This document shows, in pieces, positions 1 through 64,000 of a DNA stretch of 64,000 bases. Both the position numbers and the translations under genes were made by a program. The notes under the pieces are model-generated. The model was not told the origin of the DNA. It did no database searches and was given only the letters and a program-made list of their open reading frames with translations. Each line of letters begins with the position of its first letter. Positions within the stretch are counted from its first letter, which is position 1. The DNA lies in the NCBI GenBank assembly GCA_965262725.1, contig OZ253555.1:1344001-1408000 (forward strand), written 5' to 3'. The stretch comes from Dehalococcoidia bacterium (GTDB lineage Bacteria > Chloroflexota > Dehalococcoidia > UBA2979).

Positions 1-808
1 ACTCGTCCCCGTCCTCCCACACCCGTGCGAGACGCGGCCGCAGGGCGATGAGGCGGCGCACGGCCTCGCCCGTGCGGACCTTCGCCCGCGCCTCGAGCAG
101 GCGCCCCAGGAGCACGAGCGCGACGATCGCCGCCGCCGTGTCGAAGAAGACCGCGCTCTGGATCCCGGCCGCGCGGAACACGCCCGGCGCGAAGGTGGCG
201 AGGACCGAGTAGCCGAAGGCGGCGGTGGTGCCGGCCGCGATCAACGTGTTCATGTCGGCGGAGCCGTGCCGTCCCACGCGCCACGCGCCGGTGTAGAACT
301 GGGCGCCCGCCCAGAGCTGGACGGGGAGTGCCATCGCGAAGAACAGTGGGTGCAGGATTCGAGCCGGGATCTCGTCCAGCCCCGGGAGCCATCGCGTGGC
401 GGGCATCGCCGCGACGAGCACGGCCGCGGTCGCCACCGCGTACACGGTGCGCCGCCGGAGCAGCGCGTAGTCGGCGGCGCGTTCGCGCTCGAACTCGTCC
501 CGGTGTCCCTCATCGGCGGCGTCCCCGCCGGCGAGGCGGATCTCGTAGCCGGCGCCGTCCACCGCCTCGCGCAGCGTCCCAACATCCACGCCGCTCGCTG
601 TGACGGTGGCCTCCTCCGTCGCGAGGTTGACGCTGGCTCTCTCGACGCCCTCGACTGCTGAGAGCGCCCGCTCGACCCGGCGTACGCAGGAGGCGCACGT
701 CATGCCGCGCACGGCGAGGCGGATCTGCCGCCCGCCGACCGTGTCGACGGCCACCCCGGCCTCGCCCTGCGCCCCGGCACCGGGTGCTGGACCGCTCGTG
801 GGGGTCAT
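1..808 (-). CDS. copA: Heavy-metal (Cu+) translocating P1B-type ATPase, 5' part (runs off the window)
   Basis: Manual minus-strand translation from ATG 808 (RBS AAGGGAG) gives an HMA domain with GMTCASC, then TM segments with DMNTLIAAGT and FFDTAAAIVALVLLGRLLE; directly downstream of csoR. Confidence 0.9.
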   Translation of the reverse strand, partial: MTPTSGPAPGAGAQGEAGVAVDTVGGRQIRLAVRGMTCASCVRRVERALSAVEGVERASVNLATEEATVTASGVDVGTLREAVDGAGYEIRLAGGDAADEGHRDEFERERAADYALLRRRTVYAVATAAVLVAAMPATRWLPGLDEIPARILHPLFFAMALPVQLWAGAQFYTGAWRVGRHGSADMNTLIAAGTTAAFGYSVLATFAPGVFRAAGIQSAVFFDTAAAIVALVLLGRLLEARAKVRTGEAVRRLIALRPRLARVWEDGDE

Positions 809-839
809 TCGGTCTCCCTTGCGCACGGCCGCCGCCGCC

Positions 840-1106
840 TCAGCGGTGCGCGAGCAGGTAGAGCTCGGTGAGCTCGCTGAGGACGGGTTCGGGCTCGCCG
901 CCTGTGATCGCGTCGACGACGCAGTGGTGCAGGTGCCCCTCGAGCATCAGCGCCTCCGTCTTCTCCAGCGCGCGGCGGACGGCGTAGCTCTGCTTCAGGA
1001 CATCGACGCAGTAGCTGTCGTTCTCGATCATCCGTCGGATCCCGTCGAGGTGTCCGCGCGCGTAGGCGATGCGGCGGAGAGCATCGGCTCGTGTCTCGGG
1101 GTCCAT
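840..1106 (-). CDS. csoR: CsoR/RcnR family metal-sensing repressor
   Basis: 88 aa; RRIAYARGHLDGIRRMIENDSYCVDVLKQ...HLHHCV gives the Cys-His-Cys CsoR ligand set. Confidence 0.9.
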   Translation of the reverse strand: MDPETRADALRRIAYARGHLDGIRRMIENDSYCVDVLKQSYAVRRALEKTEALMLEGHLHHCVVDAITGGEPEPVLSELTELYLLAHR

Positions 1107-1152
1107 AGGGGGCTCCCTCCGGCCGTCTGCATTCTCCCCTACTCTACGCGAA

Positions 1153-1171
1153 CCTCCCCCCGGGGGGTAGG
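1153..1171. promoter_or_regulatory. Probable CsoR operator (C6/G6 palindrome)
   Basis: CCTCCCCCCGGGGGGTAGG, just upstream of a minus-strand TAGAGT -10 (1141-1146); C/G-tract palindromes are typical CsoR sites. Confidence 0.7.
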
Positions 1172-1271
1172 GGTCTGTTCGCCCACTCGTGTGGCGGGCG
1201 GAGCGTGCTGCTACGATGCCCGCCCGCCCCCGGCCGCGCGGGACGCGGGCGGGCTGAGTGGAGGCCGAGCC

Positions 1272-1478
1272 GTGGGCTGTCCCGTGCACATCTGGGGTCC
1301 CGCCGCCGCCGCACTGCTGCCGGTGGCGCGGATGATGCGCGTGCGCCTCCACGATCGGCTTCGGCTGTGGCGGCGCTCTAGGCCGCGGGGTGGCGCCGCC
1401 GAGGTCGCCGCCGCAGTGGCCCCCGCTCCGCCGCTCACACGCTACGCGCCGGTCGATCCGCACGCCCGGCGCGGGTAG
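1272..1478 (+). CDS. Small hypothetical protein (68 aa, MGCPVHIWGP...)
   Basis: GTG 1272, GGAGG at 1260-1264, extended -10 TGCTACGAT at 1209-1217. Confidence 0.5.
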   Translation: MGCPVHIWGPAAAALLPVARMMRVRLHDRLRLWRRSRPRGGAAEVAAAVAPAPPLTRYAPVDPHARRG

Positions 1479-1501
1479 GCGCAGCGGACGGAGGTCAGCC
1501 C

Positions 1502-2185
1502 GTGGCGCCCGGTACCCCGCCGTTTGGTCCGCCCGACTCGATTCTCGACTCCAGGCGAACCGCGCTCCTGGTCGTCGATGTTCAGAACGACTTCATTCAT
1601 GAGGACGGCCGGTCGGGGCTGCGCTCGGACGGGAACGCGGCCTTCCGCGCGATGGTCGACGACCGCCTCGCGCCGTTCGTCGGGGCGGCGCGCGCGCTCG
1701 GCGTCCTGGTCGTGTGGATCCAGATGGAGAATGCGCCCGAGACGATTTCCCCGGCGAACGCCCGCATCAAGCGCAAGATGTACGGCGCCGATCCCGACGA
1801 CCCCTCCTCCGTCGACATCTGGGAACGCGCCGTCTGCGTGCGCGGAAGCTGGGGCGCGGAGATCTATCTCCCCGTCGAGGCGACCGATCTCGTCGTGTCG
1901 AAGAGCCGCTACTCGGCCTTCATCCGGACGGAGCTCGACGCGACGCTCCGCACCCGCGGCGTGACCACGACGGCGGTCACGGGGGTCGTCACCAACCAGT
2001 GTGTCGAGTCCACCGCGCGCGACGCCTACCAGCACGACTACGACGTGCTGCTCGTCGCCGATTGCGTCGCCGAGCGTTCCCCCGAGGCGCGCGCCGCCAC
2101 CTTCTCCAACATCGAAGGTGGGACCGGCTGGATCTGCGAATCGACCGGCCTGCTTGCTGCATGGCGGCAGCGAGTGGCTGCGTAG
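1502..2185 (+). CDS. Isochorismatase-family cysteine hydrolase
   Basis: ALLVVDVQNDF, K-S-RYSAF, GVVTNQCVESTARDA motifs. Confidence 0.9.
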   Translation: MAPGTPPFGPPDSILDSRRTALLVVDVQNDFIHEDGRSGLRSDGNAAFRAMVDDRLAPFVGAARALGVLVVWIQMENAPETISPANARIKRKMYGADPDDPSSVDIWERAVCVRGSWGAEIYLPVEATDLVVSKSRYSAFIRTELDATLRTRGVTTTAVTGVVTNQCVESTARDAYQHDYDVLLVADCVAERSPEARAATFSNIEGGTGWICESTGLLAAWRQRVAA

Positions 2186-2354
2186 GTCAGCGGAGGCGGC
2201 TCGAGCCCGCCCCCGCCGCGCGGAACCCATCTCCGGCTCGTAGCAGGATCGCGCGGGAGCGCGGTCGGCAGCGGGCGGGAGCATCTCCCGCTCATCTCCG
2301 GCGCGCGGCATGATGGCAGGCGCCGCAGCACGAGCGGCCGCTAGGGGGGACGCC

Positions 2355-3596
2355 ATGCCCGGACCGCTGCCGACCACGGGACCGCTCGAGGGGGTCCGCG
2401 TGCTGGACCTCTCGTGGATCCTCTCCGGCCCCTTCTGCACGATGACGCTCTGCGATCTCGGAGCCGACGTCATCAAGGTGGAGCGGCCCCCGTGGGGCGA
2501 CATGGGGCGCATGAATCGACCGCTCCGCGACGGCGAGTCCGGTTATTTTCTCTCGGTGAACCGGGGGAAGCGCTCGATCTCGATCGATCTGAAGGAGGAG
2601 CGGGGCCGCGATCTCCTGCGGGAGCTCGTGCGCGAGGTGGATGTGCTGGTCGAGAACTTCTCGCCCGGCGCTCTGGACGGGCTCGGCGTCGGCTACGAGG
2701 CGCTCTCGGCCGTCAATCCGCGTCTGGTCTATGCGGCGATCTCGGGCTTCGGGCGGACCGGTCCGTGGCGCGATCGTCCCGCTCTGGACGTGATCGCGCA
2801 GGGCGCGGGCGGCATCATGTCGGTCACCGGACATCCCGGCGGGCTGCCGACGCGACCGGGCAGCTCACTCGGCGACATCACCGCCGGGCTCTACGCGGCG
2901 ATCGGGATCCTCGCGGCGCTTCACGAGCGCGAGCTCTCCGGCCTGGGCCAGCTCGTCGACATCTCGATGATGGACGCGCAGATGGCGATCCAGGAGAACG
3001 CGTTCATGCGCTGGGACATCCTTCGCCAGGAGCCCCAGAAGCTCGGCACCCGCCATCCCACGGCGGTGCCCTTCCAGGCCTTCCCGACCGAGGACGGGTG
3101 GGTCGTGGTCGCACTGGCGTGGGGTGGCGCCGATCAGTGGGGACTGCTCTGTGCGGCGCTCGGTCTCCCCGGCCTGATCGACGATCCGCGCTTCGCCACC
3201 GCCGACGCGCGGACCGATCACCACGCCGAACTCGAGCCGCTACTGACCGAGGCCTTCCGGAGTCGCCCCACGCAGGAGTGGATCGACGAGCTCCTCCCGA
3301 TGCGCATCCCGTGCGGCCCGCTGAATACGATTCCGCAGGCGGCCGCCTCCGAGCAGGCCGCGGCCCGCGAGATGCTCGCGCCCGTCGAGCATCTCACCTT
3401 CGGCGAGGTGAGACTCGTCAACACGCCGGTGAAGCTCTCACGGACGCCCGGCGGCATTCGGGGGAGCTCCCCCGACATGGGAGAGCACGCCGTCGACGTG
3501 CTCTCAGAGCTCCTCGGGATGGGTCCGGACACGGTGGATGCGCTCATCGAGGCGGGTGTCGTGGTCACCGAGCGGGGCATTCCCGACCTCGGCTGA
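2355..3596 (+). CDS. CaiB/BaiF family III CoA-transferase
   Basis: PLEGVRVLDLS..GP, GADVIKVE, NRGKRS, catalytic Asp in SLGDITAG. Confidence 0.92.
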   Translation: MPGPLPTTGPLEGVRVLDLSWILSGPFCTMTLCDLGADVIKVERPPWGDMGRMNRPLRDGESGYFLSVNRGKRSISIDLKEERGRDLLRELVREVDVLVENFSPGALDGLGVGYEALSAVNPRLVYAAISGFGRTGPWRDRPALDVIAQGAGGIMSVTGHPGGLPTRPGSSLGDITAGLYAAIGILAALHERELSGLGQLVDISMMDAQMAIQENAFMRWDILRQEPQKLGTRHPTAVPFQAFPTEDGWVVVALAWGGADQWGLLCAALGLPGLIDDPRFATADARTDHHAELEPLLTEAFRSRPTQEWIDELLPMRIPCGPLNTIPQAAASEQAAAREMLAPVEHLTFGEVRLVNTPVKLSRTPGGIRGSSPDMGEHAVDVLSELLGMGPDTVDALIEAGVVVTERGIPDLG

Positions 3597-3616
3597 GGTC
3601 GCCCGGGCGCGGATGC

Positions 3617-4120
3617 CTAGAGCCCCGGGAAATCCCGGTAGACGATCGGCCGTCGGCGGCCGGTGAAGCCCTCAGCGCGCAGGTAGCGCGGCGTCGCGAG
3701 GATCACGATCGGGCGGTAGTCCTCCGGCGGGTCCGCCGCGCGCCCCGTGAACCGCTCCCGCTTCTCAAGGAAGCACGCGACGCGCTCCGGGTCCTCGATG
3801 AGCTCGGCCATTGCCTGCACGAAGACGTTGACGGGGTCGTTCGCGCGCTCTCGCGGGTGCATCCCGCTGAAGAGCAGTCCCACGTTCGGGTTGCGGCGGA
3901 TGTGCATCGTCTTCGGGTGCACGTCCTGCGTGAGGACCTGGATTCGCCAGCCGTCCATGAAGGGCGTGACCGGCCGCATGCGGGCGAGCCCGTCGCGGCG
4001 GAAGGTAAGGAGGTAGCCGGTGACCCCGTTGCAGTCCGAGAGGAAGGCGTGGACCTCGTCGCGGTGCCGCTCAGCCTCCTCGGGCGGCACGGCCCGCTCG
4101 GCGTCGTACTTTCGTCCCAT
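3617..4120 (-). CDS. PNPOx/split-barrel-like hypothetical protein (paralogue 1)
   Basis: YLLTFRRDG..RPV, KTMHIRRNPNV, YLRAEGF; clearly similar to four other ORFs in the window. Confidence 0.7.
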   Translation of the reverse strand: MGRKYDAERAVPPEEAERHRDEVHAFLSDCNGVTGYLLTFRRDGLARMRPVTPFMDGWRIQVLTQDVHPKTMHIRRNPNVGLLFSGMHPRERANDPVNVFVQAMAELIEDPERVACFLEKRERFTGRAADPPEDYRPIVILATPRYLRAEGFTGRRRPIVYRDFPGL

Positions 4121-4216
4121 CGCGTCCCTCCCCGCTGCGAGGATAGCGACCCGGTGGATCGAGCGGTCGGCACCGGCGGGGCACGGCGCGCTACCGTGGG
4201 CGCGGGAGGCTCCGCG

Positions 4217-5020
4217 ATGCGGCGACCTCGGCGCCATGCGACGTGGGGGGCTGTCGTCGGGGTGGTGGCGGGCGTCCCGGCCCTGCTGCTTCTCGCGTGC
4301 TCCTCCGGAAGCCCGGCCCCTCCCTCCGCAACCCCGGGCGGTCCAGGCACCGTCCTCCCCCCGGCGGAGACGGCGCCCGCGCCGACGGCCACGGTGCCGC
4401 GCGCCTTCGCTCCGCCGGTGCTCTCGGCGAACCCGACGCCTCGGCCGGGTGCCACCGCTCAGCCGAGAGCCGGCGGTGCGGCGGCGGCTCCGCCGGGCGT
4501 CGTCTCCCGGGTCGAGGGACCGGCGACGGTGCTGAGCGTGGTCGGCGTCACGGTGATCGACGTGCTCGTCTCGGGCGACGTCTACCGCGTCCGGCTCGCG
4601 GGTGTCGCGCTCCCGGACGTCTGGGGCGTGGTCGGCTGCTACGGGGAGGAGTCGCGGCTGGTCGTGGAGACGCTCGCCCCGCCGGGAAGCGCGCTCACGC
4701 TTGAGGCGGCGCCCGAGCAGGACGACGACTTGCCCGGCGTCTACGCTTGGTCGGACGAGGGGCTGGTCAACGAACGGCTCGTCGAGGCCGGCTACGCGCT
4801 CGTCCGGGAGTCCGGCGCTCGCGGACGCCACGGGACCGCGCTGATCGATGCCGAGCGGGCGGCCGCCCGCTCCATCTTGGGGCTGTGGGGCGCCGCCGTC
4901 GGCATCGACTCCTACCGAAACGGCGTCGAGTGCGAGTCTCTCAGCGGCTACTTCTCGGCGGCCCACGTCGGGACGTCCTCACTCATCGGTGAGGGCGTTC
5001 CGTATGGCCACTATCGCTAG
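4217..5020 (+). CDS. Lipoprotein with thermonuclease (SNase)-like domain
   Basis: Lipobox LLAC, Pro/Ala/Thr linker, VRLAGV..P, CYGEES, VNERLVEAGYA, ARSILGLWG. Confidence 0.7.
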   Translation: MRRPRRHATWGAVVGVVAGVPALLLLACSSGSPAPPSATPGGPGTVLPPAETAPAPTATVPRAFAPPVLSANPTPRPGATAQPRAGGAAAAPPGVVSRVEGPATVLSVVGVTVIDVLVSGDVYRVRLAGVALPDVWGVVGCYGEESRLVVETLAPPGSALTLEAAPEQDDDLPGVYAWSDEGLVNERLVEAGYALVRESGARGRHGTALIDAERAAARSILGLWGAAVGIDSYRNGVECESLSGYFSAAHVGTSSLIGEGVPYGHYR

Positions 5021-5053
5021 CGGCCACAGCCGCTCGCGTGCGAGGATCTCGTC

Positions 5054-5443
5054 ATGGCGTCGTTGTCTCCGAAGCGAACACCGTGGCGCGGTGGCTCCGA
5101 TCTCTTTCTCTACGACCAGGACTGCTCTTTCTGCCGCGCGTCGGCGGCCTGGCTTCAGAGGCGCGCGCGGCGACCACTCGCGCTCTTGCCACTCGCCGAG
5201 GCGCCGCGAGCCGGCGTGCTCGCGACTCTCGGCGATCGGGAGCGCTGGGCGAGCGCTCACTTCGTGACGGCGGAGGGCGTCCAGTACCACGGCGGGGCGG
5301 CCGTGACGCGCGCCCTCAGGCTCGGGCGCGGCGGCCGCGCGTGGGCGCTCCTCGATGCGCCTCTCCTCGCGTGGCTCCGCGACGCGTGCTACGCGCTCCT
5401 CACGCGTCTTCGCGGGCGGCTCGGATGCCGGGCGTGCCGCTGA
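5054..5443 (+). CDS. DCC1-like thiol-disulfide oxidoreductase (DUF393)
   Basis: LYDQDCSFC (DxxCxxC) motif, 129 aa. Confidence 0.8.
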   Translation: MASLSPKRTPWRGGSDLFLYDQDCSFCRASAAWLQRRARRPLALLPLAEAPRAGVLATLGDRERWASAHFVTAEGVQYHGGAAVTRALRLGRGGRAWALLDAPLLAWLRDACYALLTRLRGRLGCRACR

Positions 5444-5614
5444 GGCATGGGACTCTCGCTCTCCGAGCAGAGGCGATCGGCCCCGGCTCCGAGGCGCCGG
5501 GGCGAGGCATGGAGATGTGCCCCGCGGCCGTGTCGCATCGGCAATGCCGGCGAGGCGGCGAGCGGGAGGCGGTGCCGCGCGGTAGTCTGGTGCGGCGACG
5601 GAGGAGGGCTTCTG

Positions 5615-6310
5615 ATGTTCGGAATGTTCGCGCGGCACAGGACGGCCATGCCCGTCCCCGGCGAGGCGCTGCCCGGTCGCAGGGAACGGATGCCGGTTCC
5701 CGATGCGCACGTCGTTAACGGACACTCGCTCGAGCCGCCGTTTCCGGAGTGGACCGAGAGCGCGCTCGTCGGGATGGGTTGCTTCTGGGGGGCGGAGCGC
5801 CTCTTCTGGGAGGCACCGGGTGTCTACAGCACTGCGGTGGGCTACGCGGGTGGCTACACGCCGAACCCGAGCTATGAGGAGGCGTGCTCCGGCCTTACCG
5901 GCCACACCGAGGCCGTGCTCGTCGTCTTCGACACGCGCGTGACCAGCTACGAGGAGATGCTTCACATCTTCTGGGAGGGCCACGACCCGACGCAGGGGAT
6001 GCGTCAGGGCAACGACACGGGGACCCAGTACCGCTCCGCTCTCTACTGGTACTCCGAGGCGCAGCGACGCGCCGCGGAGGCGACGCGCGAGGCCTACCAG
6101 GAGCGCCTCACCGCGGCGCGCTATGGCAGCATCACGACCGAGCTCGCCCCTGCCGGGGAGTTCTACTACGCGGAGGCGTACCACCAGCAGTATCTGGCCA
6201 AGAACCCGGACGGCTACTGCGGCATTGGAGGCACGGGAATCTCGTGTCCCAGGGGCGTGGCGGGCGTCGGAATCCGTCCGGCGCGCGCCACGGACCTCCC
6301 CGACGGCTAG
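5615..6310 (+). CDS. msrA: Peptide-methionine (S)-S-oxide reductase
   Basis: [36 protein letters not shown]. Confidence 0.96.
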
Positions 6311-6328
6311 CGACTTCCGCGCGGCCCG

Positions 6329-7171
6329 CTACGCGTCGCTCCCCTGGATGAACGCGACGAGGACGGCCGCGGTTTCGGCGGGGCTCTCTTGGTGGGGGAA
6401 GCGCCCCGTATCGGGGATGTGCGCGGCGCGCCCGTCGGGGAGAGCCGCGAGCGCCTTCTCCTCGAACATCGCGATCAGGGGGTCGCGCTCGCCGTAGAGG
6501 AGGAGAGTCGGCGCCTGAACGCGAGGCAGCAGGCCTGCGACGCCGGCGAGCGCGACGCCCCGCTCTCCCCACCGCACCCAGCGCCCCGCCCTCCATCGGC
6601 TCGCGTTCAACTCGTCGCCGATGGAGGGGTCGAGCGTCCCGGAGATGCGCGCGTTCTCGGCGGAATCGCGGGGGAGCGGACGTCCCTTCTCGTCGAACCA
6701 GCCGGGCCGCTCGCTCGCCCGTGCCCGCTCCTCCGTCGTGGCGCGGCCGAGCGCGACTGAGATGAGCACGAGGCGGGACACGCGCTCGGGATGCTCGGCG
6801 GCGAGCAGCGTTGCCACGCATCCGCCGAGCGAGTTGCCGACGAGGGCGGCGCGCTCGACGCCGAGACCGTCGAGTCCTGAGAGCACGTCGGCTGCGCTCT
6901 GCGCGAGCGGGTAGGCGAAGCCTGTCGGCTCCGTGGCACGCGAGTCGCCGTGGCCTCCGAACTCGACGGCGATCACGCGGCGCCCGGAGGCGAGTTCCGG
7001 CGCGACGTGTCGCCAGTCGGCATTCCATCCGCCGAGCTTGTGCAGGAGCACGATGGGCTCATGGTCCGACGTGGCGCCCCGCTCCGGTCCGAGCTCCGAG
7101 AAGGCGATCTCTCCGCCCGGCACCGCGACGCGGCCCGTGCTGCTCCACCCGCCGTCCGGCTGCTCCATCAT
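6329..7171 (-). CDS. Alpha/beta fold hydrolase
   Basis: GNSLGG nucleophile elbow, GHGDS, YGERD. Confidence 0.85.
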   Translation of the reverse strand: MMEQPDGGWSSTGRVAVPGGEIAFSELGPERGATSDHEPIVLLHKLGGWNADWRHVAPELASGRRVIAVEFGGHGDSRATEPTGFAYPLAQSAADVLSGLDGLGVERAALVGNSLGGCVATLLAAEHPERVSRLVLISVALGRATTEERARASERPGWFDEKGRPLPRDSAENARISGTLDPSIGDELNASRWRAGRWVRWGERGVALAGVAGLLPRVQAPTLLLYGERDPLIAMFEEKALAALPDGRAAHIPDTGRFPHQESPAETAAVLVAFIQGSDA

Positions 7172-7200
7172 GGTCGCCTCCGCGAATCTGACGCGTGCCG

Positions 7201-7563
7201 CTACGGCGCGCTCGTCCCCTCGCGCCCGTACGAGTCCTCGAGCCGTACCACATCGTCGAGCTCCGGAGTGCTCGCCTCCAGCACGTCGCAGTCGGTCTCC
7301 GCCCGCAGACGATGCCGGACCCCCGGGGCGATGCGGTAACTCTCGCCGGGTCCCATCCGCCGTTCGCACAGCCCCTCTCCCTCGTCGACGGCGAGCAGGA
7401 GGGTGCCTCTCTGCACGTGAATCGTCTCGTCCTTCGTGTGGTGGTACTGCAGGCTGAGCTGGTGTCCCGCGTCCACGTGCAGGACCTTACCCACGTAGCG
7501 CTCCGTGTGTGCCCAGATCAGCTCGTAGCCCCACGGCTTCGAGACGCGGCGCGGCACATCCAT
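7201..7563 (-). CDS. Cupin protein (mannose-6-phosphate isomerase type II C-terminal-like)
   Basis: KPWGYE..LSLQYHHTKDET..HRL..DVVRLEDSYGR. Confidence 0.85.
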   Translation of the reverse strand: MDVPRRVSKPWGYELIWAHTERYVGKVLHVDAGHQLSLQYHHTKDETIHVQRGTLLLAVDEGEGLCERRMGPGESYRIAPGVRHRLRAETDCDVLEASTPELDDVVRLEDSYGREGTSAP

Positions 7564-7642
7564 CCCCGGCCCCCGATCTCGGGCGGAACGCCGCCTCCGG
7601 TCGCGTCCCCGCCCGGCCGTCGCGTGCGGACCGCACCCCGCC

Positions 7643-8860
7643 TTAGCCGCGAGGGAGGCCGAGTCCACGCGTTGCGATGATGTTTCTCTGGATCTCGTTC
7701 GTGCCGCCGAAGATCGTGTAGACGACGCTGTGCACGTACTCCTGGGTAAAGAGCGCCCCCATAGGCGCGTGTATGTCGCCCTCGTCCCAGAGGCCTCCAT
7801 AGAGGCCGAAGATCTTGGTCCCCGTCCGCGAGAGCGCCTGCCTCAGCTGCGAGTCCACGATCTTCGAGGTGGACGCCTCGTAGTTGGGGACGGTGCCCGT
7901 CGCCTGCATCGAGATGATCCGCAACGAGAAGTTGAAGAGCACCTCGGATGCGACGTAGTGGTCGGCGATCGCGTCGCGGTGGGCCCTCGCGCGGGCCGCG
8001 TGGATGCCTCCGTCCTCGCTGGAAACGTAGCCGATGAGGTCGATGATACGCCGACGGTTCAGCTCCGCGCCGGCGATGTTGGAGCGCTCGAAGTCGAGCA
8101 GCGTCATCGCGACGTACCACCCGCGGTTCTCCTCGCCGATCAGCTGGTCGGCGGGGACGCGCACATCCTCGTAGAAGGTCTCGTTGGTGGCGTGCTCCCA
8201 CCCCATCGAGTCGATCCGGCGTATATCGATGCCCGTCGTCCTCTCGTCCATCACGAGGAAGGAGATGCCGCGGTGCTTCGGCGCGTGGGGATCGGTGCGG
8301 AAGAGCCCGAAGATCCAGTTCGACTTGTGTGCGCGCGAGGTCCAGAGCTTCTCGCCGTTGATCACGTACTCATCGCCATCGCGGTCGGCCCGGGCCTGCA
8401 GGCTCGCCAGGTCGGAGCCGGCGCCCGGCTCCGAGAAACCCTGCGCCCAGAGCATCTCGCCGGTGAGCGTCGGCTCGAGGAAGCGCCGCTTCTGCTCCTC
8501 GCTCCCGTGCACCAGAATGGTCGGTCCGAGCATCGACACACCCTGGCCGCCGACCGGCGGGGCTCCGGCGCGCGCCATCTCCTGGTTGAAGATGAAGTGC
8601 TCGACGGTGGAGAGGCCGGCGCCGCCGTACTCGCGGGGCCAGTGTGGGGCGACCCACCCGCGTTCCTGCAGCGCCTCCATCCATTCGCGCGCGGCCGCGC
8701 GCGCCTCCTCGGCGCCCAGCACGAACTCCGCCTGCCAGTCGCCCGTCTCCAGGCCCACCGGCTCGCCGTGATCGCGGAAGTGGCGGGGGAGCCGGCCGTC
8801 GATGAACGCCCGGACTTCCGCACGGAACGCCGCCTGCTCCGGCGTGTCGGCCCACTCCAT
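7643..8860 (-). CDS. Acyl-CoA dehydrogenase
   Basis: QGFSEPGAGSDLASL, NGEKLWTS, GGTNEIQRNIIA. Confidence 0.95.
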   Translation of the reverse strand: MEWADTPEQAAFRAEVRAFIDGRLPRHFRDHGEPVGLETGDWQAEFVLGAEEARAAAREWMEALQERGWVAPHWPREYGGAGLSTVEHFIFNQEMARAGAPPVGGQGVSMLGPTILVHGSEEQKRRFLEPTLTGEMLWAQGFSEPGAGSDLASLQARADRDGDEYVINGEKLWTSRAHKSNWIFGLFRTDPHAPKHRGISFLVMDERTTGIDIRRIDSMGWEHATNETFYEDVRVPADQLIGEENRGWYVAMTLLDFERSNIAGAELNRRRIIDLIGYVSSEDGGIHAARARAHRDAIADHYVASEVLFNFSLRIISMQATGTVPNYEASTSKIVDSQLRQALSRTGTKIFGLYGGLWDEGDIHAPMGALFTQEYVHSVVYTIFGGTNEIQRNIIATRGLGLPRG

Positions 8861-9119
8861 CTCCGCCCCCTTCTGGTCGCCGAGCCGACTCTACCCGAGT
8901 GGGCGCGGGCGGGGGAACCACCGTGCGATCCGGGACCGCGCCCGCGCCCGCTTGCATCGCCTGAGGGTTGCGCAGCGTGGGGGGAGGCGGCACGACGCCG
9001 GCCGATCCGTCTCGCTCGCCCGTGGCGATCGCACCCTGTACGGTGGCCGAGCTGAGGTTGGGGCGTCCCGCGACTCCCACCACGGAAGTTCCGCGTGAAT
9101 TCTGGTGGGAGTGTCGGCG

Positions 9120-9989
9120 ATGGGACTCGGCCTCGGGGTGCGGCGCGGTCTCATCGCTCCCTTCGTTCTGGCGCTCGTCCTGCTGCTCGGCGCCTCCTGC
9201 GCGGCGGAAGACGATCCCTCCCCCATGCTGGCGGAGGGCGTGATCGACCGGAGCGCCGAGGCACGACGACCCGTGGACGGGTCGGCGGGGCATTCGGTCG
9301 ACTTCGCCTCCATCAGCGTCGGGGGGAACCACGGCTGCGGGGTGAGGAGCGGCGGCTCCCTCGAGTGCTGGGGTGATGATGAGTTCGGCCAGGCCTCGCC
9401 GCTGCCCGGAACGTTCGTCTCCGTCACCTCTGGCGTCGAACACAGCTGCGGCTTGAGGAGCGACGGCTCGGTCGAGTGCTGGGGCCACGACACGGATGGC
9501 CGCTCCACGCACCCTTCCGCGGCGTTCGCCTCCGCCGGCGGCGCGAAGAGCCCGGCCTGCTGGGTGGAGACCGGCGGCTCCGTCTCCTGCCCGGGCCGCG
9601 GATTCCAGACGTCGCCTCCGCCCGGGACCGTCGGCGACGCCGCCTCGCCTGGGGTGTTCTCCTCCGTCAGCGCCGGGTGGTACCACAGCTGCGGCGTGAC
9701 GAGCGACGGCTCGGTTGCCTGCTGGGGCTATGCCGCGTTCGGCCGGGCCACGCCGCCGCCGGGGACGTTCACCTCCGTCAGCGCCGGGTCGCTCCATACG
9801 TGCGGCGTCAGAACCGACGGCTCCGTCGAGTGCTGGGGCTACAACGCGGATGGTCGCTCCGCGCGTCCGCCGGGGACGTTTTCGTCGGTCAGCGCCGGGG
9901 GTACCCACAGCTGCGGTGTGAGGCGCGACGGCTCCGTCGAGTGCTGGGGCGGGAGCCCGCAGGCGCCAAGCACCGCGCTGGTCCCCTAG
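9120..9989 (+). CDS. RCC1-repeat lipoprotein
   Basis: Lipobox LGASC; five clear plus one degenerate F.SVSAG..HSCG...DGSVECWG repeats. Confidence 0.85.
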   Translation: MGLGLGVRRGLIAPFVLALVLLLGASCAAEDDPSPMLAEGVIDRSAEARRPVDGSAGHSVDFASISVGGNHGCGVRSGGSLECWGDDEFGQASPLPGTFVSVTSGVEHSCGLRSDGSVECWGHDTDGRSTHPSAAFASAGGAKSPACWVETGGSVSCPGRGFQTSPPPGTVGDAASPGVFSSVSAGWYHSCGVTSDGSVACWGYAAFGRATPPPGTFTSVSAGSLHTCGVRTDGSVECWGYNADGRSARPPGTFSSVSAGGTHSCGVRRDGSVECWGGSPQAPSTALVP

Positions 9990-10033
9990 TCCCCCGCGAC
10001 CCCATTCCGCGGCGCCTTCCTGGGCCGCGCCGA

Positions 10034-11461
10034 TCACACGAGCGCGGGCAGCTGTCGATGCCAGGCGGTGCGTTGCTGGTAGGCGTCGGCGACGCGCAGC
10101 ACCGTCGCCTCATCGAACGCGCGCCCGGCGATCTGGAGCGAGAGCGGGAGCCCGGCCGCGCCGGTGCCCATTGGGATGGCGATCGCGGGGAAGCCGATCG
10201 CGTTCCAAAAGCCGGCGAAGATCGGCAATCGTCCGAAGCTGAGATGGTCGAGCCCGGCGAGCGGCGGCGCGCCCACGCCCGCCGTCGGCGTGATGACGGC
10301 GTCGACGCGCTGGAGCATCCCGGCCACCTCGCGGCTCGCCCACGCACGCACGCGCTGCGCCTGAACGTAGTCCGCCGACGAGAGCAGGAGCCCGGCCGCC
10401 AGCACCTTCCCGGTGTGCACGCCGTAGTCGTCCCAGCGCTCGCGGAGCCACGGCAGGTGGTACGCCGACGCCTCCGCGCGAAGCGAGAGCGAGCCGGCTT
10501 GGCGCACGATCTCGTAGTGCGGCAGTTCGACGGGCACGATCTCGGCGCCGGCTCCGGCGAGCTCCTCGATCGCCGCCTCGAAGCGTGCGGCAAGCTCCGT
10601 GTCGACATCGGGCCGGTCGACGCAGTTGGCGCGGTCAACACCGATCCGCAGCCGCGCGAGCGAGCCGCTGGGAGCCGGTAGGTAACCGGGGAGCGGCTCC
10701 TCGGCGGATGCAGGGTCGTCCGCATCCGGCCCGGCGAGCGCCTCGAGCAGGTGCCCGCAGCAGCGCGCCGTCCGCGCGATCGGCCCCACGGTGTCGAGTG
10801 AGAATGCGAGGGGCACGACCCCCGACCGCGGGACGCGGCCGTAGGTCGGCTTCAGCCCGCTGACGCCGCAGAGGGCGGCGGGTATCCGGATCGAGCCGCC
10901 GGTGTCGCTGCCGAGCCCGCCCAGCATGAGGGCCGCCGCCACGCCGGCGCCGGTGCCCGAGCTCGACCCGCCCGCCCAGCGGTCGGTGTCCCATGGGTTC
11001 CGCGCGATCGGAAACGGTTTCCCGGGGTCGGGCATTCCGATCGCGAATTCCATGGTCGAGGTCGTGCCGAGGATCACCGCACCCGCCTCGCGGAGCCGGG
11101 CGACGACGGGGGCGTCGCGCCGGCCCTCCCACTCGGCGCCGCGCTCGCGCTCGAAGACGAGGCTCCCGGCGGCGGTCGGCGCGCCGCCCGTGGCGATGAT
11201 GTCCTTCACGCCGAGCGGGATGCCGTGGAGCGGGCCGCGGTCCCTCCCGGCCTCGAGCTCGGCGTCGGCGCGGCCGGCCTCCTCGAGTGCGCTCTCGTCG
11301 AGCCGGCACTGGTACACGCCGAGCCGCCGGTCGAGGGTCTCGGCTCGGGCCAGCAAGGACCGGGTCAGGGCGAGCGCCGTCAGCCGGCCGGAGCGGAACG
11401 CCTCGCCGGCCTCCTCGATATCGAGCGGAAGAGACGGAGCGTCATCGTCGGGCGCGCTCAT
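10034..11461 (-). CDS. Amidase-signature family enzyme (GatA/AtzE-like)
   Basis: GPLHGIPLGVKD, GGSSSG, GSDTGGSIRIPA. Confidence 0.93.
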   Translation of the reverse strand: MSAPDDDAPSLPLDIEEAGEAFRSGRLTALALTRSLLARAETLDRRLGVYQCRLDESALEEAGRADAELEAGRDRGPLHGIPLGVKDIIATGGAPTAAGSLVFERERGAEWEGRRDAPVVARLREAGAVILGTTSTMEFAIGMPDPGKPFPIARNPWDTDRWAGGSSSGTGAGVAAALMLGGLGSDTGGSIRIPAALCGVSGLKPTYGRVPRSGVVPLAFSLDTVGPIARTARCCGHLLEALAGPDADDPASAEEPLPGYLPAPSGSLARLRIGVDRANCVDRPDVDTELAARFEAAIEELAGAGAEIVPVELPHYEIVRQAGSLSLRAEASAYHLPWLRERWDDYGVHTGKVLAAGLLLSSADYVQAQRVRAWASREVAGMLQRVDAVITPTAGVGAPPLAGLDHLSFGRLPIFAGFWNAIGFPAIAIPMGTGAAGLPLSLQIAGRAFDEATVLRVADAYQQRTAWHRQLPALV

Positions 11462-11676
11462 GAGATGGCTCCCCCGCCGCCCGGGCGCGAAGGAAGGGGA
11501 GAGTACCGGAGGGCCGGCTCCTCGGCGCGCGCTTCCGGGATGTCGAGTGCATCGGCGGCGGCCCGGAGCTGCCCATACATCTCGACGAGTGCGTCGACGT
11601 CGGCGTCGGGCAGGCGCAGGCCCGCTGCCGCCAGCATCGTGGTGACTTCCTCCCGCCTCCGCGCGGGCTCGGCCAT
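11458..11676 (-). CDS. Small amidase partner protein (GatC/AtzG-like)
   Basis: 72 aa, ATGA overlap with the amidase start, AAGLRL...EPAL pattern. Confidence 0.65.
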   Translation of the reverse strand: MAEPARRREEVTTMLAAAGLRLPDADVDALVEMYGQLRAAADALDIPEARAEEPALRYSPLPSRPGGGGAIS

Positions 11677-11730
11677 GGTGCCGCTCCGATCCCCCCTCAG
11701 GGCGCGTCGCCACTCCGCCGCTGGCGGTTG

Positions 11731-12174
11731 CTAGTCATCGCCGGTCGCCGGCGGGGGCGGCGGAAAGGGCTCGCCTTCGGCGAGAGGCACGAAAAGCGTC
11801 AGCCGCCAGCCGTCGCCGACGCCGCGCGTGAGGTGCCCCGGGCTCCCCGGCTCGACGTCCTCGGCCAAGAGCACCGCCCCGGGCCCGAACCGCCGAACCT
11901 CCCCGTCCGAGGCGGTCACCTCCGACGTACCGGCGAGGGAGACCACGAGCTGCCGCTGCGGCGGGTGGTGCCACCCGCGGTCCATGTCGCCCGGCGTCCG
12001 GCGGAAGATGACGCCGTCGGCCTGAAGCAGCCCCGATCGCGCGCGAGCCGCGGCGTCGGCCACCACGGGAACCGGTACCGTCTCGAAGTGGGTCTCGCCG
12101 TCGTTTCCGGTGAAGATGCGCGTCACCTCGAAGGGCGCGGCATCGCCGCCGCCGTGATCCGCGTCGCCTGCCAC
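11731..12174 (-). CDS. Cupin-like hypothetical protein
   Basis: RIFTGNDGETHF, WHHPPQRQLVV.L.G, DGEVRRFGPG.VLLAED..GH. Confidence 0.75.
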   Translation of the reverse strand: MAGDADHGGGDAAPFEVTRIFTGNDGETHFETVPVPVVADAAARARSGLLQADGVIFRRTPGDMDRGWHHPPQRQLVVSLAGTSEVTASDGEVRRFGPGAVLLAEDVEPGSPGHLTRGVGDGWRLTLFVPLAEGEPFPPPPPATGDD

Positions 12175-12281
12175 GGGCGCCCTCTCGTCTCCGCGGCGGA
12201 GGATACGCGAGCGCGGGAGGCGGTGTCGCCGCACGCCCGCGTGCGGAGGAGGCGGCCCATCGCGCCGGCGCGAAGACCCGT

Positions 12282-13340
12282 CTACGGAATCTGATGCGGG
12301 AGCGCGACTCCGGCCCCCTCGGCCGCCTCCTCGAGCTGCGCCCAGGTCCCGTCGTCGAGCGGGAGGCCCGCAGCGCGCTCGAGGCGCGCCCGGCGCTCCG
12401 GGTCGCCGGGCAGGAGTACCTCGCCGACCCCCTCCCGGAAGGGTGGTCTCCGCACGTGCCGCGCGAGGTTGCCGAGCGCCGCCTCGAACGCCGCCCGTCC
12501 GACAAACCGCTCCGGGTCAATCGCCATCACGAAGAGCGCGTTCCCGCCGCGCTCGGCGTCGGGACGCGTCGTACCGGCAGGGGAGAGCGCGCCGGCCAGA
12601 GCCTCGACAACCAGGGCCAGCCCGAAGCCCTTGTGTCCCGCCTCGCCGCCGAGTGGAAGCAGCGCGCCCGGCGGAGAGGCGTACAGGGCGCCGGCATCGG
12701 TGGTCGGCTGACCCGCCGCATCGAGCAGGTAGCCCTCCGGCAGCGCTCGTCCCGCGTTGCGCGCGACGCGGACCTTCCCCTCCGCGACCACGGAGGTCGC
12801 CATGTCGAGCACGATCGGCGCGTCCGGATCGTCGGTCGGGAGGCCGAACGCCATCGGGTCGGTCGCCAGCCGCGCGGTGGCTCCGCCGAACGGCGCGACG
12901 CGCGCCGAGCCGCCGTGGCTGTTCGCCATCATGACGCCGAGAAGCCCGTGCGCTGCCGCCCGCTCGACGTAGGCGCCGAGCCTTCCCGCGTGCGCCGCGC
13001 GGTGGGCGACCACGATCGAGACGCCGCTCCCGATCGCCCGCTCGCAGGCGATCTCCATCGCGCGGCCGGCGACGATCTGGCCGAAGTTCCAGCCGCCGTC
13101 CAGGATCGCCGTCGCGCCGTCGTCGTGTTCCAGGCGGATCTCGGCGCCCGGGATGGTGCGACCCTCGGCGACGGCGCGCAGGTATGCCGGTGCGCGGACG
13201 ACGCCGTGCGAGTCGTGCCCGCAGAGGTTGGCGTCGACGAGATGTTCAGCGACGGTCCCGGCGTCGTCCGCCGTCGCGCCGGCCGCGACGAAGAGCGAGG
13301 TCGCGAAGCCCTCGAGTGCCGCCGGCTCCACCGTGCGCAC
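12282..13340 (-). CDS. Ldh_2 family oxidoreductase (malate/L-lactate/sulfolactate dehydrogenase type)
   Basis: GHDSHG, HAGRLG, LDMATS, GHKGFGL. Confidence 0.9.
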   Translation of the reverse strand: MRTVEPAALEGFATSLFVAAGATADDAGTVAEHLVDANLCGHDSHGVVRAPAYLRAVAEGRTIPGAEIRLEHDDGATAILDGGWNFGQIVAGRAMEIACERAIGSGVSIVVAHRAAHAGRLGAYVERAAAHGLLGVMMANSHGGSARVAPFGGATARLATDPMAFGLPTDDPDAPIVLDMATSVVAEGKVRVARNAGRALPEGYLLDAAGQPTTDAGALYASPPGALLPLGGEAGHKGFGLALVVEALAGALSPAGTTRPDAERGGNALFVMAIDPERFVGRAAFEAALGNLARHVRRPPFREGVGEVLLPGDPERRARLERAAGLPLDDGTWAQLEEAAEGAGVALPHQIP

Positions 13341-13344
13341 CGAG

Positions 13345-14145
13345 CTAGCCTCCCGCGCCCGCGTCGTCCGGACCGCGCCCCTCCCCCTCGGGCGCAGCGG
13401 AACGCGCCGCCGCCCGGACGGCGGCGACATCCGCCTCGGCCCGGGCGCGCATGAAGCCGCGGTCGGAGCCGAGCGTGACCATCTGGAAGCCCTGGCTCAG
13501 GTACTCGGAGCAGCGCGGGGCGCTGTTGGTGTGTATGCCGCTCGCGACGCCGTGGCGGCTCGCCGCGGCGCGCACGTGCTCTATCGCCCCGGCGAGCCGG
13601 GGGTCGTCGCTCCCCGGCCGCAGGCCGAGACCGTAGGCGAGATCGGAGGGGCCGATGTAGACCGCGTCGACGCCCGGCGTCGAGAGGATGGCGTCGAGGT
13701 TGGCGAGCGCCTCCGCCGTCTCGACCATGACGATGCAGGCGACCTCGTCGTTGGCGCGGCGCGAGTAGTCGCGGCCCCACGCGAGTTCGGCGCGGTAGGC
13801 GCCGGAGGAGCGGATGCCCGCCGGCGGATAGCGGCACGCGGCGACCGCCCGCTCCGCCTGCTCGCGGTCGTTCACGAGCGGGACGACGACGCCCGCGGCG
13901 CCCGAGTCCAGCCACCGCATGATCGTCGGTGCGTCGTTCCAGGGCACGCGGACCAGCGGCACGGTCGAGGTCGTTCCGATCGCCTGGAGCATCGCCGTCG
14001 CCTGCCCCTGATCGATCGGGCCGTGCTGGAGGTCGAGGCAGAGCCAGTCGAAGCCGGCGTGCGCCATCACCTCCGCCGAGAAGGAGGAACCGATGGAGAG
14101 CCAGCCCCCCACGGTGGCCTCTCCGCGGCGCCAGCGCGCGAGCAC
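13345..14145 (-). CDS. HpcH/HpaI aldolase family protein
   Basis: GFDWLCLDLQHG, VRVPWN, MVET, YIGPSDL; start uncertain. Confidence 0.9.
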   Translation of the reverse strand: MLARWRRGEATVGGWLSIGSSFSAEVMAHAGFDWLCLDLQHGPIDQGQATAMLQAIGTTSTVPLVRVPWNDAPTIMRWLDSGAAGVVVPLVNDREQAERAVAACRYPPAGIRSSGAYRAELAWGRDYSRRANDEVACIVMVETAEALANLDAILSTPGVDAVYIGPSDLAYGLGLRPGSDDPRLAGAIEHVRAAASRHGVASGIHTNSAPRCSEYLSQGFQMVTLGSDRGFMRARAEADVAAVRAAARSAAPEGEGRGPDDAGAGG

Positions 14146-14209
14146 GGCGTTGCCCCGCGCGGCCGGCGGGATCGCCGCCTCCTCGCCCGACCTCCGGCGC
14201 GGCTGGCCG

Positions 14210-15175
14210 CTACTCCGGGAGGTCGACGTTGGAGAGCGCGAGCCGCGCGGCGCCGTTGCAGAGACCGTCGCGCTCCTCCTCCGTGAAGGTCACGCCGTAC
14301 TTCGCGCCCCACTCCGGGAGGTTCTTCGCGATATCGACCCAGCGTTCGGTGAGCCGCCGCGAGCCGCTCCCGACCATCGGGAGATCGGTCCCCCAGACGA
14401 CGCGCTCGTGCCCCATCGTGTCGAAGAAGACGCGCAGCACCTTCATCAGCTGCGGGAGGTTCTCGTCCTTCACGGCGCCGAGCACCTGCCAGTCGCAGAT
14501 GTCGAGCCAGACGTTGCGCTTCCCGCGTGCCGCCATCAGGCCGCGCCAGTACGCCTGCGTCTCGAAGGGGAACTGCAGGTTGACGTGCCCCATGAAGATG
14601 CGGAGGTCGGGGTAGCGGCGGGCGACGAGCTCCACCCACTCCGGCCACGCCCAGATGTTCCCGCCGGTGTGGATGAGCACGGGGACGTCGAGCTCGATCG
14701 CCTTCTCGTACATGGGGAAGCAGCGCTCGTCGTTGGCCTGGTAGCCGTTCGGGGGGTAGACCTTGAGGCCGACCGCCCCGTGGTTCTTCACCATGTCCTC
14801 GAAGATGGCAACCGCCCGGGGACGGCGCGGATCGACGCCGGCGAACCAGCTCAGGCGCCCGGCATAGCGCTCGGCCACCTCGGCCGTCTTACGGTGGAAC
14901 TCCTCGACGTTGACCTGGTTGTCCTCGTTGGGGCCGTACGCCAGCCCCCAGTCGAGGCAGAGGATGTTCGCGAAGTCGATGCCGTAGTGATCCATCTCCT
15001 GGATAGCGTAGGCCCCGGTCCCGTCCATGACCGGCGACTGCTGGACGCGGGGAGCCATCTCCTCCCAGGTCCGCCCGGTCCGGCGCATCGCCGCTCCGTT
15101 CAGATTCGGCAGGTGGCTCGGCGGGAACCAGCCGAAGTCCCACAGGTGCCGGTGGACGTCGATCAGCGTGACCAT
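14210..15175 (-). CDS. Amidohydrolase_2 family protein
   Basis: IDVHRH, GLKVYP, LIHTG, MGH, WGTDLP. Confidence 0.85.
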   Translation of the reverse strand: MVTLIDVHRHLWDFGWFPPSHLPNLNGAAMRRTGRTWEEMAPRVQQSPVMDGTGAYAIQEMDHYGIDFANILCLDWGLAYGPNEDNQVNVEEFHRKTAEVAERYAGRLSWFAGVDPRRPRAVAIFEDMVKNHGAVGLKVYPPNGYQANDERCFPMYEKAIELDVPVLIHTGGNIWAWPEWVELVARRYPDLRIFMGHVNLQFPFETQAYWRGLMAARGKRNVWLDICDWQVLGAVKDENLPQLMKVLRVFFDTMGHERVVWGTDLPMVGSGSRRLTERWVDIAKNLPEWGAKYGVTFTEEERDGLCNGAARLALSNVDLPE

Positions 15176-15336
15176 TGCGCGCTCCTCCCGTGGGCCGTGC
15201 GCCTCTGTCCGCCGCGACGACATCGTCGCGGGGAGCCGCAGCCACGCGCTGCTTATCCCTCGCGCGGGGCCCGGCGGTCAAGCGGGACGGCCGGTCGCGG
15301 CCGGTCGCGGCGCCGTCGCCGCACCGCTCCCGCCGG

Positions 15337-16164
15337 TCAGGCTCCGCGGGTACGAGCGAGGGAGGCGACGCTCGAGGCGCCGAAGCGACCCACGGTGTCG
15401 GCGAGGGCGCAGGAGGCGAAGGCGACGCCCGCCTCGCTCGAGCGGGCCACGGCCTCGGCGAGCATCCACGCCCCGCGCGGGAGTCGGTGGAGCGTGAGCG
15501 AGATGTCGGCGTTGACGAACTCGAGCCCCGCCTCCCCCTCGTTTCCCTGCGGGTTCGCGAAGTCCGCTGCCGCCGCCGCCCTCACGAAGCGGCTCGCGGG
15601 CAGGCCGGCCGCGAGCGGGCTCCTCAGCCGGATCCACACCGTGGCCGGGAGCCTGCCACCGCGCGGACGGACAGTGCGGCGCTCCCACGGATCGGGATGC
15701 GCCCGCCCCGGGAGCGGCGGATCCCTCTCGAAAGAGGCGGGGCCGGGCAGGCTGCTCTCCTGCGGCTGCGCGACATCGCCCGGGGGCTCCGCCGACGGCC
15801 TGAGCCAGAGTGAGCGGGCGCGGGCGACGAGGCGTCCGCCTGCGGACATCGCCGCGTCCACCGCCGCGAGCCGCCGCCCGGTCCGCGGTAGCGACGTGAC
15901 GAGCGTGAGCGGTGCCCTCGGCACCGGTCGGATCAGGTCGACGGTGAGCCGTGCCGGGAGCAGTGGCGCCGCGCCGTCGGGGACGGGGAGTCTCGCCGCC
16001 TCCACTTCGACGGTGTGCGCGAGCAGCCCCGCGAGCATCGCGCCGCCGACGAGTCCGTCACCCCACGGGCTGGTCGAGGTCTCGGTCGGGAGGTAGCGCG
16101 GGCCGTCCCGCTCGAAGAGGGGCGGGGGCTCTCCGCGCGCGAGCGTCGCCTCGGTTCCCGACAT
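15337..16164 (-). CDS. Acyl-CoA thioesterase-like (double hotdog) protein
   Basis: SPWG..GGA, ARLTVDLIRPVP, AAADF, FVNADISL.LHRLP. Confidence 0.8.
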   Translation of the reverse strand: MSGTEATLARGEPPPLFERDGPRYLPTETSTSPWGDGLVGGAMLAGLLAHTVEVEAARLPVPDGAAPLLPARLTVDLIRPVPRAPLTLVTSLPRTGRRLAAVDAAMSAGGRLVARARSLWLRPSAEPPGDVAQPQESSLPGPASFERDPPLPGRAHPDPWERRTVRPRGGRLPATVWIRLRSPLAAGLPASRFVRAAAAADFANPQGNEGEAGLEFVNADISLTLHRLPRGAWMLAEAVARSSEAGVAFASCALADTVGRFGASSVASLARTRGA

Positions 16165-16274
16165 CGCCCGACCTGTACCGCGAGCACCCCGCCGAACGCA
16201 ACACGGCGGCCGGTCGGATTCCCGAAGGACCGATCGGCCGCCGTGGCCTCCGCCGGAGGCGGAGCGTGCTCGCG

Positions 16275-17957
16275 CTAGACCGGCACGACGCTGTCGAAGG
16301 CGATCGTCGGGTTGCGGCGAGGCGCGTAGACGATCTTGTCCTCGTACCACCCCATCAGCCGCACGTTCTCGAGCACCCACGCCGCGGGCGGGTCGATGTT
16401 CATCGCCACGGTCGCGTCGTGGTAGGCGCTTCTCCTCGCCTCGTCGTCGAACGCCAGGAGCGCAGCGTTGTAGGCAGCCTCGAAGTCCGCGTTGTCGTAG
16501 AACTTGCCGCGGTTCTCCTTGGTGTACCACTGCATCGCGAAGGACGCCTCGTAGGCGAAGGCCGACCACGGGCTCCAGTGGAACGTCGCCCGCTCCTTGT
16601 TGCCGTAGAGGCCGTCGCGCCAGACGTTGGTCTCGACCGGGACGTTATCGGTATTGATCCCGATGGAGTTCATGTCGCCGATGAACGCCTCGGAGAAGGC
16701 CTTCTGCTCGGAGTCGTTCTGGCGGAACTCGACCTTGCCGTCGAAGCCGTTCGGGAACCCGGCATCAGTCAGGAGCTGGCGCGCCTTGTCCGGGTCGTAG
16801 CCATACGGGTCGAGGCTCGGGTTGTGGCCGAAGGTCGCCACCGAGAGCAGCTGCCCGCGCATCGGCCGCGAGAAGCCGAGGAAGATGACGTCGACCTGGG
16901 CCTCCACGTCGATCGCGTGGTTGACGGCGAGTCGCACGCGCGGGTCGGCCGTGGGGCCGTCGAAGTAGCGGATGTCCCACCCCTGCTGGCTGTCGGACTG
17001 CGGGTTGCCGACCTGCGCGCCGAAGCCGCGAACGCGTTCGGTGTCCTGGATGCTCGGGGAGTCCGCCCAGTCGACGTCATTGGTCTCGAGCGCTGCGGTC
17101 CGCGTCGTCCGCTCGCCGATCGCGAAGTCAGTCACCGAGGTGATCCCGCGGTTGCCGAACCACGAGGACGGGCTCGCGACCATCTCGATCTTCGAGTCGC
17201 GGACCCACTCCGCAATGGTGTACGCCCCGGTACCGACGGGCGTCTCCGCCTGGAAGTCCCGCCCCTTGCTCGGGTCCTCGAAGATGTGGCGCGGCTTGAT
17301 GAGGACGAACGTGGAGCGCCGCGGCAGGATCGGGTCGCCCGTGCCGGCCGTTGCGATCGCAATCGTCTGGTCGTCGACGACCTGCGCGGCTTCGTAGGTG
17401 CCGACGCGCGAGATCAGACGCGACTCGTTCGCCGGGTCCTTGTAGTAGTCGTGGCTGAACTTGACGTCGTTCGCGGTGAACTTCGTCCCGTCAGACCACT
17501 CCGCCTCCTGGAGGTTGAAGACCCACGCGCCGGAGGGGGCGTGGTACTCCCACGACTTGGCGAGGTGCGGGATCACGTCCGCTTCGGGCGTGAGGCGCGT
17601 CATCGTGTCGAAGGTCGCCCAGAAGTTGAAGGAGGTCGCGGCCGTGGAGTCCGGGTCCAGGTTCGGCGGGTGGCCGCCGCTGGCGATGTTCAGGTGCGCC
17701 GTCTTGGCCGGAGCCGGAGTGGCTGCCGGGGCGGCGGCGGCCGTGGCGGCTGGGGCGGCCGTGGCAGCCGAGGCGGCGGCGGTGGCGGCCGGGGCGGCGG
17801 TGGCCGCCGGGGCGGCGGTGGTCGGTGCGTCGTCGTCGTCGTCGTCGCAGCCGATCACGGCGGCTGTGGCGAGCCCCACGCCCCCGAGCACGCCGCCCCG
17901 GATCAGGGTCCGCCGGCCGATCCTCTGCCCGAGCATTGTCCGCACAGCGTGATCCAT
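16275..17957 (-). CDS. ABC transporter substrate-binding protein, family 5 (Tat lipoprotein)
   Basis: RRTLIRGG Tat-like signal, lipobox VIGC, poly-Asp and A/P/T linker, WSDGTKFTANDV, PVGTGAY, DPRVRLAVNHAID. Confidence 0.9.
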   Translation of the reverse strand: MDHAVRTMLGQRIGRRTLIRGGVLGGVGLATAAVIGCDDDDDDAPTTAAPAATAAPAATAAASAATAAPAATAAAAPAATPAPAKTAHLNIASGGHPPNLDPDSTAATSFNFWATFDTMTRLTPEADVIPHLAKSWEYHAPSGAWVFNLQEAEWSDGTKFTANDVKFSHDYYKDPANESRLISRVGTYEAAQVVDDQTIAIATAGTGDPILPRRSTFVLIKPRHIFEDPSKGRDFQAETPVGTGAYTIAEWVRDSKIEMVASPSSWFGNRGITSVTDFAIGERTTRTAALETNDVDWADSPSIQDTERVRGFGAQVGNPQSDSQQGWDIRYFDGPTADPRVRLAVNHAIDVEAQVDVIFLGFSRPMRGQLLSVATFGHNPSLDPYGYDPDKARQLLTDAGFPNGFDGKVEFRQNDSEQKAFSEAFIGDMNSIGINTDNVPVETNVWRDGLYGNKERATFHWSPWSAFAYEASFAMQWYTKENRGKFYDNADFEAAYNAALLAFDDEARRSAYHDATVAMNIDPPAAWVLENVRLMGWYEDKIVYAPRRNPTIAFDSVVPV

Positions 17958-18072
17958 GGTGGAATTCCTCTCTACCGCGGAGCATCCCCTAACGGTGCTT
18001 CGCGGTCGGCGGACGATACCACTCCCGTTGTGCCCCTGCACCCCGGACGCCGCCGGGCCACGCGGACGTCTC

Positions 18073-18112
18073 CCGACTTCCTGACTTCCTGACTCCCTGA
18101 CTCCCCGACCCT
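18073..18112 (+). repeat. Imperfect 8-bp tandem repeat x5 (CYGACTYC) in a divergent intergenic region
   Basis: ccgacttc ctgacttc ctgactcc ctgactcc ccgaccct. Confidence 0.75.
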
Positions 18113-18170
18113 CCGGCGCTCCACCCGTCCATGTAGACTCGCCCCGGTGAGCGGCGCGGGGAGGTGCCCG

Positions 18171-18965
18171 ATGGCGGGACGGTTGGCGGGGCGGCGGGCG
18201 GTCGTGACCGGGGGCGCCTCGGGCATTGGCCTCGCCATCGCCCGGCGTTTCGCCGCCGCGGGAGCGGCGGTGGCCCTCCTCGACATCGACGGGAGCGCCG
18301 CGGACGCGGCCTGCCGCGCTCTCTCGGACGACGGCTGCGACGCACTCTGCCACGTCGGCGACGCGGCGGACGCCCGGGTCGTCGACGCGCTGGCGGAGCG
18401 GCTCGCGGAGGCGGGCGGGGTCAATGTACTCGTCAACGCCGCCGCGCCCTCGACCTCGCTCGACGAGGGCAGCGACTGGGAGACGTGGCGGACCGGCATC
18501 GAGAAGGCGCTCTCCTCGGCCTACCTCGTCAGCAGGCGGCTCCGCCCGCTGCTCATCGCCGACGCGGCCGGGGGGCGTGGCGCCGCGATCGTCAACATCT
18601 CCTCCGGCGCCGCCTTCGGCGCCTCGCGTTTCCCGTGGTACGGGGCGGCGAAGGCGGGACTGCTCTCCCTCACGCGCTCGCTGGCGTGGGAGCTCGGCCC
18701 GGCGGGCGTGCGGGCGAACGCCATCGTGCCGGGCACCATCTGGACGCCCCGCTCGGTGGGGCTCCGGGAGAGCCCCGAGCGGCTCGCGGCGCTCGAGGAC
18801 AGCATCCCGCTCGGGCGCGTCGGCGAAGCGAGTGAGGTGGCCGAGGCCGCTCTCTTCTTCGCCGATCCTCTGAGCTCCGGCTTCGTCTCGGGCGCCGAGC
18901 TGCTCGTCGACGGCGGGCGAAACGTCGCCGGCACGATCCCCGCCGGTGCCGCGCGCGTGCCGTAG
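18171..18965 (+). CDS. Short-chain dehydrogenase/reductase
   Basis: TGGASGIG, VNISS, YGAAK. Confidence 0.93.
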   Translation: MAGRLAGRRAVVTGGASGIGLAIARRFAAAGAAVALLDIDGSAADAACRALSDDGCDALCHVGDAADARVVDALAERLAEAGGVNVLVNAAAPSTSLDEGSDWETWRTGIEKALSSAYLVSRRLRPLLIADAAGGRGAAIVNISSGAAFGASRFPWYGAAKAGLLSLTRSLAWELGPAGVRANAIVPGTIWTPRSVGLRESPERLAALEDSIPLGRVGEASEVAEAALFFADPLSSGFVSGAELLVDGGRNVAGTIPAGAARVP

Positions 18966-18974
18966 CGGGTCCGG

Positions 18975-20027
18975 CTACCGTCCAAACGTCTGGATCATCA
19001 GCTCGACGTTCTCGCGGATCCGCTCCTTCGACATCAGCGAGGAGGCGCAGTAGAAGGTCGACGTGTCGACGACGCCCTCGTAGCGCTCCGCCTGCCTGCG
19101 CACCTCGTCGGGGGTGCCGAAGATGGCGTGCTCGCGCGCGACCTCGTCGGGGACGGCCGCGATCAGGGCCTCGTCGCCGCGGCGGTTGAAGAATGCGTCC
19201 TGGATCGCGTGGCGGACGTCCTCGTAGCCCTGGGAGTCGAGCACGATCGCGTAGCTGCGGGTGGCCATGAAGCGCGCCATGTGGTGCTTCACCTCGCGCA
19301 GCGCCTGCTCCCGGTCGGCCGAGATCGCCGTGATGATCCACGCCTCGTGGTCGAAGTCGGCGCGGCTCCGCCCGCTGCGCGTGAGCCCGACATCGATCTC
19401 CGGCCACGCCGTCTCCTCAATGAAGCGGAGCGAGGCCATGGGGTGGCCACAGAGGCCCTGGCAGAGGTCGCCGGCGAGGCGGAACATCGCGCGGTTGACG
19501 GCGGCGAGGTAGATCGGTGTCTCGCGCGGCTCGCCCGGCTGCCTCGTCTCCGCGACCTCGTAGGGGCGCCCGAAGGCGAGCGCCTGGCCGCCCCCCCGGA
19601 GGCCTCCCCCCGTCAGCTCGACGTAGCGGCCGTGGTAGCCGACCTCCTCCGAGGCCGGCGTCGACCAGGCGAGGCGCATCGCGTGGATCAGCTCGCGGAT
19701 GCGGGTGGCCGGATGGTCGAACTCGCGGCCGAGCCGGTTGATGTTCCCGCGCTTCGTCCCGCCCCCGAGGCCGAGGATGAAGCGATCCTCGGAGAGCTCC
19801 TGGACGTCGGCGCAGGCGACGGCGAGAGACCGTGGATCGTGCGCGAAGGCGTGCACGACGCCGGTGCCGAACTGCGGGCGCCTGGTCGCCTGCGTCATCG
19901 CGCCGTTCAACCCGACGGAGTTGCCCGAGTTCCAGACGACGTCGAAGCCGCGCTCCTCGGCAAGCCGGGCAAGCAGCGGCTTGTCGGCGAGCGCGGTGTA
20001 TGCGAGCGATACTCCCTTGCGGTTCAT
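18975..20027 (-). CDS. LLM-class flavin/F420-dependent oxidoreductase
   Basis: AEERGFD.VW, RFILGLG, PIYLAAV, IFGTPDEV. Confidence 0.85.
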   Translation of the reverse strand: MNRKGVSLAYTALADKPLLARLAEERGFDVVWNSGNSVGLNGAMTQATRRPQFGTGVVHAFAHDPRSLAVACADVQELSEDRFILGLGGGTKRGNINRLGREFDHPATRIRELIHAMRLAWSTPASEEVGYHGRYVELTGGGLRGGGQALAFGRPYEVAETRQPGEPRETPIYLAAVNRAMFRLAGDLCQGLCGHPMASLRFIEETAWPEIDVGLTRSGRSRADFDHEAWIITAISADREQALREVKHHMARFMATRSYAIVLDSQGYEDVRHAIQDAFFNRRGDEALIAAVPDEVAREHAIFGTPDEVRRQAERYEGVVDTSTFYCASSLMSKERIRENVELMIQTFGR

Positions 20028-20185
20028 GCGGGCTCCTTCTGCGCGCGTCGAGCGAACCTCGACGCTGCTCGCCGCACTCTACGCCCCGGGGCCGAGGCGG
20101 GGCGAGGGGACTCGACCGGGTGCGCAGCGTCGCGCTACAACGCGGCGTGAGGCGGGGTCCGTGCGGCGGGGGATCGGGACGCACG

Positions 20186-21634
20186 ATGATGAGCGAAGCG
20201 ACCGCGCATCAGCCGGGGACGGGCGGGACGGTGGGGGCGTCGCTCGATCTCCTCATCCGCGGCGGCCTCGTGATCACCATGAACCCCCGACGCGAGGTCT
20301 ACGCCTCGGGCTACGTGGCCGTGACGGGCGGCCGCATCGTCGCGGTCGGCCGCGACGAGGAGTGTCCCTACGGACCGGAAGCCGCCGCGGAGCTTCTCGA
20401 CGCGCGCGATCGCGTCGTGCTGCCCGGCTTCGTCAACGCCCACGACCACCTGCTGGGGGCCTTCGCGCGCGGCCTGGGCGCCGACCGCGCGGTCGCGGTC
20501 GCGGTGTCGGACGCCGGCGAGCGCGTCGGCGCGCGCATCCGCGGGGCGCTCGACGAGGAGGCGGCGTACGCCGCCGCCCGGCTCTCGCTCCTGGAGTTGC
20601 AGCGCTCGGGCGTCACGACTACTGCCGACAGCCAGCCCGCGCTCGCCGGACGGGAAGACAACGCGGACGGCACGCTGCGCGCGATCCACGACTCCGGGGT
20701 CCGAGCGCTCTGGACGCGCGCCTCCCTGAACAGGACGGGATACGTCTCTCAGGAGCAGCACGACTCGCTCGAGCGGGCGCTGCCGGAGCTCGACCGCCTC
20801 GCCGATCGCTGGTCGTCGGAGCGCGTGGAGGTCGGCGCCGAGGCGCAGGCGCTCCACCGCGTCGAGGAGGATCTGCTGCGCGGCCTCGCCGGGTGGGCGG
20901 CGCGGCGCGGCGCGCACTTCGCGATGCACCTCTCCTACAGCGAGCAGGCGGCGGCGCACGCTGTCGAGCGCTTCGGCCGACCGCTGATGCTGCTGCTCGA
21001 GGAATGGGGCGTGCTCGGCCCGCGCTTCCTCGGGTACCACCCCGTGTGGCTCTCCGAGGAGGAGATCGCCGCCGCGGCCGCGTCGGGCGCGGGACTCGCC
21101 TACTGCCCCGTCGACAACATGCTGATCGCGTGCGGCGTCGCGCCCGTCGAGTCACTGCTACGCGCCGGCTGCCGCCTCGGGCTCGGCGTCGACCAGCCGA
21201 ACGACGGGCACAGCTTCTTCGAGCTGATGAAGCTCGCCATCCTGCTCCAGCGGGTCACGCATCTCGACGCGTCGCTCGGGTCTCCCGAGCAGGCGCTCGA
21301 ACTCGCCACGATCGGGGGAGCGCGCGCCCTCCACCGCGAGCACGACGTGGGCTCACTCGAGGCGGGGAAGGCCGCCGATCTGCTCGTGCTCGACGGTCGA
21401 GGCCCGGCGCTCGCACCCTTCCCGGGTCGGATATCGAATGTGGTCTACGCCGCGAGCCCGGCTGACGTGGAGCATGTCTTCGTCGCCGGCGAGGCCGTCG
21501 TCCGTGACGGACGCCACGCCCGCTGGGACGAGGAGGAGGTCGTGCGCGACGCGCACCGCGCGATGCGGGCGACGCTCCACAGGGCGAGCCTGCCGGAGGA
21601 TCTCGGACCGCACACGAGCTGGCCGGTCTCCTGA
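20186..21634 (+). CDS. Amidohydrolase (Atz/Trz, MTA/SAH deaminase-like)
   Basis: LPGFVNAHDH, AMH, YHPVW, GLGVD, GSLEAGKAADL. Confidence 0.88.
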   Translation: MMSEATAHQPGTGGTVGASLDLLIRGGLVITMNPRREVYASGYVAVTGGRIVAVGRDEECPYGPEAAAELLDARDRVVLPGFVNAHDHLLGAFARGLGADRAVAVAVSDAGERVGARIRGALDEEAAYAAARLSLLELQRSGVTTTADSQPALAGREDNADGTLRAIHDSGVRALWTRASLNRTGYVSQEQHDSLERALPELDRLADRWSSERVEVGAEAQALHRVEEDLLRGLAGWAARRGAHFAMHLSYSEQAAAHAVERFGRPLMLLLEEWGVLGPRFLGYHPVWLSEEEIAAAAASGAGLAYCPVDNMLIACGVAPVESLLRAGCRLGLGVDQPNDGHSFFELMKLAILLQRVTHLDASLGSPEQALELATIGGARALHREHDVGSLEAGKAADLLVLDGRGPALAPFPGRISNVVYAASPADVEHVFVAGEAVVRDGRHARWDEEEVVRDAHRAMRATLHRASLPEDLGPHTSWPVS

Positions 21635-21680
21635 GCGGAGCTCCCCGGGCCCAGGCGGACCCGCGCCAAGGCGCCGGGCG

Positions 21681-22274
21681 TCACGGCGAAGGCGGTGCCG
21701 CCGGCTCGTCCGCGCCGGTCGTGCCGGTGCGGTAGTTCCGGCCGCGGTAGTTCTCCGGATTCGCGAAGTCCGTGAGCACCAGCACCTCCCGGTAGAGCTC
21801 GAGGAAACCCTCGGCTCGCAGCCGCCGCGGCGTGATCTCGATCACGTAGCGCTCGTAGTCAGCGTCCACCGGCTGGACGCCCCGCGCAGCGGCGCGGCGC
21901 GCGAGGAAGGCCTCGACGCGCTCCCGGTCGCGCACCAGCTCCACGTCGCCCTGGATCCAGACGTTGCGGACGGCCCCACGCGGCCCGATCGTGGTGCCGG
22001 AGACGTCCACCCAGTGCATCGTGGCGCGGGGGTTCGAGGTGAGGTGGCGCATCTTGAGGTCGCCCTCGCGGATGCGCCCGATCGTTCCGAGCCGCCATCC
22101 GCGCTCGTCGCGCTCCACGAAGCAGCCGACCTGCCGGATGTAGGCGTCGCCGCGCGCGTTCGTGGTCGTGAGGAAGATGGTGACACCGGGGACGCGCCCC
22201 TCGATGAAGTCAAGCACCGCCTGCATCGTCGCGTCGATTGCGCCCTCCCCCGAGTTGCTGCTCAGGGCGCTCAC
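21681..22274 (-). CDS. PNPOx/split-barrel-like hypothetical protein (divergent paralogue 2)
   Basis: FLTTTNARG, KMRHLTSNPRA, VWIQGDVELVRD, RRLRAEGF; start uncertain (22274 GTG or 22226 ATG). Confidence 0.65.
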   Translation of the reverse strand: MSALSSNSGEGAIDATMQAVLDFIEGRVPGVTIFLTTTNARGDAYIRQVGCFVERDERGWRLGTIGRIREGDLKMRHLTSNPRATMHWVDVSGTTIGPRGAVRNVWIQGDVELVRDRERVEAFLARRAAARGVQPVDADYERYVIEITPRRLRAEGFLELYREVLVLTDFANPENYRGRNYRTGTTGADEPAAPPSP

Positions 22275-22394
22275 CCTACACGCCGCAGGCACCCGCGTGG
22301 TGCGGGCGGCGCTGCGCTATCATCGCTCCGCGCGACAGCGGAGGACCGGGCCCACCATAACGGCGCGGGGCCGCTGGGGAACGTGGGGTCTGCC

Positions 22395-23570
22395 ATGGAG
22401 TTCGGGTGGAGTGACGAGGAGCGGGCGTTTCGCGCGGAGGTGCGCGCCTTCCTCAGGGAGCACTGGGACGCGAAGCCCCTGCACGAATTCGGGACCGACG
22501 ACCACAAGGCGCGCGAGTACGTGCGCGCCTTCAAGAGAACGCTCGCCGAGCACGGCTGGCTGACGATGGCGTGGCCGAAGGAGTACGGCGGGCAGGGTGC
22601 CTCGTTCGTGCGGCAGATGATCTTCAAGGAGGAGAGCGCGATCCAGAAGGCGCCCACCTCGGGCGGCGCGGAGGACATCCTCGCGCCGGCGTTGATGATC
22701 CACGGCACCGAGGATCAGAAGCGCGAGTACCTCACGCCGATCGCGCGCGGCGAGGTGCTGTGGTCTCAGGGCTACTCGGAGCCGGGAGCCGGCTCCGACC
22801 TCGCCTCGCTCCAGACGCGGGCCACCCGCGACGGGGACGAGTACATCGTGAACGGGCAGAAGGTGTGGAACGGCTCCCATCGTGGCGACTGGATCCACAC
22901 GCTCGTCCGCACCGACCCCGCCGCGCCGAAGCACCGCGGCATCAGCTACGTGATGATCAACCTGCGCCAGCCCGGCGTCTCGATCCGTCCGATCTGGCAG
23001 ATGCACGACACCGGGCGCTTCAACGAGGTCTTCTTCGAGGACGTGCGCATCCCGGTGAGCGCTCGCATCGGCGAGGAGAACCGCGGCTGGTACACCGCGA
23101 TGACTGCGCTGGACTTCGAGCGATCCGGGATCCACCTGATCATCGGCGTCCAGGGGGGCTTCGAGCGCTTCGTGGAGCACGCGCGCTCCTCGGGCTCCGC
23201 CGCCGAAGGGGGGCGCCTGATCGACCGCGGCGCCGTGGCCCGGACCGTCGCCGACACGCACATCGAGCTCGAGGTCGCGCGCCTGCTCTCCTACCGGATC
23301 ACGTCGATGCAGGCGCGGGGCCTCGTCCCGAACCACGAGGCGTCGGTGGCGAAGACCTTCGGGACGGAGCTGACGCAGCGGCAGGCGCGGCGCGCGATCA
23401 ACGCGCTCGGCCTCCCGGGCACGCTCCGCGAGCACTCGCCCTACGCCGTCGGCGAAGGCGCGTTCTGTGAGGTGTACATGTCGAGCGTGTCGGCGACGAT
23501 CGCCGGTGGGACCAGCGAGATCCAGCGCGGCGTGATCGCCACGCGCGGCCTGGGCCTTCCGCGGGCGTAG
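22395..23570 (+). CDS. Acyl-CoA dehydrogenase
   Basis: QGYSEPGAGSDLASL, GGTSEIQRGVIA. Confidence 0.95.
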   Translation: MEFGWSDEERAFRAEVRAFLREHWDAKPLHEFGTDDHKAREYVRAFKRTLAEHGWLTMAWPKEYGGQGASFVRQMIFKEESAIQKAPTSGGAEDILAPALMIHGTEDQKREYLTPIARGEVLWSQGYSEPGAGSDLASLQTRATRDGDEYIVNGQKVWNGSHRGDWIHTLVRTDPAAPKHRGISYVMINLRQPGVSIRPIWQMHDTGRFNEVFFEDVRIPVSARIGEENRGWYTAMTALDFERSGIHLIIGVQGGFERFVEHARSSGSAAEGGRLIDRGAVARTVADTHIELEVARLLSYRITSMQARGLVPNHEASVAKTFGTELTQRQARRAINALGLPGTLREHSPYAVGEGAFCEVYMSSVSATIAGGTSEIQRGVIATRGLGLPRA

Positions 23571-23713
23571 CCCTCAGGCGCCGCCGCGAGCGCCCCGTGT
23601 CCACGGGCGCGCGTGGCGCCGCCAGGCCGTCGCATGGCGGTCTGACGGCCTCCGGTCTGGCGCGCTACTATCTGGTCCGCACGGGACATGCGACGCATCG
23701 GGAGGTCGTGAAC

Positions 23714-24223
23714 ATGACGACGCAGTGGGATCGCGAGAAGGGTGTCTCCCGGGCGGAAGCCGAGGCGCTCCGCGAGGCGATCCACGACTTCATTTCGGAT
23801 CCGTCGCAACACATCGCGTACTTAATGACGCGCCGCCGCGACGGCCGCGAGATCATGCGGCCCGTGTCGACCTTCGTCGAGAACTGGCGCGTCGAGACGA
23901 TGACGCAGGACGTCCAACCGAAGACCGAGCACGTCCGTCGCGACCCGATCGTCGGCTACCTCTGGGTCGGCCACGAGGACCGCGTGGAGGATCGATTCCC
24001 GCGCTGGAACCCGCCGGTGGTCTGGATGCAGGGGCGAGCCGAGCTGGTCACCGATCAGGCCGAGGTCGAGGCGTTCTACGCGCGCCGCATGGAGAAGGCG
24101 GGCCGCGGCCGGAACCACCCGCCGGAGGACACGCTCTACATAATTCGGACCGAGCCGGAGTACCTCCGCGCGGAGGGATGGATCGGCCAGCGCGCGATCG
24201 TCTACCGGGACTTCCCGTCCTAG
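23714..24223 (+). CDS. PNPOx/split-barrel-like hypothetical protein (paralogue 3)
   Basis: RBS GGAGG, upstream TACTAT; YLMTRRRDG..RPV, KTEHVRRDP.V, YLRAEGW. Confidence 0.72.
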   Translation: MTTQWDREKGVSRAEAEALREAIHDFISDPSQHIAYLMTRRRDGREIMRPVSTFVENWRVETMTQDVQPKTEHVRRDPIVGYLWVGHEDRVEDRFPRWNPPVVWMQGRAELVTDQAEVEAFYARRMEKAGRGRNHPPEDTLYIIRTEPEYLRAEGWIGQRAIVYRDFPS

Positions 24224-24320
24224 CCGGCCCGGCCGCGCCGGCGGCCTCATCCATCCGGCCACGACGCGAGCGATGCGACGGATGCGCTCGGATGCGGGGC
24301 GCGGGAAGGGAGCGACGCTG

Positions 24321-24872
24321 ATGACCAACTACGACGAGCGGGCGGGCATCGAGGTCCGGTCCAACTGGGACCGCGAGCGGGGCCTGACGGCCGAGCAGGC
24401 GGAGGGCTTCCGCGCCGAGATCCTCGACTTCATCTCCGATGCCGACCAGCACATGGCGTACCTGATGACGCGCCGCCGCGACGGGCGCGAGATCATGCGG
24501 CCGGTCTCGACCTTCGTGGAGAACTGGGTCGTCGGCACGATGACGCAGGACGTCCAGCCCAAGACCGAGCACGTCCGCCGCGACCCGATCGTGGGCTACC
24601 TCTGGGTAGGGCGCGCCGAGCGCGACGAGTACATCGGGGACCGCTGGAACCCGAAGTGCGTCTGGATGCAGGGGCGCGCCGAGCTCGTGACGGACCAGTC
24701 GGAGGTCGACGCCTTCTACGCCCGCCGCGAGAAGGTGCTGGGGGGCGGCCGGATGCACCCGCCGGAGGAGACGCTCTACCTGATCCGCACCACGCCCGAG
24801 TACGTCCGCGCCGAGGGCTGGGCGGGGATGCACGGCATCGTCTACCGCGACTTCCCGGAGATTGCGGACTAG
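24321..24872 (+). CDS. PNPOx/split-barrel-like hypothetical protein (paralogue 4, tandem duplicate of 3)
   Basis: Core nearly identical to 23714-24223. Confidence 0.72.
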   Translation: MTNYDERAGIEVRSNWDRERGLTAEQAEGFRAEILDFISDADQHMAYLMTRRRDGREIMRPVSTFVENWVVGTMTQDVQPKTEHVRRDPIVGYLWVGRAERDEYIGDRWNPKCVWMQGRAELVTDQSEVDAFYARREKVLGGGRMHPPEETLYLIRTTPEYVRAEGWAGMHGIVYRDFPEIAD

Positions 24873-25030
24873 GAGTCCGGCTCCCGCTCACCGCGACAGG
24901 ATCCTCGCCGGTCCCTTCCGGGTCCTAGGCGAGGGGCGGGTCCAGCACGGCCGTTTGCTAGACTCGGTCGTCGGCTGAGACGGGCCGTCGTCCGCCCCGC
25001 CGCACGGCCGCACTGCCGACGGGGGTGCCG

Positions 25031-26233
25031 ATGTCCGCGCTCGAGCCCATGCGCGTGCTGGAGCTCTCGCAGTACGAGGCCGGGCCGACCTGCGGCCAGC
25101 TGCTGGCGTGGCTCGGCGCGGACGTCGTCAAGGTGGAGCCCCCCCGCGGCGAGGCCGGTCGGCACGTGCTCGGCGACGGAACCTACGATTCGCAGTACTT
25201 CCTCAACTACAACGCCAACAAGCGGGGCATCGCGCTCGACCTGGAGGAGGCTCGCGGCCGCGATCTCTTCCTGGCTCTCCTGCCGCGCTTCGACGTGGTC
25301 GTCGAGAACTATGCACCGGGCGTCATGGAGCGGCTCGGCCTCGACTACGCGGTGCTGTGTGCCGCCAACCCGCGCATCGTGCTCGCGCGCATCAAGGGGT
25401 ATGGCCTGAGCGGGCCCTACGCCGGCTACAAGTCCTACGACCCGCTCGCGCAGGCGGCGGGCGGGATCTTCTCGCTCACCGGCGAGCAGGATGGGCCGCC
25501 CCTGCGCTCGGGAGGCACGTTCGCGGACACGGGAACCGGCATGGTGGCGGCGCTCGCAGTGACCGCGGCCTACGTGCAGCGGGAGAGGACGGGCCGCGGA
25601 CAGGAGATCGAGCTCTCGATGCAGGAGGTGGTGACGATGTTCGTCCGCACCGTCGGCGTGCTGGACGGCACGTGGCCGCACGGCGTGGCGCCGCGGCGCG
25701 GCCGCGGTGCCGGCGCCCCCTCCGACATGTTCGCGTGCGCGCCGGGCGGGGCGAACGACTACGTCTACACGCTGGTCGGGACGCAGCGGATGTGGGACGC
25801 CCTCTGCACGGCGATGGATCGTCTCGATCTCCTCACGGACCCGCGGTTCTCCACCGTGGAGGCCAGGCGCCTCCACCGCGAGGAGCTGCACGGGGAGATC
25901 GAGAGCTGGACCGGCGAGCGTTCCAAGCAGGAGGTCATGCGCGTCCTCGGCGAGGCCGGCGTGCCGTGCAGCGCCGTGTTCGACACGCGCGACCTCTTCC
26001 GCGACCCTCATCTCCGCGCGCGGGGCTTTGTGCGGCGCATCGAGCAGCCGTCGGAGGACGGCGCCGTCGAGGAGCGCACGCTGCTCGGCCCGCCGATGCG
26101 GCTCTCCGACTCGGAGGTGCCGCTTCAGCCGGCTCCCCGGCTCGGCGAGCACACGGCGGCGGTGCTTGCCGGCGAGCTCGGTCTCGACGGTGTCGCCATC
26201 GAGGAACTGCGTGCGGAGGGCGTGATCGCATGA
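25031..26233 (+). CDS. Family III CoA-transferase, formyl-CoA transferase-like
   Basis: EAGPTC..LAWLGADV, NANKR, ARIKGYG, FADTGTG; overlaps the TPP-lyase start; extended -10 TGCTAGACT at 24956. Confidence 0.9.
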   Translation: MSALEPMRVLELSQYEAGPTCGQLLAWLGADVVKVEPPRGEAGRHVLGDGTYDSQYFLNYNANKRGIALDLEEARGRDLFLALLPRFDVVVENYAPGVMERLGLDYAVLCAANPRIVLARIKGYGLSGPYAGYKSYDPLAQAAGGIFSLTGEQDGPPLRSGGTFADTGTGMVAALAVTAAYVQRERTGRGQEIELSMQEVVTMFVRTVGVLDGTWPHGVAPRRGRGAGAPSDMFACAPGGANDYVYTLVGTQRMWDALCTAMDRLDLLTDPRFSTVEARRLHREELHGEIESWTGERSKQEVMRVLGEAGVPCSAVFDTRDLFRDPHLRARGFVRRIEQPSEDGAVEERTLLGPPMRLSDSEVPLQPAPRLGEHTAAVLAGELGLDGVAIEELRAEGVIA

Positions 26234-27948
26234 GCAGCGAGGGCGGCGGGATCGGCGGCGCCGAGCTCGTTGCGCGGAGCCTGCGCCAGCAGGGCGTGAC
26301 GCTGATCTTCGGCGTCGTCGGCGTCCCCGTCACGCCGATAGCGGAGGCCGCCCAGCGTCTCGGCATCCGCTACATCGGGATGCGCAACGAGCAGGCGGCC
26401 TCCTACGCGGCGCAGGCGGCCGGGTACCTGACCGGGCGGCCGCAGGTCTGCCTCGCCGTGTCGGGGCCCGGCGTGGTGCATGCTCTCGCCGGTCTCGCGA
26501 ACGCGCAGGCGAACTGCTGGCCGATGCTGCTCATCGGCGGCGCGTCGCCCGGCTACCAGGAGGGGATGGGCGCCTTCCAGGAGGAGCGCCAGATCCTGGC
26601 GACGACGCCCTTCACCAAGCTCTCGCGGCGGGTGGAGCGCACCGAGCGGATCCCCTTCTTCGTGGAGCAGGCAGTCCGCACGGCGCTCTTCGGCCGTCCT
26701 GGTCCCACCTACCTCGAGCTGCCGGAGGAGGTGATCGAGGGGCGCGTCGACGAGGGCGCGGTGCCGGAGGCCCCGACGGTCCCCGAGCCACCGCGCTCCG
26801 AGGCGCCGGCCGACGCGATCGAGGCGGCGCTGCGCGCGCTCGCCGGCGCCGAGCGGCCGCTGGTCGTCGTCGGCAAGGGGATGGCGTGGGCGCGCGCCGA
26901 GACGGAGGTGCGTGAGTTCGTCGACCGCACGCAGCTACCCTTCCTCGCGACGCCGATGGGGAAGGGCGTGGTCCCCGACAGCCACCCGCTGTCGGTCGCC
27001 GCCGCCCGGTCCACTGCGCTGCGCGAGGCAGACGTGATTCTCCTCCTCGGCGCGCGACTGAACTGGATGCTGCACTTTGGCCGGCCGCCGCGCTTCCGGC
27101 CGGACGTGCGCGTGCTGCAGCTCGACGTCGCAGCTGAGCAAATCGGTGCGAACGTGCCCGCCGAAGTCGCGCTGGTGGGGGACGGTCGCTCCGTGACGCG
27201 GCAGCTGCTCGCCGCGCTGGAGGCGCGGCCGTGGGAGTACCCCGCGGAGACGACGTGGCGCACGACGCTTCAGACGCAGGTCCAAGAGAACGCCCGGCAG
27301 GTCGAGCCGATGCTGGCGGACGACAGCTCGCCGATGAACTACTACCGCGCCTTCCGCGAGATCCGCCGGGCGATCCCGCCGGGGAGCGTGATCGTCTCCG
27401 AGGGGGCGAACACGATGGACATCGGCCGCACGCAGCTCCCGAACGAGGAGCCGCGCAGACGTCTCGACGCCGGGACGCACGGCACGATGGGAGTCGGGCT
27501 GGGGTACGCCATCGCGGCGGCCGCCGTAGATCCCGGTCGGCCGGTGGTCGCCGTGGAGGGCGACTCGGCGTTCGGATTCTCCGGGATGGAGCTCGAGACG
27601 GCGGCGCGCCACGGCCTGCCGATCACGGTCGTCGTGCTGAATAACGGTGGCATCGGGAGCGGGATGCCGACGGAGCCGCCTCCCGCCGGGATGCGCGCGC
27701 CCGGGGCGCTGTCGGCCGATGCGCGCTATGAGCTTCTTGCGGAGGCGTTTGGCGGCGCGGGCTTCCGCGTAGAGCGCCCGGACCAGCTGGGACCGGCGCT
27801 TGAGGCGGCGCTCGCGGCGGAGGGACCTGCCGTCGTCAGCGTCGTCATCGATCCGCAGGCCGGCCGCAAGCCGCAGCAGTTCCACTGGAACACGCGTCTC
27901 GAGCAGGCGCCGTCCGCCGCGACCCCGGCGGGCGGACGGGACCAGTAG
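26230..27948 (+). CDS. TPP-dependent 2-hydroxyacyl-CoA lyase / oxalyl-CoA decarboxylase
   Basis: FGVVGVPV, RNEQAASYAA, SEGANTMDIGR, EGDSAFGFSGME, C-terminal RKPQQFHW. Confidence 0.9.
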   Translation: MSSEGGGIGGAELVARSLRQQGVTLIFGVVGVPVTPIAEAAQRLGIRYIGMRNEQAASYAAQAAGYLTGRPQVCLAVSGPGVVHALAGLANAQANCWPMLLIGGASPGYQEGMGAFQEERQILATTPFTKLSRRVERTERIPFFVEQAVRTALFGRPGPTYLELPEEVIEGRVDEGAVPEAPTVPEPPRSEAPADAIEAALRALAGAERPLVVVGKGMAWARAETEVREFVDRTQLPFLATPMGKGVVPDSHPLSVAAARSTALREADVILLLGARLNWMLHFGRPPRFRPDVRVLQLDVAAEQIGANVPAEVALVGDGRSVTRQLLAALEARPWEYPAETTWRTTLQTQVQENARQVEPMLADDSSPMNYYRAFREIRRAIPPGSVIVSEGANTMDIGRTQLPNEEPRRRLDAGTHGTMGVGLGYAIAAAAVDPGRPVVAVEGDSAFGFSGMELETAARHGLPITVVVLNNGGIGSGMPTEPPPAGMRAPGALSADARYELLAEAFGGAGFRVERPDQLGPALEAALAAEGPAVVSVVIDPQAGRKPQQFHWNTRLEQAPSAATPAGGRDQ

Positions 27949-28000
27949 GCGCCTGCACCGAGCGGCACGCGGCCGGCACGGGCACCGGGGGAGGTCGACG

Positions 28001-28942
28001 ATGCAGGAGATACGGAACGGACCCGAGGTGGCGACCCGCCGGGCGGGCGCGACAAGCCGGGCGCATGCGCGGGCCGAGCTTGCGGGCCGAGTGCGCGACC
28101 GCGAGTTCACATCGGCGCCCGGCGTCTTCGACCTGATATCGGCGCGCATCGCCGACGGATACGGCTTCCCGGCTCTCTACATGACGGGCTACGGCGCCGT
28201 CGCTTCACATCTGGGTCTGCCGGACGCGGGGCTCGCGACGTACACCGAGATGGTGGATAGCGTCTCGCGGATCTGCTCCGTGACCGCCACGCCGCTCATT
28301 GCCGACGCCGATACCGGTTACGGCGGCCTCCTCAACGTGCAGCACACGGTGCGCGGCTACGAGACGGCGGGGGCGGCGGCGATCCAGCTCGAGGATCAGC
28401 AGTTCCCGAAGAAGTGCGGCCACACGCCCGGGACAAGGCCGGTGATCCCGATCGACGAGGCGGTGGCAAAGATCGCCGTCGCCGTCGAATCGCGTGAGTC
28501 TGAGGACTTCCTCGTTGTCGCGCGCACCGATGCACGCTCCGACCACGGTCTCGACGAGGCGCTGCGCCGCGCGGAGGCCTTCGCGCGGGCGGGAGCCGAC
28601 GTGCTGTTCGTGGAGGGCCCGCGCTCCCTTGAAGAGATGCGGACGATCGGCCGCTCCCTCGACCAGCCGCTCATGGCGAACATGGTGGACGGCGGGCGCA
28701 CGCCGGTGCTCTCGGCTGAGGAGCTGCGCCAGGTGGGGTACACACTCGCCATCTTCCCCGCGACCGGGTTCCTCGCGGTGGGAGCGGCGCTGCGCTCGGT
28801 CTACGCGCACATCGCCGAGCGCGGGTCGAGCGCCGGGCTCGCGCAGCCGCTCCACGACTTCGACTCCTTCAGCGAGCTGATGGGCTTCCCCGAGGTGTGG
28901 GAGTTCGAGAAGCGCTGGGCGAACCGTGTAGGGAAGCGCTGA
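28001..28942 (+). CDS. Isocitrate lyase/PEP mutase family lyase (2,3-dimethylmalate lyase/oxaloacetate hydrolase-like)
   Basis: LYMTGYG, IADADTGYG, EDQQFPKKCGH, ARTDA. Confidence 0.9.
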   Translation: MQEIRNGPEVATRRAGATSRAHARAELAGRVRDREFTSAPGVFDLISARIADGYGFPALYMTGYGAVASHLGLPDAGLATYTEMVDSVSRICSVTATPLIADADTGYGGLLNVQHTVRGYETAGAAAIQLEDQQFPKKCGHTPGTRPVIPIDEAVAKIAVAVESRESEDFLVVARTDARSDHGLDEALRRAEAFARAGADVLFVEGPRSLEEMRTIGRSLDQPLMANMVDGGRTPVLSAEELRQVGYTLAIFPATGFLAVGAALRSVYAHIAERGSSAGLAQPLHDFDSFSELMGFPEVWEFEKRWANRVGKR

Positions 28943-28956
28943 GGGGAAGGCTCGCG

Positions 28957-29730
28957 ATGGTGGAGATGGCCCGAGGCCTCCGGACGGACGGGCGTCCGGC
29001 GACGGTGTACGGCACGCGGGCGAAGCTCGGGCTGATCGTCCCGCCGACGAACACGGCCAACGAGGCGGAGTGGCAGCTCATGGTCCCGGAGGGGGTCAGC
29101 GTCCACGTCACGCGGATGCCTCTGCACACCGACACGACGAGCGAGGTGGGGCTGCGCGCGCTCTACGCCGACGTGGAGCGCGCCGCCTCCGACCTCGCGC
29201 AGGCCTCCGTCGACGTGATCGCCTACGGCTGCACGGCCGGCTCGATGACGGCACCGATGACGGCCCTCTGCGATTTCGTGACGGGGCTCACGGGCAGGCC
29301 GGCGGTGACCACGGCGGCCTCGCTGGTGTACGCGCTGCGAGCGCTGGGCGTGAGCCGCGTGGCGCTCGCGACGCCGTACCACGATGCGCTCAACGAGCAC
29401 GAGCGCGAGTTCTTGGCCGCGAACGGCGTCGAGGTGGTGGCGATGTCCGGCCTCGGCATCGGCGCCGGAGGCCCGCAGGAGTACGTCCGGATCGCCCGCG
29501 TTGACCTCGACGAGGTGCGCCGGCACGCGCACGCGGTCGACCGTCCAGAGGCCGAGGCACTCCTTATCAGCTGCACCGACTTCGCGACGCTGCCGCTCAT
29601 CGCCGAGCTCGAGGAAACGCTCGGCAAGCCGGTGGTGACGAGCAACCAGGCGACCTTCTGGGCCGCGCTGCGGGCGGCTGGGGACGACGGGCGCTTCGAG
29701 GGCTTCGGCGCTCTCCTGCGGGATCACTAG
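28957..29730 (+). CDS. Maleate cis-trans isomerase / Asp-Glu racemase family protein
   Basis: GLIVPPTN, YGCTAGS, TPY, ISCT, PVVTSNQA. Confidence 0.88.
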   Translation: MVEMARGLRTDGRPATVYGTRAKLGLIVPPTNTANEAEWQLMVPEGVSVHVTRMPLHTDTTSEVGLRALYADVERAASDLAQASVDVIAYGCTAGSMTAPMTALCDFVTGLTGRPAVTTAASLVYALRALGVSRVALATPYHDALNEHEREFLAANGVEVVAMSGLGIGAGGPQEYVRIARVDLDEVRRHAHAVDRPEAEALLISCTDFATLPLIAELEETLGKPVVTSNQATFWAALRAAGDDGRFEGFGALLRDH

Positions 29731-29898
29731 GGCCCCGCGCAGGAGCGTCGCCTTCCTTCGCGGGAGCGGCCGGGCGGGGCGGAGACTCCGCCCAGGGAGT
29801 CTTCTCCCGGTGACGATCTCGGGCCCGGCGCGTTGCCCCGGTCCATCGCGCGCGCTCTGATCTTGTGTAAGTCACTCGACTATGACAACATCTGTCGC

Positions 29899-31134
29899 GT
29901 GAGTGCCCTTCTTGCCACCCGCCGCACGATTGATCGCTCGACGCTCGCGGGCCTGCTCGCCCTCGCCGCCCTCGCGGCGGTCTACCTGCTCGCCCTACGC
30001 GTCGACGCGGCGTGGCCGGTCTTCTGGGTCGCGGGCGCCGCCTTCGGCGCGATCTCCCAGCGCAGCCGCTTCTGCTTCGTCGCCGGCTTCCGCGACCTCT
30101 TCCTCATGCGGCAGGGCCGGATGATGCGAGGTATCATCGCCGGCCTCGCCGTCGGCACTGTCGGCTTCGCGATGATCATGGCCACCGTCGTGCCCAACCC
30201 CGGCAGCGGCGTGCTGCCGTCCGACGCGCACATCCTGCCGCTCGGTATCGCGACGGTGCTCGGCGGGCTGCTCTTCGGCTTCGGGATGGTGCTCTCCGGC
30301 GGCTGCGTCAGTGGCTCGCTCTACCGCATGGGCGAGGGCTACCTCGGCTCGTGGGTTGCGATCGGGGGCGTGCTCGTCGGGCTCTACGGGCTGAATCGCA
30401 CCTGGAACTGGTGGTGGGACAACCAGATCAGCACCGATCGCATCTCATGGCTGCCAACGGATCTCACCTACACGGGCGCGATCGTGGTCACGTTGGCTCT
30501 GTTCGGGCTTGCCTTCTTCGCCGTCTCCTGGTGGGAGCGACGCGCTTTCGCCGGCATGACCTTCACGATCCCGATTACGAGCGCCACGTCGACCGGCGCC
30601 GCGCCGGGCACGACGCTCTCCGGGCTGGCCCGGCGCGTCTTCCGGGACGAGTGGACGCCGCTCATCGGTGGCATCGCGCTGGCCGCGGTCAACATCATGC
30701 TCTTCATCCGCTATCGCCCGATCGGCGTCGTGGGCGAACTCTCGCGCTGGTCCTCGGACTTTGCCGTCAATTTCGGCGCGGGGGTCGGCGAGCTCAAGGG
30801 CATTAGCGACATCCCAGGCTGCGTCCCGCGCTTCGTCGAGGGCACGTGGTTCAGCGATGCCTTCATGCTCAACGCAGGGATCATCGCAGGGGCCTTCACG
30901 GCCGCGCTCCTGGCGAGGGAGTTCCGGCTGCGCGTCCCGCGCGGCCCCAGGCGCTACGTGCAGTCGCTCGCCGGCGGCGTAGTAATGGGCTACGGGGCTG
31001 GCCTGGGGCTCGGCTGCACCATCGGCGCCTTCTTCTCGGCGATCCCCTCGCTCGCCCTCAACGGCTGGATCTACGCCGTCGCCCTCGCGGTCGGCGCCTA
31101 CGCGGGCACGGCAGTCATCCGGCGGTTCCCATGA
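29899..31134 (+). CDS. YeeE/YedE (TsuA-like) thiosulfate/sulfur transporter
   Basis: QRSRFCF, GGCVSGSLYRMGEG, GLGCTIG (three conserved Cys), multi-TM. Confidence 0.9.
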   Translation: MSALLATRRTIDRSTLAGLLALAALAAVYLLALRVDAAWPVFWVAGAAFGAISQRSRFCFVAGFRDLFLMRQGRMMRGIIAGLAVGTVGFAMIMATVVPNPGSGVLPSDAHILPLGIATVLGGLLFGFGMVLSGGCVSGSLYRMGEGYLGSWVAIGGVLVGLYGLNRTWNWWWDNQISTDRISWLPTDLTYTGAIVVTLALFGLAFFAVSWWERRAFAGMTFTIPITSATSTGAAPGTTLSGLARRVFRDEWTPLIGGIALAAVNIMLFIRYRPIGVVGELSRWSSDFAVNFGAGVGELKGISDIPGCVPRFVEGTWFSDAFMLNAGIIAGAFTAALLAREFRLRVPRGPRRYVQSLAGGVVMGYGAGLGLGCTIGAFFSAIPSLALNGWIYAVALAVGAYAGTAVIRRFP

Positions 31135-31430
31135 GCAGCAGCGCGGCCATGGAGGAGATCCTGGACCTGCGCGGGCGTCCGGCCGCCGAGCAGATGCGCG
31201 CCGCGCACGAGGCGGTCGAGCGCGCCGTTGGGGGTGCCGGGATGCACATCCTCACCGACCTCGAAGTGGTCGCCACCTACGTGCTGCCGGCGGCCGCGCA
31301 GCGCGGCCTGCGCTGCCGCGTCGAGCCGCCGACGAGCGGGACGCGGGCACTGCGCCTGTTGCCCGCTGACCGCACGCCCGCCGACACGGAATCAGGCGAC
31401 GAGTCAGGAAACAGGGAGGGGAACCCATGA
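31131..31430 (+). CDS. TusA-like protein lacking the CPxP motif
   Basis: LDLRG.....ILTD...AAQRG pattern; ATGA overlaps on both sides. Confidence 0.6.
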   Translation: MSSSAAMEEILDLRGRPAAEQMRAAHEAVERAVGGAGMHILTDLEVVATYVLPAAAQRGLRCRVEPPTSGTRALRLLPADRTPADTESGDESGNREGNP

Positions 31431-31678
31431 CCGCCACGAACGAGGCGCCGGTACTGGACGTGCGCGGCGAGATCTGTCCGTACCCCATGCTTCGCACCAC
31501 GCGCGAGCTCGACGACGTGCGGCCCGGCGTGCCGGAGCTGACGGTGCTCACCGATCACCCGCCCGCGCTCTCGACGATTCCGCCCGAGGCGATGAAGCGT
31601 GGCTACGGGTGCGAGATCAGCGAGCGGAGACCCGGCGAGTGGGCGATCCGCATCTTCAGTGCCGAGGCCGCCGGCTAG
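31427..31678 (+). CDS. tusA: Sulfur carrier TusA/YeeD family protein
   Basis: LDVRGEICPYPM, LTDHPPA. Confidence 0.88.
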   Translation: MTATNEAPVLDVRGEICPYPMLRTTRELDDVRPGVPELTVLTDHPPALSTIPPEAMKRGYGCEISERRPGEWAIRIFSAEAAG

Positions 31679-31745
31679 GGCGGTGCCTGCAGGAACTCGT
31701 GTGAACGCGGTCGCGAGGAGACCGCATAGAAAGCAGAGGACTCAC

Positions 31746-32717
31746 ATGGAACGATCACGAAGGACGAGGCGCGGATCGACGCTTTGGGGCCGCACGGCCG
31801 GGCTGCTGGCATTGGCCGTGCTGGCGGGCGCCGCGCTTATCACGGGCTGTGGCGACGATGAAGACTCGAAGGCCGTGAAGGGCCTCGAGGAGCGCGGCTA
31901 CCACGACACGTCGCGGCTCGTTACCACCCAGTGGATCGAGGACCACCTCGACGACGACTCGGTCGTACTCATCGACCTGCGCAACGAGGAGAGCTACGCC
32001 GCCGGCCACATCCCGGGGGCAATCAGGCTGAACGCCGGCGGGTCGTTCCAGAAGGAGATCGACGGTGTGTCCGGGTTGATCCCGCCGGCCGAGGAGGTGG
32101 CTGCGGTGCTCGCCGGGGTCGGAGCGACGGCCGATAGCACCATCGTCTTCTACGACCAGCGCGGTTCGATCTGGGCGTCGCGCGGCCTCTGGGTGCTCTC
32201 CGTCTACGGCCACGACGACGTCCGACTGCTCGACGGGGACTTCCCGCTCTGGGAGACCGAGGGCCGTGCGGCCAGCACCGAGACGCCCGCCGTGGTGAGT
32301 TCGTCCTACGCCTTTGCGTCTGACCCCAACAACGACGTGATCGCCGGCTGGGACGAGATCATCGCGTCGATCGACGACCCGAGTGTCCTGGTCTGCGACG
32401 CGCGCTCGCCCGAGGAGTACGCGGGCCGCGACGTGCGCGCCGACCGCGGCGGGCACATCCCGGAGTCTTTGAACGTTGAGTGGAGCCGCGCCATCGGCGA
32501 GGACGGCCGGTTCCTCCCCGCCGACGAGCTGCGCGAACTCTACGACGGCGAAGGCGTCGTGGCGGGGAACACTGTGTACACGCTCTGCCAGACGGCGGTG
32601 CGCGCTACGCACACCTGGTTCGTCCTGAGCGATCTGCTCGGCTACTCGGACGTGCGTGTCTACGACGGATCCTGGACCGAGTACGGCAACCGCGAGGATT
32701 CGCCCATCGATTCGTAA
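31746..32717 (+). CDS. Two-domain rhodanese/sulfurtransferase lipoprotein
   Basis: Lipobox LITGC, GHIPGA, active site CQTAVR, YDGSWTEY. Confidence 0.92.
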   Translation: MERSRRTRRGSTLWGRTAGLLALAVLAGAALITGCGDDEDSKAVKGLEERGYHDTSRLVTTQWIEDHLDDDSVVLIDLRNEESYAAGHIPGAIRLNAGGSFQKEIDGVSGLIPPAEEVAAVLAGVGATADSTIVFYDQRGSIWASRGLWVLSVYGHDDVRLLDGDFPLWETEGRAASTETPAVVSSSYAFASDPNNDVIAGWDEIIASIDDPSVLVCDARSPEEYAGRDVRADRGGHIPESLNVEWSRAIGEDGRFLPADELRELYDGEGVVAGNTVYTLCQTAVRATHTWFVLSDLLGYSDVRVYDGSWTEYGNREDSPIDS

Positions 32718-32877
32718 CGTTGTCCTGCGGTCGACGAGACCGCGGGCGGGTGCCCCGGAGCAGGTCCCGCGTGCCCAGGCACGCGGGACCTCTCTGTGCG
32801 GGCGGTTGACCCGGCTGCGACGTGCGCGGGCTCCGGCGTGCCGCGTCCACGGGGCACCCTTCGGGCGCCGGCGGGCG

Positions 32878-33663
32878 CTAGTGCTCCTCGAAGAGGAGTC
32901 CCATCCCGGCGATCTGGTCCTGGATACCGAGCGTCCTCAGCGTGTGCCAGGCGTTCGCGATGTTGATCGGGATCACGGGCTTGCCGAGCTGGTGCTCGAG
33001 CGTCGGGAAGATGTCGACGGCCGAGAGGTTCGTCCCCACCTGGACGATCGCGTCGACGCCGGCTGCTTCGAGCTCGCGCACGGCCTCGAATACCTCGGTG
33101 CGCGGCGTGTGCGCGATCGAGGTAGCGGTGGCGCACCTCAGGCCAACGATCTTGCGCACGTCGAAATCCATGTCGCCGAAGAACGCGCGCACGTTCTCGT
33201 CACCGATCGGCTGGTAGGGCGTGAGGACGCCCAGTCGCCGCGCGCCGAACGTGTGGAGCGCGTCGACGCACGCGGCCGCGCCGGTCGTGAGCGGGATGTC
33301 TCCGATCTGCTCCTTGACGCGGCGGATGAACTCCTCGTTGCCGGCGAGGCCGCCCCAGAAGGTCTCGGCGCTCATGCCCATCATCACGGCGGTGGGTTCG
33401 CAGGTGAGCAGGTCACGTACGGCGATCGGGATTTCCGTGCGGATGAACTCGAGGAAGGCCAGGAAGGCATCATCCGTGTCGAGGGCCGGTGACTCCACGA
33501 AGAAGCGGCCGGGGTGCCAGGTCACGCCGGGGAGTGAGATCTTGCCGAGGTCGTACTCGACAGCCGTGTTGGTCGAAGGGATCACCACCCCGACGCGCGC
33601 GCGGTAGCCGATGTAGTTCTCAAGCGGCGCGTCCATCGTCCCGGCATCGGCTACGGTCGTCAT
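32878..33663 (-). CDS. Maleate isomerase/arylmalonate decarboxylase-like protein (Cys-less variant)
   Basis: GVVIPSTN, MGMSAETFW, TPY, QVGTNL. Confidence 0.82.
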   Translation of the reverse strand: MTTVADAGTMDAPLENYIGYRARVGVVIPSTNTAVEYDLGKISLPGVTWHPGRFFVESPALDTDDAFLAFLEFIRTEIPIAVRDLLTCEPTAVMMGMSAETFWGGLAGNEEFIRRVKEQIGDIPLTTGAAACVDALHTFGARRLGVLTPYQPIGDENVRAFFGDMDFDVRKIVGLRCATATSIAHTPRTEVFEAVRELEAAGVDAIVQVGTNLSAVDIFPTLEHQLGKPVIPINIANAWHTLRTLGIQDQIAGMGLLFEEH

Positions 33664-34385
33664 CGCGTCTCTCCGATCCTCCGAGTAACCGGCGTGGCGG
33701 ACCCGGCGCCTCCCTCGGCTTCGCCGGCGCGGCTCCGGGCAATCATGGCGGCCACGGCCTCCGTCGCCACCACGAGGTCGGCGTACTTCTGCTCCATGTC
33801 GAACAGGTTTGCCTCGTGGGGTCCGAGCGCGCGGTCGCCGACGCAGTCCCGCACGACGACGGCGCGCAGATTGTAGCTCATGGCATCGACGACGCTGGCC
33901 CGCACGCAACCCGACGTCGTGGCACCGGTCACGACCAGCGTGTCGGCGCCACGGCCGAGGAGCCACGGTGCGAGATCGGTGCCGAAGAAGGCCGAGGGCT
34001 GCGTCTTCCGGATCACGTGCTCGCCGGGCTCGGGCGTCAGCTCGGCGACGATCTGACTCCCCTCCGCCTCCTCTGTGAGGTCGAGGAGTCCCGGCGCCTT
34101 CTGTGTGAAGACGCCGGCGTCGGAGCCGTCGCTCGCGTAGACGACGCGCGTGAAGGCCACCGGGAGACCGGCCCGCCGAGCGGCCTCGAGCACGGGCCGC
34201 GTGTTGGCGATTGCCTCGGCGATGTTGCCCCCGCCGAAGCGCGCGGGGTCGGCGAACGCGTTAGTGAAGTCGACCACGAGCAGTGCAGGGCGATCGCCGA
34301 AGCCGACCGGGCCTCCGAGCCCCTGACGCCGGTAGAGCGCGAGGTCCGCATCGGTCGCGGGCGGTCGCCCGTCCGTCCCCTTCAC
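33660..34385 (-). CDS. Isochorismatase family amidohydrolase (maleamate amidohydrolase/N-carbamoylsarcosine amidase-like)
   Basis: GFGDRPALLVVDF, SAFFGT, GATTSGCVRASVVDA, HEANLFDM. Confidence 0.88.
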   Translation of the reverse strand: MKGTDGRPPATDADLALYRRQGLGGPVGFGDRPALLVVDFTNAFADPARFGGGNIAEAIANTRPVLEAARRAGLPVAFTRVVYASDGSDAGVFTQKAPGLLDLTEEAEGSQIVAELTPEPGEHVIRKTQPSAFFGTDLAPWLLGRGADTLVVTGATTSGCVRASVVDAMSYNLRAVVVRDCVGDRALGPHEANLFDMEQKYADLVVATEAVAAMIARSRAGEAEGGAGSATPVTRRIGETR

Positions 34386-35584
34386 GCGATCTCTCGCTCG
34401 CGCTCGAGGGAGACGATCATCGAGGAGCCGCGCAGGAACGCGAGCGCCGCCTCCGGAGTCTCCGCGGTGCGCCTCCATTCGTCGTGTCGCTCCCGCCTGA
34501 GGCGGGGATCGGTCTCGCGCATCAGCTCCCGGTTCCGGACCGTCGCCGCCTGCACGTGCTCGATGCAGACCGTGCGGCGCTGCCGCTCGTAGCGATCGAG
34601 CAGCGAGCCGTCCGCCCCCCGCCAGATCTCGATGAGCTTCTTGGCCAGGTTCACCGCGTCGTGCACGCTCCCGTTCATCCCCATCCCGCCGAGCGGGTTG
34701 TTGACGTGGGCGGCGTCGCCGACGAGCAGGATGCGGCCGAGCCGGTAGCGCTCGGCGACGCGCTGGTGCACGCGGTAGAGCGATCGGTGGGTGACCTCGT
34801 AGGGCTCCGATCGCGGGAGTACGCTCTGCATGCGGCGCTGCACGCTCGCGTCGCCGGTGAGGTCCCCGTCGTCGTGCTCGGGACCAGTGGGGAAGAGCAC
34901 GCGCCAGAAGTAGCGCGTGCGGAGCAGGACCAGCCACTCCTCGGGGTCCGAGACGTAGTTGACGAAGCTCAGGTCCTCGATCTCCTCCCGGAAGTCGAAG
35001 GGTGTCGTCAGCACGAGGAAAAACTCCGGCAAAGTGAGCCCCTGGAACTCGATGCCCTGCGAGATGCGGACGAGTGAGGCGGCACCGTCGGCGCCTATCA
35101 GGTAGCGCCCGCGCTCGGTCCGCTCCTGCATGTCCTCGAAGCGGATGAGCGCGGAGACGCCGCCCCCGTTCTGGTGCGCCCCCACCACGGACTCGCCGAA
35201 GCGGACCTCGCAGCCGCCGCTCGCCACCAGGCGGTCGAGCAGGATCTGCGTGAACTTCCACTGCTCGGTCTGAACGCGATACGGATGGGAGGTGAGGCCG
35301 GCGAGGATCGAGAGGTCGAAGGTGGCGATCGGTCCGGTACGCCGGTCGCGGTACTGCCAGGTGGGGGCGATGAGCCCCTGTTCCATCACGCGCTCGGTGA
35401 CACCGCCGAGTTCGTCGAGCATGTCGAGCGTCGGCGGATGGAAGGTCGAGGCTCGCGGATCGATGGGGAGGCTCTGCTCGGCCTCGAAAACCGTGACGGG
35501 GATGCCGGCGTCCACGAGGAACGCGGCGGCGCTCAGCCCCGCCGGTCCGGCCCCGGCTATGAGCACGCGGTCCTCGTCGGCCAT
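34382..35584 (-). CDS. FAD-dependent monooxygenase (aromatic hydroxylase family)
   Basis: GAGPAG, IGADG, GDAAH..P.GGMGMN. Confidence 0.92.
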   Translation of the reverse strand: MADEDRVLIAGAGPAGLSAAAFLVDAGIPVTVFEAEQSLPIDPRASTFHPPTLDMLDELGGVTERVMEQGLIAPTWQYRDRRTGPIATFDLSILAGLTSHPYRVQTEQWKFTQILLDRLVASGGCEVRFGESVVGAHQNGGGVSALIRFEDMQERTERGRYLIGADGAASLVRISQGIEFQGLTLPEFFLVLTTPFDFREEIEDLSFVNYVSDPEEWLVLLRTRYFWRVLFPTGPEHDDGDLTGDASVQRRMQSVLPRSEPYEVTHRSLYRVHQRVAERYRLGRILLVGDAAHVNNPLGGMGMNGSVHDAVNLAKKLIEIWRGADGSLLDRYERQRRTVCIEHVQAATVRNRELMRETDPRLRRERHDEWRRTAETPEAALAFLRGSSMIVSLEREREIA

Positions 35585-35690
35585 CGTCCGGCCCGCCTCC
35601 CTGCGTTGACGCGCGAGGACTCCTGTATACAATCCGCCGAGATTTCTGCCCACCGCCGGTGCGGTGGCGCCCCGGAAGAATGGAGCTCCC

Positions 35691-36623
35691 GTGCCCTACG
35701 ACTTCGTGCCGCTCCCGGCGCGCCAGCCCCTTCGCTGGCCCAACGGCGCGCGCCTCGCGCTGATGATCAGCTTCAACCTGGAGCACTGGGACCTGGTGAA
35801 GGAGACTGACCTCCCCTACTACGCAGGGGGGCCGCCCGCGCTCCCGGATCCCCTCCCCGGCCGCGTGGCGGACTTCCACAACTACTCGTGGCGCGAGTAC
35901 GGCCAGCGAGTGGGGATCTGGCGGATGATTCGCGTCATGGACGAGGCCGGCGTTCCCGCAGGCTGCACCATGAACGCCAAGACCGGGCTCGAGCGCCGCG
36001 CGATCATCGACGCCGCGCTCGAACGCGGCTGGGAGTTGATCGCCCACAACTACGAGCAGGGAGACCTGCTCACCAACTACGACGGCAACCCCGACGACGA
36101 GCGCACGCTGGTACGCGAGACGCTCCGCGTCTTCGAGGAGGTCACGGGGCGACGGGCGAGGGGCTGGCTATCGTCGTCCCTTCGGGGCACGCAGGCGACG
36201 CCGGAGATCCTCGCGAGCGAGGGGCTGATTTTTTTCTGCGACTATATGAACGACGATCAGCCCTACCTGATCCAGACGGCTCACGGCCCGATCGTCTCCA
36301 CGCCGTACTCAGTCGAGATCAACGACTTCACGCTCTTCCACCGCCGCGGCATGACCACCTCGCAGGTGCTGGAGTCGCTCATCGAGCAGTTCGACCAGCT
36401 CTACGCCGAGGGCGCCGAGTCCGGGCGCCTCATGAACGTGGGACTGCACCCCCACGTCTCCGGTCATCCCTACAGGATTCGCGCCCTCCGCGAGTTCGTC
36501 GAGCACGCGAAGAGGCACGAGGGCGTGTGGTGGGCCACCCGCGAGGAGATCGCCGAGTGGTACCTGGAGAACCACGCGAGCCACATCCCGCCCCCAGACG
36601 GCACCGCAGACACGACCGCGTAG
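35691..36623 (+). CDS. Polysaccharide deacetylase/PuuE-like hydrolase
   Basis: WPNGARLA, REYGQRVGIWR, DDQPY, GLHPHVSG. Confidence 0.88.
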   Translation: MPYDFVPLPARQPLRWPNGARLALMISFNLEHWDLVKETDLPYYAGGPPALPDPLPGRVADFHNYSWREYGQRVGIWRMIRVMDEAGVPAGCTMNAKTGLERRAIIDAALERGWELIAHNYEQGDLLTNYDGNPDDERTLVRETLRVFEEVTGRRARGWLSSSLRGTQATPEILASEGLIFFCDYMNDDQPYLIQTAHGPIVSTPYSVEINDFTLFHRRGMTTSQVLESLIEQFDQLYAEGAESGRLMNVGLHPHVSGHPYRIRALREFVEHAKRHEGVWWATREEIAEWYLENHASHIPPPDGTADTTA

Positions 36624-36642
36624 GGGCTCGGGGCCAGGTCCG

Positions 36643-37335
36643 GTGGTCGCCGCCGTCTACGAGACGCCGGACGACGCCCTCGAGGGCGTCGAGGACGGCG
36701 CGACAGTGATGGTCGGTGGCTTCGTCTCGGCCGGCTCGCCGTCGAATCTGATCCTCGCGCTGAAGCGGCGCGGCACCAGCGGCCTCACGGCGATCGCCAA
36801 CAATATCGGACTCGGCGACAAGCTCGACGAGCTCTGCGAGGGTCGCCAGCTTCGGAAGATGGTCGCGAGCTTCGCCATCCGGGCCTCCGGCGGGCGCCGC
36901 AGTCGCTTCGAGGAGCAGTACCACGCGGGCGAGGTCGAACTGGAGCTCGTGCCGCAGGGCACGCTCGCCGAGCGTATCCGCGCCGGCGGCGCTGGCATCG
37001 GTGGGTTCCTCACTCGCACCGGGCTCGGCACGCCCCTCGCCGAGGGGAAGCAGGAGCTCGAGGTGGGGGGGGAGCGCTACCTGCTTGAACGCCCGCTGCG
37101 CGCCGACGTCGCGCTGATCAAGGCGGCGCGCGCCGACCGGCTCGGAAACCTCGTCTACCGGGAGGCGGGTCGGAATTTCAACCCCGTGATGGCGACGGCG
37201 GCGGATCTGGTGATCGCCGAAGTCGAGGAGATCGTCGAGCCGGGTGAGCTCGATGCCGAGCGCATCGGCACCCCCGCGGTCTACGTCGACCGGGTCGTGC
37301 GCTGCGACGCAGTCGAAGTGCGCTGGTCCGGCTAG
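36643..37335 (+). CDS. 3-oxoacid CoA-transferase subunit A
   Basis: MVGGF, PQGTLAERIRAGGAG, GNLVYR...NFNP. Confidence 0.93.
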   Translation: MVAAVYETPDDALEGVEDGATVMVGGFVSAGSPSNLILALKRRGTSGLTAIANNIGLGDKLDELCEGRQLRKMVASFAIRASGGRRSRFEEQYHAGEVELELVPQGTLAERIRAGGAGIGGFLTRTGLGTPLAEGKQELEVGGERYLLERPLRADVALIKAARADRLGNLVYREAGRNFNPVMATAADLVIAEVEEIVEPGELDAERIGTPAVYVDRVVRCDAVEVRWSG

Positions 37336-37365
37336 GCCGGTTCGGGCGACGGAGGAGGCGCGACG

Positions 37366-38025
37366 ATGCCCGGCGGGCTGACACGAGAACTCATCGCCCT
37401 GCGTACCGCGCGCGAGCTCGGGGACGGCATGGTCGTCAACCTCGGGATCGGCCTCCCGACGGAGGTCGCCGGCTTCCTACCCGAGGGCCGCACCGTGCTC
37501 TTCCAGGCGGAGAACGGGATCCTCGGCTACGGGGGCATCAGCGATCGGGACTTCGACCCGGACCGAATCAACGCCGGCGGGCAGCCCGTCGAGCTGCTCC
37601 CCGGTGCGAGCTTCTTCGACAGCGCCTCCTCCTTCGCGATGATCCGCGGCGGGCACGTCGATGTCGCGGTGCTGGGCGGCCTCCAGGTCTCAGAGCGGGG
37701 CGACCTCGCGAACTGGTTCGTCCCGGAGCGCGGCGGAGGCTCGGTCGGGGGCGCGATGGATCTCGCCGTGGGCGCCCGCCGCCTGATCGTGGCGATGGCG
37801 CATCGCACGCGCGAGGGCGGACCGCGTATCGTCCGCGAGTGCTCCTACCCGCTCACGGCGCCCGCGTGCGTCGACCTGATCGTGACCGATCTCGCGGTGA
37901 TCGAGGTAACGCCTGTGGGCCTTCTCCTGCGCGAGGTCGCTCCCGGCGTCAGCGCCGGCGAGGTGCAGGCCGCGACGGAGCCCGAGCTCGTTCTCGCCGA
38001 CGACCTGCACGAGATGGCGCTCTAG
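37366..38025 (+). CDS. 3-oxoacid CoA-transferase subunit B
   Basis: [25 protein letters not shown]. Confidence 0.93.
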
Positions 38026-38046
38026 CGCCGGAGGGAGGCTTCACGG

Positions 38047-39252
38047 ATGACCGATGCGAACACGGCCGTCCTCTCGCCCGACGACGTCGTCCTGCTCTCG
38101 GGCGTGCGCACGGCGATCGGCACGCTCGGCGGGGCGCTCGCAGAGACGCCCGCCTCCGATCTCGCCGCTGCCGTCATCCGCGAGGCGGTTGCGCGCGCCG
38201 GAATCGAGCCGGCGCAGGTGGACCAGGTGATCCTGGGCTGCGTGGGGCAGGTCGCGGAGGACGCCTACATCGCGCGCCACGCCTCCGTGAAGGCAGGGAT
38301 GCCCATCGAGACGCCGGCCTACACCGTGAACCGTATCTGCGGCTCGGGCCTCGAGGCGATCCACGAGGCGGCGCGGTGGCTCGCCGCGGGCGATGCCGAG
38401 ATCGTCGTCGCCGGCGGCGCTGAGAACATGAGCCGGATGCCGTACTACGTGCGCAAGGGGCGCTTCGGCTACCGCTACGGCGACGGGGCTCTCGAGGACG
38501 GCACGCTCGATCTCGTCACCGACCCGTTCGAGGACGTTCCGATGGGGATCACGGCCGAGAACCTTGCGGAGCGCTACGGGATCTCCCGTGGCCGGCAGGA
38601 CGAGTACGCGCTGCGCTCGCAGGAACGGGCGCGCCGGGCGATCGACGAGGGCCGCTTCCGCGAGCAGATCCTCCCGCTCGAGGTGAGGCGCGGCCGCGAG
38701 ACAGTCGTCTTCGACACCGACGAGCACCCGCGCGAGACCTCCGCGCCGGCGCTGAGCCGGCTGCGGCCGGCCTTCCGTTCCGACGGCTCGGTCACGGCCG
38801 GCAACTCCTCCGGGATCAACGACGGCGCCGCTGCCGTCGTCGCGACGACCGCGGGCACGGCGGCGAAGCTGGGACTCCGCCCACGGCTCCGGCTCGTGGC
38901 GCGCGCGGAGGCCGGCGTCGAGCCCGAGATCATGGGGTCCGGGCCGATCCCGGCGATCGGGAGGCTGCTTGAGCGCGCGGGGCTCTCCTTGGCCGAGATC
39001 GACGTCATCGAGCTGAACGAGGCGTTCGCGTCGGTCGCGGCGGCGTGCTCGGGTGCGCTCGGACTCCCGACGGAGCGCACCAACCCCAACGGGGGCGCCA
39101 TCGCGCTCGGACATCCGGTCGGCGCGACCGGCACCATCCTGGTCGTGAAGCTGATGCACGAGCTGGAACGCACCGGCGCGCGCTACGGCATCGCCTCGCT
39201 CTGCATCGGGGGCGGCCAGGGCATCGCCTCGCTCGTCGAGCGTCCCCGCTAG
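38047..39252 (+). CDS. Acetyl-CoA C-acyltransferase (thiolase)
   Basis: NRICGSG, NEAFA, GHPVGATG, CIGGG. Confidence 0.95.
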   Translation: MTDANTAVLSPDDVVLLSGVRTAIGTLGGALAETPASDLAAAVIREAVARAGIEPAQVDQVILGCVGQVAEDAYIARHASVKAGMPIETPAYTVNRICGSGLEAIHEAARWLAAGDAEIVVAGGAENMSRMPYYVRKGRFGYRYGDGALEDGTLDLVTDPFEDVPMGITAENLAERYGISRGRQDEYALRSQERARRAIDEGRFREQILPLEVRRGRETVVFDTDEHPRETSAPALSRLRPAFRSDGSVTAGNSSGINDGAAAVVATTAGTAAKLGLRPRLRLVARAEAGVEPEIMGSGPIPAIGRLLERAGLSLAEIDVIELNEAFASVAAACSGALGLPTERTNPNGGAIALGHPVGATGTILVVKLMHELERTGARYGIASLCIGGGQGIASLVERPR

Positions 39253-39297
39253 GGCCGAGGTCTCCCGGGCGGGGCATCCCGGCGGTGGGCCGACATC

Positions 39298-40479
39298 CTA
39301 GATCACGCCGTCCTCGCGCAGCCGCACGATCTCATCCCAGCCGAAGCCGAGCTCCTCCAGGTAGCGCTCGGTCGAGTCGCTGAGCTCGGGCGCCGGCCCG
39401 GTGAGGCGCGCCGGCGCGCGGCCGAACTGGATCGGCGATCCCGCCACGGTCACCTCGCCGAGCACGGGGTGCGGCAGCGTCTGGACGTAGCCGTTCGCCC
39501 GCGCCTGCTCGCAGGCGAGCACGTCGTCATAGCTCTGCACCGGCGCGAAGATGATGTCCTGCTCCTCGAAGCGCTCGAACCAGAAGGCCTGCGTCTTGGC
39601 GCGGAAGCGGCGCTCGAGCTCCGCGTTGATCACCGGAAGCCCCGCGGCGCGCCGCGCGTCGTCGGGGTAGCGCTCCGCGAGATCGGGCGCCCCGACCAGC
39701 GAGGCGAGCCGGCGGAAGCGGAACATGTCGACCGAGCCCAGGACGAACCAGCCGTCCGAGGCCTCGAAGGCGCGCCAGATTCCGCGCTTGCTCGCCTCCG
39801 GGTGGCCGAGCCCGCCGCGTCCGGAGTCGCGCCCGAGCATCGAGTGCGTCGTGATCTCGAAGCTCTGCAGGGCGATCTGCGACCCGTAGAGCGACACATC
39901 TACCTGCTCGCCCTCCCCGGTGGAGCGCGCCTTGAGCAGCGCCGCCAGCATCCCGACGGCGAGCAGGATCGCGCCGGTCTGATCCGCGATCGCGGCGCCG
40001 GCGGGCGACGGGGGATCCCCCTCGGCGCCGGTCTTGGTCATGATGCCGCCCATCGCCTGTCCCATGATGTCGACCCCGGGGCGGCCGGCCATCGGCCCCA
40101 GCGGGCCGAAGCCGGTCGCGCTGCCGTAGACGATGGCGGGATTGACGGCGCGGAGGTCGTCGTAGCCGAGGCCGAGGCGCTCCATCACGCCCGGGCGGAA
40201 GTTGTTCACGACGACCTCCACGCGCTCGGCGAGGCGCTTCACGATCTCGATCGCCTCGGGCCGCTTCAGGTCGAGGGTGACGCTGTGCTTGCCGCGGTTG
40301 TGGGCGACGAAGTAGGCGACAGGGCGATCCCCGGGGAAGATGTGGCGGCCGCGCTCGCCGTCGAGCCCCTCAATCTTGATGATCTCGGCGCCCATGTCCG
40401 CCATCAGCGCCGTGGCGAACGGTCCCTGCTGCGCCCACGTGAAATCAAGGACGCGCACGCCCTCCAGCGGTCGCGGCAC
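39298..40479 (-). CDS. CaiB/BaiF family III CoA-transferase
   Basis: PLEGVRVLDF, HNRGK, IADQTG. Confidence 0.92.
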   Translation of the reverse strand: MPRPLEGVRVLDFTWAQQGPFATALMADMGAEIIKIEGLDGERGRHIFPGDRPVAYFVAHNRGKHSVTLDLKRPEAIEIVKRLAERVEVVVNNFRPGVMERLGLGYDDLRAVNPAIVYGSATGFGPLGPMAGRPGVDIMGQAMGGIMTKTGAEGDPPSPAGAAIADQTGAILLAVGMLAALLKARSTGEGEQVDVSLYGSQIALQSFEITTHSMLGRDSGRGGLGHPEASKRGIWRAFEASDGWFVLGSVDMFRFRRLASLVGAPDLAERYPDDARRAAGLPVINAELERRFRAKTQAFWFERFEEQDIIFAPVQSYDDVLACEQARANGYVQTLPHPVLGEVTVAGSPIQFGRAPARLTGPAPELSDSTERYLEELGFGWDEIVRLREDGVI

Positions 40480-40580
40480 CAGCGCTCCCTCCCCTCGACC
40501 GCGGGTGCGGCTCGTGAATCGTACGGGCGCCGCGGGGGCGCCTCAAGGAGCGGGGTGGCCCTCCCGTCGCGCCGGGCCGC

Positions 40581-41807
40581 TCAGCCCCGCGGCAGTCCGA
40601 GCCCGCGCGTCGCGATCACGTTCCGCTGGATTTCGTTGCTCCCGGCCGCAATCGTCGAGGAGATGTGGTCGACGGAGCGGTAGGTGTGGACGCCGTCGAG
40701 CGGGGCGTACGGCGAGCCGGGCCATAGCGTCCCGTAGAGGCCGAAGGCCTTCATCGCGCTCTGCTGCAGCGTCTGGGCGAGCTCGGAGCCCACGATTTTG
40801 GAGATCGACGCCTCGTAGTTCGGGACGCGGCCACTCTTCTGGATGGAGATGATGCGGAAGGAGAAGTTGGCGAGGAGCTCCGTCTCCACGTAGCGGCTCG
40901 CGAGTAGCTGGCGGGTCGAGTCGAGCTCAACGACGCGCGAGCGCTCCCGCCCCTCGTCGGAGTCGAGATAGGCGAGTAGCTCCTCGACCTCGCGTCTCTG
41001 GGCGACCGCACCGCCCACGTTCGAGCGCTCGTGGTCGAGCAGCGTCATCGCGACGTACCACCCGCGGTTCTCCTCGCCGACGCGGTTTGTGACCGGGACC
41101 CGCACGCGCTCGTAGAACGACTCGTTGGTGCGTCGCTCCCAGGCGGCGCTGATGATCGGTCGCACCTCGACGCCAGGGCTGTCGAGCGGCACGAGCAGGA
41201 AGGAGATGCCGCGGTGCTTCGGCGCCTCCGGGTCGGTGCGGACGATCATGAAGATCCAGTTGGCGACGTGGCCGAGCGAGGTCCAGATCTTCTGGCCGGT
41301 GACGATGTAGTCGTCGCCGTCGCGCACGGCGCGCGTGGTGAGCGAGGCGAGATCTGAGCCAGCACCCGGCTCCGAGTAGCCCTGCGCCCAGATCATCTCC
41401 CCCGCGAGCGTCGGCTGCAGGAAGCGCTGTCTCTGCTCCTCGTTGCCGTGCAGCATGATCGTGGGCCCGAGCATCTTGACGCCCGGACCCCCGACGATCG
41501 GCGCCTCAGCGTAGGCGAGCTCCTGGTTAAGGATGAACTGCTCGGCGGCGCTGAGACCAGCGCCGCCGTACTCGATCGGCCAGTGCGGTGCCCCCCAGCC
41601 GCGCTCGCCGAGCGCCGCGGCCCACCGCAGAGCCGAGTCGCACGCCTCCTCGTCCCCGTGCAGGACGTCCCACTGCCACCAGTACTGGGGGCTGACGCCG
41701 GCCGGCCCGCTCTCGCGGTCGCGGTAGAACTCCGGGAGGCGCGCCTCGATGAGCTGCCGCACCTCGGCCCGGAAGGCACTCTCCTCGGTGCTGTCCGCCC
41801 AGTCCAT
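40581..41807 (-). CDS. Acyl-CoA dehydrogenase
   Basis: QGYSEPGAGSDLASL, AGSNEIQRNVIA. Confidence 0.95.
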   Translation of the reverse strand: MDWADSTEESAFRAEVRQLIEARLPEFYRDRESGPAGVSPQYWWQWDVLHGDEEACDSALRWAAALGERGWGAPHWPIEYGGAGLSAAEQFILNQELAYAEAPIVGGPGVKMLGPTIMLHGNEEQRQRFLQPTLAGEMIWAQGYSEPGAGSDLASLTTRAVRDGDDYIVTGQKIWTSLGHVANWIFMIVRTDPEAPKHRGISFLLVPLDSPGVEVRPIISAAWERRTNESFYERVRVPVTNRVGEENRGWYVAMTLLDHERSNVGGAVAQRREVEELLAYLDSDEGRERSRVVELDSTRQLLASRYVETELLANFSFRIISIQKSGRVPNYEASISKIVGSELAQTLQQSAMKAFGLYGTLWPGSPYAPLDGVHTYRSVDHISSTIAAGSNEIQRNVIATRGLGLPRG

Positions 41808-41839
41808 CAGCCGCCTCCCCGCTCGCCCCGATCGCTAGC

Positions 41840-43276
41840 TTAGCGTCCGCCCGCCCCCGGCCCGCTCTTGCCCGGGAGCACCCGCGCCAAAGCCGCCCCG
41901 CCGACGCCGCTCGTGAGGCTCTCCGCCTCCTCCTTTGAGATCCGCCCCTCCGCGACCAGCCGCGCCGCCTGCGACGGCGAGAGCGCCGCCTCGCCCAGCG
42001 CCCCGACCTCGAGCCGGCGCAGGGTCGCGCTGGCTACGAAGACGAGTAGCAGCGTGGCGAGCATCACGACGGCCGTGCCGGCGACGGCGGCCGGCGCACC
42101 GAAGGCGTCGGCCGCCACCGTGACCGGGATCACGCCCAGGGGCATCGCGCCGAACGACATGAGCAGGACTGCCATCACGCGGCCGCGCACCTCGGGGTCG
42201 ACGCTCGCCTGGATCACCGTGTTGTTCGTGGTCATGAAGAGCATGCTCCCGGTGTTGGCGACGGCGAGGAAGATCAGCGCCACCGGGAAGGGGTCGGACG
42301 CGGCGAAGGCGATGAGGAAGGCGCCCATCATGAGGCCGCCGGTGAGCATGATGAGGCCCTTGCGGGGCGCCGCGTCGAGGTTCGCTGCGATCAGGGCGCC
42401 GATGAGGCCGCCCACGCCGGTGCTCGCCGCGAGGATGCCGAGCGCGGTCGAGCTCTCGAACGGGTCGCCGGCGAAGACCTCCTCGGCGATCACCGGCAGC
42501 AGCTGCTGCACGGGGAATGCGAAGAGCGGCATCAGGAGGCCGGCCACGATGAGAAGACGCATCAGCGGCCGGCGCGAGATGTAGGAGAATCCGCCGAGGA
42601 GCTCGGTACGAAGGTCCTTCCGCGGGCCTCTGGAGGCGACCATCCCGTGCGCCGGGAGCTGGAACTCGGAGGCGACCGCCAGTGTGAAGAGGGCGGCGGT
42701 GATGAGGTAGACGCCGCCGACGCCGAGCGGCGCGATCAGGAGCCCCGCCGCCGCCGGACCGAAGATGCGCGTCAGGTTCATTCCGCCCATCTGCAACGAG
42801 ATCGCGTTCATCAGCCGGTGCTGTGGCACCAGCTGCGGGACGATCGCCTGCCGGGCCGGCATGTTGATGGCGAAGACGGCGCCCGTCCCGAGCGCCCCGG
42901 CCACCAAGTGCCAGTACTCGATCCACCCCCCGATCACGAGTATCGCGACGACGAGGTCGCCCGCGGCGGCGACGCTCTGCGTCGCGATCAGGAGGCGGCG
43001 CTTGTCGACGCGGTCGGCGACGACCCCTCCGAACGGTGCCACCACGAGCATCGGCACCGCGATCGCGACGGCGACCACGGCGAGCGAGACCGCCCTCCCT
43101 GTCAGCTCGAAGGCGAGGAAGCCGCGGAGGATGAAGTTCATCTGCATCGCGAGGAAGAAGGCGCTATTGCCGGCGAAGAACCACGCGAAGTCGCGCTCGG
43201 AGAACGCCGCGAACATGCGTATCCGCCCCGGCGTCCGCGGGCCGAGGGGCATCATGCCCGGGGGCGGGCCCATCAT
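41840..43276 (-). CDS. MFS transporter (MFS_3/H+ antiporter-like)
   Basis: GGVVADRVDKRR motif A, MPARQA, RGRVM; about 12 TM segments. Confidence 0.92.
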   Translation of the reverse strand: MMGPPPGMMPLGPRTPGRIRMFAAFSERDFAWFFAGNSAFFLAMQMNFILRGFLAFELTGRAVSLAVVAVAIAVPMLVVAPFGGVVADRVDKRRLLIATQSVAAAGDLVVAILVIGGWIEYWHLVAGALGTGAVFAINMPARQAIVPQLVPQHRLMNAISLQMGGMNLTRIFGPAAAGLLIAPLGVGGVYLITAALFTLAVASEFQLPAHGMVASRGPRKDLRTELLGGFSYISRRPLMRLLIVAGLLMPLFAFPVQQLLPVIAEEVFAGDPFESSTALGILAASTGVGGLIGALIAANLDAAPRKGLIMLTGGLMMGAFLIAFAASDPFPVALIFLAVANTGSMLFMTTNNTVIQASVDPEVRGRVMAVLLMSFGAMPLGVIPVTVAADAFGAPAAVAGTAVVMLATLLLVFVASATLRRLEVGALGEAALSPSQAARLVAEGRISKEEAESLTSGVGGAALARVLPGKSGPGAGGR

Positions 43277-43398
43277 CTAGCGGCCTCTCGCCCGGTGGCC
43301 GCGCCGTTCTGCCGCGAGTTGCGCGGCAGCACCCTGACGTCCACGGGAGAGTTCAGCATACAGCCGCCCGGGCGGAAGCGTCGGCCCCGGATGGAGCG

Positions 43399-44649
43399 CT
43401 ACTCGTAGCGGTCACCGATCGCGCCGGTCTCCCGGAACGCCTCGATCTGCTCGGGCGTGAAGCCGATCTCGGACAGGACCTCGTCGTTGTGCTCGCCGAC
43501 CAGAGCGGTCGGGCGCTCCCAGGCGGGCGGATCGGGCTCGATCCGCCAGAGGAAGCCGCCCATCTGCTTCGGACCGGTCCAGCGGTGGTCGATGGTCTCG
43601 ATCCAGCGCCGGGCTTCGAGCTGGGGAGAGCCGGGGATGTCGGGGGAGCGCACGACGCGCGCGGCGACGGCGCCCGCCGCCTGGACCGCCTCCGCGAGCG
43701 GGCCGCCGGCGAGATCGCCCGTGGCCTCGGCGATCGCCGCGTCGACGGCGTCGCGATGCCGCAGCCGCCCGGGCACGGTGGCCCAGTCGTGCCGCTCCTC
43801 CGCCCACTCGGGGTGGCCGAGTGCGCCCGCGAGCGCCGCCCACTGGTCGTCGTCTGAGGCCACCAGCACCACCCACTCGTCGTCGCCTGAGGCCGGGTAG
43901 ACGCCGTGCGGGACCACGGTCGGCTCGGCGTTCCCGGTTCTGGGCGGGAGGCGGCGGTTCAGCTCCCAGTCGCCGAGGAGTCCGGGAAACTGCCACACGA
44001 GCCCCTCCCACTGCGACAAGTCGACGAAGAGCCCGACCCCGTCGCGGTCCCGCAGCTCGAGGGCGGTCAGGCAGGCGAAGAGCAGCGTCTGGGAGCCCGT
44101 CGCATCGGAGTGCACCGTCGGCGTCACGTCCTCGAACGGGCCGTCGGGATGGCCCCGGATCGCCATGTAGCCGCTGGTCGCGTCGAGGGCGCTGCCCAGC
44201 GCGGAGCGCCCGATGTAGGGCCCGGTCGATCCCCAGCCGGCGAGCGAGACCATCACGAGGCGCGGGTTCAGCTTCCGCGCCTGCTCCCAGCCGAAGCCGA
44301 GTTGCGCGAGCTTCCCGGCGGAGTATCCCTCGAGGAAGAGGTCGGCACCGGCGATGAGGCGCCTGAGCACCTCCGCTCCCCCCCGTGTCCGCACGTCGAG
44401 CGCGACGTTGCGCTTGTTGCGGTTGCCCTGGTGGTGCAGCGCGTCCCGCTCGTAGACGGGTCCGTCGCCGGGCATCGTCGCGGTGCGCGGCGCGACGGGC
44501 CTCGTCATCGAGTGCCGGGGGTAGGACTCGACCTTGACGACGTCCGCACCGAGGTCGCCCATCATCGACGCGCAGACCGGACCGACCCATGCCTCGGTCA
44601 TCTCGACGACGCGCAGCCCCGCGAGCGCTCTGTTCGCCACAGCTATCAC
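43399..44649 (-). CDS. Family III CoA-transferase (Asp-bearing subunit)
   Basis: GADVVKVES, NRNKR, HSDATG. Confidence 0.9.
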   Translation of the reverse strand: MIAVANRALAGLRVVEMTEAWVGPVCASMMGDLGADVVKVESYPRHSMTRPVAPRTATMPGDGPVYERDALHHQGNRNKRNVALDVRTRGGAEVLRRLIAGADLFLEGYSAGKLAQLGFGWEQARKLNPRLVMVSLAGWGSTGPYIGRSALGSALDATSGYMAIRGHPDGPFEDVTPTVHSDATGSQTLLFACLTALELRDRDGVGLFVDLSQWEGLVWQFPGLLGDWELNRRLPPRTGNAEPTVVPHGVYPASGDDEWVVLVASDDDQWAALAGALGHPEWAEERHDWATVPGRLRHRDAVDAAIAEATGDLAGGPLAEAVQAAGAVAARVVRSPDIPGSPQLEARRWIETIDHRWTGPKQMGGFLWRIEPDPPAWERPTALVGEHNDEVLSEIGFTPEQIEAFRETGAIGDRYE

Positions 44650-45833
44650 CCCGCTCCTGTGGCCACCCCCGCCCGCGCGAGCGCCTGCCGCTCCCCGGGC
44701 GTGTAGCCGAGCTCCGCCAGTATTTCGTCCGTGTGCTCGCCGAGCCGCGGGGAGCGGCGCGCGCGCCAGCCATCGTCCTGCTCGCTCCCGACGCCGCCGA
44801 GCCGGAAGGGCGCACCCGCCACCCGCACCGGGCCGACGCCGGGCTGCTCCACCGTGGCGAACGAGCGCCGGGCGCGCGCCTGCGGATCCTCGAGGATCTC
44901 CGAGACGTCGAGCACCGGGGCGGACATCACGCCGTGCGCCTGCAGATCGTCGAACACCTCGCGCCTGGTGTGCGAGCCCAGGTAGCGCTCCAGCCGCCGG
45001 GCCGTCTCCGGCCAGTCATGCGTCTCCTCCCCGGGCGGTGCCGTGCCCAGGAATCGACAGAGGCGCGCGCCCCACGGCTCCGTCAGGCCGAGGATCACGA
45101 AACCGTCGCGGCAGCGATAGGTCCCGGTCACCGGCGCGGTGCCCCGCTTCGGCGGGGCCGAGAGCCGCTCCGTGCCGGTGAAGCTCCAGTTCACGAATCC
45201 CGTGTCGACGTTGCCGAGCACCGCCTCGACGGTGGCGACATCGACGTCGAGGCGCATCCCCTCCCGCCGCCGGGCACGCCAGACGGCGAGCCCGATGGCG
45301 GCCGCTGTGTGCCCCGCCTGCACGACGGCGGCCTGCGGCCCTCGGCGAAGCGGCGCCCGCCCCGGCGGGCCCTGGCGCTGCATGCGCGTGCTCCACGCCA
45401 TCAGCGACAGATCGACCTCGCGCCGGTCGGCGTAGGGGCCGTCGAGACCGTGCGGTGTCAGCCACACGGTGGCGGGACCGCTCGCGGGATCGAGCAGCGC
45501 GCGGAGGCGCGGCACCTCCGGGGCCGGCAGCTCGCCCAGCACGAGCTCGGCCGTCGCGAAGAGGCGGCGGAGCACGTCGCGCCCGGACGCGGTGGCGACG
45601 TCGAGGACGAGGGAGCGCTTGCCCATGCCGAAGGCGAGGTGGAACGCGCCGCGATCGGGATGTGGGCGGTCGTCCGGGAACGGCGGCTGCCGCCTGAGCT
45701 CGCCGCCGCCGGGCGGCTCGACCGCCACGACGTCGGCTCCGAAATCGGCGAAGCTCTTCGTGGCGGCACCCCCGCCGATGCCGCCTCCGAGCTCCACCAC
45801 GCGCGTGCCGACGAGCGGCTGCTCCACCATCAT
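44646..45833 (-). CDS. Family III CoA-transferase-like subunit (no catalytic Asp)
   Basis: GADVVAVEPPGG, GKRS; GTGA overlap with the downstream CaiB gene. Confidence 0.85.
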   Translation of the reverse strand: MMVEQPLVGTRVVELGGGIGGGAATKSFADFGADVVAVEPPGGGELRRQPPFPDDRPHPDRGAFHLAFGMGKRSLVLDVATASGRDVLRRLFATAELVLGELPAPEVPRLRALLDPASGPATVWLTPHGLDGPYADRREVDLSLMAWSTRMQRQGPPGRAPLRRGPQAAVVQAGHTAAAIGLAVWRARRREGMRLDVDVATVEAVLGNVDTGFVNWSFTGTERLSAPPKRGTAPVTGTYRCRDGFVILGLTEPWGARLCRFLGTAPPGEETHDWPETARRLERYLGSHTRREVFDDLQAHGVMSAPVLDVSEILEDPQARARRSFATVEQPGVGPVRVAGAPFRLGGVGSEQDDGWRARRSPRLGEHTDEILAELGYTPGERQALARAGVATGAG

Positions 45834-46587
45834 GCCTCCGCGCGGCCGCCGTCCGGAGCCGCCCGCCGGTGGACCGGCTGGCGCCCCGATTCGACGGGAT
45901 CGTATCTTCGCACAGGGTGCCCCGTCCCACGCGCACCGGGGGCGAATCGCGCCCGGTGCGCGTGGGACGCTAGTGTCCCGATTCAGGGATGCGCTCTAGA
46001 TATCCGGCGAGGTTGGTGTGTCCCGAAGTCGAAGGGCGGGTGACGTGATGACGTAACCGGTCTGGAGACATGCTCGTCGTTGCCAGCCGGTGCGAGTCCG
46101 GCACGGGTAACTGTCAGGAGGCCCGTTAGCAGGTCGGCGGCGCGGACGGGAAACGGTCCACGTCGAAGCCCGACGTCAAGAGCCCTATCAGGGGGAGCAA
46201 CCAAGCGGTCCGCAGCATCAAGCGAAGCCTGCCGCGTCGTTAACGGATAGTGGAGGAGCCGAGCCCGGCAATTCAGGGCGAAGGCCATGGACGAGGTGAA
46301 GATCCTGAATGCGCGTTGCGCTGCAGCCTCAAGGAACCTCCCGGCGTAAGGGGCGTGGAACGTTTGGAAGGTAGCGACGGGAACGGGAGAAGCCCTCCCC
46401 GGCCCGGCACCCTGCGAGATGGTGTCGGAGCGAGGTGCCCTATAACCGGTCAAAGCCGGGAAGTGGGCAGCTAGCCGGAAGGGTGACGGAGGGGGTCGTA
46501 GTACCGCTTGAGCCGGACGGACAACACAACCGCCGGTGATGGGAAGGACCCCTGCTTTGCTCACGCGTGGGGAGTAGGGATGAATCG

Positions 46588-47131
46588 GTGAGTGCCCAAG
46601 CGGCTAACTCCATCCAAGACAAGGTCCGAACACTACAACGCACGCTTTACCGGGCGGCCAAGGCCGACCCCAATAGACGCTTTCATGCGCTCTACGACAA
46701 GGTTTATCGCAGAGACATTCTGGAGCGCGCGTGGGAGCAGGTGCGTCGCAATCGCGGCGCAGCCGGTATCGACGGCGTCACGCTCGCCGAGGTCGAGCGC
46801 TACGGCGTGGAGCGCCTGCTGGATGAACTGGCCACGGAACTGAAGGAGGGAAGATACCGGGTGCAGCCGAGCCGCCGGGTCTGGATACCCAAGCCCGGTC
46901 GGTCGGAAGAGCGCCCGCTCTCGATTCCTTCGGTCCGCGACCGCATCGTGCAGGCGTCGCTGAAGCTCGTGACGGAGCCGGTCTTCGAGGCCGACTTCCT
47001 GCCATGCAGCTTCGGCTTCCGCCCGAAGCGTTCGGCCCATGACGCCCTGCAGGTCCTCATTGACGAGGCGTGGCGGGGCAGGCGGTGGGTAGTGGAGACG
47101 GACATCGCCTCGTGTTTCGAGTCGATACCGC
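46588..47131 (+). CDS. ltrA: Group II intron reverse transcriptase/maturase, 5' part
   Basis: RFHALYDKV, GAAGIDG, IPKPG..RPLSIPSVRDRIVQ, SFGFRP; start codon uncertain. Confidence 0.9.
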
Positions 47132-47732
47132 GTGCGTCCGGAAGTCGAAGGGGTGGTGACGTGATGACGTGACCGGTCCGGAGACATGCTCGTTGCTGCC
47201 AGCCGGTGAGAGTCCGGCACGGGTAACTGTCAGGAGGCCCGTTAGCAGGTCGGCGGCGTGGACGGGAAACGGTCTGCGTCGAAGCCCGACGTCAAGAGCC
47301 CTATGAGGGGGAGCAAACGTGCGGTCCGCAGCATGACGCGAAGTCTGCCGCGCCGTGAGACTCGCCTGTCTATTGACAGGACCAAGGAGGAGCCGAGCCC
47401 GGGTGGTCAGGGCGAAGGCCATGGACGAGGTGAAGATCCTGGAATGCAGCCTCAAGAAACCTCCCGGCGTATGGGACGTGGAACGTACGGAAGGTAGCGA
47501 CGGGAACCGGAGAAGCCCTCCCCGGCCCGGCACCCTGTGAGAGGGCGTCGGAGCGAGGCGTCCTATAACCGGTCAGAGCCGGGAAGTGGACAGCCAGCCG
47601 GAAGGGTGGCGGAGGGGGTCGTAGTACCGCTGGAGCCGGACGGACAACATAACCGCCGGTGATGGGAAGGACCCCTACTTTGTCCGTGCATGTTGCTGGG
47701 GGTGTGGACTGGTGAGTGCCCCTCGGGGCTAG

Positions 47733-48940
47733 GGGTTCTCTGAACAGGTCGCCGCGTCGTTACTGGAGCACATGCACACTCCGATGACTATATGCGATCA
47801 TGGCACTCCTCCGGGAAAGGGGAGCGCTGCCATGCATCAGCCGACATTCGCGAGAGTCGAGTTCGAGCGGGATGGCTACAAGACGCGCCGCCAGAAGTTC
47901 CTCGAACGGCTGGATGGCCTCGTCCCGTGGCAGAGGTTCGAAGCAGCCATCGAGCCCCACTACCCGAAACCGGGCCGCGGGCGGAGGCCCTACCCGCTCT
48001 CCGTGATGCTGCGCATCCATACCGTGCAACTCTGCTACAACCTCAGCGACCCCGGCATGGAGGATCTGCTCCACGAGGCCGAGTCGGTGCGAGCCTTTTG
48101 CTTCCTCACGCTCTCCGAGCCCATCCCCGACGAGACGACGATCCTCAACTTCCGGCACCTGCTCGAGCGCCACTCCCTGGGTAGCAGGATCCTCCAACTC
48201 ATCAACGAGCACCTCACGAGCAAGGGATTGAAGCTGAGCGAGGGCAGCATCGTGGATGCGACCATCATCTCGGCGCCATCGTCGACGAAGAATCGCGGGC
48301 GGGCGCGGGACCCGGAGATGCATCAGACCAAGAAGGGGAAACAGTGGTTCTTCGGGATGAAGCTGCACATCGGCGCCGACAGGGATACTGGACTGGTCCA
48401 CAACTTCACGACCACGCCTGCGAACGTGTCGGACGTGTCTGAGACGCACCGCCTGCTGCACGGCGAGGAAGCCGAGGTCTACGGCGACGCCGGGTACCGG
48501 GGCGTGCAGAAGAGACCCGAGAACGCGGACTCCAGGGTCAAGGACTGGAACGTGGCGATGCGCCCGGGCCTCCGGCGTGCGCTCGACCCGGAGAGTCCTG
48601 AGGCCGTCGAGGAGAAGCGGAAGGCATCGGTGCGAGCGCTGGTGGAGCACCCGTTCTACAGCGTGAAGCGGCGCTTCGGCTACGCCAAGGTGCGGTACCG
48701 GGGTCTCTTCAAGAACCACGAGCGGTGTGCGGTCTTGCTGGGGTTCCACAACCTGCTCACCGCGAAGCCGCACCGTGCCTGACCGTGGGTGGAGTGCGCC
48801 CTCCCCGCCCCACACGGGGCGAGGAGGGGAGCCACAGGGGCCCGCGAGGGGGCGGATATGACCACTGTCATCGGGAATCCGCCTGAGAGCGCCTGACCGC
48901 GGCGAAACTGGGTCGCTAGACCCACCTGATCAGACTTGCC
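47733..48940 (+). mobile_element. IS5-family element, copy 1 (1208 bp)
   Basis: Imperfect TIRs GGGTTCTCTGAACAGGT / ACCTGATCAGACTTGCC; CTAG direct repeats at 47729 and 48941. Confidence 0.93.
47832..48782 (+). CDS. IS5 family transposase
   Basis: PDETTILNFRHLLE, IVDATII.APSSTKN, FGMKLHIG.D, YGDAGY, RALVEHPF. Confidence 0.95.
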   Translation: MHQPTFARVEFERDGYKTRRQKFLERLDGLVPWQRFEAAIEPHYPKPGRGRRPYPLSVMLRIHTVQLCYNLSDPGMEDLLHEAESVRAFCFLTLSEPIPDETTILNFRHLLERHSLGSRILQLINEHLTSKGLKLSEGSIVDATIISAPSSTKNRGRARDPEMHQTKKGKQWFFGMKLHIGADRDTGLVHNFTTTPANVSDVSETHRLLHGEEAEVYGDAGYRGVQKRPENADSRVKDWNVAMRPGLRRALDPESPEAVEEKRKASVRALVEHPFYSVKRRFGYAKVRYRGLFKNHERCAVLLGFHNLLTAKPHRA

Positions 48941-49205
48941 CTAGCAACCACTTGGTAGGGTTCGAGGCTCTCCGCACATGCTGTACCGGCTGGCCAAGGC
49001 ACGACCCACGTTGTGGGGAGCGCTGCATGCCATCTGGTGAAGGGCATCGGTGAGCCGGATGAGGGAGAACCTCACGTCCGGTTCGATGTGGCAGGGGCTG
49101 GAGACGGACGCTGCTATGGCCGTGGAGTTGGGCACCACCGGGAAACCGGCTTGGAACTGATGCGCCACCGCCTACGGCTCGCACCGCGCCAGCCCCTGAC
49201 CCTAC

Positions 49206-49999
49206 ACGACCGTCTGATGACGGCCGTCGAGGAACGGATATGCGACCGCAATCTCCTGAAGCTGGTACGGGCGATGCTGCGTGCCGGTGTGATGGAGTCG
49301 GGGGTCGTGCAGCACAGCGCGACGGGTACGCCGCAGGGCGGGGTGATGTCCCCGCTGCTGGCCAATGTCTACCTGCACCGGTTGGACCGGGACTGGGAGG
49401 CGAAGGGTGATGGCGTGCTGGTGCGCTATGCGGATGACCTCGTGGTGCTCTGCCGGAGCCGGGAGGAAGCGGAGCGGGCGTTGGCCCTGCTGCGTGACCT
49501 GCTGGGTGAGCTCGGACTGGAGCTCAAGGCGGAGAAGACGCGCATCGTGCACCTGCGGGAGGGAGGCGAGGGGCTGGAGTTCCTCGGCTTCGAGCATCGC
49601 TGGGTACGTGCGAAGCGCAACAAGAATATCCAGTTCCTCGCACGCTGGCCCTCACGGCGAGCGATGCAGCGGGCGCGGGACCGCATCCGTGAAATCACGG
49701 CGCGGTTGCGTCTGCTGCTGAGTCCCCGGCAGGTCGTGGAGGAAGTCAATCGCTACCTCCGCGGCTGGATGAGCTACTTCCGCTACGGCAACTCGGCGAG
49801 GGCGTTCGACGTCCTGCACTGGTTTGCCATGTGGAGACTCAAACTCTGGCTGGGGAAGCGGTTGCGTTGGCGGCGACGCCATCGCGGGCACCCGTTTCCC
49901 GTCGCCGACCGTCTGGGGCTCATCTCGCTAGCTGGACAGCGCGTCGTGGCACCACGGCCATATCGACCGTGGCGGGGCACCCCGCATGCCGCCCGGTGA
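49206..49999 (+). CDS. ltrA: Group II intron reverse transcriptase/maturase, 3' part (no En domain)
   Basis: GTPQGGVMSPLLAN.YL, RYADD, FLGF, LRGWMSYF. Confidence 0.92.
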
Positions 50000-50159
50000 A
50001 GGGCATCGGTGAGCCGGATGAGGGAAAACCTCACGTCCGGTTCGAGGCGGCAGGGGCTGGAGACGGACGATGCTACGGCTGTGGAGATGGGCGCCACCGG
50101 GAAACCGGCCTGGCAATATGCGCCACCGCCTACGGCTCGCACCGCGCCAGCCCCTGACC

Positions 50160-51212
50160 CTACTCAAGGATCTGGTCCGCGGACTTGTGCCAGATGAAGG
50201 GCCTCGGATTCTCGTTCCAGCTGGCGACCCACATCTCCACTGAGCGGATCAGATCAGGGACGCTATGGTGCGTGCCGCGCCGGAGCCACTTGCTGGTGAG
50301 CTCTGCAAACCAGCGCTCCACGAGGTTCATCCAGGAGCTGTAGGTCGGCGTGAAATGGAAGGTGAAGCGGGGATGGCGCTGGAGCCAGCGCTGGATGGCG
50401 GGCGTGCGGTGCGTGGAGACGTTGTCGAGCACGACATGCACCGCCAGCTCACGGGGAACGCTTTGGTCGATGAGGGCGAGGAACTGCTGGAACTCCCGAG
50501 CCCGGTGCCGGGGGGTCATCTCCGTGATCACGCATCCCGAGGCGACATCGAGCGCCGCGTAGAGGTTCGTCGTGCCGTGACGGATGTAGTCGTGCGTCTG
50601 GCGGGCGGGGACGCCGGGCATCATCGGCACCGTCGGCGCGGTGCGGTCGAGTGCCTGGATCTGGGTCTTCTCGTCCACGCACAGCACAACCGCCGCGTCG
50701 GGCGGGTTGAGATAGAGCCCGGCCACGTCGCGCACCTTGTCGATGAACTGCGGGTCGGGCGACAGCTTGAAGCTCTCCACGAGGCGCGGCTTCAGGCCGA
50801 AGGCGCGCCAGATCCTGGAGATCCCCGACTGCGACATCCCGAGCGCGGCTGCCATCGATCGGGTCGACCAGTGCGTCGCGTTGGGAGGCTGCTCCTCCAG
50901 CGTCGTGACGATCACCGCTTCCACCTGTGCATCGGCGATCGTGCGCGGCGCCCCGGGGCGCGGCTCATCCTGTAGCCCATCGAGCCGCCCCTGCGCAAAG
51001 CGCCGGCGCCACTTGCCGACGGTGACCGGATGGCAATCGAGCGCCGCGGCGATCGCTTTATTCGATGTCCCCTCGGCCGCTGCCAGGACGATGCGACAGC
51101 GCAGCGCCAGCGCCTGGGCCGATGTCGGCCGGCGCGCCCACCGCTCCAGCGTCTCACGCTCCTCGTCGCTCAGGACGATCGCGACCGTCGGCCGTCCGAT
51201 TCGGATGCTCAT
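50160..51212 (-). CDS. IS630 transposase, C-terminus truncated by the antisense intron
   Basis: HTH region, VDEK / LDN / NLVERWF DDE triad; native tail lies at 46015-45970. Confidence 0.93.
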   Translation of the reverse strand: MSIRIGRPTVAIVLSDEERETLERWARRPTSAQALALRCRIVLAAAEGTSNKAIAAALDCHPVTVGKWRRRFAQGRLDGLQDEPRPGAPRTIADAQVEAVIVTTLEEQPPNATHWSTRSMAAALGMSQSGISRIWRAFGLKPRLVESFKLSPDPQFIDKVRDVAGLYLNPPDAAVVLCVDEKTQIQALDRTAPTVPMMPGVPARQTHDYIRHGTTNLYAALDVASGCVITEMTPRHRAREFQQFLALIDQSVPRELAVHVVLDNVSTHRTPAIQRWLQRHPRFTFHFTPTYSSWMNLVERWFAELTSKWLRRGTHHSVPDLIRSVEMWVASWNENPRPFIWHKSADQILE

Positions 51213-51297
51213 GACACTCCAGAGTCTGCCCCATGGGGCAAAACCCCGCTGTGCCACCATACCCGTTATCTGTCGCTATTACGAATCAGGACACTAG

Positions 51298-52505
51298 GGG
51301 TTCTCTGAACAGGTCGCCGCGTCGTTACTGGAGCACATGCACACTCCGATGACTATATGCGATCATGGCACTCCTCCGGGAAAGGGGAGCGCTGCCATGC
51401 ATCAGCCGACATTCGCGAGAGTCGAGTTCGAGCGGGATGGCTACAAGACGCGCCGCCAGAAGTTCCTCGAACGGCTGGATGGCCTCGTCCCGTGGCAGAG
51501 GTTCGAAGCAGCCATCGAGCCCCACTACCCGAAACCGGGCCGCGGGCGGAGGCCCTACCCGCTCTCCGTGATGCTGCGCATCCATACCGTGCAACTCTGC
51601 TACAACCTCAGCGACCCCGGCATGGAGGATCTGCTCCACGAGGCCGAGTCGGTGCGAGCCTTTTGCTTCCTCACGCTCTCCGAGCCCATCCCCGACGAGA
51701 CGACGATCCTCAACTTCCGGCACCTGCTCGAGCGCCACTCCCTGGGTAGCAGGATCCTCCAACTCATCAACGAGCACCTCACGAGCAAGGGATTGAAGCT
51801 GAGCGAGGGCAGCATCGTGGATGCGACCATCATCTCGGCGCCATCGTCGACGAAGAATCGCGGGCGGGCGCGGGACCCGGAGATGCATCAGACCAAGAAG
51901 GGGAAACAGTGGTTCTTCGGGATGAAGCTGCACATCGGCGCCGACAGGGATACTGGACTGGTCCACAACTTCACGACCACGCCTGCGAACGTGTCGGACG
52001 TGTCTGAGACGCACCGCCTGCTGCACGGCGAGGAAGCCGAGGTCTACGGCGACGCCGGGTACCGGGGCGTGCAGAAGAGACCCGAGAACGCGGACTCCAG
52101 GGTCAAGGACTGGAACGTGGCGATGCGCCCGGGCCTCCGGCGTGCGCTCGACCCGGAGAGTCCTGAGGCCGTCGAGGAGAAGCGGAAGGCATCGGTGCGA
52201 GCGCTGGTGGAGCACCCGTTCTACAGCGTGAAGCGGCGCTTCGGCTACGCCAAGGTGCGGTACCGGGGTCTCTTCAAGAACCACGAGCGGTGTGCGGTCT
52301 TGCTGGGGTTCCACAACCTGCTCACCGCGAAGCCGCACCGTGCCTGACCGTGGGTGGAGTGCGCCCTCCCCGCCCCACACGGGGCGAGGAGGGGAGCCAC
52401 AGGGGCCCGCGAGGGGGCGGATATGACCACTGTCATCGGGAATCCGCCTGAGAGCGCCTGACCGCGGCGAAACTGGGTCGCTAGACCCACCTGATCAGAC
52501 TTGCC
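51298..52505 (+). mobile_element. IS5-family element, copy 2 (appears identical to copy 1)
   Basis: Same ends and 1208-bp length; CTAG direct repeats at 51294 and 52506. Confidence 0.93.
51397..52347 (+). CDS. IS5 family transposase
   Basis: Translation identical to 47832-48782. Confidence 0.95.
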   Translation: MHQPTFARVEFERDGYKTRRQKFLERLDGLVPWQRFEAAIEPHYPKPGRGRRPYPLSVMLRIHTVQLCYNLSDPGMEDLLHEAESVRAFCFLTLSEPIPDETTILNFRHLLERHSLGSRILQLINEHLTSKGLKLSEGSIVDATIISAPSSTKNRGRARDPEMHQTKKGKQWFFGMKLHIGADRDTGLVHNFTTTPANVSDVSETHRLLHGEEAEVYGDAGYRGVQKRPENADSRVKDWNVAMRPGLRRALDPESPEAVEEKRKASVRALVEHPFYSVKRRFGYAKVRYRGLFKNHERCAVLLGFHNLLTAKPHRA

Positions 52506-52536
52506 CTAGAGGGGCGCCCGGAAGGCGGGAGCGGCG

Positions 52537-53637
52537 ATGGGCACCGAGCCGCTGCGGGCGGGACTGATCGGCGCGAGCGCCGAGGGGCGATGGGGCGCGC
52601 TCGCGCACGTTCCGGCGCTTCAGGCGCTCCCCGAATTCGATCTGCGCGCCGTCTGCGCCACCCGGCCCGAGACCGCGCGCGCCTCTCAGCGTGCGTACGG
52701 CGTTCCCCTCGCCTTCCACGATCACCGCGAGCTCGTCGCCCACCCGGAGATCGACGTCGTCGTCATCGCGGTGCGCGTGCCGCACCACGCCGAGCTGACG
52801 CACGCCGCGATTGCCGCCGGCAAGCACGTCGTGACCGAGTGGCCGCTCGCCCGCGATTCCGTCGAGGCGCGGCGGATGCTCGAGGCCGCCGAGGCCTCAG
52901 GCGTGCGCCACGCGGTCGGGCTGCAGGCGCGCACGAGTCCCGCCGTACTCGCCATCCGCGAGCTCGTCGACGGGGGCTTCGTGGGGGAGCCGCTCTCGGT
53001 CTCGGTCCGTCACGTGGCCCCGTTCGCCGGCGGCGGCGGGCGCACGACCGCGGGCGCGTGGGCGTCGCGCCGCTCCGGCGGCGCGACGATGCTCTCGATA
53101 CGCACCGGCCACGACCTCGACATGCTCCGCTTCTGTCTCGGCGAGCCGACCAGGCTCTCGGCCCGCGTGCGGACGCTTCGGCCCTGGCGGCTGACCGACA
53201 CCGGCGAGGAGACAGAGACCGACGCTCCGGACTCGATCCAGGTCACCGCCGAGCTCACGAGCGGAGCCACCGCGTCTCTGCACATCGGCGGCCACCCCGC
53301 GCCCGCGACCGGGTGGCGGATGGAGCTCCACGGCACGGACGGGACGCTCGTGGCGGAGACGCCCGGCCTCGTGCAGTGGGGCGCGATCCGCATCAGTGGC
53401 GCGCGCCGCGGCGAGGAGCTGCGCGAGCTGCCGGTGCCGGGGCGTCACCACTGGGTTCCGGCGGAGGTCCCGCCCGGCGAGCCCTACAACACCGCCCAGC
53501 TGTTGCGCCGCTTCGCCGGGGCGGTGTACGAGGGGCGGGAGATGGATCCGGACTTTCGGACGGCGCTCTCGATGCACGAGCTGCTCGACGCCATCCAGCG
53601 CTCCTCCGACGAGGCGCGGGAGATCGTGCTCGGCTGA
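52537..53637 (+). CDS. Gfo/Idh/MocA family oxidoreductase
   Basis: GLIGAS...AHVPAL, AGKHVVTEWPLA, GHDLD. Confidence 0.9.
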   Translation: MGTEPLRAGLIGASAEGRWGALAHVPALQALPEFDLRAVCATRPETARASQRAYGVPLAFHDHRELVAHPEIDVVVIAVRVPHHAELTHAAIAAGKHVVTEWPLARDSVEARRMLEAAEASGVRHAVGLQARTSPAVLAIRELVDGGFVGEPLSVSVRHVAPFAGGGGRTTAGAWASRRSGGATMLSIRTGHDLDMLRFCLGEPTRLSARVRTLRPWRLTDTGEETETDAPDSIQVTAELTSGATASLHIGGHPAPATGWRMELHGTDGTLVAETPGLVQWGAIRISGARRGEELRELPVPGRHHWVPAEVPPGEPYNTAQLLRRFAGAVYEGREMDPDFRTALSMHELLDAIQRSSDEAREIVLG

Positions 53638-53661
53638 GCCCGGAAGCGGAGGAGGCGACGG

Positions 53662-55239
53662 ATGGGCGCGACGGGAGCGGGCGGTCCGGCCGAGAACACA
53701 CGCACGCTGGTCGTGGCGGCGGAGGCCCTGCCGCTCACCTACGATCCCGACGACTTCCTGACCAGCCACCCGGCCGAGGACTCGGATGTCGCCATCCAGA
53801 TCTTCGATCGACTCCTGACGTACGAGGACGGGGGAGCCGGGCCGGGGCGGAGCCAGGACCTCGGGAGGCTGCGCGGCGAGCTCGCGGAGAGCTGGGAGGT
53901 TCACGACGGCGGGCGGCGGCACGTGCTGCGTCTCCGTCCACTCCGCTCGGAGCACGGCCACACGCTCTCCGCTCAGGACGTCGTCTGGAGCTGGCACCGC
54001 GGCATCGAGCGGCGGCAGGTCGGGCGCTGGGTCGCGTTCATGGGCTCCGTGCCGCGCCGCTGGAGGCCCGGCAGCGAGGTGCGCGCCGTCGACGACGCGA
54101 CCGTCGAGTTCACGCTGGAGAAGCCCAATGCGCTCTTTCCCCATCTCCTGACGATGCAGGTACCGCCGATCATCGACGCGACGGCTGCGGGCTCCCACGC
54201 GACGGAGAGCGATCCGACCGCCGGCGGCTGGCTGCGCGAGGTGGCCTCCGGCTACGGCCCCTACGGTGTGGCGCGGCGCGACGAGCGTGAGCTCGTGCTC
54301 GCGGCCCGCGACGATCGGGGCCTGCCGCCGCCCCCGATCGAGAGCGTCGTCTACCGACTGCTCCCGCCCGGCCGCGACCGCGTCGACGCGCTTGTGGCGG
54401 GCGAGGTCGATCTCATCTTCGAGCCGACCGCGGCGGAGCAGCGCCGGCTGGGCCCGGCCGCGCGGCCGGGCGGTCCCGTCGAGCTCTTCCGCGCGCGGGG
54501 AAACGGGCATGTCTCGCTCCAGATGGACGCGAGGCGCCCTCCCTTCGACGACATCGAGGTGCGGCGCGCCCTCGCCCTCGCCGTGCCCTACGCGGAGATC
54601 GTGAGCGGCGTGTACGGGGCGGCCGCCCGGCCGTGGCGTGGCGTCGTCCCCGACACGCACAACGGGTACGTGGAGGCCGTCGCGCTCGCCGAGGATCTCG
54701 ACGCGAGCCGCGCGGCGCTGGCGCGGGCCGGCCGCACGTCCCTCTCCGCGGTGCTGCACTGCGACGGGGGAGCCGGGGACCTGGTCGCGGTGGCCGAGCG
54801 CGTCGCCGCATCGGCCGCTCGCGCCGGCATCGAGCTCGACGTGCAGCCGCTCCCCACCGGCGACTTCAAGTCGCGGCAGGTCGCCTTCGAGATGCCGCTC
54901 GCCGTCGACCGCGACGGCCACCGCTGCAATGAGATCGGCTACGGACTGCCGCACGACTTCGGCGACCGCCGGCACGGCATCACGAACTGGGTGCAGTACT
55001 CGAACGCCGAGGTCGACACCCTGATCGCCCGCGCCGAGGAGGAGAGCGATGCTGCCTCGCGGATGGCGCTCTTCGAGCGCGCGCAGCACCTCATCGCAGC
55101 GGACGTCCCGTGGGCCTTCCTCGCCCAGCCCTATTTCTGCGTGGCACACCGGAGGGGGCTCGGGGGCCTCTCGTGGCACTCGCGCCTCGGCGGCCACCCC
55201 CGCTACGCCGATCTCTCCTGGTTGGCTGGAGCGGCCTGA
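53662..55239 (+). CDS. ABC family 5 substrate-binding-like protein without a signal peptide
   Basis: LAESWEV, LSAQDVVWS, GYGPY, PFDDIEVRRALALAV, YSNAEVD. Confidence 0.82.
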   Translation: MGATGAGGPAENTRTLVVAAEALPLTYDPDDFLTSHPAEDSDVAIQIFDRLLTYEDGGAGPGRSQDLGRLRGELAESWEVHDGGRRHVLRLRPLRSEHGHTLSAQDVVWSWHRGIERRQVGRWVAFMGSVPRRWRPGSEVRAVDDATVEFTLEKPNALFPHLLTMQVPPIIDATAAGSHATESDPTAGGWLREVASGYGPYGVARRDERELVLAARDDRGLPPPPIESVVYRLLPPGRDRVDALVAGEVDLIFEPTAAEQRRLGPAARPGGPVELFRARGNGHVSLQMDARRPPFDDIEVRRALALAVPYAEIVSGVYGAAARPWRGVVPDTHNGYVEAVALAEDLDASRAALARAGRTSLSAVLHCDGGAGDLVAVAERVAASAARAGIELDVQPLPTGDFKSRQVAFEMPLAVDRDGHRCNEIGYGLPHDFGDRRHGITNWVQYSNAEVDTLIARAEEESDAASRMALFERAQHLIAADVPWAFLAQPYFCVAHRRGLGGLSWHSRLGGHPRYADLSWLAGAA

Positions 55240-55333
55240 GCAGCGATCGGTGCCGAAGCCCGGGCACCGCGGTGGGGTCGCCCCAGGCCGCGGCGCGTGA
55301 GGCGCGGCCCGGATCGCCAGGGGGGACGGTGAC

Positions 55334-56323
55334 GTGCGCGCGCAGCTGCTGGAGCGCCCGGGGCCGGGCGTGGTGCTCCGCGCAGTCGAGCTCCCCGATC
55401 CGTCGGCCCAGGCGGATGAGCTGTTGCTGCGGGTGGCGGCATGCGGCGTCTGCCGGACCGATCTGCAGCTCGCTCGCGGCGACCTCGCCGCGAGGCGGCT
55501 CCCGGTCGTCCCGGGTCACCAGGTCGTCGGCACCGTCGAGGGCGTCGGCTCCGCGGTCGAGGGGTGGCGCGTCGGCGAGCGGGCGGGTGTCACCTGGCTC
55601 GGCGGCTCGTGCGGCCGCTGCGGGCTCTGCCTGGGCGGCCGGGAGAATCTCTGCGAGCGCGCCGTCTTCACCGGGTGGGATCGCAACGGGGGATTCGCGG
55701 AGCGGATGACGGTGCGAGCCGCGTGGGCCGTCCGCCTGCCCGCGGGCTTCGGGGAGGTCGAGGCCGCGCCGCTGCTCTGCGGCGGCGTGATCGGCTACCG
55801 GGCGCTGCGCCTCGCCGGGCTCGAGGCGGGGCAGCGGCTGGGACTCTACGGATTCGGCGCATCGGCGCTGCTCACAATCCAGGTTGCGCTTCACCGCGGC
55901 CTCGACGTGCACGTCGCCACGCGCTCGGCGGACGACCGCGAGCGCGCCCGCGCGCTGGGGGCACGCTCCTGGGGCGGCTACGACGAGGCCCCGCCCGAGC
56001 CGCTGGACGCCGCGATCACGTTCGCGCCGTCGGGCGAGGTCGTGGTCGCGGCGCTCTCGGCGCTCGGGCCCGGCGGGACGGTCGTGGTCAACGCCATCCA
56101 TCTCGATCGGATCCCGGCGTTCCCGTACCGGCTGCTCTGGGGCGAGCGCACGCTGCGCTCGGTCGCGAACGTCACGTCGGCGGATGCGCGCGAGTTCCTG
56201 GAGCTGGCCGCGGCGATCCCCGTCCGCGCGACCGTCGAGGAGCACGCGCTCGCGGGCGCGAACCTCGCGCTCGCGCGTCTCGAGCGGGGCTCCGTCGGAG
56301 GCGCGGCGGTGCTCGTGCCCTGA
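55334..56323 (+). CDS. Zinc-dependent alcohol dehydrogenase family protein
   Basis: CGVCRTD, GHQVVG, CGRCGLC..GRENLC, LLCGGVIG. Confidence 0.93.
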   Translation: MRAQLLERPGPGVVLRAVELPDPSAQADELLLRVAACGVCRTDLQLARGDLAARRLPVVPGHQVVGTVEGVGSAVEGWRVGERAGVTWLGGSCGRCGLCLGGRENLCERAVFTGWDRNGGFAERMTVRAAWAVRLPAGFGEVEAAPLLCGGVIGYRALRLAGLEAGQRLGLYGFGASALLTIQVALHRGLDVHVATRSADDRERARALGARSWGGYDEAPPEPLDAAITFAPSGEVVVAALSALGPGGTVVVNAIHLDRIPAFPYRLLWGERTLRSVANVTSADAREFLELAAAIPVRATVEEHALAGANLALARLERGSVGGAAVLVP

Positions 56324-56426
56324 GCGGGGGCTTCCGTCGCTGCGCGTCGGGGGTGGGAGCGCGGGGCGCGCGGCGGCCGGTGCCGGCTGCTACCATCGCG
56401 CCTCGCGAAGTGCGGGGAGCCGGGAC

Positions 56427-57536
56427 ATGCGATCGAGGCGCGTGCTCGCCGCCGTCGTCGCGCTCACCGCCGCGCTCTCCGTGGGCGGCGGCGCGGCGCA
56501 GGCGGAGCACCCGGTGCTGGGCGCGTTCGTGGGCGTGCCGCCCTCGGGATCCTCCCTCGGCGTGGTCGTGACGACGGAGTCGGTGCCCGCTGCGGCGCTC
56601 GTCGCGACCATGCGGCAGGCGGGCTGCGACCCGATGAGCATGAGCATGGTGGCCTCCGGCGCGACCCGAGTCTTCGTTCCCGGCGCGCCACGCTTCGTGA
56701 ACGCGCGCTTTCCCGGGACGGTTCGGGGCGGGACGCAGATCGTGGTGCGATGCGCGGCCGCTGTCGTGCCGTCCGTCGACCCGGAGAACGCGAGCTACGT
56801 GATCGACGGCAGGACGCTGACGCTCGCGGACGGCCGCTACGACGTTCCGGCCGCCCCCGGCTCGGCGGCGCGCGATGTCACCGAGCTCGGCGCGCACCGC
56901 TCGTACGGCGATCTCGACGGCGACGGCGTCGCCGACGCTGCCGCTGCGCTGGTGCAGAACCCCGGCGGGACCGGCACCTTCCACTATCTGGCAGTGGAGC
57001 CGGGCGGCTCACACCGACCGGCTCCGACGGTCTTTCTCGGCGACCGCGTGATCGTCGAGCACGTCGCGATCGCGCACGGCCGCGTCACCGTCGCCTATCT
57101 GAACCGGAGCTTCGGCGATGCCATGGCGTTCCCGCCGACGGTCCCGATCGTGCGGCACTTCGCGCTGGAGGACGGCGCGCTCGTCGACGTGGGGAGCGGT
57201 GCCTGCGAGGCGCCGGCCCTCGAAACGGTAGGCTCGTTCGTGATCGTGACCTCGCCCCCCTCGGGGACAGAGGTGCTGGCGCGCTTCGCCGTGACCGGCT
57301 GCTCGCGCACCTTCGAGTCGACCGTGAACTGGCGCCTGCTCGACCGCGAAGGGGCCGAGCTCGCCTCCGGCTTCGCCAGCGGCGGCGGAGTCGACGGGCT
57401 CGCCCGCTTCGCCTTTACCGTCGAGTACGACGTCTCTTCGCGGCAGGTCGGCCGCCTCGAGGTCTTCGAGGTGGACGCCTCCGAGGGCGAGGGACTGCCG
57501 CCCCCGATGGAGGCGATCACGCTGATCCTGCGCTAG
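56427..57536 (+). CDS. Secreted multidomain protein with a C-terminal Gmad2-like Ig domain
   Basis: Signal peptide (AQA), GDLDGDG motif, VTGCSRTFESTVNWRL; extended -10 TGCTACCAT at 56388. Confidence 0.7.
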   Translation: MRSRRVLAAVVALTAALSVGGGAAQAEHPVLGAFVGVPPSGSSLGVVVTTESVPAAALVATMRQAGCDPMSMSMVASGATRVFVPGAPRFVNARFPGTVRGGTQIVVRCAAAVVPSVDPENASYVIDGRTLTLADGRYDVPAAPGSAARDVTELGAHRSYGDLDGDGVADAAAALVQNPGGTGTFHYLAVEPGGSHRPAPTVFLGDRVIVEHVAIAHGRVTVAYLNRSFGDAMAFPPTVPIVRHFALEDGALVDVGSGACEAPALETVGSFVIVTSPPSGTEVLARFAVTGCSRTFESTVNWRLLDREGAELASGFASGGGVDGLARFAFTVEYDVSSRQVGRLEVFEVDASEGEGLPPPMEAITLILR

Positions 57537-57564
57537 CTGGCGCGGCGCAGGGGAGGGAGCAGCA

Positions 57565-58311
57565 GTGGCGCCGATCGCCGCCGTGCTCTTCGACCTCGAC
57601 GAGACGCTTCTCGACGACGATGCCTCGATGCGGCGCGCGGTCGCTGCCGTATGCGCGTCGCTGGCGGAGGGCTATGGGCTCTCGGCCGAGCGCCTCTCGA
57701 AGGCGTGCATCGACTTCGCCTCCGCTGCGTGGGCGGAGCTGGGGAGCGTGACGGCGACAGACGTGCTGCGGGACGGACGGGCCATCCGCGTCTGGATGTG
57801 GACCGAGGTCCTCGGGAAGTTCGACCCCGGGCTTCGCGCTGTCGCCGAGCGTGCCGCGGAGCAGTACAGCCTGGCCAGGCGCCGGACGTATGCGCTCTTC
57901 GAGGACGTCATACCCGCGATAGAGAGTCTGGCCGCGAGCTACAGGCTCGGCGTCGTCACCAACGGCCCCGGGGACACGCAACGAGAGAAGCTCGGGGCAC
58001 TGGAGCTCGACCGGTACTTCGAGACGGTCGTGGTATCCGGAGACGCCGGCGTGGGGAAGCCCGACCCGGCGATCTTCGGGCTCGCCCTGGAGGCGCTGGA
58101 TCTCGAGCCGCACCGCGCCGTGCACGTCGGGGACTCGCTCGCAAGCGATGTCGCCGGTGCCGCCCGGGCGGGAGTCCACACTGTGTGGCTCAATCGCTCG
58201 GGCGCGGTGCTCCCACACGCTGCGGTGCGTCCCGGGACCACCATCGACACCCTGGCGGATCTATCGGCCGTGGTTTCGCGCATCCGCGAGGGCGCGGCCC
58301 CCTCGTCGTGA
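57565..58311 (+). CDS. HAD-family hydrolase
   Basis: FDLDETL, VTNG, KPDP.IF, VGDS..SDVAGA. Confidence 0.92.
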   Translation: MAPIAAVLFDLDETLLDDDASMRRAVAAVCASLAEGYGLSAERLSKACIDFASAAWAELGSVTATDVLRDGRAIRVWMWTEVLGKFDPGLRAVAERAAEQYSLARRRTYALFEDVIPAIESLAASYRLGVVTNGPGDTQREKLGALELDRYFETVVVSGDAGVGKPDPAIFGLALEALDLEPHRAVHVGDSLASDVAGAARAGVHTVWLNRSGAVLPHAAVRPGTTIDTLADLSAVVSRIREGAAPSS

Positions 58312-58392
58312 CCCCCGCGACGGTCGGTCGCGTTCGCCCGCCTGCTCCCCGGCGGTGCCGTGTGGCATGTGCGCTGGTGCTGGTTGTAGCGC

Positions 58393-58590
58393 CTAGGCCG
58401 TCGGATGCCGGGGAGCGTTCCACTCGGGGTTCGCCCCGCGCCGTACCTGAGCGCTGAAGTTCTGGTACGGCGCGCCGGGCAGCGAGTAGTCCTGGAGCGA
58501 GCTCAGCTCGATGAGTGTGTGGAGCCCGAAGCCGCCGCGGGGGATGCCCGTGCCGTCGCTGAGGCTGCTGGCCGAAGTCCCTGATGTCAT
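58393..58590 (-). CDS. Small hypothetical protein (65 aa)
   Basis: ATG 58590, purine-rich RBS GGAGAAGGGGA, extended -10 TGCTACTAT at 58646-58638. Confidence 0.55.
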   Translation of the reverse strand: MTSGTSASSLSDGTGIPRGGFGLHTLIELSSLQDYSLPGAPYQNFSAQVRRGANPEWNAPRHPTA

Positions 58591-58758
58591 CGCGCGTCCC
58601 CTTCTCCGGTGGTCTCCCTGCACGTCGTCGCCCGCGGATAGTAGCAGCAGCCGGGCGGCTTGCTCCTCCCCACGCTGGCGCCCCGGGTCCGGGGCACCGG
58701 ACAGGATCGCCGGGTCGGCGCTAGTCTGAGCCTGCGCGGAATCGAGGGACACGCAGCG

Positions 58759-59730
58759 ATGACCGGCGGGCCGCGGCTGGGCGTGGGTTTCGCGATACCT
58801 CAGGCGCTCCCGGAGGGGCCGCCCGATGCGGCGCTGGCCGCCGGGCAGGTCGAGCGGGTGCGTCTGGTCGCGCGCCGGGCCGAGGAGATCGGCTACGAGG
58901 GTGGCTGGGTCGCCGAGCAGGTCGTCGGCGATCGCCGCCTCGTGGAACCGGTCGTCCTCCTCTCCTACGTGGCCGGCATCACGTCGGTGCTGGGCCTGGG
59001 CTGCTCGGTCTTCATCCTGCCGCAGCGCCAGCCCGTCACCTTCGCGAAGCAGCTCGCGGGTCTCGATCTCATGAGCGGAGGCCGGCTCACCGTCGGGCTC
59101 GGGATCGGCGCTTCCGACGAGCTGGCGCCGGCCTTCGGTGTCGCCCGCGGGCGGCGGGCGGCCCGCTTCGCCGAGGCCGTGGGGGTGATGGATCGGCTGT
59201 GGGGCGGCGGCCGGGTCGACGTCACCGGTGAGTTCTTTCGCCTCGACGGCGTGCAGATCGACGCGGGCCCCCTCCAGAGGCCGCGGCCCCGGCTCTGGCT
59301 CGGCGGCCACGCCGTGCCCGCGCTCCGGCGTGCCGTCCGCGTCGCCGACGGGTGGATGGGCGCGGGCGCGTCGAGCGGCGACGCCTTCGCCGAGCAGCTG
59401 GCGATCGTGCGGAGGATGCTGGAGGAGACGGGACGCGACCCGGCGACCTTCGCGCTCTCCAAGCGCGTCTACGTGAGCGTCGACGGTCGCGGCGACCGTG
59501 CGAGGGCGCGGGTCAGGGGATCGAGGCTGGCGGAGAGTGCAATCGTCGGGCGGCCGGAAGAGGTGATCGCGCGCCTCGAGGAGCTGCTCGCGACGGGACT
59601 GGATCACCTGCTGCTCGATCCGGTCGCGGAGCACGAGTACCACCTGGAGGCGCTCGCGCCGCTCGCCTCGCGCGGCGTCGACGGGCCGCGGCGGGGGAGC
59701 GGAGACGGCGCGCCGGCACGGGCCGGGTAG
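58759..59730 (+). CDS. LLM-class flavin/F420-dependent oxidoreductase
   Basis: AEEIGYEGGWVAEQ, LDLMSGGRLTVGLG, PLQRPRPRLWLGG. Confidence 0.9.
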   Translation: MTGGPRLGVGFAIPQALPEGPPDAALAAGQVERVRLVARRAEEIGYEGGWVAEQVVGDRRLVEPVVLLSYVAGITSVLGLGCSVFILPQRQPVTFAKQLAGLDLMSGGRLTVGLGIGASDELAPAFGVARGRRAARFAEAVGVMDRLWGGGRVDVTGEFFRLDGVQIDAGPLQRPRPRLWLGGHAVPALRRAVRVADGWMGAGASSGDAFAEQLAIVRRMLEETGRDPATFALSKRVYVSVDGRGDRARARVRGSRLAESAIVGRPEEVIARLEELLATGLDHLLLDPVAEHEYHLEALAPLASRGVDGPRRGSGDGAPARAG

Positions 59731-59740
59731 CGGGAGGAGG

Positions 59741-60265
59741 ATGGCGATGGGACGCAAGTACAACACCGAGCGCGCCGTCTCGGCCGAGGAGGCCGAGATG
59801 CATCGCGCGGAGATCCTCGCCTTCATGGCGGATTGGGACGATGTCGCGAAGTACTTGCTCACCTACCGGCGGGACGGCCGGCCGCGCATGCGCCCGGTCG
59901 GTGCCTACATGGACGGGTGGCACATCCAGACCCTGACGCAGGACGTGCACCTGAAGACCGGCCACGTCAGACGCGACGGCCGCGTCGCCTACCTCTTCTC
60001 CGGGATGAGCGGCCGCGATCGCGGCAATGACCCCGTGAGCGTCTTCGTGGAGGGCGTCGCCGAGCTGATAGAGGACCAGGAGAGCGTGAGGCGCTTCGTG
60101 CTCTGGCGGGCGGAGCGGCTCGGCCTCGATCCGAGCTACCCGCGCGACGACTTCGTCCCGTTCCTGATCCGCACGACGCCGCTCTACCTGCGCGCCGAGG
60201 GCTTCACCGGCCGCCGCCACCCCGTCGTGTACACGAGCTTCCCGGTGGCGGCCGCGCCGTCGTAG
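59741..60265 (+). CDS. PNPOx/split-barrel-like hypothetical protein (paralogue 5)
   Basis: Closest to 3617-4120 (MGRKY..ERAV, YLRAEGFTGRR.P.VY); RBS GGAGGAGG. Confidence 0.72.
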   Translation: MAMGRKYNTERAVSAEEAEMHRAEILAFMADWDDVAKYLLTYRRDGRPRMRPVGAYMDGWHIQTLTQDVHLKTGHVRRDGRVAYLFSGMSGRDRGNDPVSVFVEGVAELIEDQESVRRFVLWRAERLGLDPSYPRDDFVPFLIRTTPLYLRAEGFTGRRHPVVYTSFPVAAAPS

Positions 60266-60363
60266 CGGCGCGGTCACCGGACCGCACCCGGGCTCCGTGG
60301 CCGGATCGGCGGTCGAAAGCGCGCGCGCCTTCGTCGTAGCATGGGGCTCGTCTCGGTGACTGT

Positions 60364-60532
60364 GGAGGAGGGGCGCGATGAACCAGACCATGACGATGCT
60401 CAAGCGCGGCTTTGTGCTGAGCCCGCACGGGAACATCGAGTACTGGGAGGAGGGGCGCGATGAACCAGACCATGACGATGCTCAAGCGCGGCTTTGTGCT
60501 GAGCCCGCACGGGAACATCGAGTACTGGGAGG
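60364..60532 (+). repeat. Perfect 82-bp tandem duplication of the RBS and gene start
   Basis: Units 60364-60445 and 60446-60527, bounded by GGAGG microhomology (60528-60532). Confidence 0.92.
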
Positions 60533-61281
60533 TGGGGAGCGGGAAGCCGCTCGTCATGCTCCACTCCACCCCGAGCTCCTGCATGGCCTTCCGCGACGTG
60601 GCGCCGCTCCTCGCCGGCGAGGTGCGCGTGATCTCGATGTCGACGATGGGTTTCGGCCAGTCGGACCGTCCGCCCGAGGCGTACACCACGCTCCACCAGT
60701 TCGCGCAGGCTGTGGTGTGGTTGATGGATGGGCTTGAGCTAGAGAGGGCGAGCGTCTATGGGCTGCTCACGGGCTCCGAGATCGCGGCCGAGGTGGCCGC
60801 CAGCTGGCCCGAGCGCGTTGACCAGCTGATTCTCGATGAGGTCTTCAACTGGAACACGCCGTCGCGCAGAGCCGTGCACGAGCGTCTCCATCGCTACATC
60901 CCCGCGCAGCCGGACGGCAGCCACCTGCTCGAGCTCTGGCGCAAGGTCGGCGGCGACCGCCCGTCCGTGGACCTCAAGGTCGCGACGCAGCGCTTCATGA
61001 ACAACCTGCTCGTCAACTCGAACGAGGGGGCCGCGGTCTACGGGAGCACCGGGTGGGAGGGCGCCGCCACCTACGCCATGTGCCGCTACGAGATGTGGGA
61101 CGCGACGCCGAAGATCGAGGCGCCGACGCTCGTGATGCACACGGTCGACAGCGAGCGCGGGCGCGCACACCCGAAGTTCCTCCGGACGATCCGCCGCTCG
61201 CGCGGCGTGCGCCTCCCCAACCGCGAGCCCGAGCTCTGGGCCTCCGAGCTCCTCGCCTTCCTGAGGGAGCCGGGGGTCTAG
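60460..61281 (+). CDS. Alpha/beta fold protein with an atypical nucleophile elbow
   Basis: GSGKPLVMLH, GFGQSD, YGLLTG, PERVDQLIL. Confidence 0.82.
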   Translation: MNQTMTMLKRGFVLSPHGNIEYWEVGSGKPLVMLHSTPSSCMAFRDVAPLLAGEVRVISMSTMGFGQSDRPPEAYTTLHQFAQAVVWLMDGLELERASVYGLLTGSEIAAEVAASWPERVDQLILDEVFNWNTPSRRAVHERLHRYIPAQPDGSHLLELWRKVGGDRPSVDLKVATQRFMNNLLVNSNEGAAVYGSTGWEGAATYAMCRYEMWDATPKIEAPTLVMHTVDSERGRAHPKFLRTIRRSRGVRLPNREPELWASELLAFLREPGV

Positions 61282-61339
61282 CGAGTCGGCGGACGGCGCG
61301 CGGCCCTCGGGACCGGACCGCCGCCGCTCGCTCCCCGAT

Positions 61340-62584
61340 CTAGCCGAAGGCGCCCCGCCGCTCGCGGTCGCGCAGCTCCGCCGCGCCCAGGCCCAGAACC
61401 TCCGAGAGCACCTCGGCGGTGTGCTCGCCGAGGTGGGGCGCGGAGTCCCGCGGGCCGTGGCGGGCGCCTTCGATGCGGAAGCCGAGCCTCGCCAGCGGGG
61501 GCGACCTCACGCCCCGATGCGGCGGCCGCACGTAGTGGTCGCGGCTCGCGAGCTGCGGGTCGTGGAGGAGGTCGAACCCGTCTCGGACGGGCGCGCAGGG
61601 GACGCCCGCCCCGCGGAGCGCGCCGAGCACCTCCTCCAGGGCGCGCGAGCCGGTCCACGCCGCGATCACGCCGTCGAGCTCCTCCTCGTGCGCCTTGCGC
61701 CCCGCGGCGCCCTCGAACCGCGGATCGTCGAGCGAGCGCTCGCCCGCGGCCTCGGCGAGCGCGCGCCACTCGGAGTCGTCGTGGACGGCGAGCGCGACCC
61801 AGCGCTCCCGCCCGTCGCCGCCGTCCAGGCAGCGATAGGCGTTGTGCGGCGCGGCGGCGGGCGAGCGGTTTCCCTCCACGCCGCGCACGACCCCGGTCAG
61901 CGCGTGCTCGAGCAACTCCGCCCCCAGTAGCCCGGCGACGGACTCGAGCTGCGGGATCTCGATGAGCTGGCCGCGGCCGGTCCGACGCCTTCGCCGGAGG
62001 GCGGCGAGGATGGCGATCGTGGCGTTCAGGGGGTTGGTCGCGTGATCCGGCATGATGCCGCGGGGGCCGACCGGCGAGGGATCGCCGCCGAGCGGCCCGC
62101 TCCTGCTCATCAGCCCCCCGAGCGCGGTGAGGTGGTTGCCGCCGCCGGCGAGGCCCGAGCGCGGCCCCACGCTCCCGACGAGCGGCATGCGCACCATGAC
62201 GATGTCGGGCCGGAGCTTCCGGACGCCCTCGTAGTCGAGGCCCCAGCGCTCGACCGTCCCCGGCGTGAAGTTCTCCAGGAAGACGTCGCTCGCGGCGATC
62301 AGCCGCCGCAGCAGCTCGAGGCCGGGCTCCGTCGAGAGGTCGAGCGCGACGCTGCGCACGCCGGCGTTGTAGCTGTTGAACCATCCGCTCATCTCGATCG
62401 TGCGCGCCTCGGGCGGCACCTCGGCGGGGAAGGGCGCGACGCTCCGCGCCGGGTCGACGCGGGTCGGCGTCTCGATCTTGATCACCTCCGCGCCCTGGTC
62501 GGCGAGCCAGCGGCCGACCAGCGGCCCCGCGATGAACCAGGTGAGTTCCACCATCCGCACGCCCTGAAGCGGGTAGCCGGCCAC
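61340..62584 (-). CDS. Family III CoA-transferase (Asp-bearing subunit)
   Basis: IAGP, GAEVIKIE, IMPDH. Confidence 0.9.
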   Translation of the reverse strand: MAGYPLQGVRMVELTWFIAGPLVGRWLADQGAEVIKIETPTRVDPARSVAPFPAEVPPEARTIEMSGWFNSYNAGVRSVALDLSTEPGLELLRRLIAASDVFLENFTPGTVERWGLDYEGVRKLRPDIVMVRMPLVGSVGPRSGLAGGGNHLTALGGLMSRSGPLGGDPSPVGPRGIMPDHATNPLNATIAILAALRRRRRTGRGQLIEIPQLESVAGLLGAELLEHALTGVVRGVEGNRSPAAAPHNAYRCLDGGDGRERWVALAVHDDSEWRALAEAAGERSLDDPRFEGAAGRKAHEEELDGVIAAWTGSRALEEVLGALRGAGVPCAPVRDGFDLLHDPQLASRDHYVRPPHRGVRSPPLARLGFRIEGARHGPRDSAPHLGEHTAEVLSEVLGLGAAELRDRERRGAFG

Positions 62585-62585
62585 G

Positions 62586-63827
62586 TCAGATCACCCCCCG
62601 GGCGGCGAGGTCGTCGAGGCGCTCGCGGGGGACGCCGAGCTCCCCCCGGTAGATCTCGTCGTTGTGCTCCCCGACCAGCGGCGCGTCGTGCCTCGTCCCG
62701 GCCGGCGTCTCGGAGAGCCGGTAGGGGGGTCCGGGGTAGTCGACGCCGAGGCCGCGCCCGGGATCGGCGGGGGGCCGGAACCAGCCCCGGGCGTGGAGCT
62801 GGGGATCGCGGGCGAGATCGGCGGTCGTCTGCAGCGGGTAGAGCATGAAGCCGCGCGGGATGCTGCCGTCGCAGAGCTCGTCCATGGTGTGCCGGGCGAA
62901 GAAGGCGCGGACCGCTTGCTCCGCCTCGTGGCGGCGGGCCATGCGGTAGTCGGGGTCGTTCCAGCGCGCATCGCCCACCCACTCCGTGGCGATGCCGTCC
63001 TGTGCCATCCACTCGATGAACTCCGGCCAGTGCCGGCCCGGGACCTGGCCCCAGCCGGCGACGACGTGGCCGTCCGCGCACGGGTAGATGCCGTCGGCGG
63101 GAGGGCTCGACTCCCCCCGCGCCGGGCGCCGCCCCTGATCCGAGCCGTCGAGCTCCGCACCGACCGCCATCTGCGCGCAGGCGGCGGCGACGCACTCCGC
63201 GACCGAGACGTCGACCACCCGCGCCCCCTCGCCCGCATCCGGCGCCAGCAGCGCGCTCAGCACGCCGACCGCGGCCTGCTGACCGGCGGCGACGAGGGCG
63301 AGCTCGCCGCCCCAGCGGAAGGGGGGGTCGCCGCTCCACCCCATCGCGAGCAGGAAGCCGCCAGCGGCGGCGAGCGTCAGGTCGGTGCCGGGGAGCTCGG
63401 CGTCGGGGCCGCGGAGACCGTAGGGGGTGATCGCCGCCCAGAGCGCGCCGTCCGAGGCGAGCGCCGAGCTCGTGACGCCGAGCGCACCGAGCCCTCCGCG
63501 TCCCGAGGCGTCGACCACGACGTCAGCGCCCGAGAGAAGCGCTCCGAGCAGCTCGTTGCCCTCGGGCGTGCCGGCGCGCGCGGTGATGCCGCGCTTCCCT
63601 GCGTGCTCGTGGAGGAAGGGGATGCTCCTCTCGCGCTCCTCGCCGGCCGGGAGCAGGGGCGGGCGCCCCCGGGCGGGGTCGCCCCCGGGCGGCTCGAGCA
63701 GGATCACGTCGGCGCCGAGCTCGGCGAGGATGCGCCCGCAGTGCGCCCCGGCCGCAGCCACCGCGCTCCCGCCGAACTCGACGACGCGCAGGCCGTCGAG
63801 CGCACCGGGCCCCGGGTCGGCGCTCAT
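62586..63827 (-). CDS. Family III CoA-transferase-like subunit (no catalytic Asp)
   Basis: LGADVILLEPPGGDP, AGKRG, ITPYG. Confidence 0.87.
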   Translation of the reverse strand: MSADPGPGALDGLRVVEFGGSAVAAAGAHCGRILAELGADVILLEPPGGDPARGRPPLLPAGEERERSIPFLHEHAGKRGITARAGTPEGNELLGALLSGADVVVDASGRGGLGALGVTSSALASDGALWAAITPYGLRGPDAELPGTDLTLAAAGGFLLAMGWSGDPPFRWGGELALVAAGQQAAVGVLSALLAPDAGEGARVVDVSVAECVAAACAQMAVGAELDGSDQGRRPARGESSPPADGIYPCADGHVVAGWGQVPGRHWPEFIEWMAQDGIATEWVGDARWNDPDYRMARRHEAEQAVRAFFARHTMDELCDGSIPRGFMLYPLQTTADLARDPQLHARGWFRPPADPGRGLGVDYPGPPYRLSETPAGTRHDAPLVGEHNDEIYRGELGVPRERLDDLAARGVI

Positions 63828-64000
63828 CGCTCGCCGCCCGCGGGGAGCGGGCCCCCGTCCGGCGTCTCGATGAACCACTTCACGCGTTGCCTCCCGCGCG
63901 CCACCGGACGGTCGTCGGCGTCTCGGGTCTCGAATTCGATGGTGCGGAACCAGCAGCGGCCGGAGATTCCCTTGTCGGCCCAGCGCGTGCGGACTCGCAG
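63824..64000 (-). CDS. 3' end of a probable hotdog/MaoC-like protein (partial)
   Basis: LRVRTRWADKG...IEFETRDADDRPVARGRQRVKW; ATGA overlap with the CaiB gene. Confidence 0.45.
   Translation of the reverse strand: MRVRTRWADKGISGRCWFRTIEFETRDADDRPVARGRQRVKWFIETPDGGPLPAGGER

Follow-up and report, generated by a model that had tools for sequence, protein, structure and literature searches.

A four-layer nest of mobile elements occupies a single host CTAG between two bacterial genes in a Dehalococcoidia genome, and it was very probably built by successive site-specific insertions through three different mechanisms. The nest spans about 6.5 kb (positions 45970–52509) of the window, that is, the whole 64,000-nucleotide stretch of DNA analyzed here. 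An IS630-family element contains a 2074-nt group II intron encoding a reverse transcriptase (RT), which contains an 862-nt group II intron devoid of an open reading frame (ORF), which in turn contains a 1208-bp IS5-family element; a second IS5 with the same sequence as the inner one adjoins IS630. This order, the twin IS5, and the single CTAG had been put forward in a first-pass annotation, and recomputing all of the boundaries gave the same positions. The search for intermediates proposed there was also successful, as every intermediate was present elsewhere in the same 3.67-Mb genome or in relatives or public-run contigs. The genome, a metagenome-assembled single contig (70.6% GC, 91.55% complete, 2.97% contamination), is overrun by these IS and intron elements.

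Removal of all layers leaves the empty site ...GGGACG-CTAG-AGGGG... between two divergent genes. The left gene encodes a family III CoA-transferase (44646–45833, minus strand; Pfam CoA_transf_3, E 5.8e-54) with orthologues in the genomes G001 and G003 (84% identity), and the right gene encodes a Gfo/Idh/MocA oxidoreductase (52537–53637, plus strand; Pfam GFO_IDH_MocA and C-terminal domains). In G003 and G001, which belong to the same genus, the two genes are adjacent (84–88% identity). The host coding sequences are intact, in line with the original description, but the CTAG lies upstream of the oxidoreductase gene, only 28 nt from its start codon (52537), and the stack probably separates this gene from its promoter.

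IS630-family elements usually target TA within CTAG. The present element shows the features of the family, namely a DDE_3 transposase, an N-terminal helix-turn-helix (HTH), inverted repeats, and a TA duplication. Its left TA copy (45971–45972), recognized from the flanks of intron-free copies, lies inside the host C-TA-G and is followed by a 43-nt arm (45973–46015, minus strand) comprising the 3′ end of the transposase gene and the terminal inverted repeat GTGTCCCGATTC; in intron-free copies, this arm is contiguous with the main arm (50164–51294, minus strand), which carries the transposase gene (Pfam DDE_3, E 7.6e-24, and HTH_32/HTH_29/HTH_23). The right TA copy (51295–51296), together with C51294 and G51297, rebuilds a CTAG that is the left target copy of the second IS5. 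The ends read GTGTCC(C/T)GATTC, with 12 of the first 13 terminal bases alike. The genome holds six intron-free full-length copies at 99.5–99.6% identity and one at 96%, and all seven are flanked as ...CTA-element-TAG..., with the TA within CTAG. Excision of the outer intron in silico rebuilds the transposase tail ...ADQILDNLAGYLERIPESGH followed by the stop, and the same tail occurs in six of the seven intron-free copies, the seventh differing by two residues. The first-pass annotation was thus correct about this tail but overlooked the orientation: the outer intron lies on the plus strand and the transposase gene on the minus strand, so splicing cannot restore the transposase mRNA. In the window, the transposase ends in ...ADQILE and a stop at the intron junction, without its last 16 residues; therefore, this IS630 would move only if the truncated protein still works or intact copies act in trans, and six intact transposase genes exist elsewhere in the genome.

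The outer intron begins with GUGUG at 46016 and ends with ...CUAC at 50163, limits that were set by intron-free IS630 copies. Its 5′ segment (46016–47131, plus strand) holds domains I–III and the start of domain IV, and domain I matched Rfam RF02003 at 46084–46220 (95.3 bits; gathering threshold, 49). The 3′ segment (49206–50163, plus strand) contains the remainder of the RT ORF, up to 49999, with the YADD motif and maturase domain (Pfam RVT_1 and GIIM), followed by domains V and VI, which matched RF00029 at 50009–50076 (41.5 bits; gathering threshold, 40). The minimum-energy fold placed domain V at 50011–50043, including a bulge of 2 nt, and predicted domain VI as a long stem, GGCAGGGGCUGG...CCAGCCCCUG-A-CC, whose bulged A (50157) stands 7 nt before the intron ends. 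The first part of the RT ORF (46567–47131, plus strand) consists of 188 codons and the first base of His189. The two halves cover positions 1–83 (of 205) and 90–204 of the RVT_1 profile, the latter with GIIM, and the joined frame runs for 452 amino acids without a stop. No endonuclease domain was found in this RT with Pfam, and its best PDB matches were small RTs that lack one (7uim, E 5.8e-27; 6ar1, E 1.1e-25); the closest plasmid-borne RTs were actinobacterial (56–61% identity). All 12 genomic copies (99.8–100% identical) come directly after ...GAGGTTG at a point 43 nt in from an IS630-type end, and a 181-bp IS630-derived miniature element also serves as a home. The proposed EBS1 (CAAUU, 46269–46273) pairs at 5 of 5 positions, including two G-U pairs, and the proposed EBS2 is CGGAUA (46244–46249); for IBS2, a fixed-register script scored 2–3 of 6, and 6 of 6 (CGGAUA with TATCCG, −15 to −10) was reached only by eye, with the register shifted outward by one position. 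Assignment of the EBS loops drew on one alignment (A1) and on three distinct targets, and the loops vary with the target in three introns.

The inner intron, which starts with GUGCG and ends with ...CUAC, is likewise split. Its 5′ segment (47132–47732, plus strand; intron positions 1–601) includes an Rfam RF02003 domain I match at 47200–47336 (102.8 bits; gathering threshold, 49), and its 3′ segment (48941–49205, plus strand) carries domain V (49052–49084; D5 models) and a long domain VI. The RF00029 match at 49050–49205 scored 37.5 bits, just below the gathering threshold of 40, and the minimum-energy fold showed a bulge of 2 nt in domain V and a bulged A at 49199, 7 nt from the end. The domain matches and folds of both introns are those anticipated for group II introns. 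The inner intron is 86–89% identical to the outer one in the ribozyme parts and aligns to an RT intron of G003 as positions 1–664 and 666–862, with the ORF absent between them. Taking it out, as had been proposed for 47132–49205, joins C and AC into a His codon and makes the RT frame whole again: it then reads ...DIASCFESIPHDRLMTAVEERI..., and an uninterrupted copy in G003 reads ...DIVSCFESIPHDRLMAAVEERI.... Unspliced, the RT ORF runs into the inner intron and meets a stop at 47172. The proposed EBS2 (GACUCG, 47359–47364) and EBS1 (GUGGU, 47403–47407) pair at 11 of 11 positions (6/6 and 5/5) at the RT sites. Among the 15 kinds of site scored for IBS pairing, at least eight positions paired at 10 of 12 ectopic sites; the other two reached 5/11 and 7/11, and a tandem copy reached 5/11 (random genome positions: mean 4.85, with 1% reaching 9).

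The innermost layer, IS5 copy 1 (47733–48940, plus strand; transposase ORF, 47772–48782), lies within what remains of domain IV in the inner intron. Elements of this group usually target CTAG. The CTAG at 47729–47732 is the intron's own (intron positions 598–601) and was duplicated at 48941–48944; deleting the element with one CTAG (1212 nt) leaves the 862-nt unit, which is found uninterrupted elsewhere. The IS5 family is indicated by the DDE_Tnp_1 transposase (Pfam, E 1.1e-23, with DUF772), terminal inverted repeats (GG..TCTGA.CAGGT; 13 of the first 25 positions match), and the short target duplication. Copy 2 (51298–52505, plus strand; transposase ORF, 51337–52347) is flanked by CTAG on both sides (51294–51297 and 52506–52509) and is identical to copy 1 in every letter, as are nine further genomic copies. 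Perfect 4-bp duplications surround all 17 IS5 copies, and the duplicated sequence is CTAG in 15. Additionally, 7 of the 17 adjoin an IS630-type end, always via the IS5 left end, a frequency that exceeds what a bare preference for CTAG would give.

An ORF-less intron within an RT intron is the standard state of this genome. The two introns share an orientation, and removal of the inner one exactly restores the outer sequence, as is characteristic of a twintron. The inner intron occupies the same codon in 12 of 12 RT introns of family 1 and in 3 of 3 of the sister family 2, and no empty inner-intron site was matched in the genome at up to four substitutions. The 11 other outer-intron copies are twintrons without IS5; on the genome map, none of the other inner-intron copies contains IS5. 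Outside this genome, all four outer-intron copies in the related genomes G003 and G008 are uninterrupted, and the uninterrupted RT intron of G003 is 87% identical over positions 1–2074. The genome also holds an unrelated intron family with about 10 uninterrupted RT genes. The uniform occupancy makes it possible, though less likely than not, that the twintron is itself the mobile unit, the outer lariat retrohoming with an unspliced inner intron inside it and with no separate re-invasion; composite mobility is named as one possible twintron route by Mohr et al. (PMC2882425). However, the inner intron, with 28 copies in the genome, has moved by itself to 12 ectopic sites, and the 24 uninterrupted copies elsewhere are 100% identical over positions 1–862, whereas 5 of the 12 outer copies carry one or two differences in their first 1116 nt. 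In Thermosynechococcus elongatus, the same identity pattern was read as indicating recent separate invasion (PMC2882425). Moreover, the two RT families carrying the inner intron are 75–81% identical to each other, which requires separate invasion at least once.

The strands of the introns bear on how the outer one arrived. Cumulative GC skew is lowest at 0.40 Mb and peaks at 2.51 Mb, and the gene dnaA lies at 0.478 Mb. The lagging-strand template appears to have been used in 24–25 of the 27 intron insertions that are independent of one another (p between about 5e-5 and 6e-6), a preference expected for endonuclease-less introns; here the polarity (a G-rich leading strand) is an assumption and the replichore limits were set against the intron strands after these had been seen, although neither dnaA nor GC skew depends on the introns. 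Outer-intron sites were in the favorable orientation at 10 of 12 occupied versus 5 of 14 empty targets (Fisher p = 0.021). Alternatively, an IS630 preloaded with the twintron (about 4.1 kb) could have moved in as one piece, leaving only the two IS5 insertions as local events. Such an IS630::twintron, with both arms and without IS5, exists at genome positions 3131580–3135689 (99.6–99.8% identity), the window IS630 retains intact inverted repeats and TA duplications, and the six intact genes could supply transposase in trans. We nevertheless consider this route unlikely: 14 outer-intron targets are still empty and occupancy tracks the replication strand, which fits homing into a resident IS rather than transposition of a loaded one, and the window IS630 arm differs by about 0.4–0.5% from every other copy, with no evident donor. 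The first-pass annotation's accumulation of about 6.5 kb at one CTAG stands as to extent and place, but the block may have been assembled before it reached this locus, given the IS630::twintron elsewhere.

Public-run contigs contain the joints of an intron-free IS630 (X1 and X8), an uninterrupted RT intron (X5 and X8), and an IS5-free inner intron (X1 and X5). One X8 contig departs from the window sequence at 45973 and hints at another state of the site there. Among the matches listed, no short contig reaches 31 nt past a junction in both directions; thus, it is the single-contig assembly that links the identical repeats over long distances. In one RNA run (metatranscriptome X19), only parts of IS5 and IS630 were covered, with mismatches, and neither intron was. 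We find it very improbable that the nest is a chimera of identical repeats joined during assembly of a long-read metagenome. The contig is metagenome-assembled, parts of the nest have 28, 17, and 12 near-identical copies, and the data are at the contig level; nevertheless, each junction has the correct target duplication (e.g., the inner-intron CTAG around IS5 copy 1), an X1 contig continues from the unique flank across 45973 to 45999, and only about 1.8 kb separates IS5 copy 1 from the unique left flank. In addition, intron strands follow the replichores contig-wide, a sign that the assembly is sound at large scale.

Under successive insertion, the reading that we favor, IS630 would first have entered the TA of the host CTAG and IS5 a CTAG; since the IS630 ends rebuild CTAG on each side, either order of these two gives the same sequence. 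The endonuclease-less, IIB-like outer intron would then have retrohomed to its usual target, which lies 43 nt in from the IS630 end, guided by pairing of EBS1 and EBS2 with DNA and probably primed by nascent lagging strands, and the orientation of this target would place it antisense to the transposase gene. Third, the 862-nt ORF-deleted relative, with EBS loops of its own, would have invaded the RT gene by retrohoming, at the conserved "DIxSCFESIPH" segment, which we take to be RT motif 3. If the twintron travelled as one piece, the second and third steps may have been a single step. IS5 would have been last to insert, into the CTAG that the inner intron carries in its residual domain IV. The order of the first three steps at this locus, and the enzyme serving the ORF-less intron, are those that we infer. 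Both introns are likely to splice, and RT would be made only after the inner intron has been removed.

The nest is a clean example of nesting kinds that are already known, with a precedent for each layer. As described by Mohr, Ghanem & Lambowitz 2010 (PMC2882425), T. elongatus BP-1 carries 28 copies of one intron lineage (TeI3/TeI4), whose ORF-less derivatives trace back to one ORF deletion and went on to occupy good EBS/IBS sites; ORF-less introns also interrupt the RT ORF in relatives that still carry one (twintrons), and there are an IS-interrupted intron ORF (TeI4g::ISEL2f) and introns that target a conserved IS site. Lineage proliferation, ORF-less derivatives, twintrons, an IS-hit intron, and an IS-borne target are thus shared with the present genome. 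However, the inner intron of that cyanobacterium is described there as separating the first ATG from the second, so that RT synthesis could begin beyond it without splicing, and two of eight ORFs are continuous, whereas here it splits the RT domain (RVT_1 positions 83/90), which leaves no bypass, and 15 of 15 copies are occupied; its proteins also have an endonuclease domain, which the RT of this Dehalococcoidia host lacks. RmInt1 of Sinorhizobium meliloti, per the review by Toro et al. 2018 (PMC5894124), is endonuclease-less with a IIB-type RNA, homes naturally into the IS630-family element ISRm2011-2 and its close relatives, inserts ectopically at similar IBS, and prefers the lagging-strand template. 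The present introns resemble it in an endonuclease-less RT, an IS630-family home, ectopic sites, and lagging-strand bias, a likeness of features and not of placement in RT class D (RmInt1-like, IIB3); the outer intron differs in its 181-bp miniature home, and an antisense orientation to the transposase gene is stated for the present intron alone. In Methanosarcina acetivorans (Dai & Zimmerly 2003, as summarised in PMC4424553), RT-encoding and ORF-less introns home into related introns in nests up to five deep that leave host coding sequence untouched; those are introns within introns, whereas the present nest is founded on an IS and has DNA transposons as two of its four layers.

The saturation of the RT core (15 of 15), without an alternative start, means that RT/maturase would be made only once the inner intron is gone. 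On this basis, the ORF-less intron could conceivably be an obligate gatekeeper of the RT supply in a self-reinforcing on/off circuit of retromobility, a reading that we hold to be doubtful. If it were true, removal of the inner intron would probably need the same RT/maturase protein, the roughly 10 uninterrupted RT genes of the unrelated intron family might start the circuit, and IS630 and its 181-bp miniature derivative might carry the composite as a whole.

We read window 45500-53200 with an ORF listing and Rfam and Pfam searches, and compared all pieces with the whole host genome, a single contig of 3,674,403 bp with the window at positions 1344001-1408000 (GC 70.6%, completeness 91.55%, contamination 2.97%). 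The first-pass annotation had described an IS630 element enclosing an RT-encoding group II intron, which encloses an ORF-less group II intron, which in turn encloses an IS5, with a second IS5 adjoining; its coordinates for all layers proved exact. The IS630-family element spans window 45973-46015 and 50164-51294, with TA at 45971-72 and 51295-96, and carries its transposase gene (DDE_3 and HTH domains, Pfam) on the minus strand. The outer intron (46016-50163) and the inner intron (47132-49205) both lie on the plus strand. IS5 copy 1 (47733-48940) has CTAG on either side, and the letter-identical IS5 copy 2 (51298-52505) has CTAG at 51294-97 and 52506-09.

The layers can also be removed as that annotation had proposed. 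Removal of IS5 copy 1 and one CTAG leaves an 862-nt unit that is found uninterrupted, at 100% identity, 24 times elsewhere in the genome; the inner intron has 28 copies in total, these 24 and 4 interrupted or truncated ones that include the nest copy. Removal of the inner intron joins C|AC as His189 of a stop-free 452-residue RT frame, and the outer-intron copy of the same-genus genome G003 (87% identity over 1-2074) is continuous through ...SCFESIPHDRLM... at this point. Removal of the outer intron restores the transposase tail ...ADQILDNLAGYLERIPESGH, which is the tail of six of the seven intron-free IS630 copies; the seventh copy is 96% identical and its tail differs by two residues. The flanking genes are, by Pfam, a family III CoA-transferase gene on the left (minus strand) and a Gfo/Idh/MocA oxidoreductase gene on the right (plus strand), which diverge from the insertion site. 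In G003 and G001, another genome of the genus, both genes are adjacent (84–88% identity) with a short diverged spacer between them, in which the CTAG of the host site is not conserved. No host coding sequence is interrupted. The insertion site precedes the oxidoreductase start codon by 28 nt (window 52506-52537). With the 6.5-kb stack so placed, the oxidoreductase gene has probably lost contact with its native promoter, and RNA started there would run through the outer intron in the sense orientation. Additionally, the spacer of the divergent genes contains a perfect inverted repeat of 15 bp around a loop of 11 nt (CCCACGCGCACCGGG...CCCGGTGCGCGTGGG; window 45926-45966), which ends 4 nt before the CTAG. 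It has no conserved counterpart in G003 or G001, and may act as an operator or as a terminator-like hairpin.

Both introns start with GUGYG and end with CUAC. They matched the Rfam model group-II-D1D4-4 with 95.3 (outer) and 102.8 bits (inner) against a gathering threshold of 49, and the DV/DVI model with 41.5 bits (outer; gathering 40) and 37.5 bits (inner; just below gathering). In minimum-energy folds, domain V at the 3′ end of both is 34 nt long and carries a 2-nt bulge. The predicted domain VI is unusually long in both, with a bulged A in the basal stem 7 nt from the 3′ end (50157 and 49199). It measures about 115–120 nt (window 50044-50163 and 49085-49205), and its basal stem is topped by a branched insertion; because of this structure the Rfam DV/DVI model put the end of the outer intron at 50076. 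The outer intron protein contains RVT_1 and GIIM domains, and a Pfam search of it found no endonuclease domain. PDB and plasmid searches, together with PMC3552965, yielded no assignment to an intron class. The inner intron is an ORF-deleted relative: its identity to the outer intron is 86% in the first 544–551 nt and 89% in the final 197 nt, and its alignment with the intron of G003 falls into two blocks, 1-664 and 666-862, the ORF being absent between.

Relative to the IS630 transposase gene, the outer intron runs antisense, a point absent from the first-pass annotation, and splicing is thus unable to mend the transposase mRNA. The transposase frame of the nest ends in ...ADQILE*, with the last 16 residues missing. 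The RT is split by the inner intron between RVT_1 positions 83 and 90, in the stretch DIASCFESIP|H, which we take to be RT motif 3. The unspliced frame stops at window 47172, and an active RT is not obtainable from any downstream start. The genome also has about ten uninterrupted, unrelated RT-encoding elements (genome 337533, 1850342, 1925272, 2028661, 2473167, 2476554, 2594701, 3305688, 3360957 and 3505816), with an RT about 38% identical (RVT_1 found in L039). These elements are probably another group II intron family, which could in principle supply a protein in trans.

The nested state is the norm in this genome. Each of the 12 copies of the outer intron (99.8–100% identical) is inserted 43 nt into an IS630-type end. 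The 1174-bp IS630 hosts three of them and a 181-bp miniature element derived from IS630 hosts seven; two have mixed exons. At the same codon, the inner intron is present in 12 of 12 outer introns, once as a tandem pair, and it occupies the identical 35-nt site in all three copies of a sister RT-intron family (75–81% identical). In a fuzzy search of the genome, 14 outer-intron sites were unoccupied but not one inner-intron site was, and tblastn of the joined RT against the genome gave, for both families, no match that crosses residue 188/189. In the related genomes G003 and G008, by contrast, all four copies have an uninterrupted RT site. A search of 301 class-level genomes did not find the ORF-less form in the other 300, with two candidates scored per genome and many of the genomes incomplete.

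The miniature element, the commonest home of the outer intron, is about 181 bp long (43 + 138 nt), ends in GTGTCCTGAATTGG...GGGACAC and keeps the intron target; it is occupied at genome 1183392-1186508 and six other loci, and five further copies or close relatives are unoccupied. The twintrons (outer and inner intron together) at genome 548384 and 2978475 combine a miniature-type 5′ exon with a full-length-IS630-type 3′ exon, which suggests recombination between twintron copies. The tandem pair consists of two complete 862-nt introns that share the RT site of a single outer intron (genome 549500-551223); the second is not a product of ordinary homing, since the first copy's 3′ end stands as its "5′ exon" (IBS1 4/5, IBS2 1/6). 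A three-intron nest was found at genome 732582-737446, where a sister-family RT intron holds the 862-nt intron and this holds a third group II intron of 1923 bp (734423-736345; GTGCG start, RVT_1 and GIIM, RT about 39% identical), inserted at position 722/723 of the ORF-less intron, in the terminal loop of domain V. Other twintron copies (genome 1591544-1594170, 1422686-1424103 and others) are interrupted by an IS21-family element (2.6 kb, IstB and a Mu-transposase C-terminal domain, about 15–18 genome copies) or an IS256-family element (1.4 kb, Transposase_mut), and the outer intron at genome 3118904-3125899 contains both besides the inner intron.

Three different 5′ exons, those of the outer, inner and G003 introns, indicate two putative target-dependent loops. 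The proposed EBS2 is CGGAUA (46244-49) in the outer intron, pairing with TATCCG, GACUCG (47359-64) in the inner intron, pairing with CGAGTC, and AGCCA in the G003 intron, pairing with TGGCT. The proposed EBS1 is CAAUU (46269-73), pairing with GGTTG through two G-U pairs among others, GUGGU (47403-07), pairing with ACCGC, and GGAA, pairing with TTCC, respectively. Two other EBS1 candidates, the loop 46198-46215 and AACCUC at 46331-46336, were dropped as invariant among introns with different targets or as lying 5′ of EBS2. Pairing of the inner intron is complete at the RT sites (11 of 11 positions), and extends over 8, 10, 10, 8, 10, 11, 7, 5, 10, 10, 8 and 9 of 11 at its 12 ectopic sites; random genome positions gave a mean of 4.85 (SD 1.61), with 1% reaching 9. 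The IBS2 of the outer intron pairs at 2–3 of 6 positions in the scripted fixed register (−14 to −9), and at 6 of 6 one position further out, in a register read by eye.

The best-supported history of the stack is successive site-specific insertion. IS630 would have entered the host CTAG by transposition. Retrohoming would have brought the RT intron into the IS630 end and, within its RT gene, the ORF-less intron; IS5 would then have transposed into the CTAG of the inner intron. It is also possible that an IS630 already loaded with the twintron moved to the host site, and an equivalent loaded copy exists at genome 3131580-3135689. The twintron may likewise move as one unit. In favour of separate invasion, the inner copies are all identical, yet 5 of the 12 outer copies carry 1–2 differences, and the inner intron also occurs in two RT families and at the 12 ectopic sites.

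All 17 IS5 copies have perfect 4-bp target duplications (CTAG in 15, CTCG in one, CTAA in one), and the TA of IS630 lies inside CTAG in seven of seven intron-free copies. Because the IS630 ends read GTGTCC...GGACAC, insertion into C-TA-G rebuilds CTAG at each end, so that IS630 followed by IS5 and IS5 followed by IS630 give the same sequence and their order is not tellable. In seven of the 17 IS5 copies the left end adjoins an IS630-type end; the right end never does so (7/7, two-sided p ~0.016). These loci are genome 189054, 741998, 1417606, 1631301, 3510418 and 2580723 and window 51298, and five of the seven have the same arrangement, IS630 (transposase 3′ end) followed by IS5, in different places. 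The adjacency could come from a target preference beyond CTAG, or from IS630 insertion beside IS5. IS5 copy 1 is the sole IS5 among the 28 inner introns, and its insertion is most simply the last event. It lies at intron positions 598-601, just downstream of the former RT start in what is left of domain IV, and may impair protein binding to this inner intron.

The introns are also distributed unevenly between replication strands. We placed the origin and terminus from dnaA (genome 477,872-478,072) and cumulative GC skew (minimum 0.40 Mb, maximum 2.51 Mb), assuming a G-rich leading strand. With the intron strands known before these limits were fixed, 10 of 12 outer introns, 3 of 3 sister-family introns and 11–12 of 12 ectopic inner introns lay on the lagging-strand template, or 24–25 of all 27 independent insertions (binomial p ~5e-5 to 6e-6), against 5 of 14 unoccupied outer targets (Fisher p = 0.021 vs occupied). 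Such a bias has been reported for endonuclease-less introns, for example RmInt1 (PMC5894124), which the introns of this genome resemble in this respect. The bias speaks for a sound large-scale assembly. Four public runs were used as Logan contigs, which break at repeat borders, for comparison with window 45700-51330. The intron-free IS630 joint was present in contigs of runs X1 and X8, the uninterrupted RT intron joint in those of X5 and X8 but not X1, and the IS5-free inner intron joint in those of X1 and X5; X1 is not independent and may be the source sample. Among the contig matches listed for this region, none spans any nest junction by 31 nt on both sides, and metatranscriptome X19 (share 0.08) gave four contigs, of IS5 and IS630 only, with mismatches.

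Published precedents exist for each layer of the stack. The IS630-family ISRm2011-2 is a homing target of RmInt1 (PMC5894124); T. elongatus is reported to have 28 introns, 17 of them ORF-less from one deletion, with five twintrons in the RT ORF, one intron ORF interrupted by an IS, and introns that home into an IS (PMC2882425); intron nests up to five deep are described in M. acetivorans (PMC4424553), and a functional bacterial twintron in Trichodesmium (PMC4649490). The literature searched contained no paper on an IS630, intron, ORF-less intron and IS stack, or on occupancy of every RT copy. What is particular here is how deep and clean the stack is, that the intron lies antisense in IS630 and in its miniature derivative, and that a site without bypass is occupied in every RT gene of two families. 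Since every insertion can be reversed on paper to the base and all intermediates are extant in the same genome, the nest is an unusually clean natural record of parasites on parasites. For annotation, such nests left unresolved cause RT genes, transposase genes and introns to be missed or split. The pattern of intron proliferation from a thermophilic cyanobacterium, namely ORF-less derivatives, homing into other mobile elements and a replication-tied strand bias, is thereby extended to a soil or aquatic Dehalococcoidia bacterium. Full occupation of the RT genes by a protein-less intron raises the question of the route by which RT is produced, and of whether the inner intron acts as a throttle or switch of retromobility. 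Should the two introns splice one after the other, they could offer a compact model of how introns with a common splicing protein depend on each other.

Follow-up and report, generated by a model that had tools for sequence, protein, structure and literature searches.

The window, a 64,000-nt stretch of a Dehalococcoidia genome, contains a bacterial group II twintron in which each of two nested intron RNAs very probably reads its own insertion site through three exon-binding sequences, EBS1, EBS2 and EBS3, in domain I; we put the probability of this reading at about 0.9. The locus qualifies as a twintron in that the inner intron has both of its ends and all matched domains, and its removal restores the RT frame of the outer intron. 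Judged by sequence comparison, the matching of the two introns to their respective exons is genuine and lies far above chance.

A group II intron nested in the RT gene of another

The outer intron (type A) spans positions 46016-50163 of the + strand (4148 nt), begins with GTGTG, ends with CCCTAC and encodes an RT/maturase. Inside this RT gene, and in the same orientation, lies the ORF-less inner intron (type B; 47132-49205, +), with the ends GTGCG and CCCTAC, which is made up of 862 nt of intron and a 1212-nt insertion sequence. The latter is an IS5-family element (47729-48940, +) located in domain IV of the inner intron and flanked by a CTAG duplication. A profile search matched its transposase to DDE_Tnp_1 and NF033581 (47772-48779), and contigs from the public reads of runs X3 and X5 link 47728 directly to 48941.

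The inner intron divides the RT/maturase ORF into a first part in domain IV of the outer intron (46567-47131, +), matching TIGR04416 at 2-137 and RVT_1 at 1-83, and a second part (49206-49999, +), matching TIGR04416 at 140-352, RVT_1 at 90-204 and GIIM. The halves scored 172 and 214 bits against TIGR04416, respectively, each alone below the whole-protein cut-off of 300. Excision of the inner intron in silico restored a codon from C47131, A49206 and C49207, and rendered both the RT frame and the profile coverage contiguous. Only RT and maturase domains were found in this ORF, with no match to an endonuclease domain in Pfam or NCBIfam, and its stop codon lies 38 residues past the GIIM match.

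The outer intron in turn splits an IS630-family element on the - strand (50164-51297; NF033545, 273 bits), with a left stub at 45971-46015, and removes the last 14-15 codons of its transposase. An empty copy of the element continues ...ADQIL-DNLAGYLERIPESGH* where the transposase in the window is truncated. Since the transposase is encoded on the minus strand, the outer intron is antisense to the transposase gene.

Ribozyme structure and RNA evidence

Both introns show a GUGYG 5' end and an AY 3' end. The domain I-IV model RF02003 (gathering score 49) matched the outer intron at 46084-46220 with 95.3 bits and the inner intron at 47200-47336 with 102.8 bits. The domain V-VI model RF00029 (gathering score 40) matched the outer intron at 50009-50076 with 41.5 bits; its match to the inner intron (49050-49205; 37.5 bits, E 4.5e-6) is slightly below gathering and ends at the inferred 3' splice site. 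The 3' model extends to its end at 16 homologous loci. Domain VI of the outer intron (50047-50163, +) is unusually long, at ~117 nt, and is closed by the helix GGCAGGGGCUGG / CCAGCCCCUG-A-CC; its counterpart in the inner intron occupies 49089-49205 (+). The folds (z of -4.15 and -3.52) place a bulged A, A50157 in the outer intron and A49199 in the inner intron, 6 nt short of the intron's final base in each case, and A50157 is the putative branch point.

The first-pass annotation of this stretch had suggested a structure model of domain I as a check on the exon-binding sequences. In addition to the RF02003 matches, RNAalifold consensus folds of 3 and then 58 related domain I sequences presented EBS1 as a terminal loop, left EBS2 as an unpaired stretch and placed the EBS3 base, also unpaired, between two stems. 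When folded in isolation, the EBS segments were no better than shuffles (z of -0.2 and -0.6). The minimum-energy fold of the outer segment alone mis-pairs and is without the EBS1 hairpin, while the local fold of the inner segment contains it.

Two public RNA runs yielded just 10 and 5 contigs at the locus, with zero contigs across a splice junction. One contig of run X5 (of the kind 'DNA?') joins 47130 to 49205, with the inner intron gone exactly, but its shorter side, of 29 letters, is below the caution limit for such joints, and it was left out of the evidence. A read joint that jumps back by 1122 was discarded as outer-intron sequence placed on the similar inner intron.

Copies in the genome and the IS630 host

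We found 12 copies of outer-type introns with the same ends, all of which carry the inner intron (6 measure 2936 nt and one 2935 nt). Inner-type introns number 28, comprising 15 in RT genes, 1 in tandem and 12 at ectopic sites; the 24 copies free of interruption share one sequence, which is also that of the copy in the window once its IS is subtracted. A third kind of intron, type C, is present in 3-4 copies, is 78% identical to type A and has its own separate target site. RT genes of two related types are split by the inner intron in 15 of 15 cases, always at one codon midway through the RT domain, and the genome holds no uninterrupted copy of these genes. An unrelated intron family in the genome, with RTs 36-41% identical, does have uninterrupted ORFs.

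Both insertions had been taken for true reverse-splicing events in the first-pass annotation. That part of the claim which concerns exact boundaries stands, as seen from 14 IS630 sites that stand empty elsewhere in the genome (...GAGGTTG|TCAAGG, with the transposase frame uninterrupted) and from the RT profile, which runs 2-137 and 140-352 on the two sides of the inner intron. Reverse splicing at this very copy is less secure, as the composite could have travelled with its IS630 host. The pairings would then be genuine, but an IS630 element already bearing the twintron would have been copied, either by recombination or by transposition with a transposase acting in trans, and the locus would be a record of older retargeting rather than of two local insertions. 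We consider this rather unlikely. It would agree with the presence of the inner intron in 12/12 outer copies, with the shared length of the 2936-nt copies and their 2935-nt companion, with the 98-100% identity of 5 occupied IS630 copies to that in the window, and with the 14 IS630 copies whose transposase frame is uninterrupted. Against it, 7 IS630 relatives with a flank of just ~80-84% identity carry an outer intron that is 99.6-100% identical, which requires independent homing. Copies of the inner intron in type A hosts, in type C hosts and at 12 unrelated sites are likewise identical to one another, and this intron thus moves on its own.

EBS1 pairs with the 5' exon

The EBS1 hairpin of the outer intron (46258-46285, +), placed by consensus folds and covariation, has the form GCC-GA-GCCC-loop-GGGC-GAA-GGC, with GCCC at 46263-46266, the loop GGCAATTCA at 46267-46275 and GGGC at 46276-46279. 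The core CAAT (46269-46272) would pair with the IBS1 core GTTG at exon positions -4 to -1 (46012-46015, +), or with GGTTG from 46011 in a five-base version. The hairpin of the inner intron (47392-47419, +), seen in consensus and local folds, has GCCC at 47397-47400, the loop GGGTGGTCA at 47401-47409 and GGGC at 47410-47413. Here the core GTGG (47403-47406) would pair with CCGC at -4 to -1 (47128-47131, +), or with ACCGC from 47127. The first-pass annotation had assigned EBS1 to this GCCC-loop-GGGC hairpin, and re-reading of the sequence confirmed all coordinates and letters of the EBS and exon segments that it gave, as well as its pair counts (3 Watson-Crick and 2 GU pairs for the outer EBS1, 4 and 1 for the inner EBS1, and 6 Watson-Crick pairs for each EBS2).

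The assignment is borne out by comparison with homologues. These came from a set of 80 loci, 21 of which were dropped either due to a GUGYG-type start that was absent or ambiguous in the expected range, or due to a contig edge; 5' ends were set by a start-motif search, as extrapolation from nhmmer was unreliable if the match began outside model positions 1-3. In 59 non-redundant homologous introns, picked by a pattern with fixed hairpin stems, loop positions 3-6 paired with exon positions -1 to -4 in 224 of 236 cells, as compared with a mean of 101 in 2000 exon shuffles (sd 9.7, max 134), although kinship and common target sites among many of the homologues mean that the paired cells are not independent events. 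Twenty-eight distinct EBS1 cores were present, 26 of them with a site pairing 4/4, and pairing was 4/4 in 55 of 67 introns. In six lineages, drawn from this genome and three relatives, EBS1 fits the exon of its own intron (CAAT/GTTG, GTGG/CCGC, ACCC/GGGT, GGAA/TTCC, GGGA/TCCC and TCCC/GGGA). The fifth EBS1 pair that had been counted in the annotation, with T46273 and T47407, is possible but gains no comparative support, as this loop position is T in 48/67 introns and pairs with -5 in only 29/67.

EBS2 lies in the other variable segment

That EBS2 lies in the other variable segment, as had also been proposed, holds firmly for the inner intron and less securely for the outer one. The inner EBS2, GACTCG (47359-47364, +), is single-stranded, occupies the position of EBS2 in the family, is followed directly on its 3' side by a hairpin at 47365-47380 (CCTGTC-TATT-GACAGG), and would pair with the IBS2 CGAGTC at -14 to -9 (47118-47123, +). 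Type C, in which GAGTCC faces GGACTC, differs from it by two compensatory changes in matching positions.

In the outer intron, the candidate CGGATA (46244-46249, +) directly follows the conserved CGU and lacks, through deletion, the small hairpin that relatives have 3' of EBS2. Its IBS2 would be TATCCG at -15 to -10 (46001-46006, +; TAGCCG at 1 of 12 occupied sites), a helix one base off the family register of -14 to -9. Within that register CGGAT pairs with -14 to -10, and A46249 adds a pair with the T at -15, so that the outer EBS2 is compatible with the family register, with the inner EBS2 the firmer of the two. As T at -15 is shared by 9/12 of the ectopic inner-intron sites, this base may be recognized in some other way. 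For hairpin-less relatives in another genome (G008), the candidate EBS2 pairings are 3 bp in the family register or a GU-rich helix at -17 to -12.

Across the family, the EBS2 helix score was at least 5 in 33 of 63 cognate pairs, the other 30 falling below 5, and in 5.7% of 3674 non-cognate pairs; a score of at least 6 was reached by 25% and 0.8%, respectively. These counts were made with a looser pattern for anchoring the EBS2 segment, which lost 4/67 introns; a strict one lost 38/67.

EBS3 pairs with the first base of the 3' exon

Comparison of the 3' exons points to EBS3 as a third covarying contact, beyond the EBS1 and EBS2 of the first-pass annotation. In the outer intron, A46349 (+), in GUA-A-GGGG between two domain I stems, is unpaired in the folds and would pair with T50164, the +1 base of the 3' exon; in the inner intron, U47472 (+), the U of GUA-U-GGGA, would pair with A49206. 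Homologues combine G with C (6/6), A with T (2/2) and T with A or G (2/2) at these positions; of the intron types in this genome, B combines U with A, and both A and C combine A with T. Every close relative has a G just 5' of EBS1, irrespective of the +1 base. In IIB-type exon recognition, the 3' exon is read by an EBS3 base lying in a domain I internal loop and not by the neighbour of EBS1, and the GUA-N-GGG base, which covaries with +1, fits this type. Covariation between EBS and exon across homologues, which the annotation had named as a check, is seen for EBS1, EBS2 and EBS3.

A U at EBS3 would also pair with the first G of the intron, so that head-to-tail tandem insertion is expected, with a parallel in the available text of PMC4615759; one such tandem copy of the inner intron is present in the genome.

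Ectopic sites of the inner intron

The 12 ectopic sites of the inner intron follow the same pattern. The IBS1 core is pairable at 12/12, where 6.7% per site is expected at random, and every change in it keeps pairing (R at -2, and Y at -1, -3 and -4). At least 5 of 6 EBS2 pairs form in a fixed register at 7/12 sites (random expectation, 2.8%), and the +1 base is A at 7/12 and G at 2/12.

The same sites bear on whether the protein might lead the choice of site through a DNA motif, such as the T at -15 or a TCGAG block, with RNA pairing secondary or confined to splicing. T at -15 is found at 9/12 ectopic sites and at every cognate site of types A, B and C, and RmInt1 is reported to have a critical T-15 that lacks an RNA partner (PMC4615759, available text). 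We nevertheless regard protein-led choice as very unlikely, since positions -1 to -4, about -14 to -9 and +1 covary with intron bases, over 28 cores of EBS1 and numerous variants of EBS2 and EBS3, and since IBS1 at ectopic sites varies only in ways that preserve pairing. Chance complementarity, with the hairpin not an exon-binding site at all, is effectively refuted by the shuffles and by the EBS2, EBS3 and ectopic-site counts: a single match of 5-6 bp is not rare, as the 5.7% of non-cognate pairs scoring at least 5 for EBS2 illustrates, but the best of 2000 shuffles reached 134 of 236 cells against 224, and all 12 ectopic sites are pairable against 6.7% per site.

Divergence of the two introns in target specificity

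In a direct comparison of the two introns, EBS1, EBS2 and EBS3 all differ, each set fitting its own exons, so that the pair has diverged in target specificity. The first-pass annotation had ascribed this to a few loop substitutions that switched the target from an IS630 element to the RT gene. This proved too simple: the first 545 nt differ by 52 substitutions and two indels (29 indel columns), and EBS1 accounts for only 4 of the substitutions and EBS3 for 1. The segment with EBS2 has been rebuilt, with an 18-nt hairpin in the inner intron that is missing from the outer one, and loss of the ORF sets the inner intron further apart. Nor could the proposed direction be upheld, as nothing polarizes the change and the third intron type targets yet another site. 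Targetrons are made from Ll.LtrB and other introns, which are redirected by rewriting EBS1, EBS2 and delta/EBS3. They share with the present pair the principle that a few exon-binding bases redirect insertion, but are engineered, whereas the pair described here is natural and carries much other divergence.

Proposed mechanism

In the mechanism we propose, positions 3-6 of the 9-nt terminal loop (EBS1) would pair with exon positions -1 to -4, the 5-6 nt just past the conserved CGU (EBS2) with about -14 to -9, and the single base in the unpaired GUA-N-GGG (EBS3) with +1. The outer intron, apparently free of an endonuclease domain, lies in antisense orientation at the 3' end of the IS630 transposase gene, and the 862-nt inner intron represents an ORF-less derivative of its lineage. 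Going by established group II biology, insertion would proceed by reverse splicing into DNA and subsequent reverse transcription, as retrohoming and, for the ectopic sites, as retrotransposition. By the same token, the inner intron would be mobilized in trans by outer-type RT, which would be made only once the inner intron is spliced from its mRNA.

One tentative reading, which we hold to be doubtful, casts the 862-nt intron as an obligate hyperparasite: it would have saturated the RT genes in both helper lineages and tied RT output to its own splicing. If it were so, the RT would need the splicing of a parasite that normally needs the RT as maturase, and this self-referential loop might switch or brake the intron population as a whole. 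The perfect identity of the 28 inner copies would then imply that the loop was active very recently.

Relation to known systems

The mechanism of recognition is textbook, and the present pair leaves existing knowledge of it unchanged. Its value would lie in an unusually complete natural data set from one genome: three related introns with three sets of EBS1, EBS2 and EBS3; one identical intron at 12 ectopic sites, from which tolerated mismatches can be read; and the empty targets of the outer intron, a head-to-tail tandem and a helper RT interrupted in every copy. Possible uses are the derivation of target rules for an actinobacterial-type, endonuclease-free intron lineage and the study of how a non-autonomous intron coexists with its helper.

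The closest parallel is the TeI3/TeI4 family of Thermosynechococcus elongatus, with 28 introns in one genome (Mohr, Ghanem & Lambowitz, 2010; PMC2882425). As described in the available text of that paper, and as seen here with 28 inner, 12 outer and 3-4 type C introns, a single lineage has proliferated, ORF-less introns outnumber ORF-containing ones, and families are told apart by EBS1/2/3. Both genomes also share insertions into IS elements and into the ORFs of related introns (twintrons), inner introns that are mutually identical, and imperfect IBS matches at ectopic sites. According to the same text, the inner intron of TeI3/TeI4 lies between the first two ATGs, so that protein can be made without splicing, whereas here it splits the RT domain (at about 138 of 353 profile positions), and splicing is therefore obligatory for RT. 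Of the 8 ORF-containing introns there, 5 are twintrons and 2 retain a continuous ORF, as against 15/15 RT genes interrupted here. The present introns belong to another RNA and protein lineage, in a system known from sequence alone.

RmInt1, RmInt2 and Sr.md.I1 of Sinorhizobium (PMC4615759, available text) resemble the present introns in having an RT without an endonuclease domain, a natural target in an IS630-Tc1 group insertion sequence, and the use of EBS1, EBS2 and EBS3 to recognize a stretch from about -20 to +5. There too, co-resident introns differ in EBS, by a one-nucleotide EBS2 register and in EBS3 (G-C versus U-A), an EBS3 of U gives head-to-tail tandems, and T at -15 is conserved. 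The available text describes neither a twintron nor an ORF-less parasite, and the outer intron here is antisense to the transposase gene, unlike the introns of that group. Like class D (RmInt1-like) introns, the outer intron has an IEP without an endonuclease domain, a likeness that rests on domain content; its RT is closest to actinobacterial RTs, with 56-61% identity over the C-terminal half among the best plasmid matches.

ORF-less and RT-encoding introns of Methanosarcina acetivorans likewise home site-specifically into related introns and form nests (Dai & Zimmerly, 2003, as described in the available text of PMC4424553 and PMC2882425). In that archaeon, nesting reaches up to five levels, and the flanking exons are non-coding. 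Nesting here comprises two levels, an IS and one tandem, and the exact target within the RT gene may not be the one used in M. acetivorans.

We also asked whether ORF-less relatives are nested. Six of them (L050, L054, L063, L064, L104 and L123) had been guessed to be so from 5' exons resembling the domain I motif CCCGGCGUA-GGGG, and the guess was rejected: none had a domain I within the few hundred nt upstream of its insertion point, and second domain I matches occurred only in L063, ~1.4 kb upstream, and in L050, ~2.9 kb upstream. Among the relatives checked, only L086 is nested.

Organization of the nested introns

Reading of the window (1344001-1408000 of contig C1) showed several mobile elements nested in one another at 45000-52000. 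The outermost, an IS630-family element with inverted ends at 45971 and 51297, carries a transposase ORF on the minus strand (50160..51260; NF033545, 273 bits), and is split at 46015|50164 by a plus-strand group II intron (type A, 46016-50163). The reverse transcriptase (RT)/maturase ORF of this outer intron is itself split, at 47131|49206, by an inner, ORF-less group II intron (type B, 47132-49205). The Rfam model for domains I-IV, RF02003, matched the two introns at 95.3 and 102.8 bits (gathering score 49). The domain V-VI model, RF00029, matched the outer intron at 41.5 bits and the inner one at 37.5 bits (E 4.5e-6), with the latter match ending exactly at 49205; in the amended anatomy the inner intron ends at this base and its 3' exon begins with A49206. 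The two RT pieces cover positions 2-137 and 140-352 of the TIGR04416 profile, indicating that removal of the inner intron restores one continuous RT gene. Domain profile searches found no endonuclease domain in the type A RT.

A 1212-nt IS5-family element (47729-48940) lies in domain IV of the inner intron. It occurs twice within 4 kb, the second copy (approx. 51294-52510) beginning at the CTAG that ends the inverted repeat of the IS630 element. In both introns domain VI measures about 117 nt (50047-50163 in the outer, 49089-49205 in the inner), part of which is an internal branched insert. Its closing helix and bulged A are conserved, and the 3' end of the model was reached in 16 homologous loci from other genomes.

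Exon-binding sites covary with the exons

A first-pass annotation, made from the sequence alone, had proposed that the exon-binding sites EBS1 and EBS2 of each intron match its own exon, and that a few loop substitutions had retargeted the lineage from an IS630 element to the RT gene. Its coordinates, letters and pair counts proved correct on rereading the sequence. We folded domain I with RNAalifold, using types A and B with a third related type from this genome (type C, 78-79% identical), and also using 58 non-redundant related sequences; both runs gave the same picture. The consensus has a stem CGCGUCG/CGGCGU, followed by an unpaired stretch holding the proposed EBS2 candidates, a stem GGAGG/CCUCC, and a hairpin GCC-GA-GCCC-(9-nt loop)-GGGC-GAA-GGC, the loop of which carries EBS1. 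Types B and C, like most relatives, also form a small hairpin that shows compensatory changes (CCUGUC/GACAGG in type B, CCCGCC/GGCGGG in type C); its absence from type A corresponds to an 18-nt deletion, with an 11-nt insertion further along.

EBS1 matched its own exon in six lineages, namely types A (CAAT/GTTG), B (GTGG/CCGC) and C (ACCC/GGGT), and introns from three related genomes, G003 (GGAA/TTCC), G008 (GGGA/TCCC) and G018 (TCCC/GGGA). For a wider test, one genome per species was scanned for the hairpin with a free loop, and 80 loci were taken from at least 102 stretches. A unique 5' end was set for 59 of these and 21 were dropped; with 8 earlier sequences this gave 67 introns, 59 of them non-redundant. 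Across the non-redundant set, loop positions 3-6 paired with exon positions -1 to -4 in 224 of 236 cells, as against a mean of 101 and a maximum of 134 in 2000 exon shuffles. There were 28 different EBS1 cores, and all four positions were paired in 55/67 introns. The fifth pair of the first-pass annotation, at loop position 7, found no comparative support (T in 48/67 introns, pairing with -5 in 29/67), although it can still form in both window introns (G-U and A-U).

EBS2 in this family consists of 5-6 nt starting two to three bases after a conserved CGU, and pairs with exon positions -14 to -9 (or -13 to -9). For 63 cognate pairs (an intron with its own exon) we took the highest-scoring helix that the first 10 nt of the segment form with exon positions -17 to -7; 4 of the 67 introns had no anchor and were dropped. 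A score of at least 5 was reached by 33/63 cognate pairs as against 5.7% of 3674 non-cognate pairs, and a score of at least 6 by 25% as against 0.8%. The inner EBS2, GACTCG (47359-47364), pairs with CGAGTC (-14 to -9) exactly at the family position, and in type C the corresponding columns read GAGTCC and GGACTC, two compensatory changes relative to type B. In the outer intron CGGAT pairs with -14 to -10 in the family register, with A46249 contributing a further pair to T at -15. This sixth pair is uncertain, because T-15 is also present at 9/12 ectopic type B sites (copies outside RT-gene sites) and, in the RmInt1 target, is a critical base read by protein or otherwise (passages of PMC4615759). 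T-15 is likewise present at the cognate site of each of the three types in this genome. EBS2 could not be assigned by pairing comparison in the hairpin-less relatives from G008.

A third site, EBS3, was absent from the first-pass list. It is the base N of GUA-N-GGG, in an unpaired stretch between two domain I stems, and the adjoining stem carries a compensatory replacement of G-C by A-U. The EBS3 base and the first base of the 3' exon are A with T in types A and C, and U with A in type B. Among the 16 homologues with a full 3' model match, both the 3' end and the motif could be set in 10; these showed G with C (6/6), A with T (2/2), and T once with A and once with G. This covariation indicates that A46349 pairs with T50164, and U47472 with A49206.

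The proposed retargeting was right in substance; neither a fold placing EBS1 or EBS2 elsewhere nor homologues with the same loops at non-complementary exons appeared. Besides the fifth EBS1 pair, two points of the otherwise confirmed interpretation required correction. Over their first 545 nt, 52 substitutions and 29 indel columns separate types A and B, rather than a few loop substitutions; EBS1 accounts for four of the substitutions and EBS3 for one, and the EBS2 segment holds 25 differing columns. Domain IV of type B has also shrunk by about 1.2 kb. The direction from IS630 to RT gene is not supported, and either target may have come first.

Intron copies across the genome

The assembly contains 12 copies of type A, 28 of type B, and three full and one partial copies of type C. 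Type A was found only in IS630-type sites, occupying 12 of 26. The 14 empty sites read ...GAGGTTG|TCAAGG, so that type A insertion is exact. The transposase frame of an empty copy runs 14 codons further, indicating that the intron lies antisense to the transposase and truncates it. Type A copies are 99.6-100% identical in near-identical IS630 copies and also in IS630 relatives whose flanks are only about 80-84% identical to those in the window, so that type A has homed independently into at least two IS subfamilies. The window copy may have been made either by homing or by duplication of its host IS.

All 24 uninterrupted type B copies share a single 862-nt sequence without one differing base, and the window copy without its IS5-family element has the same sequence. 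Type B occupies the same codon in the RT genes of 12/12 type A and 3/3 full type C introns, and no uninterrupted RT gene of either type was found in the assembly. This occupation of every helper RT gene by an ORF-less intron is the best lead from the present analysis. One extra copy lies head-to-tail behind another in a single RT site outside the window (C1:549500-551223; copies at 549500/550362). The arrangement is consistent with insertion into an already occupied site at its 5' junction, since the new 3' exon would then begin with the G of the intron, which pairs with EBS3 = U; passages of PMC4615759 explain head-to-tail RmInt2 copies in the same way.

Type B copies were also present at 12 unrelated sites. 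A pairable IBS1 core (the exon bases matching EBS1) was found at 12/12, as against 6.7% of random genome positions; positions -1, -3 and -4 were always Y and position -2 always R, precisely the bases open to pairing with G-U-G-G. At least 5/6 EBS2 pairs formed in fixed register at 7/12 sites (random, 2.8%), and at least three further sites had CGAG(T/G)(C/T) displaced by one or two bases. The +1 base was A in seven and G in two of the 12. A further IS630 copy hosts one of the ectopic introns (C1:381562) close to where its transposase starts (cf. window 51203-51225). Compared with the empty sequence in the window, this IS630 copy has two exon-base differences: ATGAC to ATCAC makes IBS1 position -3 pairable, and GGATG to GGGTG leaves a G-U in place of a Watson-Crick pair in the IBS2 stretch.

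Mobility and expression

Beyond the sequence, consensus structure, covariation and exact junctions observed here, established group II biology suggests a route of mobility. The excised intron RNA with the RT would reverse-splice into DNA at a site chosen by EBS1/2/3 pairing, and would then be copied into DNA. An endonuclease-free RT would have to prime from nascent strands at replication forks, as described for RmInt1-type introns in parts of PMC4424553 and PMC8914252. The RT of types A and C would act in trans to splice and mobilize type B. Type B interrupts every one of these RT genes midway through the RT domain, which implies that type B must be spliced before any RT is made; the uninterrupted RT of a second intron family might help.

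In this second, distantly related family (RT identity 36-41%), RT genes are uninterrupted at roughly a dozen positions on C1, for example 336424-337533 and 1850342-1851451, and one copy of the family (near 1522477-1525777) bears an ectopic type B intron. From two public RNA runs, 10 and 5 contigs mapped to the stretch, and no junction was spanned by any of them. In one contig from a run of uncertain kind the inner intron was removed exactly, but with only 29 letters on one side.

Comparison with known introns

Among described systems, the TeI3/TeI4 introns of Thermosynechococcus elongatus come closest, and are presented in PMC2882425 as one lineage of 28 copies with ORF-less derivatives and six families by EBS1/2/3, inserted into IS elements and the ORF of related introns, with identical inner introns. 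There the inner intron is described as lying between two start codons, and two ORFs as continuous, whereas here the RT domain is split in 15/15 genes. Passages of PMC4615759 indicate a likeness to RmInt1/RmInt2 in the endonuclease-free RT, the IS630-type target, a one-base EBS2 register shift between relatives, EBS3 pairs of G-C versus U-A, and tandem copies. The target-site figures of these two papers may hold further parallels. Nested homing into related introns is known in Methanosarcina, according to passages of PMC2882425 and PMC4424553.

In a metagenome-assembled Acidimicrobiales genome, an intron of the same family carries, nested in its domain III, an ORF-less relative about 856 nt long (L086:4035-5341), inserted behind ...GGAGGGGGTCGTAGT. 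ORF-less relatives of about 860 nt were also seen at the homologous loci L050, L063, L104 and L123.

Follow-up and report, generated by a model that had tools for sequence, protein, structure and literature searches.

A four-level nest in a Dehalococcoidia genome, with an ORF-less group II intron splitting the reverse transcriptase gene of a related intron

The window analyzed here, a stretch of 64,000 nucleotides from a Dehalococcoidia bacterium (contig OZ253555.1, positions 1,344,001 to 1,408,000), holds four elements lying one inside another: an IS630-family element contains a group II intron encoding a reverse transcriptase (RT; intron family A), which contains an ORF-less group II intron, which contains an IS5-family element (Table 1). 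The outer intron has the termini 5' GTGTG and 3' CCCTAC, has a length of 4148 nt in the window, against 2936 nt for clean copies of the twintron, and severs the last 14 codons of the IS630 transposase gene, to which it runs antisense; its empty-site joint (46015>50164) was present in sequencing run X6 (Logan contigs). The IS5-family element is bordered by a CTAG duplication (47729-32 and 48941-44), has a second copy at 51298-52505 (100% identity by blastn), and occurs genome-wide in 17 full-length copies of at least 99.3% identity. The inner-intron boundaries proposed in an earlier, sequence-only reading, with a GTGCG start and a ...CCCTAC end, were retained, and the IS-free form postulated there is real: without the IS the inner intron is 862 nt long and equal to a natural genomic copy (L005:1501-2362), and the IS-free joint 47728>48941 was present in runs X2, X6, and X8 (Logan contigs). 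As the IS lies in domain IV (DIV), the window copy of the inner intron may be impaired. An alternative GTG start of the RT ORF lies at 46588, and no promoter is known for the outer intron in its antisense position within the transposase gene.

Table 1. Features of the nested locus (window coordinates)
Feature	Position	Strand	Basis or remark
Outer RT-encoding group II intron, family A	46016..50163	+	Sequence; RF02003 and RF00029 matches; 12 genomic copies with the same ends
RT ORF 5' part, codons 1-188	46567..47131	+	ORF list; RVT_1 profile 1-83; TIGR04416 profile 2-137
Inner ORF-less group II intron	47132..49205	+	862 nt plus IS plus one extra CTAG
Inferred EBS2 of inner intron, GACUCG	47359..47364	+	Inner/outer alignment divergence; flanks of 28 copies; pairing counts
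Inferred EBS1 of inner intron, GUGGU	47403..47407	+	Inner/outer alignment; copy flanks; pairing counts
DIV relic 5' part, start-codon region of lost RT ORF, up to CTAG target	47710..47732	+	
IS5-family insertion sequence in inner DIV	47733..48940	+	Transposase ORF 47772-48782; NCBIfam NF033581, 305 bits
DIV relic 3' part	48945..49042	+	Homologous to RT codons ~17-28 (TLYRAAKAD), then last ORF codons
Domain V of inner intron	49052..49084	+	RF00029, 37.5 bits (gathering score 40); DV-only model, E 5.8e-4; consensus fold
Long domain VI of inner intron	49090..49202	+	Bulged branch-point A at 49199 (-7); RNAalifold, RNAfold
RT ORF 3' part, codons 189-452 and stop	49206..49999	+	RVT_1 profile 90-204; GIIM; TIGR04416 profile 140-352
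Domains V and VI of outer intron	50011..50163	+	Branch A at 50157; Rfam match; fold
IS630-family transposase gene, host of outer intron	50160..51260	-	ORF; NF033545, 273 bits; junction reading; occupied and empty sites

The termini of the inner intron, GUGCG (47132) and ...CUAC (49205), were the same in 28/28 genomic copies and fit the group II consensus, which is GUGYG at the 5' end and AY at the 3' end. The Rfam model of group II domains D1-D4 (RF02003) matched the inner intron at 47200-47336 over its full length (1-138) with 102.8 bits (E 2e-22; gathering score 49) and the outer one at 46084-46220 with 95.3 bits. The domain V model RF00029 gave 41.5 bits for the outer intron (50009-50076) and 37.5 bits, against a gathering score of 40, for the inner (49050-49205), whose 34-nt domain V hairpin, GAGCCGGAUGAGGGAGAACCUCACGUCCGGUUC, is one loop base apart from that of the outer. 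In the predicted consensus fold of four sequences the A at -7 of domain VI is unpaired, being bulged in both the inner and the outer intron, and the fold includes two compensatory changes in family B. Blastn aligned the two introns at their 5' ends over 562 columns with 86.7% identity (E 1e-171) and at their 3' ends over 181 columns with 91.7% identity (E 1e-67). The RF02003 matches, these alignments, and the shared bulged A substantiate the parallel in DI and the long DVI that the sequence-only reading had drawn between the two RNAs.

The inner intron splits the RT/maturase ORF between codons 188 and 189. Its removal gives ...TTC GAG TCG ATA CCG C/AC GAC CGT CTG ATG, or FESIP/HDRLM (slash, insertion point), in an ORF of 452 aa that matches the TIGR04416 profile contiguously across the two halves (2-137 and 140-352 of 353). 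In relatives the RT ORF of the homologous intron is continuous across the site (residues 2-452 in L002/L014, 4-444 in L008/L013, and 3-446 in L016), and the uninterrupted site sequence TTCGAGTCGATTCCGC/ACGACC is present. The locus is thus a true twintron, as had been claimed: the inner intron lies wholly within the outer, and its precise removal restores the frame that is continuous in relatives. On the RVT_1 profile the break corresponds to position 83/90 of 205. The part downstream of it, which includes YADD and the maturase (X) domain, is without the N-terminal RT motifs; with the RT domain broken in its middle, no RT can be made unless the inner intron is spliced out. Pfam matched only RVT_1 and GIIM in the protein and no endonuclease domain; a PDB sequence search returned group II RTs, with 7uim and 6ar1 the best, a result that does not settle the intron class. 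An ORF of 328 aa (49013-49999), in which the 3' part of the inner intron runs in frame into the C-terminal half of the RT, was judged a chance open frame in DNA of 67% G+C.

Within 47132-49205 neither the ORF list nor tblastn yielded an RT match, the IS transposase being the sole exception noted. What DIV of the inner intron does hold is a relic, whose translation SAPRG*QPLGRVRGSPHMLYRLAKA...WGALHAIW* was reproduced and whose start-codon region, GGTGAGTGCCC, is common to the outer intron. The best local DNA alignment of the relic with the outer ORF start scored 37, against 15.1 +/- 2.2 (maximum, 22) in 500 shuffles; the tail before 49025 matched more weakly and by itself not significantly (12, against 14.7 +/- 2.5 shuffled). 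In aligned ribozyme columns the inner intron is ~90% identical to the outer, which is its nearest neighbor among the eight ribozymes compared, with moderate support (84/89); the ribozymes of families A and B are only ~81% identical to each other. These values support the earlier view of the inner intron as an ORF-less relative that arose by internal deletion. The present outer sequence is not itself the one that was deleted, because the two differ by about 10-13%.

The inner intron occurs 28 times in the genome, in 24 cases as an exact 862-nt copy, and its 597-nt 5' part is 100% identical in all 28. Fifteen copies sit at the same RT codon, filling 12/12 copies of the outer family (A) and 3/3 of a sister family (B), and the inner intron is identical inside A and inside B. 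Every RT site with TTCGAGTCGATACCGC is thus occupied (15/15), and none is empty. By tblastn, every RT match with a piece of at least 70% identity was split at residues 188/189, and together with the site count this leaves no uninterrupted A- or B-family RT gene in this genome. The intact RT copies able to act in trans that the sequence-only reading had proposed to look for are therefore lacking in these families (0/15), and its statement that the RT is obtainable only after inner splicing extends to every RT gene of both. Twelve further copies lie at ectopic sites that are neither RT genes nor ISs, and a tandem pair lies at 549500-551223. The outer intron, by comparison, fills 12/25 of its homing sites and leaves 13/25 empty; its 12 copies, themselves near-identical, are spread over IS630 variants that show six or more different 3' flanks, and five twintron copies show 0-1 differences over 2936 nt. 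Gene conversion or assembly polishing could have exaggerated the 100% identity of the copies.

The exon-binding sequences (EBSs) of the inner intron were assigned by inference and not from a solved structure, partly from the same flanks that were later scored. So assigned, EBS2 (GACUCG) would base-pair with positions -14..-9 of the RT 5' exon (CGAGUC), and EBS1 (GUGGU) with positions -5..-1 (ACCGC); the homologous places in the outer intron read CGGAU (46244-46248) and CAAUU (46269-46273), the latter pairing with GGUUG. Pairing amounted to 11/11 at the RT site and to a mean of 9.5/11 at the 12 ectopic sites, against a background of 5.81 +/- 1.46 of 11 at 200,000 random sites. Another EBS1 candidate, UAACC (near 46428 and 47558), was dropped, as it is identical in both introns though their targets differ. 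The sequence-only reading had proposed to test whether other copies all sit at one RT codon: 15 of the 28 do, with every available RT site filled, and 12 do not. Copies at unrelated targets with no RT-gene preference had been named as evidence against the proposal; this applies by half, in that 12/28 do lie off the RT gene, but their sites share the intron-binding (IBS) motifs, and the RT sites are all filled. The suggestion of a satellite fits both the 28 inner copies set against 12 helpers and the clustering of inner/outer differences at EBS1 and EBS2.

Because of this census (28 copies, filled RT sites, and ectopic sites fitting the EBSs), we consider it likely that the inner intron is active though non-autonomous, a derivative aimed at its helper's RT gene. 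The whole reading, which we likewise favor, is that of a nest in which an inner intron derived by deletion was retargeted to the RT of its relatives, spread in trans, and came to gate the RT by its own splicing. It would have arisen within the A lineage by deletion, becoming non-autonomous but retaining the ribozyme in full and, at the base of DIV, ~28 codons from the start and ~8 from the end of the old ORF. Both exon-binding sequences would have changed, and the intron would therefore now recognize the codon block TTC GAG TCG ATA CCG C (FESIP-H) in the RT gene of its relatives. Its spread would have proceeded by reverse splicing and reverse transcription with the RT supplied in trans, most likely by the endonuclease-less A/B protein priming at replication forks. 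We found 24/28 inner copies, and 11/12 ectopic ones, on the G-rich strand of their replichore, a bias that fits the fork-primed mobility described for endonuclease-less introns (PMC4424553). Full-length RT would be translatable only from transcripts already freed of the inner intron, since that intron fills every A and B RT gene here. Its presence probably does not keep the outer intron from folding, because it sits in DIV, outside the ribozyme core. Splicing in vivo, the identity of the helper RT, and feedback on mobility we infer. Any brake on mobility is weak or recent at most, because both elements reached 12 and 28 near-identical copies, respectively.

The inner intron might instead have killed the RT genes, leaving inert debris in which nothing splices or moves and in which identity stems from a past burst or from gene conversion. 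The RT joint without the inner intron was not seen in run X1 (a sponge metatranscriptome) or X2, small parts being covered in each, nor in X6 (Logan contigs). It was present in X8, whose molecule type is not on record, in two contigs of depth 20 and one of depth 3.5; these joints may be plain uninterrupted DNA copies in another strain and are not countable as splicing evidence. The lack of RNA evidence in these runs, whose uncovered parts say nothing about absence, is in keeping with debris, as are the IS5 in the window copy, the further IS insertions borne in DI or the ORF by 4/12 A copies, the antisense position of the outer intron relative to its host gene, and the filling of no more than 12/25 outer sites. 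We nevertheless hold debris to be improbable, given the exactness of the 24 inner copies and the five twintrons, the spliced-form 452-aa ORF intact in 10/12 A copies, the apparently complete ribozyme motifs, and the tandem re-invasion and ectopic sites, which point to recent activity.

Also improbable, in our estimation, is that a different helper serves the inner intron, whether continuous RTs of unrelated families or self-splicing, with the split A/B RT irrelevant and no loop formed. Such RT genes do exist: tblastn matched them in one unbroken piece each at 11 places, with 37.7-40.3% identity. A G+C content of 70% may favor self-splicing if the organism grows warm. In one family-C copy and in the C'-like and D copies, however, the ribozyme is of another type, RF02005 (D1D4-6 type in the C copy), whereas A, B, and the inner intron match RF02003. 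The inner intron, moreover, retains the A-type DIV base and start-codon region, and DIVa is the usual RT-binding site of group II introns. In Thermosynechococcus elongatus, cross-mobilization was reported among intron-encoded proteins 87% identical (PMC2882425). Very improbable is a third account, by which the inner intron was gained once and the twintrons were afterwards moved by IS630 transposition or homologous recombination alone: all A copies do lie within IS630-family elements, with 5' and 3' flank types sometimes mixed in a way that suggests recombination, but identical twintrons occupy variants with distinct 3' flanks while 13 perfect IS630 sites are empty, and the inner intron is also found in family B, in tandem, and at the 12 non-IS sites.

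The favored reading, that of an active intron spread in trans, may be carried further, to a proposal that we regard as doubtful. With the rider fixed in every RT gene of the helper lineage, at a conserved motif that the helper could not easily alter, the twintron would be obligate, and if rider splicing needs the RT, the ~40 copies would form a positive-feedback, possibly bistable ON/OFF circuit of retromobility. If true, these would be natural bacterial introns dependent on a shared trans-acting factor that is made only via splicing.

The inner type was absent from 41 relatives searched with its 5' part and from 401 genomes of the class searched with the deletion-junction region, two candidates being scored per genome. 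A scan of genome contigs with the C-terminal half of the RT gave six loci, and no RT split at codon 188/189 outside this genome. Among plasmids the search returned only RT-encoding relatives of 68-77% identity, from Streptomyces, Rhodococcus, and similar hosts, and no ORF-less form. The ancestral state is represented by the homologous introns of relatives, in which the RT gene is continuous and the inner type is missing.

The arrangement is of a known kind, that of the Thermosynechococcus and Methanosarcina twintrons; what appears new is the complete saturation at a mid-RT site. MITEs, SINEs, and defective interfering genomes are non-autonomous riders of autonomous elements. By analogy, the inner intron would resemble riders of the MITE/SINE type in an internal deletion that keeps the recognition parts, in use of the parent enzyme in trans, and in outnumbering its parent (28 versus 12), but would differ from them in inserting into the parent's enzyme gene and in its capacity for self-removal from the RNA. 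For Methanosarcina acetivorans, nests of group II introns were reportedly described by Dai & Zimmerly in 2003. In that species, as summarized in PMC4424553 and PMC2882425, ORF-less and RT-encoding introns likewise home into the ORFs of related introns, in nests several levels deep that offer a perpetual homing site with no housekeeping exons around them; the host there is archaeal, however, the nests have up to five levels, and turnover is by recombination. Complete saturation of RT copies may or may not be shared with Methanosarcina.

The TeI3-in-TeI4 twintrons of T. elongatus (Mohr, Ghanem & Lambowitz 2010; PMC2882425) are alike in several respects: their ORF-less introns descend from a related RT-encoding intron through loss of the ORF, inner copies are mutually identical and inserted site-specifically where DIV holds the helper ORF, the RT of the helper works in trans (as it most likely does here), some family members home into insertion sequences, and proliferation reaches ~28 copies. 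There the insertion separates the first ATG from the second, and RT translation can begin at the latter with the inner intron unspliced, whereas here it falls at codon 188/189 inside the RT domain, and the part beyond the split lacks the N-terminal RT motifs. In T. elongatus, moreover, two introns keep continuous ORFs, the outer introns have diverged, and the ribozyme lineage is cyanobacterial; here, in contrast, 15/15 RT genes are interrupted, the outer copies are near-identical, and the ribozyme is of the Rfam D1D4-4 type with Dehalococcoidia/actinobacterial relatives. Trichodesmium erythraeum also has a bacterial group II twintron, for which sequential splicing was demonstrated by RT-PCR (Pfreundt & Hess 2015; PMC4649490), but there domain I of the host intron holds the inner one, each of the two carries an ORF, and a conserved host gene is interrupted.

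Bacterial twintrons with ORF-less riders model both the way in which group II introns became dependent on trans factors, a stage in the route proposed toward spliceosomal introns, and mutual parasitism among selfish elements. This genome offers a clean natural experiment: there are 28 rider copies, a single conserved codon block is the point of interruption in all the helper RT genes (15/15), the helper still has half of its homing sites empty, and helpers are uninterrupted in close relatives. It would allow one to ask whether the helper is held in check by its rider and how production of the RT gets started where no gene is intact. There is a warning for annotation as well: every RT gene of the family would be labeled a pseudogene, and in a twintron the outer intron escapes pipelines that search for an RT close to domain V, as the authors of one such pipeline say of their own (PMC8919778).

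The inner intron begins and ends exactly where the sequence-only reading had placed it, and both it and the enclosing outer intron gave full-length matches to the Rfam D1-D4 model RF02003 (47200-47336, 102.8 bits, and 46084-46220, 95.3 bits, respectively; gathering score, 49). The domain V model RF00029 was passed by the outer intron (50009-50076, 41.5 bits), while the inner one (49050-49205), at 37.5 bits, missed the gathering score of 40 by a small margin. Aligned by blastn, the two introns shared 86.7% identity across 562 columns in their 5' regions and 91.7% across 181 in their 3' regions. Their predicted folds of domains V and VI were alike, with a bulged A at -7 and an unusually long domain VI (about 115 nt), and a third family member showed two compensatory changes in this fold. 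Since the inner intron lies in domain IV, it leaves the core of the outer ribozyme undisturbed.

Features of the nested introns and their surroundings, and extent of the continuous RT in relatives
Feature	Position	Remarks
Near-perfect palindrome	45923-45969	47 nt (93.6%); just beyond IS630 end, upstream of outer intron
Outer group II intron	46016..50163	5' end GTGTG, 3' end ...CCCTAC; encloses inner intron
Inner intron	47132..49205	5' end GTGCG, 3' end ...CCCTAC
IS5-family element	47733-48940	within inner ORF relic; transposase NF033581, 305 bits; CTAG duplicated
Second IS5 copy	51298-52505	identical; adjoins IS630 end at CTAG
IS630-family transposase gene		host of outer intron, which sits antisense in its 3' end, 14 codons ahead of the stop
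Loci L002/L014	residues 2-452	continuous RT
Loci L008/L013	residues 4-444	continuous RT
Locus L016	residues 3-446	continuous RT
Locus L017	residues 59-451	continuous RT
Locus L015	residues 23-375	continuous RT
Locus L018	residues 29-282 and 264-452	RT crosses the split site in two overlapping pieces

The outer-intron ORF breaks off at 47131 and resumes at 49206; once its parts are joined, it encodes a protein of 452 residues, with ...CFESIP/HDRLM... across the junction. Its halves matched the group II RT/maturase model TIGR04416 of NCBIfam, one over profile positions 2-137 and the other over 140-352 (of 353), and Pfam recognized RVT_1 (1-83 and 90-204) and GIIM in them, so the split falls within the RT domain, upstream of YADD. 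Neither Pfam nor NCBIfam matched an endonuclease domain there. An open frame (49013-49999) starting with GTG within the inner 3' part continues in frame into the C-terminal half of the RT (YADD and the maturase domain); it is probably a product of chance in G+C-rich DNA.

We then surveyed the whole genome, a single contig of 3.67 Mb with 70.6% G+C. The 597-nt 5' part of the inner intron was present in 28 copies of 100% identity, and 24 copies were exact over all 862 nt. The same RT codon was occupied by 15 copies, 12 in the family of the outer intron (A) and 3 in its sister family B, the RT pieces of which are 72-89% identical in protein to those of A. At all 15 places the motif TTCGAGTCGATACCGC was followed by the inner intron, and no empty inner site at TTCGAGTCGATACCGC was found in the genome. 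In a tblastn search with the joined RT, all matches having a piece at least 70% identical were split at 188/189. A search for intact RT copies, as the sequence-only reading had advised, thus gave no uninterrupted A or B gene, the only continuous RT genes being 37.7-40.3% identical; another ribozyme type, RF02005, was found in the one family C copy examined and also in C'-like and D copies. The homing site of the outer intron in the IS630 copies was filled in 12 cases and empty in 13. What marks out this case is that the mid-RT site is completely saturated and that about half of the helper's own sites are empty.

Five of the 12 A twintrons were clean 2936-nt copies with 0-1 differences. The others comprised one lacking a single base, one with a tandem inner pair, the window copy with IS5 in its inner intron, two with an IS in domain I, and two with an IS in the ORF; once the inner intron was removed, the ORF was intact in 10 of the 12. 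The tandem pair (G000:C1:549500-551223) consists of two identical inner introns in direct repeat within one A RT gene, consistent with re-invasion at the still-intact 5' exon/5' junction of an occupied site. At another locus (G000:C1:734423-736345), the inner intron is interrupted within its domain V, at the point equivalent to window 49065/49066, by a 1923-nt RT-encoding intron of another ribozyme type (RF02005; RT about 40% identical); the result is a triple nest in which B contains the inner intron, which in turn contains C'. In three A-like introns of a relative's genome (G008; loci L013, L015, and L018), the corresponding position holds an RT gene about 40% identical, which suggests that a lineage homing into domain V of this intron family exists.

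The alignment of the inner and outer introns is nearly continuous save in two places, where CGGAU of the outer intron is replaced by GACUCG in a larger loop of the inner one, and CAAUU by GUGGU. Because each of these motifs is complementary to the 5' exon of its own intron (outer, ...AUCCG...GGUUG; inner, ...CGAGUC...ACCGC), we infer that the first is the exon-binding sequence EBS2 and the second EBS1. The earlier question of whether all inner copies share one RT codon received a divided answer: 15 do, while 12 lie outside the RT sites, in flanks compatible with the EBS. These 12 had a mean of 9.5 out of 11 possible pairs versus 5.81 ± 1.46 at 200,000 random genome positions, in a test that is partly circular since the flanks helped find the motifs. 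Some ectopic copies interrupt plausible host ORFs in the sense orientation (G000:C1:1822597, 317969, 1853597, and 3058071; clearest at 1822597, with an ORF of at least 600 codons and a GC3 of 0.91), where splicing in trans would be needed for the host protein. Antisense copies (1018206, 537614, and 381562) simply break their host ORFs, tentatively named from short peptides as histidine-kinase-like, hydrolase-like, and IS630 transposase. One further copy (G000:C1:1524130-1524991) has interrupted a D1D4-6-type intron's RT gene, where it occupies another codon, immediately ahead of YGFSHGFRPGRS; a second member of that RT family, near 1875791-1878229, carries an insertion of about 1.3 kb in the same region. 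The inner intron was on the G-rich strand of the replichore in 24 of the 28 copies (11 of the 12 ectopic ones), its orientation switching along with the cumulative GC skew, which is lowest near 0.405 Mb and highest near 2.52 Mb, and two of the four exceptions were no more than 16 kb from a skew turning point. Such a bias is expected of endonuclease-less introns using replication-fork primers, according to a review (PMC4424553) and a survey (PMC8919778).

All that the inner intron retains of the ORF is a short relic between its ribozyme parts, made up of the start-codon region with GGTGAGTGCCC, common to both introns, a stretch homologous to codons 17-28 or so, and the last few codons. The relic translations quoted in the sequence-only reading were reproduced; the local alignment score was 37 versus 15.1 ± 2.2 (maximum, 22) in 500 shuffles, and the tail region aligned alone did no better than shuffles. 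The 862-nt form predicted on removal of the IS also occurs naturally, as identical copies at other places in the genome. IS5 is itself present in at least 17 full copies, along with 14 copies (12 of them full-length) of a 2627-bp IS with two ORFs and 9 of a 1418-bp IS, the latter two also inserted in intron copies; from size and ORFs, our guess would be IS21-like and IS256-like, respectively.

In a comparison of eight ribozymes the inner intron grouped with outer A (support, 84/89; about 90% identity in aligned columns). The proposal that it is an internal-deletion derivative of the same family therefore holds as to kinship, but at this identity it is no deleted form of the outer intron as that now stands. 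Among 41 related genomes, its 5' part matched three besides the source genome, always in RT-encoding introns (78-86% identity), and a search of 185,579 species genomes with the C-terminal half of the RT gave 6 loci. Wherever the loci of these three genomes and the 6 loci cover the split site, the RT ORF is continuous over it, and a near-perfect target, TTCGAGTCGATTCCGC/AC, is present in several relatives. The deletion-junction region, with two candidates scored per genome in 401 genomes of the class, matched outside the source genome only in the shared last 50 nt. The continuous RT of the relatives and the lack of a junction match outside the source genome mark the interrupted state as derived, and none of these genome sets yielded the rider outside this organism's lineage.

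The best reading is that of a non-autonomous rider which targets the RT gene of its helper and moves independently of it. The helper would make RT only from transcripts with the rider spliced out, and new outer copies could have arrived together with the rider, by composite mobility, or been refilled later, both routes being compatible with the data and both raised for Thermosynechococcus elongatus by Mohr et al. (PMC2882425). In that account, the closest known case, the rider lies between two start codons, so that RT can be made even so, two of the helpers keep an unbroken ORF, and the outer introns are divergent, whereas here the rider is mid-RT, no A or B RT is uninterrupted, and the five clean A copies differ by 0-1 positions. 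The Methanosarcina nests are the other precedent. The loop between inner splicing and RT supply put forward earlier as a throttle on mobility may operate, but that both elements have multiplied recently speaks against a strong brake of this sort.

Four sequencing runs, all as contig sets, were compared with the window. A 263-nt contig of X1, a sponge metatranscriptome, was identical to 47283-47545, which attests to presence and is no proof of transcription. Joints of the RT without the inner intron appeared only in X8 (47130>49205, two contigs, depth 20; 47129>49204, one contig, depth 3.5) and may represent uninterrupted DNA of another strain or spliced RNA, the molecule type of X8 not being on record. 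The IS-free inner joint was present in X2, X6, and X8, and the empty outer site in X6.
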